Assembly: GCF_006345805.1 (NCBI RefSeq)
Contig: NW_021834310.1
Span: 1 to 64,000, forward strand
Reading direction: 5' to 3'
DNA: 64,000 bases
Source: Octopus sinensis
Taxonomy: Eukaryota
The notes under the pieces are model-generated. The model was not told the origin of the DNA. It searched no databases and worked only from the letters and a program-made list of their open reading frames with translations. The first letter of the stretch is position 1, and every line of letters begins with the position of its first letter. Position numbers and translations under genes: made by a program. Positions 1 through 64,000 of this stretch are shown here, one piece after another.

Positions 1-2130
1 TTTTTAATTTTTTAGCTTGAAGGTTTTGGGGGACCACATCATGTGAGTCGAGGACTTTCTTGTTGTTCATTTTAACAAAAACGTAGAAAATAATTTTTTT
101 TAATTTTTGGCTTGAAGGTTTTGGGGGACCACATCATGTGAGTCGAGGACTTTCTTGTTGTTCATTTTAACAAAAACGCAGAAAATAATTTTTTTAATTT
201 TTTAGCTTGAAGGTTTTGGGGGACCACATCATGTGAGTCGAGGACTTTCTTGTTGTTCATTTTAACAAAAACGCAGAAAATAATTTTTTTTTAATTTTTT
301 GGCTTGAAGGTTTTGGGGGACCACATCATGTGAGTCGAGGACTTTCTTGTTGTTCATTTTAACAAAAACGCAGAAAATATTTTTTTTAATTTTTGGCTTG
401 AAGGTTTTCGGGGACCACATCATGTGAGTCAAGAGACTTTCTTGTTGTTCATTTTAACAAAACGCAAAAATAATTTTTTTTAATTTTTTGGCTTGAAGTT
501 TTTGAGGGACCACATCATGTGAGTCGAGGACTTTCTTGTTGTTCATTTTAACAAAAACGCAGAAAATAATTTTTTTTAATTTTTTGGCTTGAAGGTTTTG
601 AGGGACCACATCATGTGAGTCGAGGACTTTCTTGTTGTTTATTTTAACAAAAACGCAGAAAATAATTTTTTTAATTTTTTGGCTTGAAGTTTTTGGAGGA
701 CCACATCATGTGAGTCGAGGACTTTCTTGTTGTTCATTTTAACAAAAACGCAGAAAATATTTTTTTTAATTTTTTGGCTTGAAGGTTTTGGGGGACCACA
801 TCATGTGAGTCGAGGACTTTCTTGTTGTTTCTTTTACAAAAACGCAGAAAAAATTTTTTTTTTTTAATTTTTGGCTTGAAGGTTTTCGGGGACCACATCA
901 TGTGAGTCAAGGACTTTCTTGTTGTTCATTTTAACAAAAACGCAGAAAATAATTTTTTTTAATTTTTTGGCTTGAAGGTTTTGAGGGACCACATCATGTG
1001 AGTCGAGGACTTTCTTGTTGTTCATTTTAACACAAAAACGCAGAAAATAATTTTTTTAATTTTTTGGCTTGAAGGTTTTGGGGGACCACATCATGTGAGT
1101 CGAGGACTTTCTTGTTGTTTATTTTAACAAAAACGCAGAAAATAATTTTTTTAATTTTTTGGCTTGAAAGTTTTGGAGGACCACATCATGAGTCGAGGAA
1201 TTTCTTGTTGTTCATTTTTACAAAAACGCAGAAAATAATTTTTTTATTTTTTGGCTTGAAGGTTTTGGGGGACCACATCATGTGAGTCGAGGACTTTCTT
1301 GTTGTTCATTTTAACAAAAACGCAGAAAATAATTTTTTTAATTTTTGGCTTGAAGGTTTTGGGGGACCACATCATGTGAGTCGAGGACTTTCTTGTTGTT
1401 CATTTTAACAAAAACGCAGAAAATAATTTTTTTTAATTTTTGGCTTGAAGGTTTTGGGGGACCACATCATGTGAGTCGAGGACTTTCTTGTTGTTCATTT
1501 TAACAAAAACGCAGAAAATAATTTTTTTTAATTTTTTGCTTGAAGGTTTTGGGGGACCACATCATGTGAGTCGAGGACTTTCTTGTTGTTCATTTTAACA
1601 AAAACGCAGAAAATAATTTTTTTTAATTTTTTAGCTTGAAGGTTTTGGGGGACCACATCATGTGAGTCGAGGACTTTCTGTTGTTCATTTTAACAAAAAC
1701 GCAGAAAATAATTTTATTTTTTTTAATTTTTGGCTTGAAGGTTTTGGGGGACCACATCATGTGAGTCGAGGACTTTCTTGTTGTTCATTTTAACAAAAAC
1801 GCAGAAAATAATTTTTTTTAATTTTTGGCTTGAAGGTTTTGGGGGACCACATCATGTGAGTCGAGGACTTTCTTGTTGTTCATTTTAACAAAAACGCAGA
1901 AAATAATTTTTTTTAATTTTTGGCTTGAAGGTTTTGGGGGACCACATCATGTGAGTCGAGGACTTTCTTGTTGTTCATTTTAACAAAAACGCAGAAAATA
2001 ATTTTTTTTAATTTTTGGCTTGAAGGTTTTGGGGACAACATCATGTGAGTCGAGGACTTTCTTGTTGTTCATTTTAACAAAAACGCAGAAAATTGACTTG
2101 AAGGTTTTGGGGGACCTCATCATCGAGGAT
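1..2130. repeat. Tandem satellite, ~95-bp monomer, about 22 copies visible, runs off the window start
   Basis: Unit ggcttgaaggttttgggggaccacatcatgtgagtcgaggactttcttgttgttcattttaacaaaaacgcagaaaataattttttttaattttt; gcagaaaata recurs at 1801 and 1896. Variation is mostly homopolymer length. Internal palindrome CACAT-C-ATGTG. Confidence 0.97.
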
Positions 2131-2330
2131 ATTCTTTCTTATTAAAATTTTTTGACAGGAAGGTTCTTAGAGGATATCAACCTTTTATTGTGCCTCATTA
2201 TCGAATAACTACAAAAGGGAAGGTTTTGACAATTTGATCTGGTTTGTAACAATTTGAATGTGGGTGTGCACAGACAGACAGACACACAGACAGACAGACA
2301 GACACACACCATACCATTTTATTATTAAGA
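1..2330 (-). mobile_element. Probable non-autonomous Helitron (5' end at 2330) carrying the satellite internally
   Basis: Minus strand reads A|TCTTAATAATAAAATGGTATGG then a (TGTC)n microsatellite (plus-strand GACA repeats ~2268-2308), the typical 5'-TC plus microsatellite start of invertebrate Helitrons. It grades through a degenerate monomer (~2095-2130) into the array. The 3' CTRR end lies outside the window. Confidence 0.55.
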
Positions 2331-3039
2331 TAAAGCTAATCAATGACTGTTTTAGTCTGCTACAATATTTTAATTAATTTGTCAATCATTAGTTAATTCT
2401 AAAAAATTCTGTTCAACATTTTTCCATGCTCAGTGACGTTTGATTCTGCCCAGATATTAGAATAAAGGTTTCTTATCTATATTCCCCGTTTGTGACAGCG
2501 TGCCTTCTATTCATGATCGACTGACCACTCAAGTCATGCATACATAATTATACTAAGTCCTTTGATATCGTTTAAAAATAGTACTTTAATGGAATTCTGG
2601 TGCGAAATAAGAATTGTATATCCATTACTCAGTTAATTCCATTTCACACAACATATCTGTGAAACGGCAATGTCACATCGTGTATATTTAAAGTCAAAGT
2701 TTTGAAATCGTCTTAAAGTAGAGAATGATAAAGCCGAACACTGATATTTTAATCTCTAAAATGCAAGTACAAAAGTCCCATTAGGCAGTTTATTTACATT
2801 ATAAATTTTTATTAATAAGATTTGATTTGCCAACCGCATAAAGAAAACTTTCAAGAAAGAACAAGGAAGTTAATTATTTTAATTAATCCAAAATTATTGA
2901 GTCCTTGTCTTTTAAGTTTTCTTTTTAGTTGTGGTGCGGCAATAACAACGGTAGGGCGCTCGTGACGTCCCATTCAAAAGTCCATTCATGTTTGGAATCC
3001 GTATGTGGTGAGATGTCATGACGACGTCACTTGTCATAA

Positions 3040-3135
3040 AATTCACTCAGACCCAATCGGAGCTTCCTGCACAGGCAGCCGCTGGGAATCGAACCCTTGA
3101 CCAAGGAGATTACTAGCAAATTCTTGACCACTTTT
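3040..3135 (-). mobile_element. tRNA-derived SINE head, degenerate
   Basis: Minus strand AGTGGTCAAG (A-box-like) and GGGTTCGATTCCC (B-box, plus 3084-3096); no complete cloverleaf or acceptor stem. Confidence 0.45.
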
Positions 3136-3309
3136 ACTTATTAAGAATAAGAATGTTTTTTGAATTTTTAAAAATTCAAAAATAAATCTCTGACAGCAAT
3201 AAAATATGAAAATTTTTTCAATTTTTGCGAATCCGTTTTTGTAAAAGAAGTATTAAAAAAATCATTTTAAAAGTACCATTAACTGTCGTGGCTCGTACGT
3301 AGAGCATAT

Positions 3310-3734
3310 AGCAAATCAGAGAAAGAGGAGTGTGAGGATCCTCAAAAGCTTAACCAGGTTCCATCTGGATCCGGAAACGTACATCTACGTATACAAAACG
3401 TGTGTGCAGCCAGTCCTCACATATGGCTACGAGGGCTGGTACGGTACGGAGGAGAGTGACTACCTGATCGAACAGTTGGAAAAGACAAGACGTTTCGCTA
3501 TGAAATTGGCTTACGGAGTACAACTTGACGGAAGGCTAAAAGACTCACAAGAATCCTCTGTGCCCACGATCCGGATGGTCTTGGAGAATTGTCGTCAAAC
3601 ATGACTAGTATTGGGGATACGCATGGAAAGAGACACTTCGGTGCCTTGTTTTTATCTCCCCGCCGATGTTTTTCTTCCTTGTTTTTCTTTTTCTTCTCGC
3701 TCAATAAACACTATTCTATTCTATTCTATTCTAT
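3310..3734 (+). mobile_element. 5'-truncated non-LTR retrotransposon, RT C-terminal region with (CTATT)n tail
   Basis: ORF RILKSL...YKTCVQPVLTYGYEGW resembles the post-RT region of LINEs; aataaa then ctattctattctattctat; related copies at 8535 and 63025. Confidence 0.75.
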
Positions 3735-3983
3735 ATAAAAGTACTTGAAATTATAAATATTTTTCAACAAATTCCTTTCTCTTGATTTTGTTAATTTCAG
3801 AATTAGTTTTTTCAGACTCGAATCTCAATTTCTTTAATGTATACGATAATTGATTTTGATAATTTCGGAAAAATTAATTCAAATTTTCTTTTTATTCCAT
3901 GAAGGGTAATTGTGCTATCGTTGGGCTGGATGGCCAAATGCAAAATACTCTATTCTTCTTGTGCTATCGTTATCAACGCATTA

Positions 3984-4589
3984 TGTCGCGAGCGCAGCGA
4001 GCGACCGAGCGCAGCGAGCGACCACTCAATTTCTAGATCCGATCAATCAAAAAATCTATAAATTGACAAATACCCAGGCTTGTATTTGGGATTATATATA
4101 TTCGATAACAAAAATTAAAATCGATGCCAAAGCAGAATGAGCTTTAAAACCGATTTCATAAATAAAAATAATATTTTAAAATTCATAATTGATATTTTAG
4201 AATAATGAGAAAAAATCTAAATGCTTCATAATTTATTAAAATGTCAAAACAGAATCTTCTGAAGGAGCAAGCCTGTCTGCACATTCTTTTGATTAGAAGA
4301 CCTAATTTTAGAGATTAAAACGAAAAAATAGCAATGAGATCTGTCAAATTATTACCCCCCTCACACAACTAAACCAAATTAGCGTTCAGTATTCATTGAT
4401 TTTACTTTTTCTATTAAGGTTCTAATTATAAATTATTTTATGGGATTCAATGGAAAACTTAAGTTATTTCAATTTTAATTTTAAATCATGTTAAAATTTT
4501 AAATAATTTAATAAATATATTTGTTGATGATAGGCTTGTTAGCTGTCAAAGTCGCGTCTAGCGCTCGGTCGCGCGCTGCGCTCGCGACA
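3984..4589. mobile_element. 606-bp MITE with TGT...ACA termini, ~30-40-bp TIRs and 5-bp TSD (Ginger-like)
   Basis: Left TGTCGCGAGCGCAGCGAGCGACCGAGCGC; right end reverse-complements to TGTCGCGAGCGCAGCGCGCGACCGAGCGC; CATTA duplicated at 3979-3983 and 4590-4594. Confidence 0.85.
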
Positions 4590-4699
4590 CATTATATAAA
4601 AAAGTCGACATGTTCTTTGTCAAACTTTTTTCTAAAATTTCCACCTCTCGTGTCAGGTTTAACTCCATCCCTTATTCAACGATATGCTGTTGTTCTAGA

Positions 4700-5400
4700 G
4701 ATATTGAGTTCAATTGCCGTTTTTTCCAATTTCCACCTGATTCTGCAGCTGAAATTAAATGTATTTTATTTCTATGCATATGATTTTTCACTTCCAATGG
4801 CACTTTTATTTTCTGCGTCGAAATATAATATTTATAATAAACGTAATCCTTTATTAATCCCATTTAGTTCGTTATTTATGAACTTTTTAAATTCGACCTG
4901 CTTGAGACAATTTTGTGAAGTTATCCCCATCTCGATAAGTTTAATTGTGTTGCTAGATTTTCGTAATCAAATATGTCGGGCTTATTATTAAAGATCAGAT
5001 TATCACTCAGAAGATTTGTGTAAACTCGGATTTCCACAAATTCGTTGGCGGTAACAGATTGCACCAAATGAGTCATTATAATACGAAAACACCTTTATAT
5101 CGTCTATAAATAGGTGGTTAGTGGCATATGTGGGTTCCCTCCTACCTGAGTTTCCCATCATTACGTACGGGAATTTTTCGTTGAGCATTCGTTTTAGAAG
5201 ATCCATTAACAACACAAAAATCAGAGTTGGGAGAAAATTTCCTTGCAGTATACCTCTATTGATTCTAACTTTTTCTTCATCATGATTCAGCTAACAGTTT
5301 GGAATTGTTCAAACGGTAATTTAATTTTAGCGAGTTTTCCCTTCATAGATTCTTCACAGTGACTCCTAGGCCTGGTTTTGTTATAAGACTTTCATATGCG
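4700..5400 (-). mobile_element. R4/Utopia-like non-LTR RT remnant
   Basis: LLMDLLKRMLN...TNHLFIDDIKVF matches the LFVLxMDxL...NHLxFxDDxKx RT motif; broken by stops and frameshifts. Confidence 0.6.
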
Positions 5401-5886
5401 CAGTGTCCTGCATAGATGATATCGGTTAATATCATTGATATCTAAATTTTGGAAGTGGCAATATATTGTTTGATTAATGCGTTAATCCCATTAAAAATGT
5501 TCTCTTTCAGCTGGTTGTACGTATTCTCCCAATGTGGGAACAAAACTCTTCAAAACATTTTCCAAAAATGGAGATTTCAGATTTCTGAAATTGTCCAGAA
5601 GGCAGTCCACACAGTGGATCTCCAGCAACCCTAATTGAGAACATGGCATCGAGGTTAGCTACCGATTTCGATGTCCCGAACTTCTTATTGAAGGACTGGG
5701 TAATTAGTGGCCATCCACCCCTGGGTATCCTTTTGAACCTCGACTTTGGAGACTCAACGACATTACAAGTCCATTGTTTCCTGTCTTTACTTTTAACTTT
5801 GTCAATTAAGCCCTGGAGCGATAGAAGATAAACTGAGAGGTCACAAGTGACCATTCCTTGTGCTCCGAGCACTGATTTCAGTAGTC

Positions 5887-6645
5887 TTGTTGTTGTTGTT
5901 GCATAACCCCGGTCTCACATTAGGGTATGAGACCGGCGGCTAGCAGAAACAACAGCGCCTTCGCGGGTTGCTCCCAAAGGACCTCGGGGGAGTGGACAGC
6001 AAATTTCCTGCGGACAGGGAGGAGAAAAGGGCAGCGGAAAAGGTGATCAGTTGAGTGATCTTCGGCACAGCAGAGGTTGCATACCGGGGAGATCACGGCG
6101 TTCAATGAGTGAGCGTAGGAGTTTAGTGAGTGGTGGTGGCCCGAGCGGAAACGAGCCAGGTTGATCTGAGCGGAACGCTCCAGAAGCATTTCGGAGGGGT
6201 GAACTTCCGGAGGAAGTTTGTTGAGGACAGAGTTAGGCTTCAGCCTTAGAATGGACGACGTTGAAATGAAGTCGTGGATTTTTTGATATGGTCACATCCC
6301 TAAGGAGATCTCAGAAGAACGGAGTGCCCTACTTCCGACTGAACTCTCTAAGGAAAGTCAAATTGTGACTGTCCCTGAGGTCGTATGTGAAGGTTGTGTG
6401 AGGAGTGGGAGTGTGTAGAAGTGTGGACCGGTGAGATCAATCCAGATAAGTTTTTCATTCTACACATTTTTGGGACTTTTTTGTGCATTAGGACTACAAG
6501 TATGTAATATGTAATCAGGTGTAGATCTACCGACTGAAAGATGACTTTTTCTACTCGAAATATAGTTGGGAGGTGTGTTGTTGGATATTCGTCCTGGGAA
6601 TATATTTGCTGAGGTTCATCACTGACCAGACACACTACAACAACT
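5887..6645 (-). mobile_element. I/Jockey-group non-LTR 3' fragment with C-terminal zinc knuckle and (CAA)n tail
   Basis: LARFRSGHH...CNLCCAEDHSTDHLFRC (CxxC...H...C); tail caacaacaacaa at 5887-5901 on the minus strand. Confidence 0.75.
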
Positions 6646-7419
6646 CTGCCAAGAATGGGAGTGTTCTGTTAACGGAAAAGGTCCTCAGTTGATATAAAAT
6701 GACAGTTCAATCTCTACCAATCCATCGAACAGAAACCTAACAAGAAGGAAATGTATTTGCTCACAGTTAAGGCTCTTGACATTGCATTCCAGATTATTAA
6801 AGTAGTGGATGCATTATAAGGTAGAATGTTGAAAAGTCCTTCAAAATATCTGCAATGTTTGGCAATCCCATTCTCTTTAGTGTCCTCCACGTCCTCATAT
6901 TCTCCACTCTCACTGCTCTCCTAAATGAAATGTTGGGATTTAAACTCAAATTCTTTAAAATAAAAATTTAAACGCCCATATTAGTAAATAATATATTGAT
7001 GATTATCGAGAACAAATTTGTCGATAACAATATTGAAATGCCCCTCCATTGTTCAACATTGCTATTTCAAAATCAGTTCTGCATTCAAGTGTGAGATAAC
7101 ACTTCATTTCACAGTCCACCTAAAATGAATAGGCCACCCATTACTTTCAATCGAACCATACAATTAGGCTCAACCACAAAGGGAAAGTCAATCTCATACA
7201 ACTCATTCCCCACCAACCCCAGAGTGTCAGATGTGGTTCCTGCAGCAAAGCACAAGGGCACAATCCCAGTACTAATCAAATCAAACCTCATCCATTCGGA
7301 CATGGAACAAGCAATGACACATTTAATCCCCTACACTTGTACTCACTCTCTACCATCACTCCTAGTCCTCTGGCTGTCCAATCCCTCGGTGGGCCACTCC
7401 CGAAATTATGCCCAGCAAT

Positions 7420-7682
7420 GAGTATAAGTGGCACTCCCTCCAGGCTATACCGGGCACAGGCAGACCAGAGTGGAAGGCACTCGAGAGAGGGGTAGTGTGG
7501 GTGTCAGGAAAAAGGAAGCAGGGTAGACCGAAACTAAACTGGACATCTGAAGTAGTGATACTTACCGGACATCATTTGTCGGAAATAGCAGAGCTGGTGG
7601 GGGATACAGCTTCGTGGAGGGACTTGTCTTACAGAATCGCCAATGGCCGGAATCGGCTGAAAATGGCTTAACCTAACCTAAT
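7420..7682 (+). mobile_element. RTE-like retrotransposon 3' fragment with (TAACC)n tail
   Basis: GKRKQGRPKLNW...SWR motif typical of the RTE C-terminus; taacctaacctaa immediately at the stop. Confidence 0.65.
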
Positions 7683-7847
7683 AAAAATAAGTATCATTCC
7701 GAATTTTTTGAAACGAATAATTTGCAATAGTAGATAATTAAAATATTTCTTAATAAAATAAAACAATAAAGTAAAACGAGAAAGTTATAAATTAGTTAAT
7801 GTCATGAGGAGATTATTATAACACATTCCGTAGGAACATAAACAAAG

Positions 7848-8144
7848 TTATAATCCCACACGTGTCACAAGCGAAACAATCTTCTGGACCATCCTCGTCC
7901 ATGCCCCTCTGTTGTGGGCGAGATCCCGCAAAGATTCTAGGTCGTCCCAGTTTTTGAAACTTTTGCCATGAAGTTTGAGATCCCTCTCCAAAACTGCCGA
8001 AAGAGTGGATCTAGGTCTTCCACGAAATTTGTCTCCATGTTCGGAAAAATAATCGTCCATTGCCCGATTGGCTGGAGCTCTGGGGTCCATTCGTAAAATA
8101 TTGCCGAATAATTTCCACCGGCCTCCAACGATTTCTTGAGACAA
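7848..8144 (-). mobile_element. RTE retrotransposon 3' fragment
   Basis: RWKLFGNILRM...FRGRPRSTL aligns by eye with RWRLFGHILRL...FRGRPRVTL of the long RTE at 50381-51472. Confidence 0.85.
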
Positions 8145-8534
8145 TTTTAACTTTCGCTTTGTAGTTAATTTGTAAGGAATATCAATGTATTTTATTAAAA
8201 AAATTATTTATAATTTATCCACCAAATCCATAAATTGTCCTACCTTGACGTTTCAAGGCATTAACAAAGTCCATTGCGATAACAGTTTTTCTTTTGGCAT
8301 GTTCAGTGTAAGAAATACAATCACGAACAGTTTGCTCGATAAAAATTTTAAAAACAGAACGTGTCTCCTCGTAAATTTTTCCAGAAATTCTTCGAACACC
8401 TCCTCTTCGACATAGTCTTCTTATTGCTGGCTTAGTAATTCCTTGTATATTGTCAATTAATATCTTTCGAAATCGTTTTGCACCACTCTTTCCTCCATTC
8501 CTTGTATATTTAATTTTCTATTTATAATTTTCAT

Positions 8535-8905
8535 AAGCTTAACCAGGTTCCATTTGGATCCGGAAACGTACATCTACGTCTACAATACGTGTGTACAGCC
8601 AGTCCTCACATATGGCTATGAGGGCTGGTACTGTCGGAGGAGAGTGACTACTTTGTCAAACAGTTGGAAAAAACAAGACGTTTCGCATTGAAACTGGCTT
8701 ATGGAGTACAACTTGACTGAGGACTAGAAAGCTCGCAAGAATCTGCAGTGCCCACGATCCGGATAGTCTTGAGAAAAATTGTAAACATCGACTATAATTG
8801 GGAATACGCATTGAAAGAGACACTTAGGTGCCTCGATTAATCTCTTCGATCTTTCCTTGTTTTCTTTTGGTTTCTGATCAATAAACATTCCATTCTATTC
8901 CTATT
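8535..8905 (+). mobile_element. Second copy of the 3310-3734 LINE 3' fragment
   Basis: aagcttaaccaggttccatttggatccggaaacgtacatc is near-identical to 3347-3386; same aataaa and ctattc tail. Confidence 0.85.
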
Positions 8906-8949
8906 TATTTATTATTTATTTAAAGACCAAACACGGGTAAGCCAGTTAA

Positions 8950-9335
8950 TTATTAATAATCCCCGTGGTCCCCGATTCAAGCGAGGGAGATCCTACTGAA
9001 AGGTTCGATCCTGCCCACATGAACGGCCTGAGACGACGATATCCCAGGATCAGAGATCTAGAAGTCCTTTTTCGGTAAGCATTAAGTGCCTCCTGAGCGT
9101 TGCCATATCCGAGAAAGTTCCAACTGACATGTGGACCCCATTAACGGAGCTAAGACCGGAAGGAAGGTAAGAGATCCCATTTTTAACTGTGTCGTGCAGA
9201 GGTACTCGTTGCCTCACGGCAGGGGAACGATAACGAGAATTGACCCCAGGATGAAAACTAGCCTCCTTCGGAATCGAACTCACGACTTCCAGATCCATTA
9301 TCCATAGCTTAGTCTGCAGCCAAGGCGGCCTAGCT
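8950..9335 (-). mobile_element. tRNA-derived SINE
   Basis: Minus strand GGCCGCCTTGGCTG...GACTAAGC...GTGAGTTCGATTCC (A/B boxes) followed by TTTCATCCTGGGGTCAA, resembling a conserved SINE core, then a ~300-bp body. Confidence 0.55.
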
Positions 9336-12300
9336 TAAAAAGTATTGAAAAGTAAACTAGCTGAATCAACAGAAATTAAATTTTATTTATTTATTTTTTT
9401 AAATATTTTAAATTTATGACTTAATTAGGATAAATTACATATCACGTTATGTACAGCTTGCTGTTATGTTATTATTTTGTTGTGTTGTGGTTGTTAATTC
9501 TGGTTTTATTTTTCTTGCAATTAATACTTATTTTTATAATATTTTGTTTTTTTATTGTTGAAGATTATTTTAATTGACTACTGGTAAAATATTTTCTATA
9601 AAGTTTTTTGCAAGTAAATTTGTATTCATTTTATCAATTAATTAATCTTCATTCATAAGGATTTCTTGAATTAAATTTATTTTTATCTAGTATTTTATTG
9701 TTTATTTTGATTTTTTGGTATTTCGATTTTTTTAGTATTTTATTGTGTACTTTTTATTGTGGTAGTTTATTCCTTAAAAGTAATAATTTATAAGAAAACA
9801 GCCCCAAATATTTTTATTGCGAGGCGACAGCCATCTGAATTGCTTTATTTAGACGCCGGTATTGTTACGAGCAGATTCCATGGCCTAAACAAGAAAGATT
9901 CGGTTTTCACCTCAAGAGAGAGGAATTCTCATAAAGTGCCCTCGATGATAGTGAGGTTACGGACTTGGAGTTTTTCACAGTAGAAGATGCTCGAGCCAGT
10001 CCCTGGCGTAGAGCGGAAGAATTCCATGAGGGCATCTCTGTTGTGTAGGTCCTGATCCGAGTGGGGACTTTGTTGTGGCAAAGCTTTGTCACAGTGGGTT
10101 CCTGCCTTCTTGGGGATGACAGCCGAGCGGACCACTTCTGAGTTATGGCACTCATTAGTGTTTGACTTCGAGTTTGTGAGTGTGTTGGGGACTGGCGACG
10201 TCTGAATATAGGCATCGACTTTGGACGGACTTGAGGGAGACCCTTTTTTCTAGACTGATTTTTTGGGATTGGCTTTTACCCAGCGGACTGGGCTTTTGGC
10301 CTGTGGGTTCTTCGCAACCTTTTGAGGCTGCTGTTGCTGCTTTGGGAGCTGCCCCTGCCTCCAAAGCATTAGGAGAGCTCGCAATGGGCGTATCCCTTCC
10401 TTAACATGGCTGTTGAATCGAACTTTGGTGGATATAGTGCAATCGCGCTCATTATAATCATGGAACTCAACTCGATATGCGCCCTTCAGCACGTCTCTCT
10501 TCTTATTAGCTTCTCGTTAAGATTATAACAGCACATAGAGAAGATTTTCTCACGGCCATTCTGAACTATAGTTGATACAGTGTAGTATCTAAAGTGCTCG
10601 CTCACATAAGAGAAAAAAGTGTCTAAGACATACAGTGGTCGTCAAAAAAATTGCTCACCAATGTTTACTATTTAAAAAAATTGTGGATGGCACCGGCTGA
10701 TCCAAAATCTATAATCCTTGGTGACCCAGCCAAGGCGAGACAAATATTTTGAGGATTAAGGTCGCCATGAATATACATTTTATGCTAAAATTAAATAGAT
10801 AAATAAACAATGCGGATGAGAGCCGATAGCAAGTCTCCGATGACCAAGGAGGCTCTTCGCTCGAGACTGGCAGGACATGCGTTTTTCACTTCATCAGATT
10901 GGAAATATTTGTAGAGATCTAACTGTCAATTACCAAGAAATACCGTTCTCATAATACTCTGTAATTATTTCCTCATTAACATCCGTATTGAGGATCCTCA
11001 CGACGTAGGGATGACAGCAATGGCCCAAAATCCTCATTTCTCTATCGAGGGAACTATAACAACATATTATTACATTTTTACTTATAATCCTGATTTATAC
11101 GAGTCTTTACACAGACGAGGAAACTCCATCGTGGGTCTTTCTTGACAGTCACTTTGGAAAATGCACCTTGATCGAAAAACATGTGTTTCAAAATATTATT
11201 TAAATGATTATACAAATGATTATTGATTCAGTTTTTTTGAATTTCTGAATCACATCTGATACAGTTGATTTTGGGACTCATATACTTGCAGAAATCATTT
11301 GATAGGTCATATTATGATTATAAAATACAATAATTTGTCCTTTCAGGAAATCTGAAAGGTTACTTCTTCTTTGACTATACATTTTTAGCTTCTTTTCAAC
11401 GACTTTTATATCTATAAAAGTTTTGTCCGGTTTTACATGTCATAACCAAATTGAAATTCTGCTTTAAATATTAGTTCTATAATAGCATAATTAATAATTA
11501 ATACACAATTATTATTAAGTAAAAATATTAAGCGTAAGTTTTTGATTTTTCGTATTTAATTAATAAAATCATAAAAATGGCTTATCCGGTTTTCGGTGAC
11601 GAGGAGTGTATATTAAACTCAGGCCGGAAGCGTTACGTCACAGGCCGGTAAAATTTTAAATTATTTAATAAATATATTTTTTTACTTTACCTTGTTGCCC
11701 AATTCTAAGCACATAAGTGTAACGCTTCCGGCGCCGTAACGCTTCCGGACTGCGACAAACTATATTTGATTAATAATAAATAAAATAGAATTTTAAACTC
11801 GAGGCAGTATTTTCCTGAAAGAGTCTCCGATGAACCAATCTTTTTATTAAGTATTGAAAGGATTGATGGGTTTTCTTGGAGAACCACTAGTCCCAATTTC
11901 AGCACGTGTCAATAAGGTTTATCCAAGCCTTTACCAGGGACTTTCAGATCTATGTGACTAGAAACGTAAGGATTATCAATGAATATTTAAAGTACGATTT
12001 TTTTCGGATTTGCTGCTTTTTCCGACTGCTTTTTTCATTTAGATTCGTGAACATCTAAAGAATGCGGTTTCCATAATTACAGAGTGGCTTTTCCTGATTC
12101 ACCTTTAGGATTTATTTAACCCTTTATTTAACGTTGTTCTTGAAAATCCAATTTAAGCTGCTTGACCATACTTTCGTGGCTATTCTTTACCTTCAAAAGA
12201 GAGTCCTGAAAGGTAAAATGAAAAATCTTCTGATTGAGGGCCTTCACGTTGTTCCGATTCCCCGAAAGTTGTTCTCTCAACTGCATTTTACATCTCACGA

Positions 12301-13170
12301 ATACATTCTCGTTTATATTTCTAAATTTTTGTAGCGTTTGGAGTGGTCCTGAATTCCTCTCTCCTGATTTGTGTCTTTTTAAGAATGGCTATTTTTCCTT
12401 GTTGTTCTTCCCCGGTAAGATCGGCCAGGATTGCTGTGCTTGAGGTCACGGATTTGGCAGGTCAGGGATTCGATGTTTGTGGATTCGATGTTTGTGGTCT
12501 TTTTTTTACCTCTTCAAAGTCAATATCGAGCCTGCCATTTTCTTTAATGAGTTCTATATTAAGAGAAGAATTGACTAAGTCGCCGATTAAATCCATTTTT
12601 GCATTTGTTAACTAGAGAATGATTAAGATCGTCTGAAAGTTTCTCATGTTCGAATTAAACTGTGACGACTTAGCTAGCCAATTTTTTGGAAAAAAATTGC
12701 TTGAGAGTTGAACTCCCATCAACTTTTGTCTAGGGAAAGAAGCTGAATCGAAACGTACTCTTTAAAAAGTGGTTTACGAGCTCTTATAGTGTCAGTATCA
12801 AAAGACAGATCGTATTGATCAAATAAAAGACAGTCTCTTCTCTCTGCAAAGGCTAGAGCTCCGCACTGCGTGTTGAGCTTACCCGCCATTGCGATAAAGC
12901 GTATATTGAATTTCATATTTTTAAAAAGAACCTTCATACTGTCGAAATCAATTTCTACACACAAGGCCATTTAAGGCATCACTTCCTGAGGTCAATTTTT
13001 TAGCCTATGTCTATCTAAATGAAATAGTTTCTATCTGAAGATTAGATCGAATCCGCTTTTCGATTATTATTATTGAACCAGAAAACCACCGTCATAGCCA
13101 AAAGAAAGAAGAATTCAGCTGATCCCAGCCTCCCTCAGCAGTTCGCGCAGCCTCTCCCGATGTTCCGCCG

Positions 13171-13539
13171 TTGTCCGGTTTCAAGCAAAAACACATTGCA
13201 TCTATTCTGCACGTTAGCCAATCAACAATTTCGAAACAAATAAAAAAAATGTCTTTAAGCAATACAAAGGTACCCAGAAAAGGCAGTGGTGGTCATAATA
13301 TTTATTCTGAAGAAATTTCAAACATGATTTGTTATGAAATTGAACAAAACTCCAAATTGTCACTTAGGAAAATTTCTATTAAATTGAAAAATGAGAGAAA
13401 CTTATCAATTAGTCATATGACAATTAAAAGAATGTTGAACAAGAAAAAAATATATGCCCACAAACCAATAAAAAAACCATTGCTAACACCACGAATAATT
13501 AAATTACGTTATGTATGTCTCAATCTAGGTCCTAGATAA
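13171..13539 (+). mobile_element. Tc1/mariner transposase N-terminal (HTH) fragment
   Basis: IASILHVSQSTISK...ISHMTIKRMLNKKKIYAHKPIKKPLLT; DDE domain absent. Confidence 0.85.
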
Positions 13540-13849
13540 AAAAATGTTAATAAATTGAGAATAATTTTTTTGGTTTAATTTTTACATAATTCAAATTAAT
13601 TATAGCATAGTTTAAGATTTTCTTATGTTTTAGGTCCTAAAATTTAGGAAATGGCACGTAAAAGTAAAGAACAAGAAATATTATTTCAAAAATTAAAATT
13701 TTATATTTTTTAATTAAAAGTCAAATCGATTGAATTATAAATAATTAATTCTGAATAAAATAATATTAGTTAGTTAAATAGTCCTATGTTAAATTCTTTT
13801 GTTGTAATATTTTTTTTTCCAAGAAATAATCAATCGAAAAAAAAACTTA

Positions 13850-16480
13850 ACCAAAATAGCTAATTAAGAGTCAGCAGTGGCTGCACCTCGGATTGCAAGC
13901 GGGTTACCTCGCAAGATTGCGATCGATATCCTCTGGTACAGCCAGCTGATTTCGCGGTGGTCCTTCGTGCCCTTGTTGATGCGCTTCCCAATTTCGGACA
14001 GAAGCGATACTCCGCCCGTCCCTATCACCCCACTTGTCTCCACAGCAATCGGGACAAAGTGGTAATTTGGTGAGAGAGAGGCGTATTTCTTCCGCTTCGT
14101 CTCCTCAGCCCGACTGGAAGCGAAGCCGGGGGAGGACGCAGACTGAGCAACGGTCCCGGGGGCAAAGGTGTCCGCGCAGGTAACGTCCCAAACGAGACAT
14201 TTCCCCTCCGAGAATGGAAAGACTGTCATTCCGTCTGGACGCTTGCCGTCGCCACGGTCGAGGCCGGCAGGCTCCAGAACAGAAGGGAAGCCTGCGGCAT
14301 TGAGGGCCTGTTTGACGACGTGGTTCAGGCCAGCGTGTCTCGGGATACGCCCGGTGCTTAAGCGGCACGAAAGGGGGTGGAGACCATCGGGGCCAATCAT
14401 GTGGCCGCACTTGCACCGGTGAGGGTGGCAAAGGGGAATTCCCAGACGAAGACAGGTCCCGATTCGAGTCGATTCATCATCCAAGAGGAGGCCAGCGGTG
14501 GACAGAGGGATGGCTTTCAACCAGTCTCCAGAATGCGGGTGACAGGCTGCATTCAACGATGCGAGTTTAACTTGATCGGCGGTTCCTTTAAGGGACTTTA
14601 CCACTTCTTTGCAGCGGATGGAGTCCCAACTCCTCTGCAAGTGATCCTCCACGGGGAAGGAAAGACCTGAGGCGGTCCAGGCAGCGAGGGCAGAAGAAAA
14701 TTCAGCCAGTTCAAAACGTTCAGGGGAGCGAAAAAGAACAGAACTGACAAAATTTCTTGATGCCGAGAGCGAAGATAGGTAGCATGGGATAGAAATGTCT
14801 TTGCACGAGCGGATACCGATGCCTCCGAAACGAAGGGGTAACATTGCGCGGGTAAGTAGGTCCCCGCCAAAGTCAACATTAAGAAGCTTCCCAACTGACT
14901 TCCAGATTACGGAGTCCAGGTCGGACAAGAGGTCTGGTTCCCGAAAGCATGGAGACGAGCGGAATAGGTAGGTTAGGCGGGGGATGAATAGGTAATTCTT
15001 TATAAGGAATAGCCCGACATGTGCGCCCAGTTGGGAGATACGCTCCAGTGTTTGAGCCAGCTGGCGTTTTTACGCTCAATGGCGGCGGAAATACCTCGAC
15101 CAGAGATTGGTGAACCAAGGATGACCAGATCGTCCGGGTCTGTCGCAGAGAGACCGACAACTTTCTCGGACAGGGACGTGAAGGCAGGATAAAATAAAGA
15201 ATGATCGAGGGAAAGCAGGGTAAATTCCGACTTGAGCCATAAGGGATAAGCCAATTTGGCTAAAACCGAAATAATATCAGCAACGTCGTTATGAATATTT
15301 TCAAGCGAGCCACCTAAGGTGACATCGTCGAGATACCAGAAATTTAACGGGCACAAAAGCCTTTGAGCAATATGGTCCACTGCGAGGGCAAATAGGAGAG
15401 GTCCCAATGGGTCCCCTTGCTGAACCCCAGACGCTGAGGACCGCAGATTTTTCCCAAAAAGGAGATTCGAGGAACGCGCATAAGATAGATGGACAATTGG
15501 GTAGTGCCGGGCAGCGGGTGTGCACAACTTCCAGGATGTGGTCTCTGCAAACACTGTTAAAAGCGTTGCGCACGTCCAGCTTAACAAGATATGGGATTTT
15601 TGGATTGCCATTGATGACCAACTCCCTCACCCCATGGGCAGAAGCCTCACAAGCACCGCGAACACCGACACCGAACTGATGTGGCAGCAGCTGAGAGCTC
15701 AAATCAGGGAGGACAACACTGAGGATAATTTTTGCAGAGAGACTCCTGAATGTGTTTCCCACAGCGATGGGTCTAATGCCCCCATCACTTTTATTAAGTG
15801 CCGTCAGTTTGGCCGAGAACAGTAAATCGCGTGCAAAAGAGGGATATTTCCAGAGACAATTCTGCTGCACAAGGATGGAATCGAGGACAGGAGGCGTGCA
15901 CCAGATTCCCCTGTCATGGGCGCGACAAGATCCTTTAGGTGTATCGGCTTTAGACCATCTACTCCCCCGCTACTGCTCGGTGGAAATGATCCAAGGCAGG
16001 CTAACACGTCACTGGAGGAAAACAATTCGTTCGGTTTTGCTTGTGAGGGGGTTCACGGATATCAGGTGGGACGGGAGGATGTTTCAACTGGAGTGAATTC
16101 AGAACGGAATCAGTATGCGGGGCAATGGATGCCGTGGATGAAATAAGGCGAACAGCAGCAGAGACATCTCCCTGCATTAGTTTGCTGTTAACTGACCGGG
16201 CTAAGCGTACCCCTTCGTCTTGTTTAAGAGGCCCGCGAGATTTCGCGGTCGAGGGGCGATCTGGCGTGATCCATGATAAGTCGAAGGGTGCCTTTATCAA
16301 CGAACTGCAGCGGTCTTTAATCTGCTGAGCGGCCGATGTCCTATTTACTGACTCCGTTTTACGAGGGGCAGCTCCCAGTGCGATCTTGCGTGGGCTCGTG
16401 GAAAGATCATCGGCGAAAACGAGGTCCCTAGTCGAGTGCATCGGGATCACATGACCTTTGTTTTTGACTCTTACTTGGCG
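13850..16480 (-). mobile_element. CRE-clade non-LTR retrotransposon (RT + restriction-like endonuclease), frameshifted
   Basis: RT motifs GGIRPIAVG, HQFGVG, LDVRNAFN, GVQQGDPLGPLLF, WYLDDVT; CCHH-like HRCKCGH...C...RH; REL motifs [23 protein letters not shown]; split across four frames. Confidence 0.92.
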
Positions 16481-16489
16481 GCTAAATAA

Positions 16490-16654
16490 ATAAATTGAAG
16501 AGAGTGCTACTCTTAGCTCATTAGTCACTACTAAACGAGTTCGATATTTAGATTTCATTGCAGGTAGTGCAGAAAATCCAGTTTCGCATAAAAATGAGGT
16601 AGCAAATAGCAACAAAACTTTCATTGCTTTATTCGACAAAATTAGTTTACACAA
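16490..16654 (-). mobile_element. hAT (Buster/Charlie type) C-terminal dimerization-domain remnant
   Basis: LLLFATSFLCETGFSALPAMKSKYRTRLVVTNELRVALSSI matches the F.TTYLCE.GFS.L...K...R.RL motif also seen at 40600-40720. Confidence 0.8.
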
Positions 16655-19639
16655 TATCTTTATTTGGAATTAGTTTAGTGGGGATAACCCCACTACAATA
16701 ACTTCTAAAATTCGTTTAGTGAAGATTAATAAAAAGATCAAAGACAAGATCGAATCCACCAAAAAGATCATCTTTATATAAAAAAACTGAATCTGTGGGA
16801 TTTTCGGGAGATGTGAAGCTAATACACGAATTAATGTATCATCTATATAAAATACACCCAGTGTTATTTACATCTGGAGTACATTAAAAAATATGAGAGA
16901 CAAATCAATCAGGGTTGTGTGCTTCTTCGACAACAAGCATTTTTAGTGATTTTCGTGGATTACGATATAGCCAGAAAGTAGAGACGCCAAAAAAAGACAA
17001 ATCAAAGACTTAATTTTTCTGGATGTCTGCTAATGATTAATTTTAGTTTTATTTGATCCTTTTTTGATTCTTCATTATTTTTAATAGATTTCCTTTAATA
17101 GATAAATCAGAATAAAGATGGAGTAAAAAAATTCAAAAAGATATAAAAAAAATCATTATAAAATGTCAAAATAATAAGAGATTGACTTTTAAAAAATAAA
17201 ATCAAAAAAATGATGAAAATGATAACACTTTCAAATTCTGTAATCAGGAAATGAAAGTTCATAAAGATTTATTCCTTACAAATCAAATTAAATAAGAATG
17301 TAGAAAAGTACACATAAAATACCAAAAACTAAGTCAACTACATGTATCAACGTGTTAAAATTTATTAGGCTTACCTTTAAAATTAGGTTAACCATTTGTG
17401 TAATGATTTTAATTTTAATAAATATAATTTTTATTTATATTTTCGAGAAGCTTCTCCTACCAATGTCAGTGAGAAATTGAATCACGGCCTAGCCGACAAT
17501 TCCTGAGGTCTCTATAAACTTGGAACTCTCTCTCTGGATTGTCAATTTTGTAAAGAACCATGCCTTTACCGACGACCTGAGTATCAGATAAGATTGACAC
17601 TTTTTTAGTGAGGACAGAAGGAATGTGAATATTGTTCATGTCGATCAAGTTACTGTTTACTGAAATGTGCGATGAGACACCTGATTTGGCATTGGAAATT
17701 GACTTGATGTCCCCTTGCTAAATTCATTTGGGTCTTTCGTTGTTTCTGCGTTGAATTATTTATTGGATTGAGAAAAACTATAAATCAATGTTTTAAAAAG
17801 AGAGAAGAAATATTTTTTCAAGTGTGTGGTTATGGAGGTTTGTTTTCAACTTGTTATTAGTTTAAGTGTGGAACAACAATACTTTAAGTCAAATACCGCG
17901 GAGTAGTCTTGCTTGCTGCAGACTCTAAAAGAACAGCAAAATTTAAACATAGAAGTAGTTAATGTACTAATTTTTTTAATCCTGTAGATAAAGATGGAGT
18001 CGATAAAATCGAAGTTTTTTCGAAAAATATAATACCAGGATTTTCGGGAAATGTCAGACTTAGTACACGGATTTGCGAGGAATTAAGGTATCATCGATAT
18101 AAAATAGCTTTAGAACTATGCGCTCACCCAGTACCACTGATATCCGGAATACATTTAAAAAATGTAAAAAATCAATCGCGTTTGTGTATTTAATTTGTTG
18201 TTATATTTTAGAAAATCCTTTTTGTGGAGACAGTGTAGGGAGTTGTCATCCGTGTTGACATATTCCTGCCATAATTCAGTCAAAGAAGATGTTTTTTCTA
18301 TCGGATTTGTCAAACAAATATGTTTACCAGTACAAATCATTGTATATATTTTTAATAATCAATATTTTAGATTTTGCAAGAATAAAAATCGCTCTTTCAG
18401 GAATGCGCTATCTCTGGCACACAATTGTCTGGAGTTCGCCTCTTGGAAGAGCACAATTACTGGAGAGAATTCAAATAGTAAGAAAGTATTTTTTAATTAT
18501 TTAGTCTGGTCTATAACGAAAAAGGGCTGTGTCTTTAGGGGTTAGAATTGAGAGAGTTGACAGAATTAAGAGATTATTCAAAATGAGTTGAAATTGAGTT
18601 TAAAACAAAAAAACTCTAGAAACCGAAACCTTGATGCAAGGGTGTCAAACGAATTTTGTGCCTTTTCTATTGAGGAATTGGTGACATTGCAAGAGATAAG
18701 TGGCAAAGGATAATGCAGATAAAGTCACAATCGGCCGTGCGGACGTCATCAAAAAATCCAAAAAGCGATCCAAAATCTAAAAATGTTAACAATATCAACA
18801 ATGTCTTATCTTTTCTCGACAATTTAAAAAAAGTTAAAAATTCGTCTTATAGTTACCAGACAAGCCTCTCTAAACTTGCCTACAAAAACGCCTGTAAGTA
18901 ATCCAGTGGCCAGGAGTGTCTACAGGTAACAAAATTTGAATTCTACCTTTAAATGGGAAGACTGTCATAGACTGCTGAATGCAAAACTCATCCGGGGTGT
19001 TTATTAGGGCAATTAAGGTCACTCAGTGAGTAGTAAAAATAATCTGGATAGTCCAAACATGTCAGAATATCTCGAAAAACACGATAAAATTGGTCAAAGC
19101 AGCAAAGTCCATATTAAAACTTAAGTTTACACGTTGACATGGATCATTTCAAAGATAAAATAAAATCTGTCGAGTTTCTAAAATCAAAAAAAACTATTTC
19201 AACGCCTTTATGTTTCATTTTTTGCTTTGATTTACTGCATTTTTGTGTGCCTTTCTCGACTTCCTTCCCTGAAAAACAATCCCTTCCTCACCCCCATCTC
19301 ACTGGGGACTCTTATCTGACTCCATGCAGTAACAATTCTATCCTGCCTCTGGTACGTCGAGTTGGACAGAATATGCAATTACTCCTTTGTAAGTACACCT
19401 TTCATAAACCTTGTTAGACTAGTCAGGAGGAGGCCTCTCACGTGCTGGCTACCCCTAACCCCAATAAGGGTACTAAACCAATTGTAAGTCCTCCATTATA
19501 TTTATAGCTTTCAAATGACAAAAATGGCCGATATTTTATATATATAAAGTCAAATCTATTTTCAATCTCATTTCTCAACAATTCGACATCCCCAGACACC
19601 CGGATGCCCAACTTGTGCTACGTGACTGTCGCCTTCCTC

Positions 19640-21720
19640 CATCGATTCAAAATCAGGACGAGATTGACCAACTGAGGTGCTCCTTTGACCAGAACTAAAT
19701 GACCATCGACCTTCCAGATTTCAAAAAAGTGTTTTTGGAAAAGGCCACATCTCCCTTCTTCGTTTTTCAGTCAATCTGCATGCCGTTGTGATGTCTGGAT
19801 GAGTATTGGGCATTCCCCCCTCATCTCCCTCGTTGCCCTCGAGGCCATCAATTCTGTGCAATAACTTGGCTACATGAAAGAAATAAGGCAATTGGGGAAT
19901 TGTAGAAAAGCAGTAAAAGTATTTCGATTCGGAAAGTGATCCTCAATATCCTCGACTCTGCTTGTTTAGAAGGATGTGGTCTTTATTAGTTATTCCACCC
20001 TTCTAATCGGCAAACACTCAACTGGCCACCATTCCTTGTGATCTTCCCCTCCTCAACTGCTCCTGTGTCACCAGCGAGGCTTTACTGACGGGGAAATCTC
20101 TTCCAGTCATTAAAGTATTTCCAAACTCTCATTTTAAGGAACCAATTGACTTTTCAGTGGATGAGTTTGATGTTAATAGTCACGGGAAACTGCATTTGCT
20201 TTATTCAGGATCGACACCACCATGACGGGCCACTTCCTTTGGGTTGTACAAGCGCTGTCTCTGTGTTGTGGCCCGTATTAAATTCTTTACATTTCAGAGA
20301 CGTCTTTTCAAGATAATTCTCCAAAACGCCCAGAACAGTCATCTTCATAGCTCGGACTCATTCTATCTTATTCTCCTCCTTCTCTGCTTTGGTATCGCTG
20401 CTGCCATTCACGTGTGGGTCTCTGATTGTGTTTTGAGGAATATTCCAGTCGCGGAGAAGTATGGCAACAAGCAGTACAAACTGCTCATTCTAGCATCAAT
20501 TCTGCCTTCTGAACTTCCCCTCGAACTGACTATGGCAGTCAATGCCAGGCTCAGGTCTCTTTCCAAACTGGGTATTCTTCTGAGTTGAGACAAAGGAATA
20601 TTTTGCACTGATTCACACAAAATTCCCTTTGCGGGGAGAACTGGAATTTGTAGTTTTAACAAGACGGGGACACTTACGAGCGAACAACTCATTCTGGCAA
20701 GAGTCAACGGCCTCAAGTTCTCTCCATTGAAGTGAGGTCTAGTAATTCGGCAACTCTCCTGTGCTCCTCTGACTGTCCTGACAATCTCTTAATGGCCATT
20801 GCTTCCTGCAAGTCCCTCTACATTCACAACAACACGGTCGTCGTAGATGTCTTCGAAAAGGCTCTCCTTGAGTTCACTGACTAAATTACCTACAAAAGTG
20901 TAATTTTGTTTGTAATGTTAGATAAACTGTCCCTCCAACGTGGAAGGGGGAGAACGATTCCTCCACAACTCGAGATTGTTCGGAGATTTCATTTTAGTTC
21001 GACTTTGCGTAGAATGACAGTTATTGGTCATTTTATTCCACGAAATTCCAACATAACGAAATATTTCATCGCCGTCAAAGGTGTCCCTGAAGCACTCAAG
21101 GATTGTGTATACGTCCTGTCTAACCATAGTTTGCCTCTATTCCCCCGATTATGACAAGATTGTGAAACAGAGGATGTCCCTCGGTTACCGACTGTTAGCC
21201 ATTGGGTACCGTCTTTGTGATAAATGTCCCCAAAACGACCTTTCAGTCCAGTTGAAGTTTTGTGGATTCGCCGATAAAGTCTGATTCATTCAGCACTGTT
21301 GGCCAGTTACAGCAGTCGTCCCGTCATGTGCGTATTGTGGACTATTCCTTAGGTTATGATGATCACTAAAGACAGTCTTCATACTGTCTGCTACGTCGCC
21401 TCACGACTTGGAATAACACGGAGTGGTCCCAAAGTCCTCGTCAAAGGTTCACTTGTTGTGATATAGTAGATGATGGAGAGAAATTAGTATTCGGGTTATC
21501 TGTCCAGGAAGTAGAATATTCTGAGACGAATTTGGAATGCTTTGAGCAGTCGTGCAGAGAGTTGTCGGTTTGTATGACAGGAAACGTGATTTCCGTAGAC
21601 CTCAATATGCTTGCAATGTCCAATCCGAAGTTATTCAGATTGGTATTGCCTCACGTGTGTGTTTACAAAGACTGACCCACAACAAAAAGTGACCCCATTA
21701 ACCGGGCCACACTCAAGGAG
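19640..21720 (+). pseudogene. ATP13A1: P5A-type ATPase (ATP13A1/Spf1) pseudogene with 23-25-nt introns, truncated
   Basis: PDFKKVFLEKATSPFFVFQ..CLDEYW; IPCDL..SEALLTGKSLP; LPSELPLELTMAVN; IFCT..IPFAG..FNKTGTLT; RRFHFSSTLRRM; AVKGVPE; VFTKTDPQQK. Stops at 19696 and 19789 plus frameshifts. GT-AG introns 20115-20138, 20572-20595, 20898-20921, 21328-21352. Confidence 0.9.
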
Positions 21721-22444
21721 ATGATCTCTGAAATCAGTGGAAAATAGATATTAGTACAAAGCTGGACGCTGCCAGAAATGGCAGAAGGCTTGTAAAACTT
21801 TAACCACAAAACCCAAACTTCTGGGACTGTTCTGAGAAGAAAATGTTACGTGGTCGAAAAGAGTTTTGAGCCTCCAAATTCGTCCCAATCACCAAGAGAT
21901 ATACAAATATCACATAAAAACACTACGATACTGCAGTAGTGATCAATTGCGTAAATAATCATCATCTCCACTGGCAATTTGAGTTAAATGTCGTTCGAGG
22001 TACTACAGTGCCTGGGAGTAGAGTCCACATTCATATGCTGCCTTCCCCAATTTGTAGAGACAACAATACTCGGTTGTAACACTCCCTAGCTGTTCTTGTC
22101 CAGTGTTTTGGAAAACAGTCCACATTGTGTTGTAGAATCCGATGACTACTTGATGGAGTGATTTGTCGCACTGGAAGTTTAGTATTGCGCTAAATTCCCG
22201 GGTGATCTGTCAATTGTCATTTATAACCAACCGACTCTTTGAGAGTAGTCGTGAAATCAAGAATGACAGCAATTTTCAAATAATACAGAAAAAACGTGAT
22301 CAGGTCGGTAGAGTTGTGGAGGATTGACATTAGAATGTCCACTAGTGACCGAATTTGAAGGGTTTTTGTGCTTTGGGCCAAAAAACAAGTCAATTGCCTC
22401 ACTCAATCCGTCGCAGAACATTATCAGTACTTTTTTAACACGTT

Positions 22445-23210
22445 AGTTAGTTAGTTATGTAGGCTGCAATCAGGTAGCGAGACGCGAAGATCGGGCGCTC
22501 ACAGAGATCCCGAATCCCAATAGGCGGAGACAAGTGAGGCGGTCCAGGACAGGGGAAGAGGTCTTCAGGGGTGAAGGAACGGTATGTTTCGAAAATGAGT
22601 GGATGATGTCCCGAGCGAATCTGAGCAAGCTGGACCACGGAGATATCTGCCGAGTGATTGCTCTGAGGAGTGGACCGGCGGGGGGGAGAGTTGAGAAGTT
22701 TGTTGTTTTTAAGCATCCTGATAGCACGAGTGGAGATGTAGTCATGGATTAGTTTATTCGCAGTTTCCCATTGTGGTTGAGAGTATTTTTGATAGACATC
22801 TACATTGATCGGCCAGAGTAGAAATGATGTGTCTTTTGTTTTCTGGAATAGATTTTTTGACTTGGATGAGAAGAATCTTGTATTTCCTGTAGGAATTGGA
22901 GTCCTCTCATCGTCAAATGGTCATCGACCGGAAGGATGCAGGACTCCCAATGGAGATGATCGATGGGAGTGGATGCAAGACAGCCAGTTATTGTGCGTAG
23001 CCCTGAGTTTTGAATTCTTTGGAGTTTTTGGAGGTTTGAATAAGACAAGTTCCATGACCATGCTGGACTAGCATAGTTCATTGATGTTCTGACAAATTGT
23101 TTGTAAACCAAAGTGAGGCATTCTTTGGCTTGGCCGTAAGTTTGTCCAGATAAGGCACGTAGTGCATTCAGTTTTCGTTTGGCTTTGGTGGAAATGAGCT
23201 CCACTAACAC
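22445..23210 (-). mobile_element. I/Jockey-group non-LTR 3' fragment with (TAAC)n tail
   Basis: LNALRAL...VYKQFVRTSMNYASPAW...LQRIQNSGLRTITG...TPIDHLHWE; LAQIRSGHH; taactaactaac tail at ~22445. Confidence 0.8.
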
Positions 23211-23589
23211 GTTTTACTATTGATAATAGCAATTTATGTGATTTAAAAGAATTAACATAATACTTATTTTTGTTTTATCATTGCTTAAATAAAAAATTGA
23301 TAAATTTAATACAAGCTCAGTCGAGCTTGGTTGTTGTATTGCTCGAACTTTCGAATTTAATTTATCCACAAGATATATACAATTCACATATATGAACCAC
23401 AAAACTAAAAGATCTTCCATAAGTCCTCTAAATATCCCGATCTCTCCTCAGAAACAACAACCTCTTACAAATTCTCTTTCCATAACTTTTCCTGAAGAAG
23501 TTCACATCATTTATGAGTCAATCCTCGAAGAGATGCCTGATGTCATAAATGGAGAAACCACTCCAGGAGATTAGTTTTACACAGGGGTG

Positions 23590-23950
23590 ACGCATCTTCA
23601 AAAAAGCATTTGATTCAGTAGATCACGATTTTCTAATACAGATTTTGGAAAAGTCTGGTCTACCTGGATGGATTGTCAAGTTTGTTGAGTCGATTATTAC
23701 CAGATGGAGAGTAAAGCTAAGGCTAAATAGCAAGTGCATTCAAGATGTACGCATCGAGAGGGGGATCCTGCAGAGGGATAGATTGTTCCCATGCTATTTG
23801 TCCCTGTATTAGACCCCTTGAGCCGTTTATTATCTCATAACTTCCCGAAGGTCTTTATGAGGCAAGGAAATCAGAGCACCTTATTTTCGATAAATCACCT
23901 TTTTTTATCGGTGACTTGTAACTTGCCTTGAAAAGTGATGATTGTTTCTT
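23590..23950 (+). mobile_element. R4/Utopia-like RT remnant
   Basis: AFDSVDHDFL..., RGILQ.D.L.P, VLDPLSRLL, INHL; heavily frameshifted. Confidence 0.65.
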
Positions 23951-24915
23951 ATAGAAACAGAGTTGAACCGCGGGAAAGAACGCTTAAACTGGACAAAAGA
24001 ATAAGTGAAATTTATCACCAAATGAGTGTGTCTTCAACATCGCCCCTGCCTGTCTGTACTTCGAAGGGAAAGAGGCGGGCTTGCCTACCTGAATCACTTT
24101 GCGAATAGAGGATGTAGCGACCAGAAGTTCAATTAATATCTTGATTTCAAAAAAATAATTGAATAATCTCAATTCTCATCGCCTTTGGCTACAGTCAGCC
24201 TATCTTCCTCATTGTTGGTAATCAGGTAATCCCGTAATGGAGTACAGCAAGGTGACTTACTGGGGCCTCTTCTTTTTGCTTTTGCCGTTAATAATGTTGC
24301 CAGAAATGTATCATCCGAATTCAACGTTTAGTACTAGATGACTCCACCAGAGGCGGTATATCTGAATCCGTCCTTAAGGACTTGAAAATCTTAATCCCTT
24401 CATTGGACGCCATTATCTCAAAATCAATTCTTATAAATCTTAGATCATAAACATCAGTTACGATTCACATTAATTTTCCGATATTCTTCGTTGCTTCAAC
24501 ACGCTTTTATCCAGCATCAAATCAACACACCATCGAATCTCAAAATTTGGGGCTCTTGCCGCCCTATTTTTATTTAAGAACACTGATGTAAAGACGGTTA
24601 TCAGTCCGTGTCATTCCTAGATTGTCATTAGGACACCCAATCAAGCCAATTAACTTATTAAGTTTGCGATTTATTTATTGTAAAAATGTGCTGTTTTTAA
24701 AGACATGAATAGATTTCAAAAAGCGGGCAGCAATTTGAATGGCTTCTTTTCTATGGAGGAGTTGGTGACATAGCAAGAGATAAGTGGAAAATGATCATCC
24801 AGTCCACTTGGTCTCTCCCAAATCTGACCTTCCGATTAGTTCGTTTCGAGTAATATCCATTGCTACAATCTCGCCAATCAGTGGAGACAAGTCGACTTGA
24901 ATAATCATTTTAAAG

Positions 24916-25932
24916 CAGGGCTGGCCAACCCAAGGCCCGCGGGCCGCATGCGGCCCGCGATGGAGTTTGGTGCGGCCGCCCGCGAGAGAAATTTTGTATG
25001 TAGTTAACCTATAAATACATTCAAGATAATTTTCTTAAGTTAATAAATAAAGATAAATTTTATAAGTTTAATAAATTTTAAAGTTTATCTATTTTGTAGC
25101 TGTTATCAATATGAAGAAAAGGAAAATTTTTGAAGAAGAAAACAGGCAATCAGCAATCATTGGGAAGAAGATTACTTTTTATAATGCATAATTGATTACT
25201 AATGCATGCCATCAAGTCAAAGCATTTTGAATGAAATTGTCATTGTTTGAATGTCAAATAAGAAATGGAAATGATCAACATTTTCCAACGCTAAATCAAT
25301 TTAAAATCAGCCATTGTAAAAATTTCTTCAAGTACGCTGATGAAATAAAAAATCTTGCTGCAGCATTTGACAGTCGATTCTCGGAACTAAAAAAATATGA
25401 GAAAATGTTTGAAACATTTTCTTCTCCATTTCATGTTGACGTTTCTATTGTTTCAAATACTTTGCAGACGGAAATAATTGACCTACAGTGCAACAGTGAA
25501 CTAAGACTTGTTTATCCTACTATATCCAAAATTGACTTTTATAACAAATATGTGACTGCAGAAAAATATCCCAACTTAAGAATTTTTGCACAAAGAGTTG
25601 TAAGCTCCTTTGGATCTACTTACGTATGTGAATCATTCTTTTCGAAATTAAAGTTTAGTAAAAGTAGATATAGATCTTCTTTAACAGATAAAAACTTAGA
25701 AAACCAATTAAGATGTGCAACTAGTAATTGTGAAGTTGATTTGAAAAAATTAAGTGAAGATAAAGAAAAACAGATTTCTCATTGATACGTATAATTGGAC
25801 TGAATGCTATTTTACTAAATAAAATCTTATCTGTGTTGTTTTGATATCTATCCTTAGTATGTATATGCGGCCCGCGGAAAGGATTCATTTGGACAAAGTG
25901 GCCCGCGATGCGATTTGGGTTGGCCAGGCCTG
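24916..25932 (+). mobile_element. Internally deleted hAT transposon (GTF2IRD2/SPIN-like) with TIRs and 8-bp TSD
   Basis: TIRs CAGGGCTGGCCAACCC / CAGGCCTGGCCAACCC; TTTTAAAG duplicated at 24908-24915 and 25933-25940; ORF 25231-25785 with FGSTYVCESFFSKLK...RSSLTD..LE..LR. Confidence 0.93.
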
Positions 25933-27039
25933 TTTTAAAGCTTTGAGTACAAAAATAAGGAAAGAGGCCGATTCATCATTTCCAAAGCTATCAATATGCA
26001 TTAGACTCACGAAAAAATCGGCATCAAAGTTGATGGCGAGAGAATACAGCCACAGAACATTAAGAGGGTGGGCAATGTCGTCTGACTTTGAGAATACTTT
26101 GTGGATAAGTAACATAATATCGCCCATTATATGATCGTCGTCTATGAAATGGGAGATCACAGTGACCCCCACGTCTTCCCCTCCACAACACAAATTGACG
26201 ACATTCCAGACAGAAGGACAGTCTAAAATGAAGAGACAAGCCTACAATCAATATCGACGTAATCGTATATTCTTACATCAAATATGAGCACATGTCGGAG
26301 TGCTGTTTTGTACATAGGAGTGAACTCTGAGTGGGGAACACTCACATTTCCTACCCTCAATGAGCATCAATGTCCGAGGAAGGATATCCAAAAGAGTATC
26401 AAAGGAGGGGATCAAGAACTTGATGGGAAGTGAGAACACTTCTATCAACTTATATTTTTTTATAATGAAATTTTTTAAACATCTATATTCTTTTTAAGAC
26501 AATCTTCGTCTCTTATGCCCAACTATCATAGTCGGTACATAGAGGTCCTTGTCCACTCGTATTCCTGATTCAGAAAAATCCTTCGGTTGACACTCAATCA
26601 CTGCTTGCTTGTTAAAGCTGGAGAGAAAATGAAAAAACGTAAGTGGAAATATCTCGCAGCAGGAATTGAAATTGGAGATACAGTGCTGCTGAAATACGAC
26701 AGGGATGATAACCCTTATAACCGTAAATACTCATTATATGTGACATGGGGAACTATGTCGCTATGGGCAGCCTGTCCTTTACGTGTTACTGTGGCAACCA
26801 CAGAAAAGGTATTAAATATCGACACGTAAAGGACAGGTTGCCCATAGTGGCCTGATTACCCATTCACCGTTTGTATAGCCCATTGGGTCGAAAAAACTAC
26901 TAAAAAAATATAAATATAATCTAAAAATATAATTAACTTGATTTTCTTCTTTTTTTATTAGTTTTTTATTTCTGCGTGCTACATAAATCATACATCATTC
27001 ATTTGCAGCCTTACATTATTAAAATAAATAAACATTTTT

Positions 27040-27600
27040 CAGGAAGATCTCCCTAGACAATAATGACATTGTCCTCTCATACGCAGACGACATCGTATTA
27101 GCCTTACGGAACCGGGACTTCCAGAAGGCCTCTGAAAGGATCAGTCCTCCGCATTTCTGTCGTCTCTGAAAGGCACCCGCACGCAGACAACCTCCTTCGT
27201 AAATGTGAGGAAAAAATGAAGCCTATCCGGTCTATGAAAAAACGGTTCGCACACGGTATTGGCCAATATTTACCGTCAATCCCTTGAACCGTCATTTCCT
27301 AAGGCTGGGGATAATGGGGTCCGCGGATATCGTGGTCCAACAGGAGGCGAATCGAAGAGGTCCAACAGAGGGCCCACAGATTAACCGATCGTTGGTCGCA
27401 GGATAACAAACGCTCCGGTCCGGCTCCTCTGGAAGACCTGATCAAGCTGAACCTCAGTCTGTTTGCAAATGCCCCGACAAATGCGGCCAGCTGCCGGTGC
27501 GATCTTGTGTGGACAGATTACCGAGAGAGGATAAGGTCCCTGGTTGAGTGGATCGGAATCACGTGAAGTTTGTTCGGTTTTTATCGTGGTCTTGGTGTTT
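27040..27600 (+). mobile_element. Degraded non-LTR RT fragment
   Basis: DIVLSYADDIVLA at ~27065-27100; remainder decayed. Confidence 0.45.
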
Positions 27601-28642
27601 ATAATAAAATAGATAAATTAAATCGTCAGAGATCGTCAGAGATTTCTCTTCTTCGCTAGTAAATATTAATATGTAATAAAATAACAATAATGTAATATGT
27701 ATTGAATATTTAAACTCAATTAAATTTTAATGTGTTTATTTAGTTTTAAAGTTGTGTTCTGGATGGCAGGAAATGTTTAAAGGAGGTTGAACAAGTTAAT
27801 ATAGTCAACAATCACGGGAGATGGTTTTCCTGAAAAAACCAGGTCGATTGGTTGCACACAAGTGGAGAACTCATGATGGATTAACATAGTACGGCTCAAA
27901 TCTTGAAACGAAGATTATGTACTCGAGTAATGATTTATAATTTTATAGTAGGGATTTCATATTTACATTGTGATGAATAGTAGACTGAGGTTGGAGGACG
28001 ACCTGAGTCGATATGTCTCAGAATCTCCTTATGCCTATTCTGTGATGTTCAACAAGTACAATAGGACTGATCTCTTCTTTGAGGATGCGGTCAAATTTGC
28101 AAAGGAGGCTTTTCGAATGCCATCAAAGTGATGTCTATTGTGTCACTCAGGACAACTTTGCTTTATTGTCAATTGGAAAAACAAAGCTGCACATAATTAT
28201 GAGGAAAAGTTAATCAAATCAGCGGCTCTCAAAATGATTCTAATTAATTTGATCCAGATGCACTCACCAAGCTTAAGGACGTAGCTATCCAACGATTCAA
28301 TTTTCCGAGGAATTTCGGAATTGTCTGGTGATATCCTGAAGCAATTAATTATTAGAATTAATAAGAATCAACTAACATTTCTAACGGCTGTCAGTTTGTT
28401 CGCATGTGAATATTATTGATGGTTTTTGGAGATGGATTGACACACTCGAGGAAGAATTTCTTTAACATTTTTTACAATTATATCAAGAAGAATAAAATCC
28501 AATTAGATAAAACTGGATGTACTAATGGTGCATCTTCGATCATCAATCTGATTAACAGATATCACTAAAATTGACATAGTTGGAGGGCTTCGGTTATAAC
28601 CACCAATCAAACAAATAAAAGAACATAATTGAAAGGTTAAAA

Positions 28643-29807
28643 TTAAAGATTTAAGTCAGGTTTAATCAATTTAGGAGAAAATAACCTCAACAAATCAGTC
28701 CCCCGCACTTCCGTCGTCTCTTGAACAACCAAAGTCACATGAAAATCAGAATACAACACATTAATCTGACAACAAACTAAAAAAACAACTTTATCCAGAT
28801 ATTCTCTCTGCAATTCAAGTCTACCACTGCATCGAGGACATTCCCTTCCAACCTTATTCCCCGTTGATGGAAGGAGTTGGTTGACCACAATATTCCGCAC
28901 ATCAATTTCCGAATCTATAATCGGCCCCTCAAAAAGTAAAAAAACCCATCAGAAATGTCACAAGTCGTTCAGTCTCAAAAACTGAAAGAAACTCCGCGAT
29001 ACAAACGCAAACAAACGTTGTTTTTAGAGCGTCGTGGAACTCTGCGTTTAAGCGACTTATCAGATCAGAATAGACGGAAAGTTTGTCAAAAAATGTTGCC
29101 AATGAACTGCTATCCACCCCCAAGATCCTCGAAAACTAAAATCACGACTATTTAAAATTACTTGCTGGAGGATTGGAGAGAGAACTCCTTTAAGTCTGAG
29201 CAATTTGCTGACATTATTCTCAAGGACTCCGGGGAGACTCAGAAATCTGATTGTGTGCCCTGTCGGAGCAGTATCGAACACCACGACAGAATAAGTCAGA
29301 TCGCTTACCAGCCTACTCTGTCACAAATATATATTACTTCATGGACTCGATATAGCCCATGATCTCGTCAATTCCAGGCAGGACAGCCATGATTTCCCTG
29401 AGAGTATCACTCCCCAGCACATTATCTTCTTCTACAAAACACAAATATTGATAAACCCCCAAAATATCCTTCTGGGACTTCAAAATTATTCATATTTGGA
29501 TCAATTTCCTAATAATTGAAACTAATATAAAAACCATTGCAAAAAGATTTTCAAATCCATTCACGGCAATAGGATGGCGGGAAAATTTCTGGTCAAATGC
29601 ATCGCTTAGGTTATGTGCTGGATCAGTAGAGACAAGTAGAACACTAGTCCTAACTTTGGAAAGTTCGATGGCCAGAGAACAGCTGTTTTATTGAATTACA
29701 AGTCTTTTCTGCAACCTCGCTGTAGTTTTCCCGACTCCCCCTTTTCCTCCTACAAAAATCCATCGAAGTGAAGTTTGTTTGATTATATTCTCAAGACCTG
29801 GTTCCAT
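28643..29807 (-). CDS. GET3: Tail-anchored protein insertion ATPase GET3/ASNA1 (TRC40), 8 exons, 324 aa, intact
   Basis: Spliced by hand: [35 protein letters not shown]...[12 protein letters not shown]...PGIDE...[10 protein letters not shown]...[14 protein letters not shown]...NIVVNQL...CPRC...EVRG. Introns (plus coordinates) 29683-29715, 29509-29534, 29432-29456, 29313-29337, 29136-29161, 28915-28945, 28766-28789, all GT-AG. 1165-190=975 nt, in frame. Confidence 0.95.
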
Positions 29808-30559
29808 CTTATGTCACACTAGAGAGTGGTTAACAAACTATGTTTTATTAATCTTTTAAATTACAAAATTATTAGTTTTACGAAAAAGATGAGTTTTTAT
29901 TGGTGGATAAATAGGACACAACTATTGCCAATTGTTAGGAAGATTTGTTTGACCATATACCGATGCTCGGATGACTCGCCAATAACTCTCTCAAAAACTG
30001 ATCCGATATGTCCGAACAGGCTCCGAGTGAATGCCCCTGTATTCCAGACGTCTCACTTTCAAATCCTCTAATGGAAAAATTCGTAAACTCTGGTCCTGGA
30101 GTGCAATCAGATCATATTTGTAGAATTTATTACTTAGAAATAATATGCTCTAAACTTTATCAATTCGATTACATTGAAAAGTATTTATTATAATCGAAGG
30201 TTCTTTCATGTTTTTTTGGATTCCACGCACGTGCTTGTGAGGCTTCGTAGGATTGATTTGTAAAAGTCATCGGTTTTTTGTCAGGTTTGTTATATTTTGA
30301 TTATTTTGTAGTTATTGGATGTGGTAGAGGAATATTTTTATGTCGAAATTGATTTATATTCAAAGAATGAGCTTTCCAGTAGTGAAGTTGCGGATTTTCA
30401 TTTGCGGGGGATTATTTCAGTGCAAAAACAAATCTTTAAAATGAATCCCGACCGATTGAAGCATTCTACGCTGGTTTCAGTGGCTTCTACGGACAACCGA
30501 AAGGCGATTGAGTCAATTTTGAGACAACTGGGGTAGAATTTGTTAATTTATCAAGATAT

Positions 30560-31480
30560 GAGAGCCTAAAGAACATTGCACGTGCGTCGAGAATCATAGG
30601 AGAATGACTCGTTTGTGACCTGTGAGGACATTTTGGTCGAAATAATGGTTGGTGACTTCATTTATGTGCTTAGTTGGTCAAATATGCCAGTCGGCCTCTG
30701 CAAATACAGAAATTGAAAAATCTTCCACTTTACCCTACAGAGAGGGTAATTTGGGAAGACAGTTTGCTCAGTCTGGAACAAGTGTCCGCGAAAGGTTGGG
30801 TTGTCCTATAAATTTACTGAGTTCCCAGTTCTTGTCATTTTTAGACTATTACACTCGTAAGTTCAAATTATTTCGAATGGAGTCTAAGTGTGAGGTCCAA
30901 TCCTTCATTGAGTTGGACATGCTGGGGAGACCGAGAGAAAGGTAGAATTGGTGTTAGTATATGTCAGTTGTACAAATGGAAGTATTCTGGACTCGGTAGT
31001 CTCCCCCATGTAATAGAAACAGATGAAATCAGGCGTGACAACTCCGGATTGTTGCATGAATGTCAGTTTGTGGAAGTAGACCCTCTCAATGAAGTGGGGA
31101 AAAAGAACCAACCCCACATTTTTACCAGATCTTGGTCGAGGCTGAGTATGTGGTGTGAGTATTGATGTACATGCGCTTGCTTGGGTATCCTGCCCGACAG
31201 ATCCACTTATAACGGACAAGTACAACTGATTAGGGACAGTGTGAGAGTTCGATGTTCTGAGAATCCTTATTTTGGGGCTTCTTCCTTTGCACTTGTTTGT
31301 TATTGATGTGCAGATTGTGACGGTTGATAGATTCTAGTGGCGATAGAATGATTATGTGTTGCTGTCACTTGTTTGGACTAAACACGTTGGGAATTTGAGG
31401 GATGTTTGACGCTTTGTGGTGGCACTTTCTCGAGCTCGGATTGGATTATATTTTTGGGAGAATGTCTCTTTTTATGCTTG
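30560..31480 (+). pseudogene. AQR: Aquarius (IBP160) spliceosomal SF1 helicase C-terminal region, pseudogenised
   Basis: ICQLYKWKYSGLGSLPHV; FYQILVEAEYVV; MYMRLLGYPA; YNGQVQLIRD; VDRF**NDYVLLSLV; LRDV*RFVVALSRARIGLY. In-frame stops at 31335, 31344, 31407 and frameshifts. Confidence 0.85.
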
Positions 31481-32361
31481 TCTCGACATTGGTCCTGTTG
31501 AGCAGGAAGTGTGTGTTTGTTTATTGGTAGTTGAGGCAAAGGTCTCAAAAGCTGATTTTACTGCCCAGTGAGGATTATCCTATATCGAAAGAGGTCAGTA
31601 ATGCGTGTTGATTGTCGATTAGGGACTCTAACTTGCGGTAACTGTCGTTGGGATGATGTAGAGCACATAACGCATTTGTTATAATATGATTGATGTGTAT
31701 TCTGATTGGAAGAAGGTCCAAGTTTGTTTTGTCACGAGAATTTGTAGGACGTGGGAGAAGATCAACATGTTGAGCAACAAAACAGCTCGTTCTTTTTTAA
31801 TCGATTTTCAGGAAATCCGTTCTCCATGTTTATCGACTATATTAACTTGTTCGACCTCTTCTACACACTTCCAATTATTTCAAACTCAGGATTCATAATC
31901 TTCGTCTCAAGATTTGAGTCTAACTAAGAATATCTAAAAATCAAATGCGAGATCTCCATGTGTGTAACCAATCAACCTAATTTTCTGAGGCTTTTGATGC
32001 TGAAGATGAAAACGCGGAAATTGTTATCACGCGAACTCGGATAATATTTTACCTGAAAATTGTGAATCTGTTTTGAAAAACATCACAAAACCAGGCGAGA
32101 AAATTAAAAACAAAAGAAAATGGAGGCACTATGAAGAAAATATAAATATCGGAGATTCTGTCATTATTAAACATGACCAAATTAAGGAAGCGTTAATCGG
32201 GATATCCCCGGAGGACATGAATGCCTGAAGCAAACGACGGTTGGCTAAAAAAGCTTCCAATTTTTGTCAAAAATGATAAGTATTAATCTTGTTTAATGTA
32301 AAGACTTTATTTTAAAAGGAAAATTGAAAAATTAGTAAATCCTTCGGACTGTCTAGCAGAG

Positions 32362-35152
32362 ATGGAGACCCATGCTCGTTCTCAACACTTGATGTCCCAC
32401 GGAGGCGTCGAAAAAATTGAATTTCTCTGTCGCCTGGAATTACTTTTCGTGAAAAGTGATGTCGTAAGAAAAGTCATATCAGAGTGCGTTGTCTGCAAAA
32501 TAATCAGATTGAGAATTCCGCTTTTAAATATTGGTATCGCAATGCCAGGACTGCAAATATTGCCAGTTTTTTGATAATAAAAAAATTAATAAAAAATCGA
32601 TAATGCGCGACATTTTCAATCAAAATAGACTGAAACTTTTGCATTCAAGTCTAATTCAGAACAACTACAGAAATGTCTCATTTTCCAGGAAACTTTGAAC
32701 CAAAATAAAAAGTAAATTTAGAGAGACACTTTAACACAAAACACTCAAATTTCTCAAAAAATATCCAATTGGTGATTCGCGAAAGAAAGCTGTAGAAGAA
32801 CTTGCAAATAATAATCAGATTGAGAATTCCGCTTTTAAATATTGGTAGCATAATGCCAGGACTGCAAATATTGCCAGTTTTTTGAAAGGGGAAAACCATT
32901 TACCGATGACGAATTTATAAAGGCAAGATTCATTAAAACCTCCGAAGAACTTTTTCACGATTTTTCAAATAAGGCATAAATCGTGAATAAGATAATGAAT
33001 ATACCTTTATCTGCGAAAAAGTAGCGGTTTCAAATAGATCTTATTGATCTGAAGAGGTTTGAAAACGTTAACGGAGAAGACAAATGGATTCTATCCGTTA
33101 TTGACGTCTATAGTCGGTTTTATGATTATAATTATCATAGCTTTGCTTTTGCTAGGCCACTAATTAATAATCAGGAGTCAAGGTTTCAAAAAATCTTGAT
33201 CCCTATTTTATCTGAATGGTCCCTGTCAGATTCTACAATCCGACAATGGGATAGAATTCAAAAATATTGACATTCTGGTTCTTTGCGAGTTCAAAATTCA
33301 ACAGATCACGGCAGTTTTGATCTTAAAATCAAACAAATTCAGGGAAGGCCCAACAATCCACGGACACAGGGGATTGTAGAGAAATTCAACCACCAAAATT
33401 TAAAAAGAAAGTTATCAAAAATGCTTGATAACAAAAATGTATATTAAGTTTCTTGTTGGAACGTCAAAGAATTCACAAAACATTTTTAATTGATTGTATT
33501 GCAATAAATACAGCTCCCAATTCCGCGATTATATTTCATATTATTATTATTAACTCCAAGATCACCGAGAAAGATAGGTCAGAACTAACTAATTAGGTGA
33601 TCTCTGCCTCCAACAACAGCCGTACTCTCCTTACATGATCTTCTGATGACCCGACCGTAACCCGGATACTCCTTCTCTTCCTTCTGCAGAAGAACTCAAT
33701 TGGAGTGCATTTCTTTATAACCGACCGAAATTCCTTTGCATGGGCCACCTTTTCCTTGAATGGGTTTCCCAATTCCTTGCAGAAACGTAGGAAACCCTGT
33801 CCATTCTTCTGCGTCGCCTCCTCGGAAGCAAGGCTGCCAAATGAGGTGTCAGTGTGGAGCATAATCTTCCTTCTGAGTGAGTTCAAACGTGTGCTCTAGA
33901 GGCCAAAAGGATGCCAATAGGGGTATGAGCAAAGATGATTTAAATGCAATCATGAAGAAAATACAGGACTGCAACCAAAGTGAGAAGCAGAAGACGCAAA
34001 TGCTGGACTCACTTAAAAACCAAGTCGGAAGCGTAAATTTACAAGGCCTAACCGACTATATGATAATTCAGTTACTCCAAAGTATTCAAACTTATATCTA
34101 CAAATCAAATCTAACGAGAAATCAAACAAAAACACACAAAATTAAAGTTAATGCATATTTTTAGACAAACAATTAGTGTTTTGATAGCCTCGATAGCCTT
34201 TGAATGATCCAACCCCTTCTCGGCCACACTATAAATACCCCCAACCAAATAATACGGAGCATTGGTCTTCCCATTAACCACAAACAGAGGATTTGGTTTT
34301 TCCAGCACTTGGGAATTCACAGAGAGCCCGTCGAGGTACTGTTTCAGAATACTCCGCAAGTACTGATTCTTATTCGACAGTCTTCTCTGTCTATCTTCAA
34401 TGGATAAAACGTCTAAAGGAACCGAGTTGAATCTCTTTCAAATTTGTTCTTGCTCTTGGTCATCGAGGATATTCTGAATATTTTTTGGAGTTTTTTGTAC
34501 TTTGAAAGGGTCCAACTGTTCGGAATAGGTTGTCGGGGTTCGACTGAGTTCTTCGTCTGTGGATTCAACTAGTGCCTTCAAATGGGTCTTTTGGAAGCTA
34601 TAAAGACTTCTATCAAGAAATCGTTTAAAAATATAACATGGCGAAGCATGAAACGACCAAGAGGACACCTTTCGAAATTTTTATGCGAGGAAATAATTTA
34701 ATCCCGGAGGAAATAAGATCGGCGTTATTATCATTCGATGGAAATGAAGCGGTTGAATCAAGTCAATCGGAGATAATTGGATCCGATTATTTCGATCTGA
34801 ATGACGAATCATCCAAACATGTACACAAAAGTCGTATAAAAAATATGACTCTTATAAAAAAATTTTATATAATAAAAATTCATGAATTTTTAATATTTGT
34901 TTTTAAATGGTAGACCTAAAAAATTGTAGAATTATACTAAAATACGTTATTGATTCGGAAAAATTGGTGATGCCGGTTTTTGCCGACTCTTGGAAAAATT
35001 CATTCAATCAAAAAATTGATAAAAAATTAAATAAATCGACTTAATTCCATTTTCAAGTTATTTTTAATTAATTATCAGGTTATTTTCGTTTGATTTTAAT
35101 AAAATTTTCAAGGGGCTATTATCCAACCCAAGGCATTATCCAGCCTGTGACA
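32362..35152 (+). mobile_element. Ginger2/KRBA2-like integrase transposon, fragmented and interrupted
   Basis: HHCC region H..SHGG...CVVC (32362-32500); core DLIDL...WILSVIDVYSRF, LQSDNG.EFKN, GRPNNPRTQGIVEKFN (33040-33400); YNMAKHETTKRTPFEIF (34630-34685); terminus ...AGCCTGTGACA at 35152. A matching TGTCACAGGCT end occurs at 63835. Confidence 0.7.
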
Positions 35153-35449
35153 ATTTCAAACACAATTAACGAATAAACGTTTATAAATAATTATAGATAA
35201 AATATCGCAGTACTGTGTTATTTTATCATTGACGAAATATTTTTTTAGTCCAATATAGTGAACAAAAATAAAAACTGAAAAAGGATTTTCTCATGAATTT
35301 ACTATGAAAAAAATAATAAAAATAACTACTATTGATTTAAAACATTAAATAAAGTATTGTTTATTTTTTAGTTTGTCTAAAAAATATTATATTTATACGG
35401 TTTTCCATTCATTGATAATTCAGAACCCAAAAAATGAACAAATTTATTT

Positions 35450-36400
35450 AATATCTATTATGTCCTCCATTATCTCTAATTACATCTAGTATTCAGCCTG
35501 GCATGCTATTAATAAAACTTTTTGCGTATTTTATTTTGAGTTAATTCCAAATGGATGATATTTTTGCAAATAAATGTTCCTTTTTCAAAAATTCTGTTCC
35601 TTTGATTTTTTCTTTAATAAAGGCCCAAACATTCTCTATAGGGTTTAAATCTGGGCTTTGTATTGGCCATAGTAGAATTCGATATTATTTACTTCAAAAA
35701 AGCTCTTTGCTTTTGCCGAAGTATGTTTCGGTTCATTGTCTTGTTGTTAACTAGGATCTTTATGTTTGATTTAGTTCAGAAATGAGATCATATTATTCGT
35801 TAATATGTTAACATACAAAGCTCCACCCATCTTCTCTTTTATCAAAACCAAATTAATGAATCCAATATTGATTATGGCATGATAGTTCATGATAGTTCCT
35901 CTACCGAATTTTACTATTTTTGTAAGATTGTTTGTTAAATATTTTTCCTTGCAATTTCTCCATACTAAAGTTCTCACATCACTACTGTACATATTAAATT
36001 TACTTTGATCACTTAAAATAACTCGCTCACGAAATATTTTGAGAGCATATTGCATGTTTGGCATAGCTTTAATCATTGAAATTTAGGGTTATGCATTCAG
36101 ACCAATTTTTTCGTGGTATTTCTTATTGTTTGAGCTGTTACTGATTTCCCTTTTTTTCTGTAAATGTTTTAGAAAATTTAAAACAGTTGAAATTGACATC
36201 CACTTTTCAAGCCTCTTTAATTTAAAATATTTTTGAGGATTGAGCAACGAATGGTCAACCAGACCCGACTTTTTTATCTGTCATGCACGTATTTAAATAG
36301 CTTTTGATAATTTGCAATATCGTTCCAAGCATACTATTTCGTGATATCTTGTTTTTCCAGATTTATACATGCCAATTATTCTGCCTTTTTTTCAGATGTT
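35450..36400 (-). mobile_element. Tc1 transposase pseudogene
   Basis: VILSDQSKFN...VWR...VKFGRGTIM; QQDNEPKHT; WPIQSPDLNPIENVW; TIRs not resolved. Confidence 0.85.
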
Positions 36401-36629
36401 CAATGATTGGCTATGTAGAGAGGTTACAAATGAACGAATTTTAAAAAATAAAACCTTTTTTGATATATTTAAGTAATTTGATTTGTTCAGTTTTTTTGGT
36501 TTTGAATTTTCGAAATTATAAAAAAGGGCATAAATATATATTTATTAAAAAAACTAAAAAAATGTAAAGCGTATGCAGATCAAAAGATACTCAAATCAGA
36601 TAGTACGTATAAAGTCACTGTAAACACGA

Positions 36630-37922
36630 ATGAGAAGTTTCGCAGATTTTATGAAAGACTCTATTAGCAAGAATGATAACGAACAAATAGAGAAAACTCA
36701 TGGCTCAAGGGACGGAGACGACCCGAAGCCTCGCACCATCCCTTTGGGGGAGTTCTTAAAACCAAAGGATGAAGATTGGGAAAACCCTAATTATCAGAAG
36801 GTCTATATGAGCGGTGGACCGATTCTGTTGAATATGAATGTCAAGATAAAGGTTGGTACCTTTGCAAGAGAATACAGACCATTCACAATTGAGTTGAAAT
36901 ACAAGTACACAAAGAACGATAGAGCAATCATAAATACCCTTGGTAGAATGACGGAGTTTAATCAAGACTTAGTTACTTCTAGTCTTGCTATATTCTTAAT
37001 GAATTACACCTTCGATGCACCTGCTCACTTTGGAGATGTTGTAATCACTGAAGAGTACCAGGATATAACTGGTTATTCGCTGGTTGGAAATGGGTTTAAA
37101 GTAAGAACGGCGGAAATGGCAATGAATTTCGGTGAAACGGACACCGAAAGAGGGAGAGCGACCATTGACGAATGGAGGATTGCTTTGATGAGGGCTCTTT
37201 CTCCAGTAAGGTTTGCTCACGCTGCTGAGAGAAACCCCGACGCGATCGAACCTCTAACTGAGAGGTACCACTCGGTGATGAGAAATCTTGACCCAACATA
37301 TCAACCAGAAAGAACATTCGTTCTCAAGATGTACCAAAAATACCTGCTTGACAGGGGACTTTATAAACTGTGTTGCCTCTTGGACAAGATGTTTTACACC
37401 TGTCCAGAGGACCCGATGTCCGCATTGCGTTTCTGCACTATCCCGTTTTACAACACGGGGAACGCTCTTCTGCCAAGGGTAGTCTCATTGTGTGCGGCCT
37501 TTCCAAGAGAACTTGAAAGGGTCGTCATGGTTGAGTCACTATTCGCCCCTGCATATGTAAATGAAGTCAGTCGATTTATAGGCCATTGCTTCGAGGTCCT
37601 TAAAACCGACCATTTGTGTATATATCATAAAGGGCTGGGATTAGTTAAGGCTTCGGCCTTTAGCTCTATGTCTTTGCCTGGCTACTTTATGTATACGAGT
37701 GCGACTGCAGCCATGATCAAACATCCCAAGTTTATGTTTTCACGATCGATTACTCCGAATCCTCAAGCGATGGTTAACGGCTTGCTCTTTTCCATTATGC
37801 ATGAAACATATAGAACAACAGGGGAGACTCCGGCGCTCACTGCACAGGAGTACGCAATGGAAAAGGCGATAAAGCAGATCTTCCCAAAAATGTTCCGTCT
37901 GGAAACCCAAGAAAAAGATTAA
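36630..37922 (+). CDS. N: Rhabdovirus-like nucleoprotein (endogenous viral element), 430 aa, intact and intronless
   Basis: LDKMF(251-255)..LRFCTI(266-271)..GLGLVKASAFSS(335-346)..P350..R372..GLLF correspond to vesiculovirus N VDMFF..FRYGTI..FGLSSKSPYSS..P295..R317..GLLY with a near-constant +53 to +55 offset (VSV sequence from memory). Size matches rhabdoviral N. Confidence 0.85.
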   Translation: MRSFADFMKDSISKNDNEQIEKTHGSRDGDDPKPRTIPLGEFLKPKDEDWENPNYQKVYMSGGPILLNMNVKIKVGTFAREYRPFTIELKYKYTKNDRAIINTLGRMTEFNQDLVTSSLAIFLMNYTFDAPAHFGDVVITEEYQDITGYSLVGNGFKVRTAEMAMNFGETDTERGRATIDEWRIALMRALSPVRFAHAAERNPDAIEPLTERYHSVMRNLDPTYQPERTFVLKMYQKYLLDRGLYKLCCLLDKMFYTCPEDPMSALRFCTIPFYNTGNALLPRVVSLCAAFPRELERVVMVESLFAPAYVNEVSRFIGHCFEVLKTDHLCIYHKGLGLVKASAFSSMSLPGYFMYTSATAAMIKHPKFMFSRSITPNPQAMVNGLLFSIMHETYRTTGETPALTAQEYAMEKAIKQIFPKMFRLETQEKD

Positions 37923-37990
37923 CTGACGCACAATATGAGATCTATTGTCAAATAATCCAAACTGACGAGTACTAAAAGGTCGAGCAAGAC

Positions 37991-38374
37991 ATGGCTAGAG
38001 TGATAAATCCTTACATCTCCTTGGGTGTAAGGTTAAGACGAAGAATGCTGTATCACCCTTATTTGACTCCCCAAGAATACGACCACATCAAATCCCGGGT
38101 TGGGAACCAGCGGAAAAGAGAAGGCTCGTTGCTTGAAGTCTTTACAAATTATGAACCGATCTCTCATCCTGACATAACTTTCATAGATGGCGTTCCTCGA
38201 TATTCTCTAGCGGATGAAGAAGAGAGGAGACGATCCAGAGAAGATGATATAGAAAGATTAAATGAGACTCGGGATACTGCGAAAGAAAGAGAAAATTTAA
38301 GGAGTCTCCATTTTGGCTCTGATGATGAGCCTAGCGATGATGACAATGACAGCAGCAGTAATGGAAATAATTGA
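37991..38374 (+). CDS. Orphan 127-aa ORF directly downstream of N; basic N-half and acidic/Ser-rich tail; probably the second viral gene
   Basis: Co-oriented, 68 nt after the N stop, uninterrupted, intronless; RLRRR...KSRVGNQRKR then DEEERRRSREDD...SDDEPSDDDNDSSS; no recognised family. Confidence 0.55.
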   Translation: MARVINPYISLGVRLRRRMLYHPYLTPQEYDHIKSRVGNQRKREGSLLEVFTNYEPISHPDITFIDGVPRYSLADEEERRRSREDDIERLNETRDTAKERENLRSLHFGSDDEPSDDDNDSSSNGNN

Positions 38375-38718
38375 TTTATCTTGTTATTTTCTTCTCCTTC
38401 TTCCCCTTTGTACATTTTTTGAATGAATGAAGAATTTTATTGTAAGAAAGAAGAACGAGACAGAAACTTAGTGCGGAAAATAATTTTGACGAGACGATTG
38501 CTTTGGGCATTCGAGCTCTTCCATGGTTCGTCCGCTTTGTCTGTCTATGAGCAGGGACACCTGCTATTCTCCACGATCGATGAATAGGTCAGCCACTTTA
38601 GAACGTTTCCGAAAAGTTCGGATAGAATCCTCGATGGCCTGCCGTAGCTCTGGAAACTTGCTCTCCGCCCAGCTTGGGACAGGGTCCCATGGATTTAGCA
38701 TATAGGCTAGTTTTAGAG

Positions 38719-40878
38719 CAGTGGTTCTCAAACTGGGGTACGCGTACCCCTAGGGGTACGCGAAATTCTGTAGGGGGTACGCGAAAATTTTTTGAAAATC
38801 TATTTAATTTTCGTTTCAACATAAAAAAGTTATTAATTCTAATTATAATAAAAATCATAATTAAATTAAATAATTAATAATAAAATAAATCTCCACGCTA
38901 CTAGTTTTTCTTATGAGTTTACCTGTTAACAAGATTCGAAAATACAACGATAGTTATCTCAACTATGGATTGTATTTTGTGATTAAAAACGGTGTGCCAC
39001 ATCCGCAGTGTATTATTTGCCAAAAGATTCTTTGCCCTGAATCCATGAAACCTTCATTACTTTCTCGGCATCAAGTTTCTAATCATTTCGAAACTATCGG
39101 AAAACCAAATGACTTTTTTAAGAACAAAAAAGATAATATTCGGAAAATAGACGATTCTTTCAATTTTGACATTAATTTTTTACTATCAAAACTCTCTTAC
39201 ATGATTTCATATCGGATCGCAAAGCCAAAAAACCACATACAATTGCCGAGAATCTTATTATACCGTGCATTAAGGACATGTTTGAATGTTTCCCTGGCAA
39301 TAAATTGGAGCATATTGTTCGAAAAATTCCATGTTCAAATGATACCGTCAATAGAAGAATACGAGATCTATCCGAAAACATAAAAGAACAAGTTATTTTC
39401 TGGTTAATTATTATTAGGTCATTACTGAAATAAAAAGTGCTGCCTTTAAAAAATTTTCAATTCAATTGGATGAATCAACAGATGTAGCAAATTGCTCTCA
39501 GTTACTCGTTTATGTGCGATATATTTATATGGAAAATATTAAGGAAGAATTTTTGTTCAACTATTCCTTACCTTTAAACACAAAAGTTTCTGATATTTTC
39601 GATGCAGTTAATTGTTTTTTTGAAACAGAAGGTACATTTTTGATTTTTTACTTATGATAGGCCTATTGTGGCAAAATCTTAGTGCATGCACCACAGATGG
39701 AGCACCAGCTATGCTTGGATGTAACTCTGGTTTCCGAGGTAGAGTACAATCTGTCAATCCAAATGTAAAACATCTTCACTGTATGTTGCATCGTTATGTT
39801 CTTGCTGTGAAGACAATGCCTCTTGAACTTAAAAATGTTCTTGACGATGTTATTAAATTGTCAATCATATCAAAAAAAGTCTTTAAATTCGCGAATTTTT
39901 TATTCAATTTGTGAAGAATTTGGTTCAGATGAGAAGGTTTTACTATATCACACAGAAGTTCGATGGTTATCCAAAGGAAATGTTCTTTCCAGAGTGCACA
40001 GTTTGAAGAATGAAATTTATGAATATTTTCTTCGCGAAAATAAAAATTATATTTATCAAAGTTATCAAATATGTATTGGGGTGTAATGCTATCTTATTTA
40101 ACGGACATTTTTTCGCGAATTAATGCTTTGAATTTATCGGTACAAACTAAGGGAGTTACCATTGTTGACTTTTTAGAAAAAACAAGGTTTTTTACGAAAT
40201 AATGCAATATTGTAGGTCTTTTCGTATGAAGCTCCAACTGTGGATAGATAATACAACAAATTCTAATTTTACTATGTTTGATAAGTTGAATGAAAACATT
40301 TTCCATCTAAAATTAAATGAAATAGAAAATTTAAAACATCAAATAACTTCCCATTTACTTGGATTGAAGAATGAAATTGAAAAATATATACCTGAAATTA
40401 ATGAAGTAGATCTTAAGTTTTTTGTCAATCCTTTTTCCGTAAAAGTTAATGTTTTGCCTTCAAATATTCAAGAAGAAGTTATTGAATTAATAAATTCTTA
40501 CGAGTCAAAAATCTTATTTGAATCTGCACCATTAATTGAATTTTGGTGTAAAATGACATCAAAATATCACAATATTGGATTTTATATAATCGATTTTTTG
40601 CTTTTGTTTCCGACTACATATCTCTGCGAACAAGGATTTTCATCGTTGTTTAATTTAAAATCAGTTCATCGTGCGAGGCTGAATGTTGTTCATGATATTC
40701 GGGTGTGTCTTTCGTCAAAGGATCCAGAAATCGATAGATTAGTGATTGATAAACAACACCATCCATCTCATTAATTAAATATTTTTTTTCCTTAATTTTT
40801 TAAAAATCGATAAGGGGTACGCGAAAAATTATTTAGATGGCAAGGGGTACGCAAGGAAAAAAAGTTTGAGAACCACTG
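38719..40878 (+). mobile_element. hAT transposon (Buster/Charlie, ZBED5/SCAND3-like), near full length, frameshifted
   Basis: TIRs CAGTGGTTCTCAAACT at both ends with GGGGTACGC subterminal repeats; BED-like PQCIIC; LDESTD, TTDGAPAM, HCMLH, EVRWLS, FPTTYLCEQGFS. Flanks TTTTAGAG vs GTGTAGAT are not identical. Confidence 0.93.
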
Positions 40879-40889
40879 GTGTAGATACA

Positions 40890-41372
40890 CCAATTGCCTA
40901 AACAGCATTTTTTTACATCAGTGCTGTTAGGGTCAATGGTTACCCATGTATACTGTGCTGCTCGTGAATACAGACCCTCATCAGTCAATTTGTAAATGTA
41001 TGACACGGATGGAGACGCGGTAGCAAGCATCTTTCTACGAGAAATGTCTTCACTATCTCCAAGTATGGAGCCGAGTTTGTTGGCGTTCCTCCATCTTTTG
41101 CCAATTCTATCGTCCATTTGTTTTATCTCCGTCAATTCAGTTTTGGAAGTGTTAATTATCAGGAACCATTTGTTAAGCACCCGTGGGGAATTGTTTAGTA
41201 GATGGATTAGATCATCTATGTTGTCCGAGGCAAAGTCCACATCGTTGGCATATACAATTTCGGTGATAGAATCATTATAGAAAGTTCTCAAATCTCTCAA
41301 GGCGGCTTCCAGATAGATTACAAATAGCAGAGGGGAGAGAGAGTCTACGTGCTGACCAATTTCAGTTGGCAA
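40890..41372 (-). mobile_element. RTE RT fragment
   Basis: DSLSPLLFVIYLEAALRD...YANDVDF...LGSILGDSEDI; same family as 48520-51506. Confidence 0.85.
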
Positions 41373-41374
41373 GC

Positions 41375-42063
41375 ATCAATTGTGCCTGTCAACCCCACTC
41401 GGCCGATTGGCTTGACGCTTTTCCGATTTCCTCTGCTGGAATGTTACTGAACGACGAATCTGTCCGCATCGGAATCTGTTTACGGCTGGGCATAGAGATT
41501 TGCCAGCCGCACCATTGCAGATGTGGACAACTCATTGACAGGAGAGGTTTACACCCTCTCTCTTGTCGCCTCAGTGCCGGCAGGATCCCCAGGCACGCCT
41601 CATTGAATGACGTTGTGAAGCGCGCGTTTAACGTCGCTGGATTTCCCTCGATGTTAGAACCGATAGGACTAGACCGTGGAGATGGAAAACGCCCTGACGG
41701 GTCGACCTTATTCCCGTTCAGGAATGGAATGGCACTCGTGTGGGATGTTACCTGCGTAGACTCGTTTTCTTCATCATCGTTGGTTGACTCCGCTTCTCGT
41801 CCTGAATCTGCATCTGCCCTTGCCGAATCTAGGAAAACTGCAAAATATGCCTCTTTGACCGATATCTGCTCCTTCATTCCCCTGGCTTTCGAGACCAGTA
41901 GGATAATTGGACCCAAAGCCCTCCAACTCCTCTCAGAGATTGGTTTAATCATCTCGAGGAGGAGTCACGACAGTCGCGAAACGAGCTGGCTTTTTCAGCG
42001 GATATCGTTCGCGATATTACGCGGAAATTGCCTGTCCATCCGCTCGGCGACTCATCTAAATTA
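41375..42063 (+). mobile_element. CRE-clade 3' fragment (endonuclease domain)
   Basis: HSADWL..P...RLG...[54 protein letters not shown]. Confidence 0.9.
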
Positions 42064-42149
42064 GTTAACTTCTCTATTTTACTTGTTATTTTACCTTAAA
42101 AAAAATATGGTATTGGAACCAGCACTGTATCGGATATTCTGAAAAACTC

Positions 42150-42683
42150 TACTAAATATCTGGAATATACGATGACAATGGAAACAGCAAGAAAAAGCGT
42201 TTTGAAAATAAATGCAAGTTTGATGATCTAAATAAGATCACTTGGGAATGATTTCAGAGGGCTAGATCTCGACGAATGGGAAAATGCCCTCTTGGAGCTG
42301 CATCTTCCTCGAAAATCAACTGATGCGGAGATTCCGAGTGATTCTAACGACGATGGCGAGTCGCAAAAAGCAGACGAAGCCAAATTAACTCGCATTGACA
42401 TTCGCTCAATGCTCGAAGATATACAGCACTTCGCTTGCACAGAGAATCCTTCTCTCCTTCCGTCAATAAAAGAATTAATGATTCTGAACAACACGGCCAT
42501 TGTGAAAAAAATCAAACCTTAAACAATCTTTTTTGACAGATTTTCTTAATAAATACAATCTTACTTTAAGTCCTTTTGGTGAGATTATGTTCATAAATTT
42601 CAAAACCTTGATAAACCGGATCTCTCTATAAACCGGCCGATTTTCATGGTCCCGTCGGAGTCGGGTTTAGACAAGTTCCACTG
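42150..42683 (+). mobile_element. pogo/Tigger-like 3' remnant
   Basis: Acidic C-terminal frame 42292-42522; end ...ataaaccggcc...ggtttagacaagttccactg resembles a CAGTGGAAC-type TIR. Confidence 0.5.
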
Positions 42684-42859
42684 AAATATAATCTGCTCGC
42701 AAACGAACTTTCGATACTTTATGATGTAAAGGTAAAGATTATCCCGGTTGTCTTGACGTGGAACGGCGTTGTTTCGAGATACTTCAAATTAAATAGTCTA
42801 GTAACTATACTTGATTGTATTGCAATTAACACAGCTCCCAATTTTTCTTGTTTAAAAAG

Positions 42860-43290
42860 TGTAATTTCCACCACATCGAATGTTGATATGAGTCGTTATA
42901 AAGTGAAAATAACAGGATTACTTCAACAGTTTGATACACGTTTTAAATTGTTCGTGAACTTGAAAAAGAATTTAATGTTTTTCGATCACCATTCATTGCA
43001 AATATTACACATCTTGCAGCTAGCTTACAATTGGAAATTATTGATTTGAAATGTGACTCAGATCTGAAGAATAAATTTACCATGGTGGGTTTAGACACCT
43101 TTTATAAATATCTCTTGCCGAAGTATCCCAACTTAACAGCCTTAGCTGCGAAAATCTTGTTAATGTTTGGAAATAATATCTATGTGAACAACTTTTCTCT
43201 TTAATGAATATAAACAAAACAAAATTTCGATCAAGGCTCATCCAAACTCATCTAAGTGAGATTCTAAGATTGACAATAACTCAGGATTTC
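42860..43290 (+). mobile_element. SPIN-like hAT transposase C-terminal remnant
   Basis: Across frameshifts: IDLKCDSDLKNKFTMVGLDTFYKYLLPKYPNLTALAAKILLMFG...EQLFSLMNINKTKFRSRL..THLSEILRL. Confidence 0.75.
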
Positions 43291-43299
43291 ACTGCAACT

Positions 43300-43480
43300 T
43301 GTGTTGACTCGTTCTCCGCGACGATGTTACCCAAGACAATCACTAACCCGGGTTCTGCCAGTGCTCAGGCTGAAGACGCTAAGAGGACGAAGTATGGAAG
43401 TATTTCGGACTCTTACGAGTTTGTCCCCCTCGCCTTCGAATCCGAGGTGCAGCCACTGCTGACACTTAATTAGCTATTTT
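43300..43480 (+). mobile_element. CRE 3' end with internal deletion
   Basis: TCVDSFS...AEDAKRTKY...FVPLAFE jumps to cgaggtgcagccactgctgacacttaattagctatttt, nearly identical to the 3' end of the 13850 CRE. Confidence 0.8.
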
Positions 43481-43973
43481 GAAGGACTCTTTTTCTTTAA
43501 AAAAAAGTCAGAAATAATAATTGTCCTTGATCTATCAATAAAATAAGTTATTTTGACATTGATTGACATTGAGTAAATTTGATTGGTCGCGTCTAGCGCT
43601 CGGTCGCTCGGCTCGCGACATATTACATGAGTCATGTAACATCACTCACAATTACAAATGAACAAACGGTAACGAAAAACTCGAAAATAGAATAAAAATT
43701 TTTAGTACTTAAAAAATGTTATGTTTATAAAAATGAAGAAAATTTCAGGCAATTTTACAAAATTGATGCCCCAAATGAAGGCTATACTGTATATAAAAAC
43801 TTAACTGGTCATGGGAAAACGACATAAGTTTTCTTTAATGGCGGATAACTAGACAATCAAGTTATGTTCTTTCTTAAATTTATTGGTCGTATTTTTACTG
43901 TGACGGTCTCCTTAAAATAATAATCGCTTGTAAATGTTTAGTATATATGCGAGTGAAAAAAAAGTTCAAAAAA

Positions 43974-44015
43974 GGAAGTAAAAAATAAAAAGGAAGTAAA
44001 AAATAAAAAGGAAGT
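43974..44015 (+). promoter_or_regulatory. Three tandem ETS-type sites (AAAAGGAAGT, 18-bp period) upstream of the ETS ORF
   Basis: GGAAGT at 43974, 43992, 44010; copy B has two (51705, 51723); function inferred. Confidence 0.5.
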
Positions 44016-44075
44016 ACCGAATGCTAGAACGTTTAAAACCAGGTATCCGTAATACGAAACAATTCAAAATCAGAA

Positions 44076-44684
44076 ATGAGTGTAAAACGAACAATACTTT
44101 GGAAATTCATTGTCAATCTTTTAAAAACCAAAAACAAAGCAATTGAATAGAAAAATAAATCTATGGGAATATTTGTAATCACCGATGGAGATTTGTTGGC
44201 ATATTGGTGGGGACAATGCAAACAAAACCCTTCCATGAATGAACAAAAACTTTCGAGGGCTCTCAGAACATACTACAAATATCCAAAAATTCTTAAAAAA
44301 GTACGTCATTCAAGAAATACCTACATGTTCCTCAATAGAAGAACAGAACAAATCCCAACACATATGTCACCGGAGCAGACTAAAGAAATAAATATCCCCA
44401 ATATGTCGTATCCCCAATACACTGTTCAGACAGAAGAAATCCAGCCACAAATCTGTCAGTTTTATATGCCATTTGAGGATCCGTATTATTCATATTATGT
44501 GCCAAATATTTATTATCCGAATTATACATCATATGACTACAATTATTCTGAAGATTCAAATTGTCTCAATCGTTATTCAAAGGAATTGGATGATATTCTT
44601 TTTCCCCTCGAAAACGAATTTGGTTCTACAATTAATGACCAGGCTCTAACAGAACCAGATTTCTACACATCATACTATAAATAA
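44076..44684 (+). pseudogene. ETS-domain transcription factor copy A; TGG>TAG nonsense at codon 25, otherwise open to 202 codons
   Basis: LWKFIVNLL..IE*..GIFVI..AYWWG..KQNPSMNEQKLSRALRTYY..ILKKV is the ETS domain; TAG at 44148-44150; Tyr/Pro-rich tail. Confidence 0.88.
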
Positions 44685-45220
44685 TTTGTAATTTTGTTTA
44701 TTAGCTTTTGTAATAAAATTTATTTATATTTTTCTAAAATATTAAAAATATTCAAAATTTTTGTAATATTGAACAAATTAGTAAGTTTAATCAATTAATC
44801 GATTTTCTATATTTCCTTCCGAAAAAATAGTATTTTAATCAATATCTTAAATTCTAGAATTTATACAAAAAAGCAATTAGAACATTTTAATTTTAGAAAA
44901 ATAAAATAAACATTTAAAGTACCAAAAAATGTTCAAAAATTAAATAAATATTTCAAAAAATATTTCAAAATGAGTAAAAGAAGTAAATTATAGTAATAAA
45001 TTCGAAAAATATCACAAAATGATGAAATTTCAAATAATTTAATCATTAAAAGAAACTGCATCTCGAAATATTCCTACTAAATCCAATTACATAAAAAATT
45101 AAAAAAAGGGTTAACTACATAAAAAGCACCACAAGGTGAATCAACTGCGAGCTCACACGTGGAATAATTTATTGGGTTTACCATTAAAAATTAGGATAAT
45201 TAAACAATAATTAATAAAAA

Positions 45221-45753
45221 CTGTTGACCCTTTCGGTCTGCACCCTTTATCGTGCAGGAGGAGTGCCGGACGTTTCCTGAGGCACTCTGCCATGAATGAC
45301 ATCATACGGAGGGCCCTCGACTCGGCGGGATTTCCTTTGGTCCTCGAACCACCGGGCCTTGACCGCGGCGATGGGAAACGCCCTGACGGGATGATCCTTT
45401 TCCCCTTTGAAGGCGGAAAAGGCCTTGTTTGGGACGCAACCTGCTGCGACACCTTTTCTGCTTCTCACTTAACTTCGTGTGCCCTGGAGGCCAAATCTAC
45501 AGCTAAGAAGGCTGAAGATTTAAAGCTTTTAAAATATTCTGCCCTCTCGGAGAAGTTTTCCGTGGTGCCTATCGCGGCGGAGACGTCGGGTGCTCTCGGT
45601 CCAAAAACTGAAAAGTTCCTTCGCAAGCTCGGAGCCAAAATCTCAATGCGCACCCATGATCCTCGGGAGGCGAACTGGCTAATGCAACGGCTCTCGATTG
45701 CCATTATCCGGGGAAACAGTTTGGCAATCCGCCAGGCTACATATCCACCATAA
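45221..45753 (+). mobile_element. CRE 3' fragment in copy A
   Basis: [49 protein letters not shown]. Confidence 0.9.
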
Positions 45754-46372
45754 ACATAAAACTAATCTTTTAACATCTTAATGTTCCGATACTTTAAAAA
45801 TAAAATTAATAAAAAATAAACCATATTCTAATTACAACATTACCACAGTAATTCTGCAAATTTCGCAAAGAACTGCAGAGTCTGTATAATGCAGAGAGCC
45901 TTCACTGTTATCGGTAAGTTTTTTATATGCAATAACCAACTGGAGGATTAGTAACATCGACGTTTAGATCATTTAAAGAATCTGAGAGTTGAATGCAATT
46001 GTTTGTTCTTTATTTGCTCCATCATGAAGTTCCTTTGCAATTCTCTCAGCATGTTTAAAAAAGATTCCCAGTTTTATAAATTGTATATTTGCGCTTGAGG
46101 TATTCCGTGATTGTGAGGAAATAGACCACTCCCGGGCAACTATCAGACACGCCACCAACGAAGATTCTTGTACTGGAGGACCGGTAAAAGTTTGATTTTT
46201 TATTCATAATGTATTGGTGATGCAAATATAAAAAGATGAAGTCGAACGTTTGTGTTTAAAAAATTAAATAACGCTTTCAGTTTAATAAATAATTTAAGAT
46301 AGTTAATTTAAAACTTATGATTGAATGTCACATAACCTGGATTGTTACTTTATACTCGGGATATATCATCAC

Positions 46373-48218
46373 TAGGGCAACCAATTGCAATTTTTTGCAA
46401 TTAAATATAATTTAATTAAAATTCGATAAATAATAAAGTAATGAATAGACATTAATTTTAATTATATTTTTATTCGATTTAAATTTGCAATTTTTTGCAA
46501 TTTTTTGTAGTCATTTTACAATTTTTGCAATTTTTTTAAATTAAAAAAAATTTTTTTATTAAAAAATAATATAATTATAAGTAAAGATTATTAAAACGTG
46601 TTTTAGTTGTTTGTTGTAATGGGTAAAAGGACAGTGTCACAGAAAATTTCATTTTATGCAAAGAAATTCCCCGAGTTTGTTATTGACAGTGAAGGGAATT
46701 TATTTTGCTCCAATTGCTCAACTGTTGTACGGTGTGACACAAAATTTTTTTTGTGATGCGCACCGTTCTTCAAAAAAACATTTAAAAGCACACAGTATTT
46801 CTTTGAATTTAAATTTATAGAATGGACAAATTCATCTCAGAGTTCACAAACATTTCTTTCGGCGATAACGGATACTCGAAAGGATTGGGGGATCAAAGTA
46901 ACACAAGCGTTTTTTGAGGCAAACATACCAATTTATAAAATCAGACATCCTTCCCTCATACGGCTTTTTGAGCAGGAAACATATCCTTTGCCATCTGAAT
47001 CATCTTGCAGGTTAAATGTTAAAGAAATATCAAAATATAAAATTAATACCATTCAGACTCATTTACTGTTGTTTTTTTTAAGTTATTCAATAGTGGGGAA
47101 TGTGTTTTTTTTTGTTTGTGATGAAGCCCAAATCAATGGAACTCGTTTTTTAATTACTTTGATTGGGAAAATCTCCACTCCAAAAAATCTTCATTTAGTA
47201 TCGTGTACCAATCTATATTATCCGCCTACTACTTCAACAATTTGTGTTGAGGTGGACAAAGTAATAAAGAAATTTTCTATTGAACGTGAAAATTTTATAT
47301 TATTCGTTACAGATGGGGCGAGATATATGACCAGTGGTATATATAAATAAATTTAATTTTAGCTGGGGCATCAATGAAATTGATATACCAAAATCTTTTC
47401 CACGTGACTTGCGTGTCACATTTATTGCACAACTGTGCTCTAAAGATTAAGGCATACTTCGCAGATGTTGATGAATTGATTTCGTCTATAAAGGCTGCCA
47501 CAGTCAAAAACAGAGACGTTTGGAGATGTTTTCACGAATCGGAAATCCACCCGAAGTTGTGGTTACAAGATGGGGAAGCTGGCTAAAAGCAGCAAAATAT
47601 TACTCCCAGAATCTTCCAGAAATTATTAAAATCGCATCTGAATTTGAAGGAGATGGAGTTTTAATACAAAATGTTTTAGTTTTTAATTATTTTAGGCAAA
47701 AAAATCAGTGAATAATCCTACGTTGTTTCCAAGCTTAACCCAAATCAGTTCAAATTATTTGGGATTAATTGAAATGATTTCAAATACTGAATTGCTTGAT
47801 TACTCCATTGCAACAGCTTATGGTGATCTAAACACCCTAGACTTTACATCAGATCCATGCGACATAAAATCCTATATATCAAAAAGCTTGAGAAATCAGG
47901 AATACTAAGTATTCTTGAATTCTCAAATAAGAATCTATCGCCAGAAGTTTATTCACATCTCAGAAAATGTAGCGCAAGTTCAGCATCTATCGAAAGGGAA
48001 ATATCTCTTTTGACGAAAATTCTTAGTAAAGAGAGGAACTTTAAACCTGAAAATGTTCAGGAATATTTGATTTCCTATTACAATAAATAATTTCGTTAAT
48101 TTTTTGCATAATGTAATGTTTACAATTAAAAAAAAATTATTTTTGCAATTTTTTACAATTTTTAAAATTCATTTTTGCAATTTTTTTTATTAAAAAGTGC
48201 AATTTTTTGGTTGCCCTA
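46373..48218 (+). mobile_element. hAT transposon, frameshifted, at the duplication junction
   Basis: Perfect 11-bp TIR TAGGGCAACCA; many TTTTTGCAATT subterminal repeats; FVTDGARYM, HVTCVSHLLHN, VTRWGSWL, SASIEREIS. Flanks ATCATCAC and TTAATTAG differ. Confidence 0.92.
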
Positions 48219-48519
48219 TTAATTAGCTATTTTGAAGAACTCTTTTTCTTTTAAAAAAAAGTCAGAAATAATAATTGTCCTTGATCTATCAATAAAATAA
48301 GTTATTTTGACATTGAGTAAATTTGATTGGTCGCGTCTAGCGCCCGGTCGCTCGGCTCGCGACATATTACATGAGTCATGTAACATCACTCACAATTACA
48401 AATGAACAAACAGTAACGAAAAACTCGAAAATAGAATAAAAATTTTTAGTACTTAAAAAATGTTATGTTATAAAAATGAAGAAAATTTCAGGCAATTTTA
48501 CAAAATTGATGCCCCAAAT

Positions 48520-51506
48520 TTGGTTGAGGTGGTGACGTGCCTCTATTGCACCAATGTCTTTCTCACACTTGATATCTGCTGGCCCGTTCTCAATTGGCAC
48601 TCTAACGTTAGAGGACTCAATCCCATGTATAAACAACTTCAACTCACAAGAGATTTGGAACAACGCAAGGTGTCCATCTGCTGCTTACAAGAGACGAAAA
48701 TAACTGAACATGGAAGCTCGAAGATAGGCGATTACACACTAATTACCCTCCCAACTACCTGTCGTCACTACGGCCTTGGGTTTGCAATCAACAGAAAACT
48801 GGACGACACATATCCGGGTGTGGTCCGTCTCGGACAGGATTGCGGTACTCCAAATCAAATGGGGAACGAAACCGAACTCCTCGTCACAATCATTAATGTG
48901 TACGCGCCAACTGGAGTCAGAGCCCTTGCTAATCCGGATGAACTTGATGAATTCTATTCCACTCTCACAAATTTATACAACACACTCAGATCCTCGTATA
49001 CGTGTTTCATTGCTGGTGATTGGAACGCCAGAGCAGGGAAAGCCAGGCCCGGAGAAACATGCATAGGATCCCATGGAAGAAACCGGAGAATGTGCCTGGA
49101 ACTGCCTTGATCCAATTCTGCACCTATTTAGACCTATTCTTATGCAACACGGCATTCCGTCATCCAGCCAGGCACAAAACACACATGGACTGGAACCAGA
49201 AAGGACTCAAATGGAAATTACATACCTATATTCAATCAAATAGACTACATCCTCTGCAAAGCTGCCCATAAACATCTACTTGTGGATTCACGTTCATACG
49301 GGGACTGGAGACAAATAGTGACCACAAACTAGTAATCACTAGCATCGGACTGTACAAGACATACAACAAACTGAAAAAACTTACGCATGATGAACAAGAA
49401 AGCTATAATCTTGAATTATTCCGTGATGAAAAACTCAAACAGACTATGCAGACAAACTACAGGAAGAACTCGACAATATTGACACAACAAAACCTGCAAA
49501 TGCGATTTGGGATGCAGTGACCAGTGCAATGAAGAAGACAGCTGTAAATGTTGTTGGACTCACTCGAAAAAAACACAAATTTCACGATAACGAGATTTGC
49601 TCCCTCTCAGAAAGGCAGAAAACCTTGAGGTTAAAAATACAAAACTCCAGCAACCCGAAAAAAATAAGAGAACTCCGAAAATTACGGAACATGATATTAC
49701 TAAATATCAAGAAAACACAGAAATTGCTAATGTACAAAGAAACAGAAGAGCAATTTCAACACATAACAAAACAAAAGGACGACACGAAAATGTTCATGGC
49801 AATGAGGCTGCTAAGCAAAAAAAAGAGGCAAAATTCGATCACTGTCTGGGACACCACGGAAGCGGCTATCATTGACAACAAGAGTAAGGTAGAGGCTATA
49901 TCTGAATACTACTACAAAATGCTTAACTGGGAGGATGAATCAGGATACAAACCCTACCCATATACTGTAGGGGCACTAAGTTCCCCATTAACCACTTACG
50001 AAATATGGAGGCAATGAAGAAACTGAAAACCGGCAGGTCTGGGGGACCGGACAATATCCCACCTGAACTAGTAAAATATGCGCCAATGAAGTTTGCTGAA
50101 ATCGCTGCAAATATCCTGAACAAGGCATTTGAGCAGAACAACCCATTAGACCTCGGCAAAGGATGGTTAATTCCTCTACAGAAACCTGGAAAACAAAAAG
50201 GACCCCTATCCAGCCTAAGACCTATTATTTTGCTAACGACGCTTCGGAAAACACTGTCGTTGATCGCATTAGAGAGGATAAGAACCAAGGTGGAAAACTT
50301 TCTGTCACCGGGACAAAGTGGCTTTAGAACTGGCAGGTCCACTGCTGATGTGATCTGGACTCACAGATGGACAGCTGCACATGCCAAAATATAAACATTG
50401 CACTGAAATACTCGGCATCGATATGTCCAGAGCATTCGACTCTGTTCACAGAACTAAACTTGTGGAAATACTTATGACCTTCTTAAATCATGACGACATC
50501 AGAATAATCCTAATGCTTCTTCAGAACACTCAATTAGCAACCAAACTTGGTAAAAATGTGTCAAACTATTTCTACACATCACGGGGCATACCACAAGGCG
50601 ATTCGCTGTCCCCAGTTCTCTTTATCGTCTACCTAGAGGCAGCACTCAGAGACTTTCGGCCTCTTGTGGACAACACTAAATACAACGAAATAATATATGC
50701 TGATGATGTCGACTTCGTATCTGATGATGCTGAAACCCTTCGATTTATTATCGAAACATTACCAGATATTTTTTCCAAATGGTTTCTAACAATCAACCAC
50801 AATAAAACTGAACATACGAAATTTATTCGATCTGAACGAACTCATGATGAGCCCTGGAGAAGACAAAAAAAAGTCGGATCTCTCTTAGGGGACTCTGAAG
50901 ACATTATGCACAGAAAAATACTATCAATTGCCACATACAATAAGTTTATGAACATCTGGCGCCTAAAGAAGCTAAATTCAAAGACAAAACTTAAAATATA
51001 CAACACATTTGTTGTCCCAGTCCTAATGTACAATGGATCGACGTGGGGAATCAGTAAGACCGATATGAACAATTTGGACCGATTTCATCGGAACCAACTG
51101 AGAAGAGTGATAAACATGCAATTCTCAAGGAAAATAGCAAATTCCACCCTATACAAAAGATGCAATTCGAGACCGATCTCTATGGACATCCTGGAGTCCA
51201 GATGGCGACTCTTTGGACACATATTAAGACTTGACAGCCTCACTCCGCCGAATATCGCGATGGAAAACTACTTTGCCCATTCCAAAGGAGACTTCCGTGG
51301 AAGACCCAGGGTCACTCTGGCTACCACGCTAAATGAAGATCTAGCTGGAATTAATAAAAAACTGAAAAATGGCGATGATCTCGACTCACTCAGGACGATC
51401 GCAACTGACCGGAGAGCCTGGAGACGCATGACCGGGAGAATTTCAATGGTGGCACAAGGAAAGCTTAATTAACTTATGACTTTTCCGAAAGTGCTTTATA
51501 ATATAA
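48520..51506 (+). mobile_element. RTE-clade retrotransposon (APE + RT), ~3 kb, few frameshifts, 8-bp TSD
   Basis: NVRGL, CCLQETK, INVYAPT, GDWNAR; LRPIILL, QSGFRTGRST, DMSRAFDSV, GIPQGDSLSP, YADDV. CCCCAAAT at 48512-48519 and 51507-51514; empty site present in copy A. Confidence 0.95.
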
Positions 51507-51788
51507 CCCCAAATGGAGGTTATACTGTATATAAAAACTTACTGGTCATTGGAAAAACGACATAATTTTCTTTATGGCGCGATAACTAGACAATCTATGT
51601 TCTTTCTTAATTTATTGGTCGTATTTTTACTGTGACGGTCCTCCTTAAAAAGTAATCGCTTGTAAATGTTTAGTATATTTGCGAGTGAAAAAAAGTTCAA
51701 AAAAGGAAGTAAAAAATAAAAAGGAAGTACCGAATACTAGAACGTTTAAAACCAGGTATCCGTAATACGAAACAATTCAAAATCAGAA

Positions 51789-52394
51789 ATGGGTGTAAAA
51801 CGAACAATACTTTGGAAATTCATTGTCAATCTTTTAAAAACCAAAAACAAAGCAATTGAATGGAAAAATAAATCTATGGGAATATTTGTAATCACCGATG
51901 GAGATTTGTTGGCATATTGGTGGGGACAATGCAAACAAAACCCTTCCATGAATGAACAAAAACTTTCGAGGGCTCTCAGAACATACTACAAATATCCAAA
52001 AATTCTTAAAAAAGTACGTCATTCAAGAAATACCTACATGTTCCTCAATAGAAGAACAGAACAAATCCCAACACATATGTCACCGGAGCAGACTGAAGAA
52101 ATAAATATCCCCAATATGTCGTATCCCCATACACTGTTCAGACAGAAGAAATCCAGCCACAAATCTGTCAGTTTTATATGCCATTTGAGGATCCGTATTA
52201 TTCTATATGTGCCAAATATTTATTATCGAATTATACATCATATGACTACAATTATTCTGAAGATTCAAATTGTCTCAATCGTTATTCAAAGGATTGGATG
52301 ATATTCTTTTTCCCCTCGAAAACGAATTTGGTTCTACAATTAATGACCAGGCTCTAACAGAACCAGATTTCTACACACATCATACTATAAATAA
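51789..52394 (+). pseudogene. ETS-domain factor copy B; complete ETS domain, frameshifted C-terminal half
   Basis: TGG intact at codon 25; small indels after ~52120 shift the frame relative to copy A (may be sequence error). Confidence 0.8.
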
Positions 52395-52925
52395 TTTGTA
52401 ATTTTGTTTATTAGCTTTTGTAATAAAATTATTTATATTTTTCTAAAATATTAAAAATATTCAAATTTTTGTAATATTGAACAAATTAGTAAGTTTAATC
52501 AATTAATCGATTTTCTATATTTCCTTCCGAAAAAATAGTATTTTAGTCAATATCTTAAATTCTAGAATTTATACAAAAAGCAATTAGAACATTTTAATTT
52601 TAGAAAAATAAAATAAATATTTAAAGTACCAAAAAATGTTCAAAAATTAAATAAATATTTCAAAAAATATTTCAAAATGAGTAAAAGAAGAAATTATAGG
52701 AATAAATTCGAAAAATATCACAAAATGATGAAATTTCAAATAATTTAATCATTAAAAGAAACTGCATCTCGAAATATTCCTACTAAATCCAATTACATAA
52801 AAATTCAAAAAAAAAGTTAACTACATAAAAAGCATCACAAGGTGAATCAACTGCGAGCTCACACGTGGAATAATTTATTGGGTTTACCATTAAAAATTAG
52901 GATAATTAAACAATAATTAATAAAA

Positions 52926-53457
52926 ACTGTTGACCCTTTCGGTCTGCACCCTTTACCGTGCAGGAGGAGTGCCGGACGTTTCCCGAGGCACTCTGCCATG
53001 AATGACATCATACGGAGGGCCCTCGACTCGGCGGGATTTCCTTTGGTCCTCGAACCACCGGGCCTTGACCGCGGCGATGGGAAACGCCCTGACGGGATGA
53101 TCCTTTTCTCCTTTGAAGGCGGAAAAGGCCTTGTTTGGGACGCAACCTGCTGCGACACCTTTTCTGCTTCTCACTTAACTTCGTGTGCCCTGGAGGCCAA
53201 TCTACAGCTAAGAAGGCTGAAGATTTAAAGCTTTTAAAATATTCTGCCCTCTCGGAGAAGTTTTCGTGGTGCCTATCGCGGCGGAGACGTCGGGTGCTCT
53301 CGGTCCAAAAACTGAAAAGTTCCTTCGCAAGCTCGGAGCCAAAATCTCAATGCGCACCCATAATCCTCGGGAGGCGAACTGGCTAATGCAACGGCTCTCG
53401 ATTGCCATTATCCGGGAAAACAGTTTGGCAATCCGCCAGGCTACATATCCACCATAA
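52926..53457 (+). mobile_element. CRE 3' fragment in copy B
   Basis: Duplicate of 45221-45753 with two 1-bp homopolymer deletions. Confidence 0.9.
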
Positions 53458-55639
53458 ACATAAAACTAATCTTTTAGCATCTTAATGTTCCGATACTTTA
53501 AAAATAAAATTAATAAAAAATAAACCATATTCTAATTACAACATTACCACAGTAATTCTGCAAATTTCGCAAAGAACTGCAGAGTCAGACACTTGGTTAA
53601 TGTACCTATTGTATTAACATGCGATGGGCTGGTTACTCAAAAATTCCTACAATCTGCACGTTTGGATCGATCAGGCCTTTTTGGGAGGTCATCAGAATCT
53701 CTATAAGCAGATTGTGCTCCTCATGTCCGCCTCGTTATTCTGGACTTTCGTATTTGTATTTATTGTTGTATCGATACGAATCTTCACAGAGTAATTCACA
53801 CTCTTAGACTAAAAGAATAAATTTTCAACCTTCGATTTCGTAATTCCATAGTACCTGCACAACATAGTTTACTGTGTCCTTGTAAATAGTCACTATTTAG
53901 CATTCGATCACACTTTGTCGCCAAATGATCAACCGTCTTCTTGACTGAGTTACGGTGACTGCACATTATTCCGGCATTATAAACAAATAGAATACTTTTC
54001 TGTATAAAGCAGAGAGCCTTCACTGTTATCGGTAAGTTTTTTCTATGCAATAACCAACTGGAGGATTAACAACATCTACGTTTAGATCATTTAAAGAATC
54101 TGAGAGTTGAATGCAATTGTTTGTTCTTTATTTGCTCCATCATGAAGTTCCTTTGCAATTCTCTCAGCATGTTTAAAAAAGATTCCCAGTTTTATAAATT
54201 GTATATTTGCGCTTGAGGTATTCCGTGATTGTGAGGAAATAGACCACTCCCGGGCAACTATCAGACACACGCCACCAACGAAGATTCTTGTACTGGAGGA
54301 CCGGTAAAAGTTTGATTTTTTATTCATGTATTGGTGATGCAAATATAAAAAGATGAAGTCGAACGTTTGTTTAAAAAATTAAATAACGCTTTCAGTTTAA
54401 TAAATAATTTAAGATAGTTAATTTAAAACTTATGATTGAATGTCACATAACCTGGATTGTTACTTTATACTCGGGATATATCATCACTGAAGACGATAGT
54501 CGGGTAATGACGAGGTTAGGATGTTAGATGGTGTCATACTTTCTGACACTGTTGTCAAAATTCACTAGGTTGTCACAACCCAATAATTGGTTTATTTGTC
54601 GACAAATATTGGACTTGGGCTGATTTGTTCGCTCCCGTTCAGATCTCACATAGATATTCGGGAAAGATTATTTAATGTATAAAGTGTACAAAATGGAGCA
54701 TCAATGAATTCTTAGGATAAGTGCATATTTGGTTTAATGTATAAAGTGTACAAAATGGGGCACCATTGGAATTTGAATAGTGGCGTACATCAACTCAATC
54801 AAAAAGATAACTGATATTAGAATACATACTTACTATCATTCTCTCACTGTATATGCTCTATTGGTGTTATACTCGGTCGAGTGTTCATAAGTCGTCTTAC
54901 AAGACATTGTGGACAAGACCTGAGCACAATCATAACTTCATCTCCGCAAGATTCATAGACTAAATTCTTTAAAAGAGAAGAAACCTATAAAGAAAAAGAT
55001 GTCCATTATCAAGGTGAACATTTACAACAAATATCCTCTCTGTTCATCTTCTCATACAACGAACACATGCAAAAGAATTTCACTTGTTTTGAAAAAAATA
55101 GTTGATCCGGCAAGGAGTTCGTAAAAATCGTAAATATCCCTTCCGCGAATGTTGATATGTCGCCCAGACAGGTCACACTTTTTTTATAAAAAGAACAAGA
55201 CAGAAAGAGAACATGTTACTAAGGAACTAACTAATCCAAAAAATCATGTGTCTCTTCTGCTTCATCTTGTTCTCCCTTCCCCTTTTTTTGTTGTATGGCC
55301 AATTAAGACATCCGGTTGATTGATTTTTTTCATTAAAAAATTATTGACAGTTCGTTTACGGATCGTATTTAACCGAGCACATTAAAGAAATTTATTCATA
55401 ATAGATTCCTTTGCTCTTTGTATTAATAAAGATTCCTCTTCTATGCCATTGCAAATATTTAAGATTTCTGTTACATTTTTTGCATAATAGCAGAATTTAA
55501 CCGACTGCCCCATTTAGTAACATTGGGCTTGGGTGGATTCCCAATTTCTGTAAATAATTGACGTCGTGAATTATTTTTACAAGTGCTTTGACGCACGATA
55601 TTAATTTACAGTCCTATGAATTTTTAGCAGTCACTAAAT

Positions 55640-55915
55640 TTTGACCCATGCATATGTTCCGGACCAGTGATTAACAGCATCAAAAAACAACTTTATTCAA
55701 TGAAAATATCTTATTTGAAAAAATAATTAATAATTAATTCCACCTCCTTTATTCTTTACAACATCGATCATCCTATTTGGAAGTGATTTATAGAGATTTT
55801 CTATATGAGCATCTTCTATTTTATCCCATTTTGTTTTTGTAATTTCCAGAGTTCCTGGAGATCTTCTGGTTCTTTTTACATATTCTTTGTTTAAGAATAT
55901 AGGAGAGGTTTTCAA
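55640..55915 (-). mobile_element. Tc1 transposase C-terminal remnant
   Basis: SPI...W..I....IENLYKSLPNRMIDVVKNKGGGINY. Confidence 0.7.
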
Positions 55916-57367
55916 TAATGTTTAAATGTACATCAGAAATATGTAAATAAATTTTTTTCATATTAACATTGAGTTTGAGGATGCCGTCATCAATAATATG
56001 AAATATAATCGCGGAATTGGGAGCTGTATTAATTGCAATACAATTAATTAAAAATCTTTTATTAATTCTTTGACGTTCCAATAAGAAACTTAATATACTT
56101 CTCTATTCTATGACCATCTTCGTCAATTATTAAAACAATTTGTTCACTTGAAACTGTTAATAATTTGTGAAACCATTCTTTCATCGAGAAATGTAACAGT
56201 GTCTCAGCATTTGGTTTCCGAAGGAACAGAATGTCCATATTTATTTTAGAAAATTGGTGAATTTCGTAACTTATGAAGTGAAATGTTTGCTGATGAAAAT
56301 GTATTTACAAGATCCATGAAAAAAAAACAGCAGTAACGTCATTTTTACTGTGAGTATCCATAATATTATTCGTGTTTGGGATTCTCAGAATATGATTTTT
56401 GGAATGTCTATGCTTATCGATAAATCATTTCCTATTAGCAGTTACGTAAGAATTACATAATTTGCGGAATAAATTTCCATCCAATGAAGATGAAACTCCT
56501 TAGATATTTATTAACAATAGAAGAAATTTGCTTAGTGATAGAACCCTGTTTTTAGGCATTGTAAAAAGCAATAAACAAAATTTAAATTTAACTTGTTTCC
56601 AATATTTTCTTTTTTGTTGGTGTCCCTGCGTAAACACGATAAACCAAGAGAATCTTCAACATCTTTCTTACCAACGCAACCCCGGTTGCTTTGCTACAAT
56701 CAGAAGGCCTTGGTTTGGACCATGCAATTGTCGGACTTTACAAGCACAGATGTCCTCTAAATTATCCTTAAATTTTCCTTTGTATTTTAGGAGTTTATTT
56801 CCTGAACTCTTTTGGCATACCCCAATTTGACATTCAGTCTTTCAGAAGTTTTGAAATATAATTCAAATTCAAATAAAGGGGATACAGTCCTGTACATTTT
56901 GTTTGTTTAATTGATCTTATTTTTCTATTTTTTAAGTATGTAGAGTTCTATCCCCTAAAAGTGAATGTCACAATTTAACAAAAGTATCCGATCAGGAATA
57001 AAGCAACAAAAACTTTAAAAGCCTATCAATTAGACATTCCATATGTCCATACACGGCGCAGATACTCCAGTTTAGGGATTGGTTTTTGATAATCAAGTTT
57101 TCTCATTGTCGCTTTCACCTATTTGTTAATCGCCTTGCATATATAATTCTCAAAGTCACAAATAAAGATAATTAATAGTTTAGTTTTCGTTTTCGTAATT
57201 CGTAGTATTTTGTTACATTTTTCACCCACTTTCAGTGCACGGATGGACAGATTCATGTCAACGCGCAGTCTAGATTCAGTGGCTACCTCCTTAACAGACA
57301 TTGAAAACCCGTGCCTTGTCTCGGCTTGCATGCTTTCTAAGGTCTTTCGCAGCACCAGTGTCTGAAT

Positions 57368-58140
57368 CTATGCCTTCGCACTTTCTTCCACGACAAGCGC
57401 CTTTAGACGGGTTTTAAAGAATTTTGACATAATTTCGTCCAAGGTCATAACGACAGAGACGATCTTCACTTTTGCACGGTGAATCGCTTCCAGTTCATTT
57501 GCCAGCAAGTCATATTTGTAGAACTTTTCAACTTCGACTTGACTTGTCAAGTTGTAGTGGCTGCATTTATTCTCTCCGTTATTGAAAAACAAATTTCGGT
57601 CTTGCAGTAGGGACAGGCTTGCATTAATCGGGGGAATTGTTTCCATGGGTTAACAACCCGCAAGCATAATTAACATCAACTTCAGTATTCTTTATGCATT
57701 GGAACAAAATAGATTGGAAAGGCTTCTTTTCGATTTTTCCCATCAATATTCGCGTTGAATTTTCAGCAGGTCCCATACTGTCATTTCATTTACATTTTCA
57801 TTGTATTCTCAGGATAAGAATTCCACGGTAGTGGCCATATGTGTTTTCTTTGGATTAATGGACGCAGAATTTCTGTTCTTTTTAGGCAGTAGTTTGCCTT
57901 ATGTTTCAAATCACCATAAAATTGAAGAAGCATTCTCTCCGCTTTATTGCTAACTGACTCCAGGTCACTCCCAAATTCCTTTCTTGAAAGATAAAGTCTT
58001 TTTTGCCGGTTTCAAGTGGATATTTTTGTCCATAAAATTCAACTGATATTCTTATCAATCTGATCAAACTCTCATGGCTCGAGGACCTTATTCATCGAGC
58101 CCATCGAGTAAGCCAACTTTCATAGACAGACTTGACATTC
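57368..58140 (-). mobile_element. R4/Utopia-like retroelement 3' remnant
   Basis: QVEVEKFYKYDLLANELE...KVKIVSVVMTLD resembles the REL endonuclease end (EK..KY..LA.EL). Confidence 0.6.
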
Positions 58141-58177
58141 GTCGCAGATTTTTCAACGTTTTTTTCCAACCCAGCTA

Positions 58178-58672
58178 CAGTGGGGCAAATAAGTCATGGC
58201 ACATCTATCATTTTTTTTAATTCAATATATTTTTACAATGATAACTTTTTCGATTTAGTTCATCATGCTACACAATAAAATCTTGCATTCTTTTGAACCC
58301 ATTTCGTGCTAATTATATTCATGAATTTCAAATAAATATAATTGTTTTTGCTTCATATCTAGAAAAACGTCAAATTTGATGTGTAAAAAAGTGATGACAC
58401 TATCAAAAAATATGGATTTTTTTTGACAATAAGATACAAATGTTTTGGAATGGCCAAGTCAATCGCCAGACCTGAATCCCATCGAAAACTTATGGAAAAT
58501 ATTAAAAATAAAAGTTGGCTTAAGAAAACCAAAAAATATCCAGGAATTAAAAACAATTTGCTACGAAGAATGGAAAAATATTTCTAGAGTAGAATGTCAA
58601 AAACTAATTTTTTCTTACAAAAAACGATTGGAAGCAGTTCTGCTAGCAAAAGGGAATGCAACTAAATATTAA
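58178..58672 (+). mobile_element. Internally deleted Tc1 element
   Basis: TA|CAGTGGGGCAAATAAG terminus; EWPSQSPDLNPIENLW...RLEAVLLAKGNATKY. Confidence 0.85.
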
Positions 58673-59099
58673 TTGGGTTCTTCGTGGTGGCAATGTACGA
58701 GCACATATCCTCAGATGTTCTCCGACAGGTCATTTATTGGGTTACCAACACGTTGGCCTCCTCTGTATTTGATCGTGCACTGACATTGAACGACGACCCG
58801 TCCACTCCGGGGAGAGTGAGTGACTGTCCTCTCCCCCCGGAACTCAACTCCTATGAGGGGGACGCCTACATGTTCATTCAGGTCACTTTTGGCTTTATCT
58901 CAGGACTTGTGTGCAGTGGCCGGAGGAGACAAATCCAAGTGGATTCAGAAAATGGGGGCATGGCCCTTTCTATTGAACTAATTATTTCAGTATTGAAACA
59001 ACAAGCTGTTTAGCACGGTTGGGGTGTTACATCATTTCAAAAGAGGTTTCCGAGACCTGGCTAGGACACAGGTCTGCTCGGTCGTCGTCCAACTCTTGT

Positions 59100-60300
59100 C
59101 CCACGGCCGTACATTTGAAAATCAATATTTGCACGTGTCCTTTTCGGCAAGACAACAATTGATGAAATTGGTATTCCTACTAGTCAGGACATTTGACTTT
59201 CTGGTTTGGACACGTTTTGATGTGGTAGGCACTGGAGAGACATATCATTGCCTGTCTTCTGTCTAAACTGGTCCTCATGGGAGACCGGAACGTCTTCTTT
59301 TATTCTCTAGCCGCAGAGACCCTGTAGGCTTTCCTTGAGGATGCCTTTGTTAGAAGGTTTAGTTGGCGAGAGAGTGGCAGGGCGGTGGAGTTGGAGGACA
59401 GTGAGAGGAGGTCCTGCTACTTTATGACCATCAAAGTGAGTCTGAGTATTCTGTTGGAGTGAATCCATTTTGTGGAGTCAAAATTACGGAATTGCGGAAT
59501 TTTATGACCAGATGGGATTCCGTGTCGGAAACGTGTTTTATCCTCTCATTAGACTGGTCTACATGGACGGGTGTTCAGTGCACTGGTAGGTGACCCTTCT
59601 AATCGTCCAGTGTCAATATGGGGGAGGCGGAGCCACCCTCGGTTACTCCTGCACATGTGCTAAATCTGATCTATGACCAGGTGGAGGACATGTTGGCCAA
59701 ACTGACCCTCTTTCTGGACACGTTGGGAGGTCCTCTGCTCATTTCTCTTGTTTTGGAGGACATTGTGAAATCCCTCAGTCTGTTTATGATATCCTGGTGG
59801 CCTCTCGTTATTATTTGTAGTACTCCCAAATGAATACTTTCTTTCTTTGGTGGAGAAAGTTGTGCGAGAGTGGAATATGCGGGGACTGGAGTGTCACGGG
59901 AGTGTTATCCTACGACAATGTGCACACGTATTTGGAGAACTGTACTGGTTGCTCTCGACTGTGTATGAAGATGTCTATGGAAGTACTCATAGTGTGGTCC
60001 CATTCCCTTGTACATTCATAGGAACGTCGTAAAAGGGAAATGGCAGAACAGGTCCTCATTCGATTGGTTTCCGAGGGAGGATTGGAGGCTGGGTGGGGTC
60101 CTCTCGTGTTGTGTTTTAATGTGGGTGTGTTTGTTATTCCCAGAACATGGCCATTTTGCGTGGAATGACAACTTCACTGCAGTCATGGATGTGCTCTCCA
60201 CTTCCAACTGCAGTGCCTGTGAAGGACCCTCCTTCGAGATTGTGTGGGACAAGATGTGTCTGATCCTCGGACTATACCGATATATCAGGTTGTTCGCTCT
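59100..60300 (+). pseudogene. Highly degraded Upf1-like SF1 helicase followed by a Cys-rich region (ZNFX1- or AQR-like)
   Basis: IDEIG; LERHIIACLLSKLVLMGD; NMGEAE; scattered Cys/His motifs 59850-60250; many frameshifts. Confidence 0.35.
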
Positions 60301-60589
60301 GTGAAACGTTACCTGAGTGCCAACCTACGAATAAATTGAAAAGAAAGGCCAGTGAGAACGTGACTGTTCTCCAAAATATTTTGAATTTAGAAATCAGTTT
60401 TGCTTTGAAAAGTGATGAGTTTGTTGGTCTTGAAAGTAAAAATACACATATAACTACGATTGTAAAATTTCGGGCTCTCAGATACCATTTTGATGTCTAC
60501 ATTGAAAAAAAAGGATACAAACCTTCATTCTTTTAAATTTTTTTATCCCAAAGATTTTCATTATTTAAAAATTAGAAACAATAATTTGA

Positions 60590-61430
60590 TTAGTTAATAA
60601 GACGCTCGGACAGCCTGGCGAATAGCAATGTCATTCCCACAAATACAGCGATCGACAAACGTTCCAAGAGCCAAAATGATTCTCTGGAATCGTTTTTTAT
60701 CATTGATATCCGTCAACCAAGCGAGCGACGGAAGAGGCGCGTCTTGGGGCCAAAGATCCCCGAAGACTCCAAGGAGTAAAAGAAGCGAATTCGAGAGGTG
60801 GCCTTACTTAAGAATCTTGCAATCCTCGGTCAGCCTCGAAGCGTGCCCAGGATCAAAGCGCGGAAGTGCGCGATTTCAGTCGGTGTCTGAGCAGGTGAAG
60901 TCCCGAATACGAGATTTCCCCTGCTCGTAAGGGAAGGGGACATTTGAGCTTTTTCCGTCTTCTCTATCCAGCTCCACCGGCTCAAAGATTGACGGGACAC
61001 CCACAGAAACAAAACCTCTCTGTATGATTGCGTTGAGTTCACTGTGGCGAGCAGCTGACCGGCACTCCGACAGCAAGCGAGAGGGTGCAAATCGTACTCT
61101 TAACAGTTCCCACACAAAGGCATTTGTGCGCCTGTAAGATCTTCACCCAGACACGGAGGGAGATTGCGATCCTTAAGCAATCCTTGTCCACCAGATCAAG
61201 ATGGAAGCCAAAGGGAGAGCTTTTAATCAAACACTGCGGAGATCGTCGAAGACCAGATTGCAGCGTGAGCTCGTAAAGATCCTAAGAACAAGGTCAAAGT
61301 CGGAGAGAAGGTCATTTCAGTAAAAATACGGTGTATATCTAAACGTGTAAAAGGTCTTGGGGCAGAAAAGTAGTTTCGGAGGAGGAAAAGAGCCAAATTA
61401 GGCTCGATGTCTTTAAGCTCCTCGATCATT
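60590..61430 (-). mobile_element. Degraded CRE 3' fragment
   Basis: LFLLRNYFSAP; LRIAISLRV; RHSELNAIIQRG..EPVELDREDGK..DFTCSDT; IAIRQA. Confidence 0.8.
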
Positions 61431-63024
61431 TTAGATATATTTGAGATTTTTCAAGATAGTGAGCCTTCAAAGGCAGAAGGACACATGAAAAAAGAGAATA
61501 CTAAGATTTGGTTTGACTGTAATTTGAAAGTGGGAAAGAATCTTTCGGAACAAAAAGGATAACCGTGGAACATAAAGATGTTAACGAAGTAAGATAATTT
61601 AAAAAAGCAAAACTGCTCAGAAACTCTACATAACCTCCAATCAACAGGAACAATCGTCCAAACGTTCAAAGAAGAACGTCAAGTCACGCTTAAGCAATGC
61701 AAAGTATATAACATCATCACAGCTTTATGTAAGAACAATTTTGATGAACGTTCTCTCAGGGCAAATTTTAGAAATGATCCTAAGAAGACTAGCTTTAAAA
61801 TTGATGATGAAAAACAATTTCTATGAACGTTCTCTCAAAGCAAATTTTAGAAATGATCCCTAGAAGTATAGCTTTAAAATTACGCAGAAGAAGAAAAATT
61901 TTTATTTAAAAAGAGGCTGTTAGTAGAGAATAGATAAGGACCTTTGACATTCCTGCCTTTTTAGTCCCGGACACACGCTCACTTCTCAGCCGCAAACTAA
62001 GACTTACCGCCTTACCTGGTACCCAGACATTATCTTCTCTAGGACCTTAGATAGACCTTTGAAGGACAATTCCTGGGTTTCCGAGTGCTCCTCTCGCCAT
62101 CCTTAGCCATGGGCTAGCCGGCTAGCTTGTCTTCTGACTTTCTTGAGTGCGCTAATTAAATTGATAACGCGTTTCGTCTTTTCATATTTAAGTATAAAAA
62201 TTGACAGCAGGCAAATTAGTTTATTAAATTAGTTCATTAAATTACGAATACTCGAATGAAAGTAGTCATTACTGGTTCCAAAAGGTAATGTCTCTTGTCT
62301 ACTGTAGTGGAATGGGCTACTCCACTGATATAAACTCTTAGTGGGAAGTGATCCTTCCCGCCATCTCATCATTGCCTGTAGAAATGTACAGAAAGGCTTG
62401 GAAGCCGTCAGTTCTCTCAGACAAAACAACCAACATGTCAAAAAAGCCTGTCCTCATAGACATGGTCTCCCGACTGTCCATTTTCAGGGGTGTGAATTAT
62501 ATTAAAACACAGTACTCATTCCCCACAGCCAGAAAAAACCATCTGGACGGGCTTATATCCAATGAAGAAACCACGGGCACGTGTCACGTGGTCTGGAGTC
62601 ATTGCATAAAAAACTTATTTTCACCGTATTCTGCCCTAAAAAAGTCCAGAAACGTGTTTGATATGTTTTCGACAAGCAAACGACTGTTCTGTTAACAGAC
62701 TGGGTTCATAGCTTGTAGTCTGGAGATCCCGCCAGGAGAGAGAGAGTTTAAAATATATTGAAATTCTTGTTGAATTATTGGATAGTTTGGCATGATTTGA
62801 TTGTTTTAATTTTATTACTTTGTATGTGAAATAAGAGTGTAATTAACATATCGTGTCATTAAAGAAAAGGCAGCAGAATCTAGTGAAATTAATTCAGAGC
62901 TTAATGTTTTTCGTCAAAATAATAAACCAAATTAATCCTTCTTCGAATCTTCGTTATTTTAAATAGATTTCTTGTTAAGAAATAAATTGAAAATTTATTT
63001 GAATTATCATCATGTAATTTGAAA

Positions 63025-63210
63025 AAGTAAAACGTTTCGTAGTGAAATTGGCTTACGGAGACAACTTGAGGAAGTTTTGAAAACTCTCAAAGTATCCTCT
63101 GCGCCCACAATCCCGATGATCCTGAAGGAAATCTGTATTTGATCACTATAATGGCGTGTACACTGAAAGAGTGACTTCGGTGCTTTGTTTTTATCTTTCG
63201 TTAACGATTT
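63025..63210 (+). mobile_element. Third, diverged copy of the 3310 LINE 3' fragment
   Basis: acgtttcgtagtgaaattggcttacggagacaacttga and cggtgctttgtttttatc match 3490-3660. Confidence 0.75.
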
Positions 63211-64000
63211 CTCCTTTTTCGTAGATTTTGTTTTTTGGACAATAAAAACAATTCTATTCCAAGGATTTTTAAAAATCAAGTTAAATAATCAATTATCGAA
63301 TTATAACTTATATATTTTCTAAAAATATTATTTTTTGAAATGAATAAAAATATCGAATTATTATCAATAGCGTGTTCTGCACGCTTTCCTGTTGTTGTGT
63401 GTTTTGTTTTTGTACGTTGATTATTACTTTTATTCAAATTTTTAAAGTATAATTTTCTATTTGCATTTTATTGCTGATTAAATATTTGTACATGTAGAAT
63501 ACCTTGAAAAAAGTTATTTTACAAGTTAATTGTGGCTATTGCCTCACTAGTTTAATCTCAATTTAATGCATCTTTTTTAATTGATTTTTTTCTCTATGTA
63601 TATATTCATTTTTATTGATATTTCATGATTTATCAACTTATTGTATTTTTCTTTGATCAAAATTTGATTAAATCTGTAAAATATTACTTTTTAATCTCTT
63701 TATTATTCACAATTCTTAAATCTTTGTAAATTATTATTATTGTAATTTGAATCATTATTGTTATATTTTTTTTCTAGATTTTTTTAAACTGAACACGAAT
63801 TTAATTATTGTTATATTATTTTTATAAATTATTATGTCACAGGCTTAGTGTGTACCGAGCCTAGGTGGTTATACTTTGGACTTTTTTTTAGACTTGGAAA
63901 AAAATTCAAAAAAATATTTGAATTCTATTTCAAAATCTATTTTGTCAAGATAAATGTTATAAAATGACCTCGGGGACGAAAGATGCCAAGGAGACATTTC

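Follow-up and report, generated by a model that had tools for sequence, protein, structure and literature searches.

A rhabdovirus nucleoprotein gene copy in DNA of a probable dicyemid parasite assembled together with Octopus sinensis

Endogenous viral elements (EVEs) of rhabdovirus origin are known mainly from arthropods, according to the accessible parts of the literature. The rhabdovirus nucleoprotein (N) insertions of mosquitoes, ticks and sandflies, for which likewise excerpts were available, are mRNA-like fragments that lie among retrotransposons and have decayed and duplicated. The locus described here resembles them in these respects, and N-derived pieces are also the most numerous class in the octopus-parasite assembly. 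It differs from them in its probable host, a spiralian parasite, and in about ten captures of one viral lineage. A further difference lies in the neighbours, which are non-LTR elements and DNA transposons here, in a comparison made without an LTR search. Mosquito EVEs are associated with LTR elements.

Among free viruses, the sphaeridiorhabdoviruses, the psilorhabdoviruses, Himastelon rhabdovirus and Beihai dimarhabdovirus 1 are filed under Betaplatrhavirus in the accessible text of PMC12451637. Such viruses were argued, in the sections available of PMC9241645, to infect parasitic flatworms and to be ancestral to vertebrate rhabdoviruses. As for the possible hosts, the available excerpts give a 67.5-Mb genome with 49% repeats and multiple LINE ORF2 copies for Dicyema japonicum from the renal sacs of Octopus sinensis (PMC6736024), a median dicyemid intron of 27 bp (PMC6543705) and myxobolid introns of 22-27 nt, introns this short being ascribed to myxobolids and Dicyema only (PMC13644364). 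Dicyemida were included in a virome survey of 31 phyla, as stated in the part available of PMC11097642. Against this background, what seems to be new is the host phylum, together with the depth of the lineage, the length of its N and how many captures there were.

The window, i.e. the whole stretch of 64,000 nucleotides that was analysed, is filed under Octopus sinensis. It probably carries a non-retroviral EVE, a DNA copy of a rhabdoviral N mRNA from a virus with an N of ~580 aa, in the genome of a dicyemid that was co-assembled with its octopus host. The features of the locus and the host markers are listed in Table 1, in which the labels Tc1 and hAT were taken from the first-pass annotation and sequence inspection.

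Table 1. Positions of the viral insertions, their neighbours and the host markers in the window
Feature	Position	Strand	Remarks
Divergent histone H4 (host marker)	8218..8517	-	~77% identical to typical H4
GET3/ArsA (host marker)	28643..29807	-	ultra-short introns; reads through
Decayed Tc1-like transposon	35152..36568	-	multicopy family; ends 14 nt before the start of viral homology
Whole N-gene insertion	36582..38393	+	N coding region, preceded by a short 5' leader and followed by the 3' end, about one N mRNA in extent; extent based on 80% DNA identity to a copy on contig C381
430-codon ORF	36630..37922	+	residues 1 to ~415 are N (N-terminal region and core); last ~15 residues are out-of-frame read-through
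Frame break relative to other N copies	37865..37885	+	same sequence in short-read contig
Acidic tail of N (C-terminal ~150 residues), displaced	37862..38374	+	includes apparent 127-codon ORF at 37991-38374
3' end of multicopy LINE with short tandem-repeat tail	38419..38718	-	faces the 3' end of the N insertion
hAT-like DNA transposon with terminal inverted repeats	38719..40878	+	flanking 8-mers differ
Rhabdovirus glycoprotein (G) piece, second viral fragment	40879..41017	-	in frame and in sense with the RT fragment
RT fragment of a non-LTR retrotransposon, continuous with the G piece	41018..41375	-	RVT_1, E 5.5e-9

The 430-codon ORF almost certainly encodes a divergent rhabdovirus N. It runs from ATG to stop without internal stops at 36630-37922 (+), as had been stated in the first-pass annotation, and ~2e-8 frames of this length are expected by chance in the window. 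Its GC content is 0.44, compared with 0.26 in the upstream Tc1 and 0.37 in the window. The Pfam search that had been proposed as a check gave Rhabdo_ncap (PF00945) as the sole match of the window protein with E 0.039, but at 13.3 bits it stayed under the gathering score of 26 bits, as did the best of nine sister frames with 19 bits. Searching 1.84 billion proteins with phmmer yielded three matches, two of which span residues 200-380 with ~25% identity (E 8.7e-5 and 3.7e-4); both relatives belong firmly to Rhabdo_ncap (E 7e-42 and 2e-68, above the Pfam cut-off). The third (P0002) was rejected, being a match of 47 residues to a repeat protein. A profile made from nine genomic copies matched VSV N in all four of its PDB matches, weakly (E 0.04); this test is not circular since the profile contains genomic copies alone.

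Fold comparison, also among the proposed checks, pointed the same way. Foldseek ranked rhabdovirus N first in PDB and in BFVD, starting from an AlphaFold model of low confidence (mean pLDDT 42.7) whose input alignment included two known rhabdovirus N proteins. In a VIA fold search of 48,161 chains, the top 14 were all mononegaviral N, with SVCV N (Z 10.8, rmsd 6.3, 268 aligned) followed by rabies N (Z 10.4), while the next unrelated chain had Z 5.2. The protein is thus predicted to adopt the two-lobed helical fold of mononegaviral N. The fold matches and one of the alignments with VSV are partly circular because known N proteins were part of the underlying alignment. A model from the genome only was too poor (pLDDT 36.6) and gave no Foldseek match at E<=0.001; its top rows were bornavirus N with E 0.55.

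The VSV-like motifs claimed for the ORF were found where they had been placed, with LDKMF at 251, LRFCTI at 266, GLGLVKASAFSS at 335, LP at 349 and R372, and they align with the core of VSV N. The motif positions of the RNA groove align as well, the lysine of the VSV motif being offset by one residue. D252, R267, S345 and R372 fall on conserved VSV positions, and the conserved motif residues presumably have RNA-binding roles. Residues ~180-390 of the window core align with the N of VSV, SVCV and rabies virus in sequence and predicted fold. In contrast to these members of the Rhabdoviridae, the window N shows 11-18% identity in the best structural alignments, its source protein had ~580 aa compared with 404-450 aa in the solved N chains, and the acidic tail of the source protein is without database match.

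Across the sequence and fold searches no competing cellular or transposon protein was encountered. The single window protein gave six phmmer matches in PDB, none of them significant, and the ESM Atlas had no usable match for the N protein or the acidic tail. A word-based search of 5.8 billion proteins with the alignment as query confirmed none of 6409 candidates. By exact look-up in the protein collection, the window N, a 582-aa ORF of a sister copy, the P-like ORF and the downstream ORF were all absent. For the 582-aa protein, 0 of 2 stretches on viral contigs and 0 of 79 on metagenome contigs were confirmed. Taken together, the Pfam, phmmer, profile and fold matches support the annotation's view of a very divergent rhabdovirus N EVE in an animal with tiny introns.

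The sister copies show that the window gene is split. On contig C6088, a single ORF of 582 codons covers the window N and the downstream 127-codon ORF; relative to it, the window follows residues 1-414 in one frame and residues 412-563 in another, the latter with 66% identity. Thus the claim that the ORF is free of frameshifts fails near codon 415. Nine of the 11 loci covering both anchors have them in one open frame (five contigs, three independent insertions), the exceptions being the window and one heavily broken copy, and the tail is likewise in frame with the core in distant N lineages (~40% and ~20% identity). As core and tail share one frame elsewhere, the source protein had a length of ~580 aa, and in the window copy the frame is broken near codon 415. 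In the displaced tail pS is 0.62-0.88 and pN 0.045-0.19, so that pN is far below pS as in the core. The 127-codon ORF had been considered as a separate P gene; this was rejected since it is the displaced N tail and in frame in sister copies.

A long-read error is an unlikely cause of the break, as the sequence is reproduced in one 1,910-nt contig (36539-38448) of the short-read run X1 at a depth of 28.7 with 0 substitutions and 0 gaps; X1 is guessed to be DNA and may itself be the source of the assembly. In run X2 the stretch had no cover and run X3 contained the LINE only; neither was counted as evidence. Among the listed runs that contain the stretch a single sample is represented, and RNA runs are absent. 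The window copy carries private changes at 15 of 239 otherwise fixed positions (invariant in five or more other clusters) compared with 51 of 1700 in the pooled sisters (p=0.02). Its decay can very roughly be put at 2-3%, and at that level 415 codons would stay free of stops with a chance of ~0.23. The first-pass annotation had concluded from intactness that the copy was either recent or co-opted. With the frame change and the excess of private amino-acid changes, the best reading is a moderately young pseudogene without protein function, and the copies in general most likely have no present function as proteins.

In the assembly 59 N matches were found among 64 candidates scored. The close lineage of the window comprises 22 loci in 12 clusters, for which ~10-12 insertions is a fair count as two of the clusters span the first 139 codons only; besides it, the assembly contains no fewer than three N lineages that are more distant. 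Most copies contain stops and frameshifts, being fragments or broken, and their flanks and breakpoints differ. Between the window and its 21 sister loci, pS amounts to 0.62-0.90 and pN to 0.05-0.15, a pattern that indicates purifying selection and is expected if viral strains diverged before they were inserted. Within clusters, the pooled pN/pS is 0.62 (26.6/1126 synonymous and 56.4/3830 non-synonymous sites), below 1 by Fisher's test (p=0.035, uncorrected for transition bias), so that some constraint is conceivable and the ratio is not fully neutral. The saturated synonymous sites between the clusters indicate that a circulating virus was captured several times independently and that the copies then decayed. 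Since copies were duplicated and decayed, the insertions would have been inherited. That the locus is an EVE is very probable: a viral gene lies in host DNA with host sequence on both sides, the supporting run being possibly the source of the assembly.

The host of these insertions is a second animal, as the assembly contains octopus and a co-assembled parasite on small contigs. The window GET3 has seven introns of ~24-34 nt by eye (five of 22-45 nt in the path with the fewest introns), in agreement with the tiny-intron genome described by the first-pass annotation. A second GET3 on contig C7, with exons 5-10 kb apart, is 51-69% identical to it; one tiny-intron GET3 was found in the assembly. 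Two types of 18S also occur, with copies of ~2.5-2.65 kb mostly on chromosome-scale contigs and a copy of 1,667 nt on contig C1618. Two GET3 genes and two 18S types imply two organisms. The short 18S matches the dicyemid primers F3 and R2 (PMC6778094 supplement) with 2 and 0 mismatches, respectively, while in the one long copy examined neither primer matches. C1618 also carries the Tc1 family of the window, which ties this dicyemid-type 18S to it. Introns mostly below ~30 nt, as expected of dicyemids, were observed on GET3 only. None of the 59 N matches lies on a chromosome-scale contig, and the 18 N-bearing contigs measured have 7-892 kb. From introns, 18S primers and context, the window's organism is very probably a dicyemid kidney parasite.

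Some further observations concern the parasite's DNA. The window H4 shares 98% identity with two proteins that carry the label Octopus sinensis and are encoded on contigs of 42-50 kb. A 97% piece of the parasite 18S lies at L027:3108-3465 between viral pieces and a LINE tail, on a contig bearing N and L, and is consistent with reverse transcriptase copying abundant RNAs. Copies of the window's Tc1 family at L083-L086 and L107 have as their flanks the sequence that comes after the short 18S within the rDNA unit, which suggests insertion in rDNA.

Other viral genes were recovered from the same assembly. Matches to Mononeg_RNA_pol (the polymerase L) number at least 33, of which 29 lie off chromosome-scale contigs; this count is a floor, the search having been stricter than that for N. 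G gave three matches and the P-like frame that follows N on C6088 gave 18. The G piece of the window has 97% DNA identity to a G copy on contig C9340, which matches PF00974 and PF24833. On the latter contig (L045, L097, L100), a broken stretch shows three frames without a name, of 129, 427 and 260 aa, followed by G and a stop-ridden truncated L; the gene order of rhabdoviruses is N-P-M-G-L. The labels M and P on viral frames, including the P-like frame of C6088, are by position only: the two P-like frames showed no alignment to each other, nor did the frames of 129 and 427 aa align to the window tail or the C6088 P-like frame. N and L share contigs C12603, C8999 and C10696, but a collinear locus from N to L was not found, and at no locus was the window N lineage physically linked to an L piece.

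An open L frame has rabies and VSV L as its closest PDB entries, and in the protein collection sphaeridiorhabdoviruses, psilorhabdoviruses and Himastelon rhabdovirus were best with 44-47% identity. The L pieces of the small contigs formed a single clade (100/97-99) in three trees. Its sister was Beihai dimarhabdovirus 1 together with an unnamed Logan protein (97-99/95), inside the betaplatrhavirus group (100/97-99). LG+G and a mixture model gave the same placement in trees that comprised rhabdoviruses only, without outgroup or any named alpha- or gammaplatrhavirus, and with long branches. The first tree left out 70 of 120 listed relatives and later trees kept 32 and 18 references, short L fragments being dropped from the last. 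A clade of known members excluding the genomic pieces was disfavoured by an AU test with p=0.024, for a group chosen after seeing the tree. The L of the source virus would accordingly be placed within the Rhabdoviridae, to judge from L pieces that lie on contigs of the same class. These pieces nest within the flatworm-associated betaplatrhavirus group, but differ from its members by a long branch with at least three sub-lineages of ~45-59% mutual identity and by their origin from a non-flatworm host, being known here from genomic fossils alone. The identity of 47% of an L piece in the conserved region is below the genus level of 50% quoted in the available text of PMC9241645.

Three other viral insertions are worth recording. 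On the chromosome-scale (host) contig C23, a separate, frameshifted rhabdovirus L insertion was found at 23140149-23141653; its best matches are vesiculo- and dimarhabdovirus-like, and it sits on a long branch apart from the small-contig clade. An insertion resembling Nodavirus methyltransferase (PF19222, E 3e-12) lies at L027:1955-2782 (-) on C10696, with pieces in L032 and L100, which means that a positive-strand RNA virus was captured too. Patchwork loci were seen at L037 (C12418) and L062 (C12699), where fragments of N, the P-like gene and G adjoin one another and lack internal parts, some of them from different viral lineages.

The route by which the copies arose would be as follows. A rhabdovirus lineage, whose N comprised an N-terminal region of ~130 aa, the rhabdovirus core and an acidic tail of ~150 aa, may have infected the parasite persistently, including the cells that give rise to offspring. 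Reverse transcriptases of parasite LINEs would have copied viral mRNAs, often with template switching, and the copies would have integrated. At least about ten captures of the window's N lineage probably took place in this way, from strains that were already saturated at synonymous sites, and the captured copies would then have duplicated and decayed. The fusion of RT and G, the patchwork loci and the captured 18S fragment fit template switching by a LINE reverse transcriptase, as we infer. For 21 of 40 N-fragment ends a presumed non-LTR match was located no more than 400 nt away, compared with 502 of 2877 control points (17%), an enrichment that is inflated as the retroelement library came from the same loci and contained self-hits and some unverified frames. 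In the window, the insertion sits between the Tc1 end and the 3' tail of a LINE that has at least 40 matches in the assembly (all 40 scored, from 76 candidates), the RT frame following in other copies. At the hAT element further downstream, the flanks (38711-38718 and 40879-40886) are no target-site duplication, and the adjacent elements are both cut short where they meet it, which suggests a deletion or rearrangement at that site.

Several other explanations have to be considered. It is extremely unlikely that the stretch is an assembly chimera or contaminating viral cDNA. The only run that contains it may be the one from which the assembly was made, and the X1 contig extends by 30 nt into the repeat on either side, where the rule for bridging asks for 31 nt; against this stand the even depth and identical sequence of the 1,910 nt in what is guessed to be a DNA run, and dozens of copies, degraded and duplicated, whose flanks differ. 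A host gene family domesticated long ago, or orthologues from several pooled parasite species, under purifying selection, would explain why pN is far below pS between clusters, yet this is very improbable: flanks and breakpoints differ, most copies are fragmentary or broken, a single tiny-intron GET3 was found, related lineages are seen in the same way among the L pieces, a P-like gene comes after N on C6088, and duplicates decay. Somewhat less remote, and still improbable, is that the DNA belongs to another organism with tiny introns such as a myxozoan, or that the virus infected the octopus and the parasite merely picked it up. Myxobolids share introns of this size (PMC13644364, accessible part), rhabdoviruses in cephalopods are named in the title of Rey-Campos et al. 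2023, and one L insertion does lie on chromosome-scale C23. However, dicyemid primers match the short 18S, which is tied to the window's Tc1, the C23 piece falls apart from the small-contig clade, the N matches avoid chromosome-scale contigs altogether, and repeated heritable capture would imply replication in parasite cells.

The remaining explanations accept a captured N and concern its use. Under co-option, the window copy would serve as an N without tail (residues 1-415) and interfere with the nucleocapsid assembly of live virus; from Aedes albopictus a translated antiviral nrEVE is reported (PMC13643977, excerpt). The break does fall past the core, which is stop-free, and start codon and leader are kept. 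The reading frame as a whole is not intact, the fixed residues are changed more often than in sister copies, a stop-free core is unsurprising at that decay and a decayed Tc1 lies immediately upstream; co-option of the window copy is therefore not supported and appears about as improbable as a different host. An archive for small RNAs, in which insertions in repeat-rich regions similar to piRNA clusters give antisense piRNAs against the cognate virus, is a tentative but more plausible idea; it is compatible with the dicyemid EVE reading and differs from it on function. It draws on the concentration of viral pieces among transposons and on shared contigs, on the precedent in Aedes mosquitoes (sources available in part) and on a Piwi-clade gene, with Piwi proteins as its six best PDB matches, on the small contig C9497, where an N fragment lies as well. 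The orientation of N fragments relative to neighbouring retroelements speaks against it, being mixed with 12 of 21 on the same strand. On the sequence evidence, a role in piRNA production is possible. Piwi-domain genes were seen on the small contigs C9497, C12468, C8702 and C7758.

A literature search on dicyemid viruses and cephalopod rhabdoviruses, with most subscription journals outside its scope, found no paper describing a dicyemid virus, which agrees with the earlier remark that almost no viruses are described for this host group; the text and one supplement of PMC10101049 mention neither Dicyema nor Octopus. Endogenous copies are among the strongest evidence for the true host of a virus because they require entry into a heritable cell line, and the present ones would place rhabdoviruses in Dicyemida. 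The rhabdoviruses of Rey-Campos et al. 2023 may include these viruses under the host's name. More speculatively, and with a good deal of reserve, dicyemids could have their own long-standing, probably vertically transmitted radiation of long-N rhabdoviruses, related to flatworm viruses and archived by LINEs in a Piwi-dependent antiviral memory; rhabdoviruses from cephalopod transcriptomes would then in part be dicyemid viruses with a misassigned host. For the flatworm-rhabdovirus clade, the copies bear on the choice between an old lineage of spiralian parasites and movement between co-infecting parasites. The interest of the locus lies in this record of host and virus rather than in the intactness of the window copy. 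The viral pieces can serve as direct probes for live viruses in dicyemid and cephalopod RNA data, and the locus is a warning that parasite genes stand under the host's name in public databases, for instance the matches of the window H4.

Elsewhere in the window, a sigma-70 promoter scan gave counts at chance level, the model being irrelevant to animal DNA. Coding-looking frames with one stop lie at 34114-34880 (-), without match in Pfam or in the other loci compared. Near-identical Ets-domain frames at 44163-44684 and 51789-52301 are each followed by a similar retroelement fragment and represent a local duplication.
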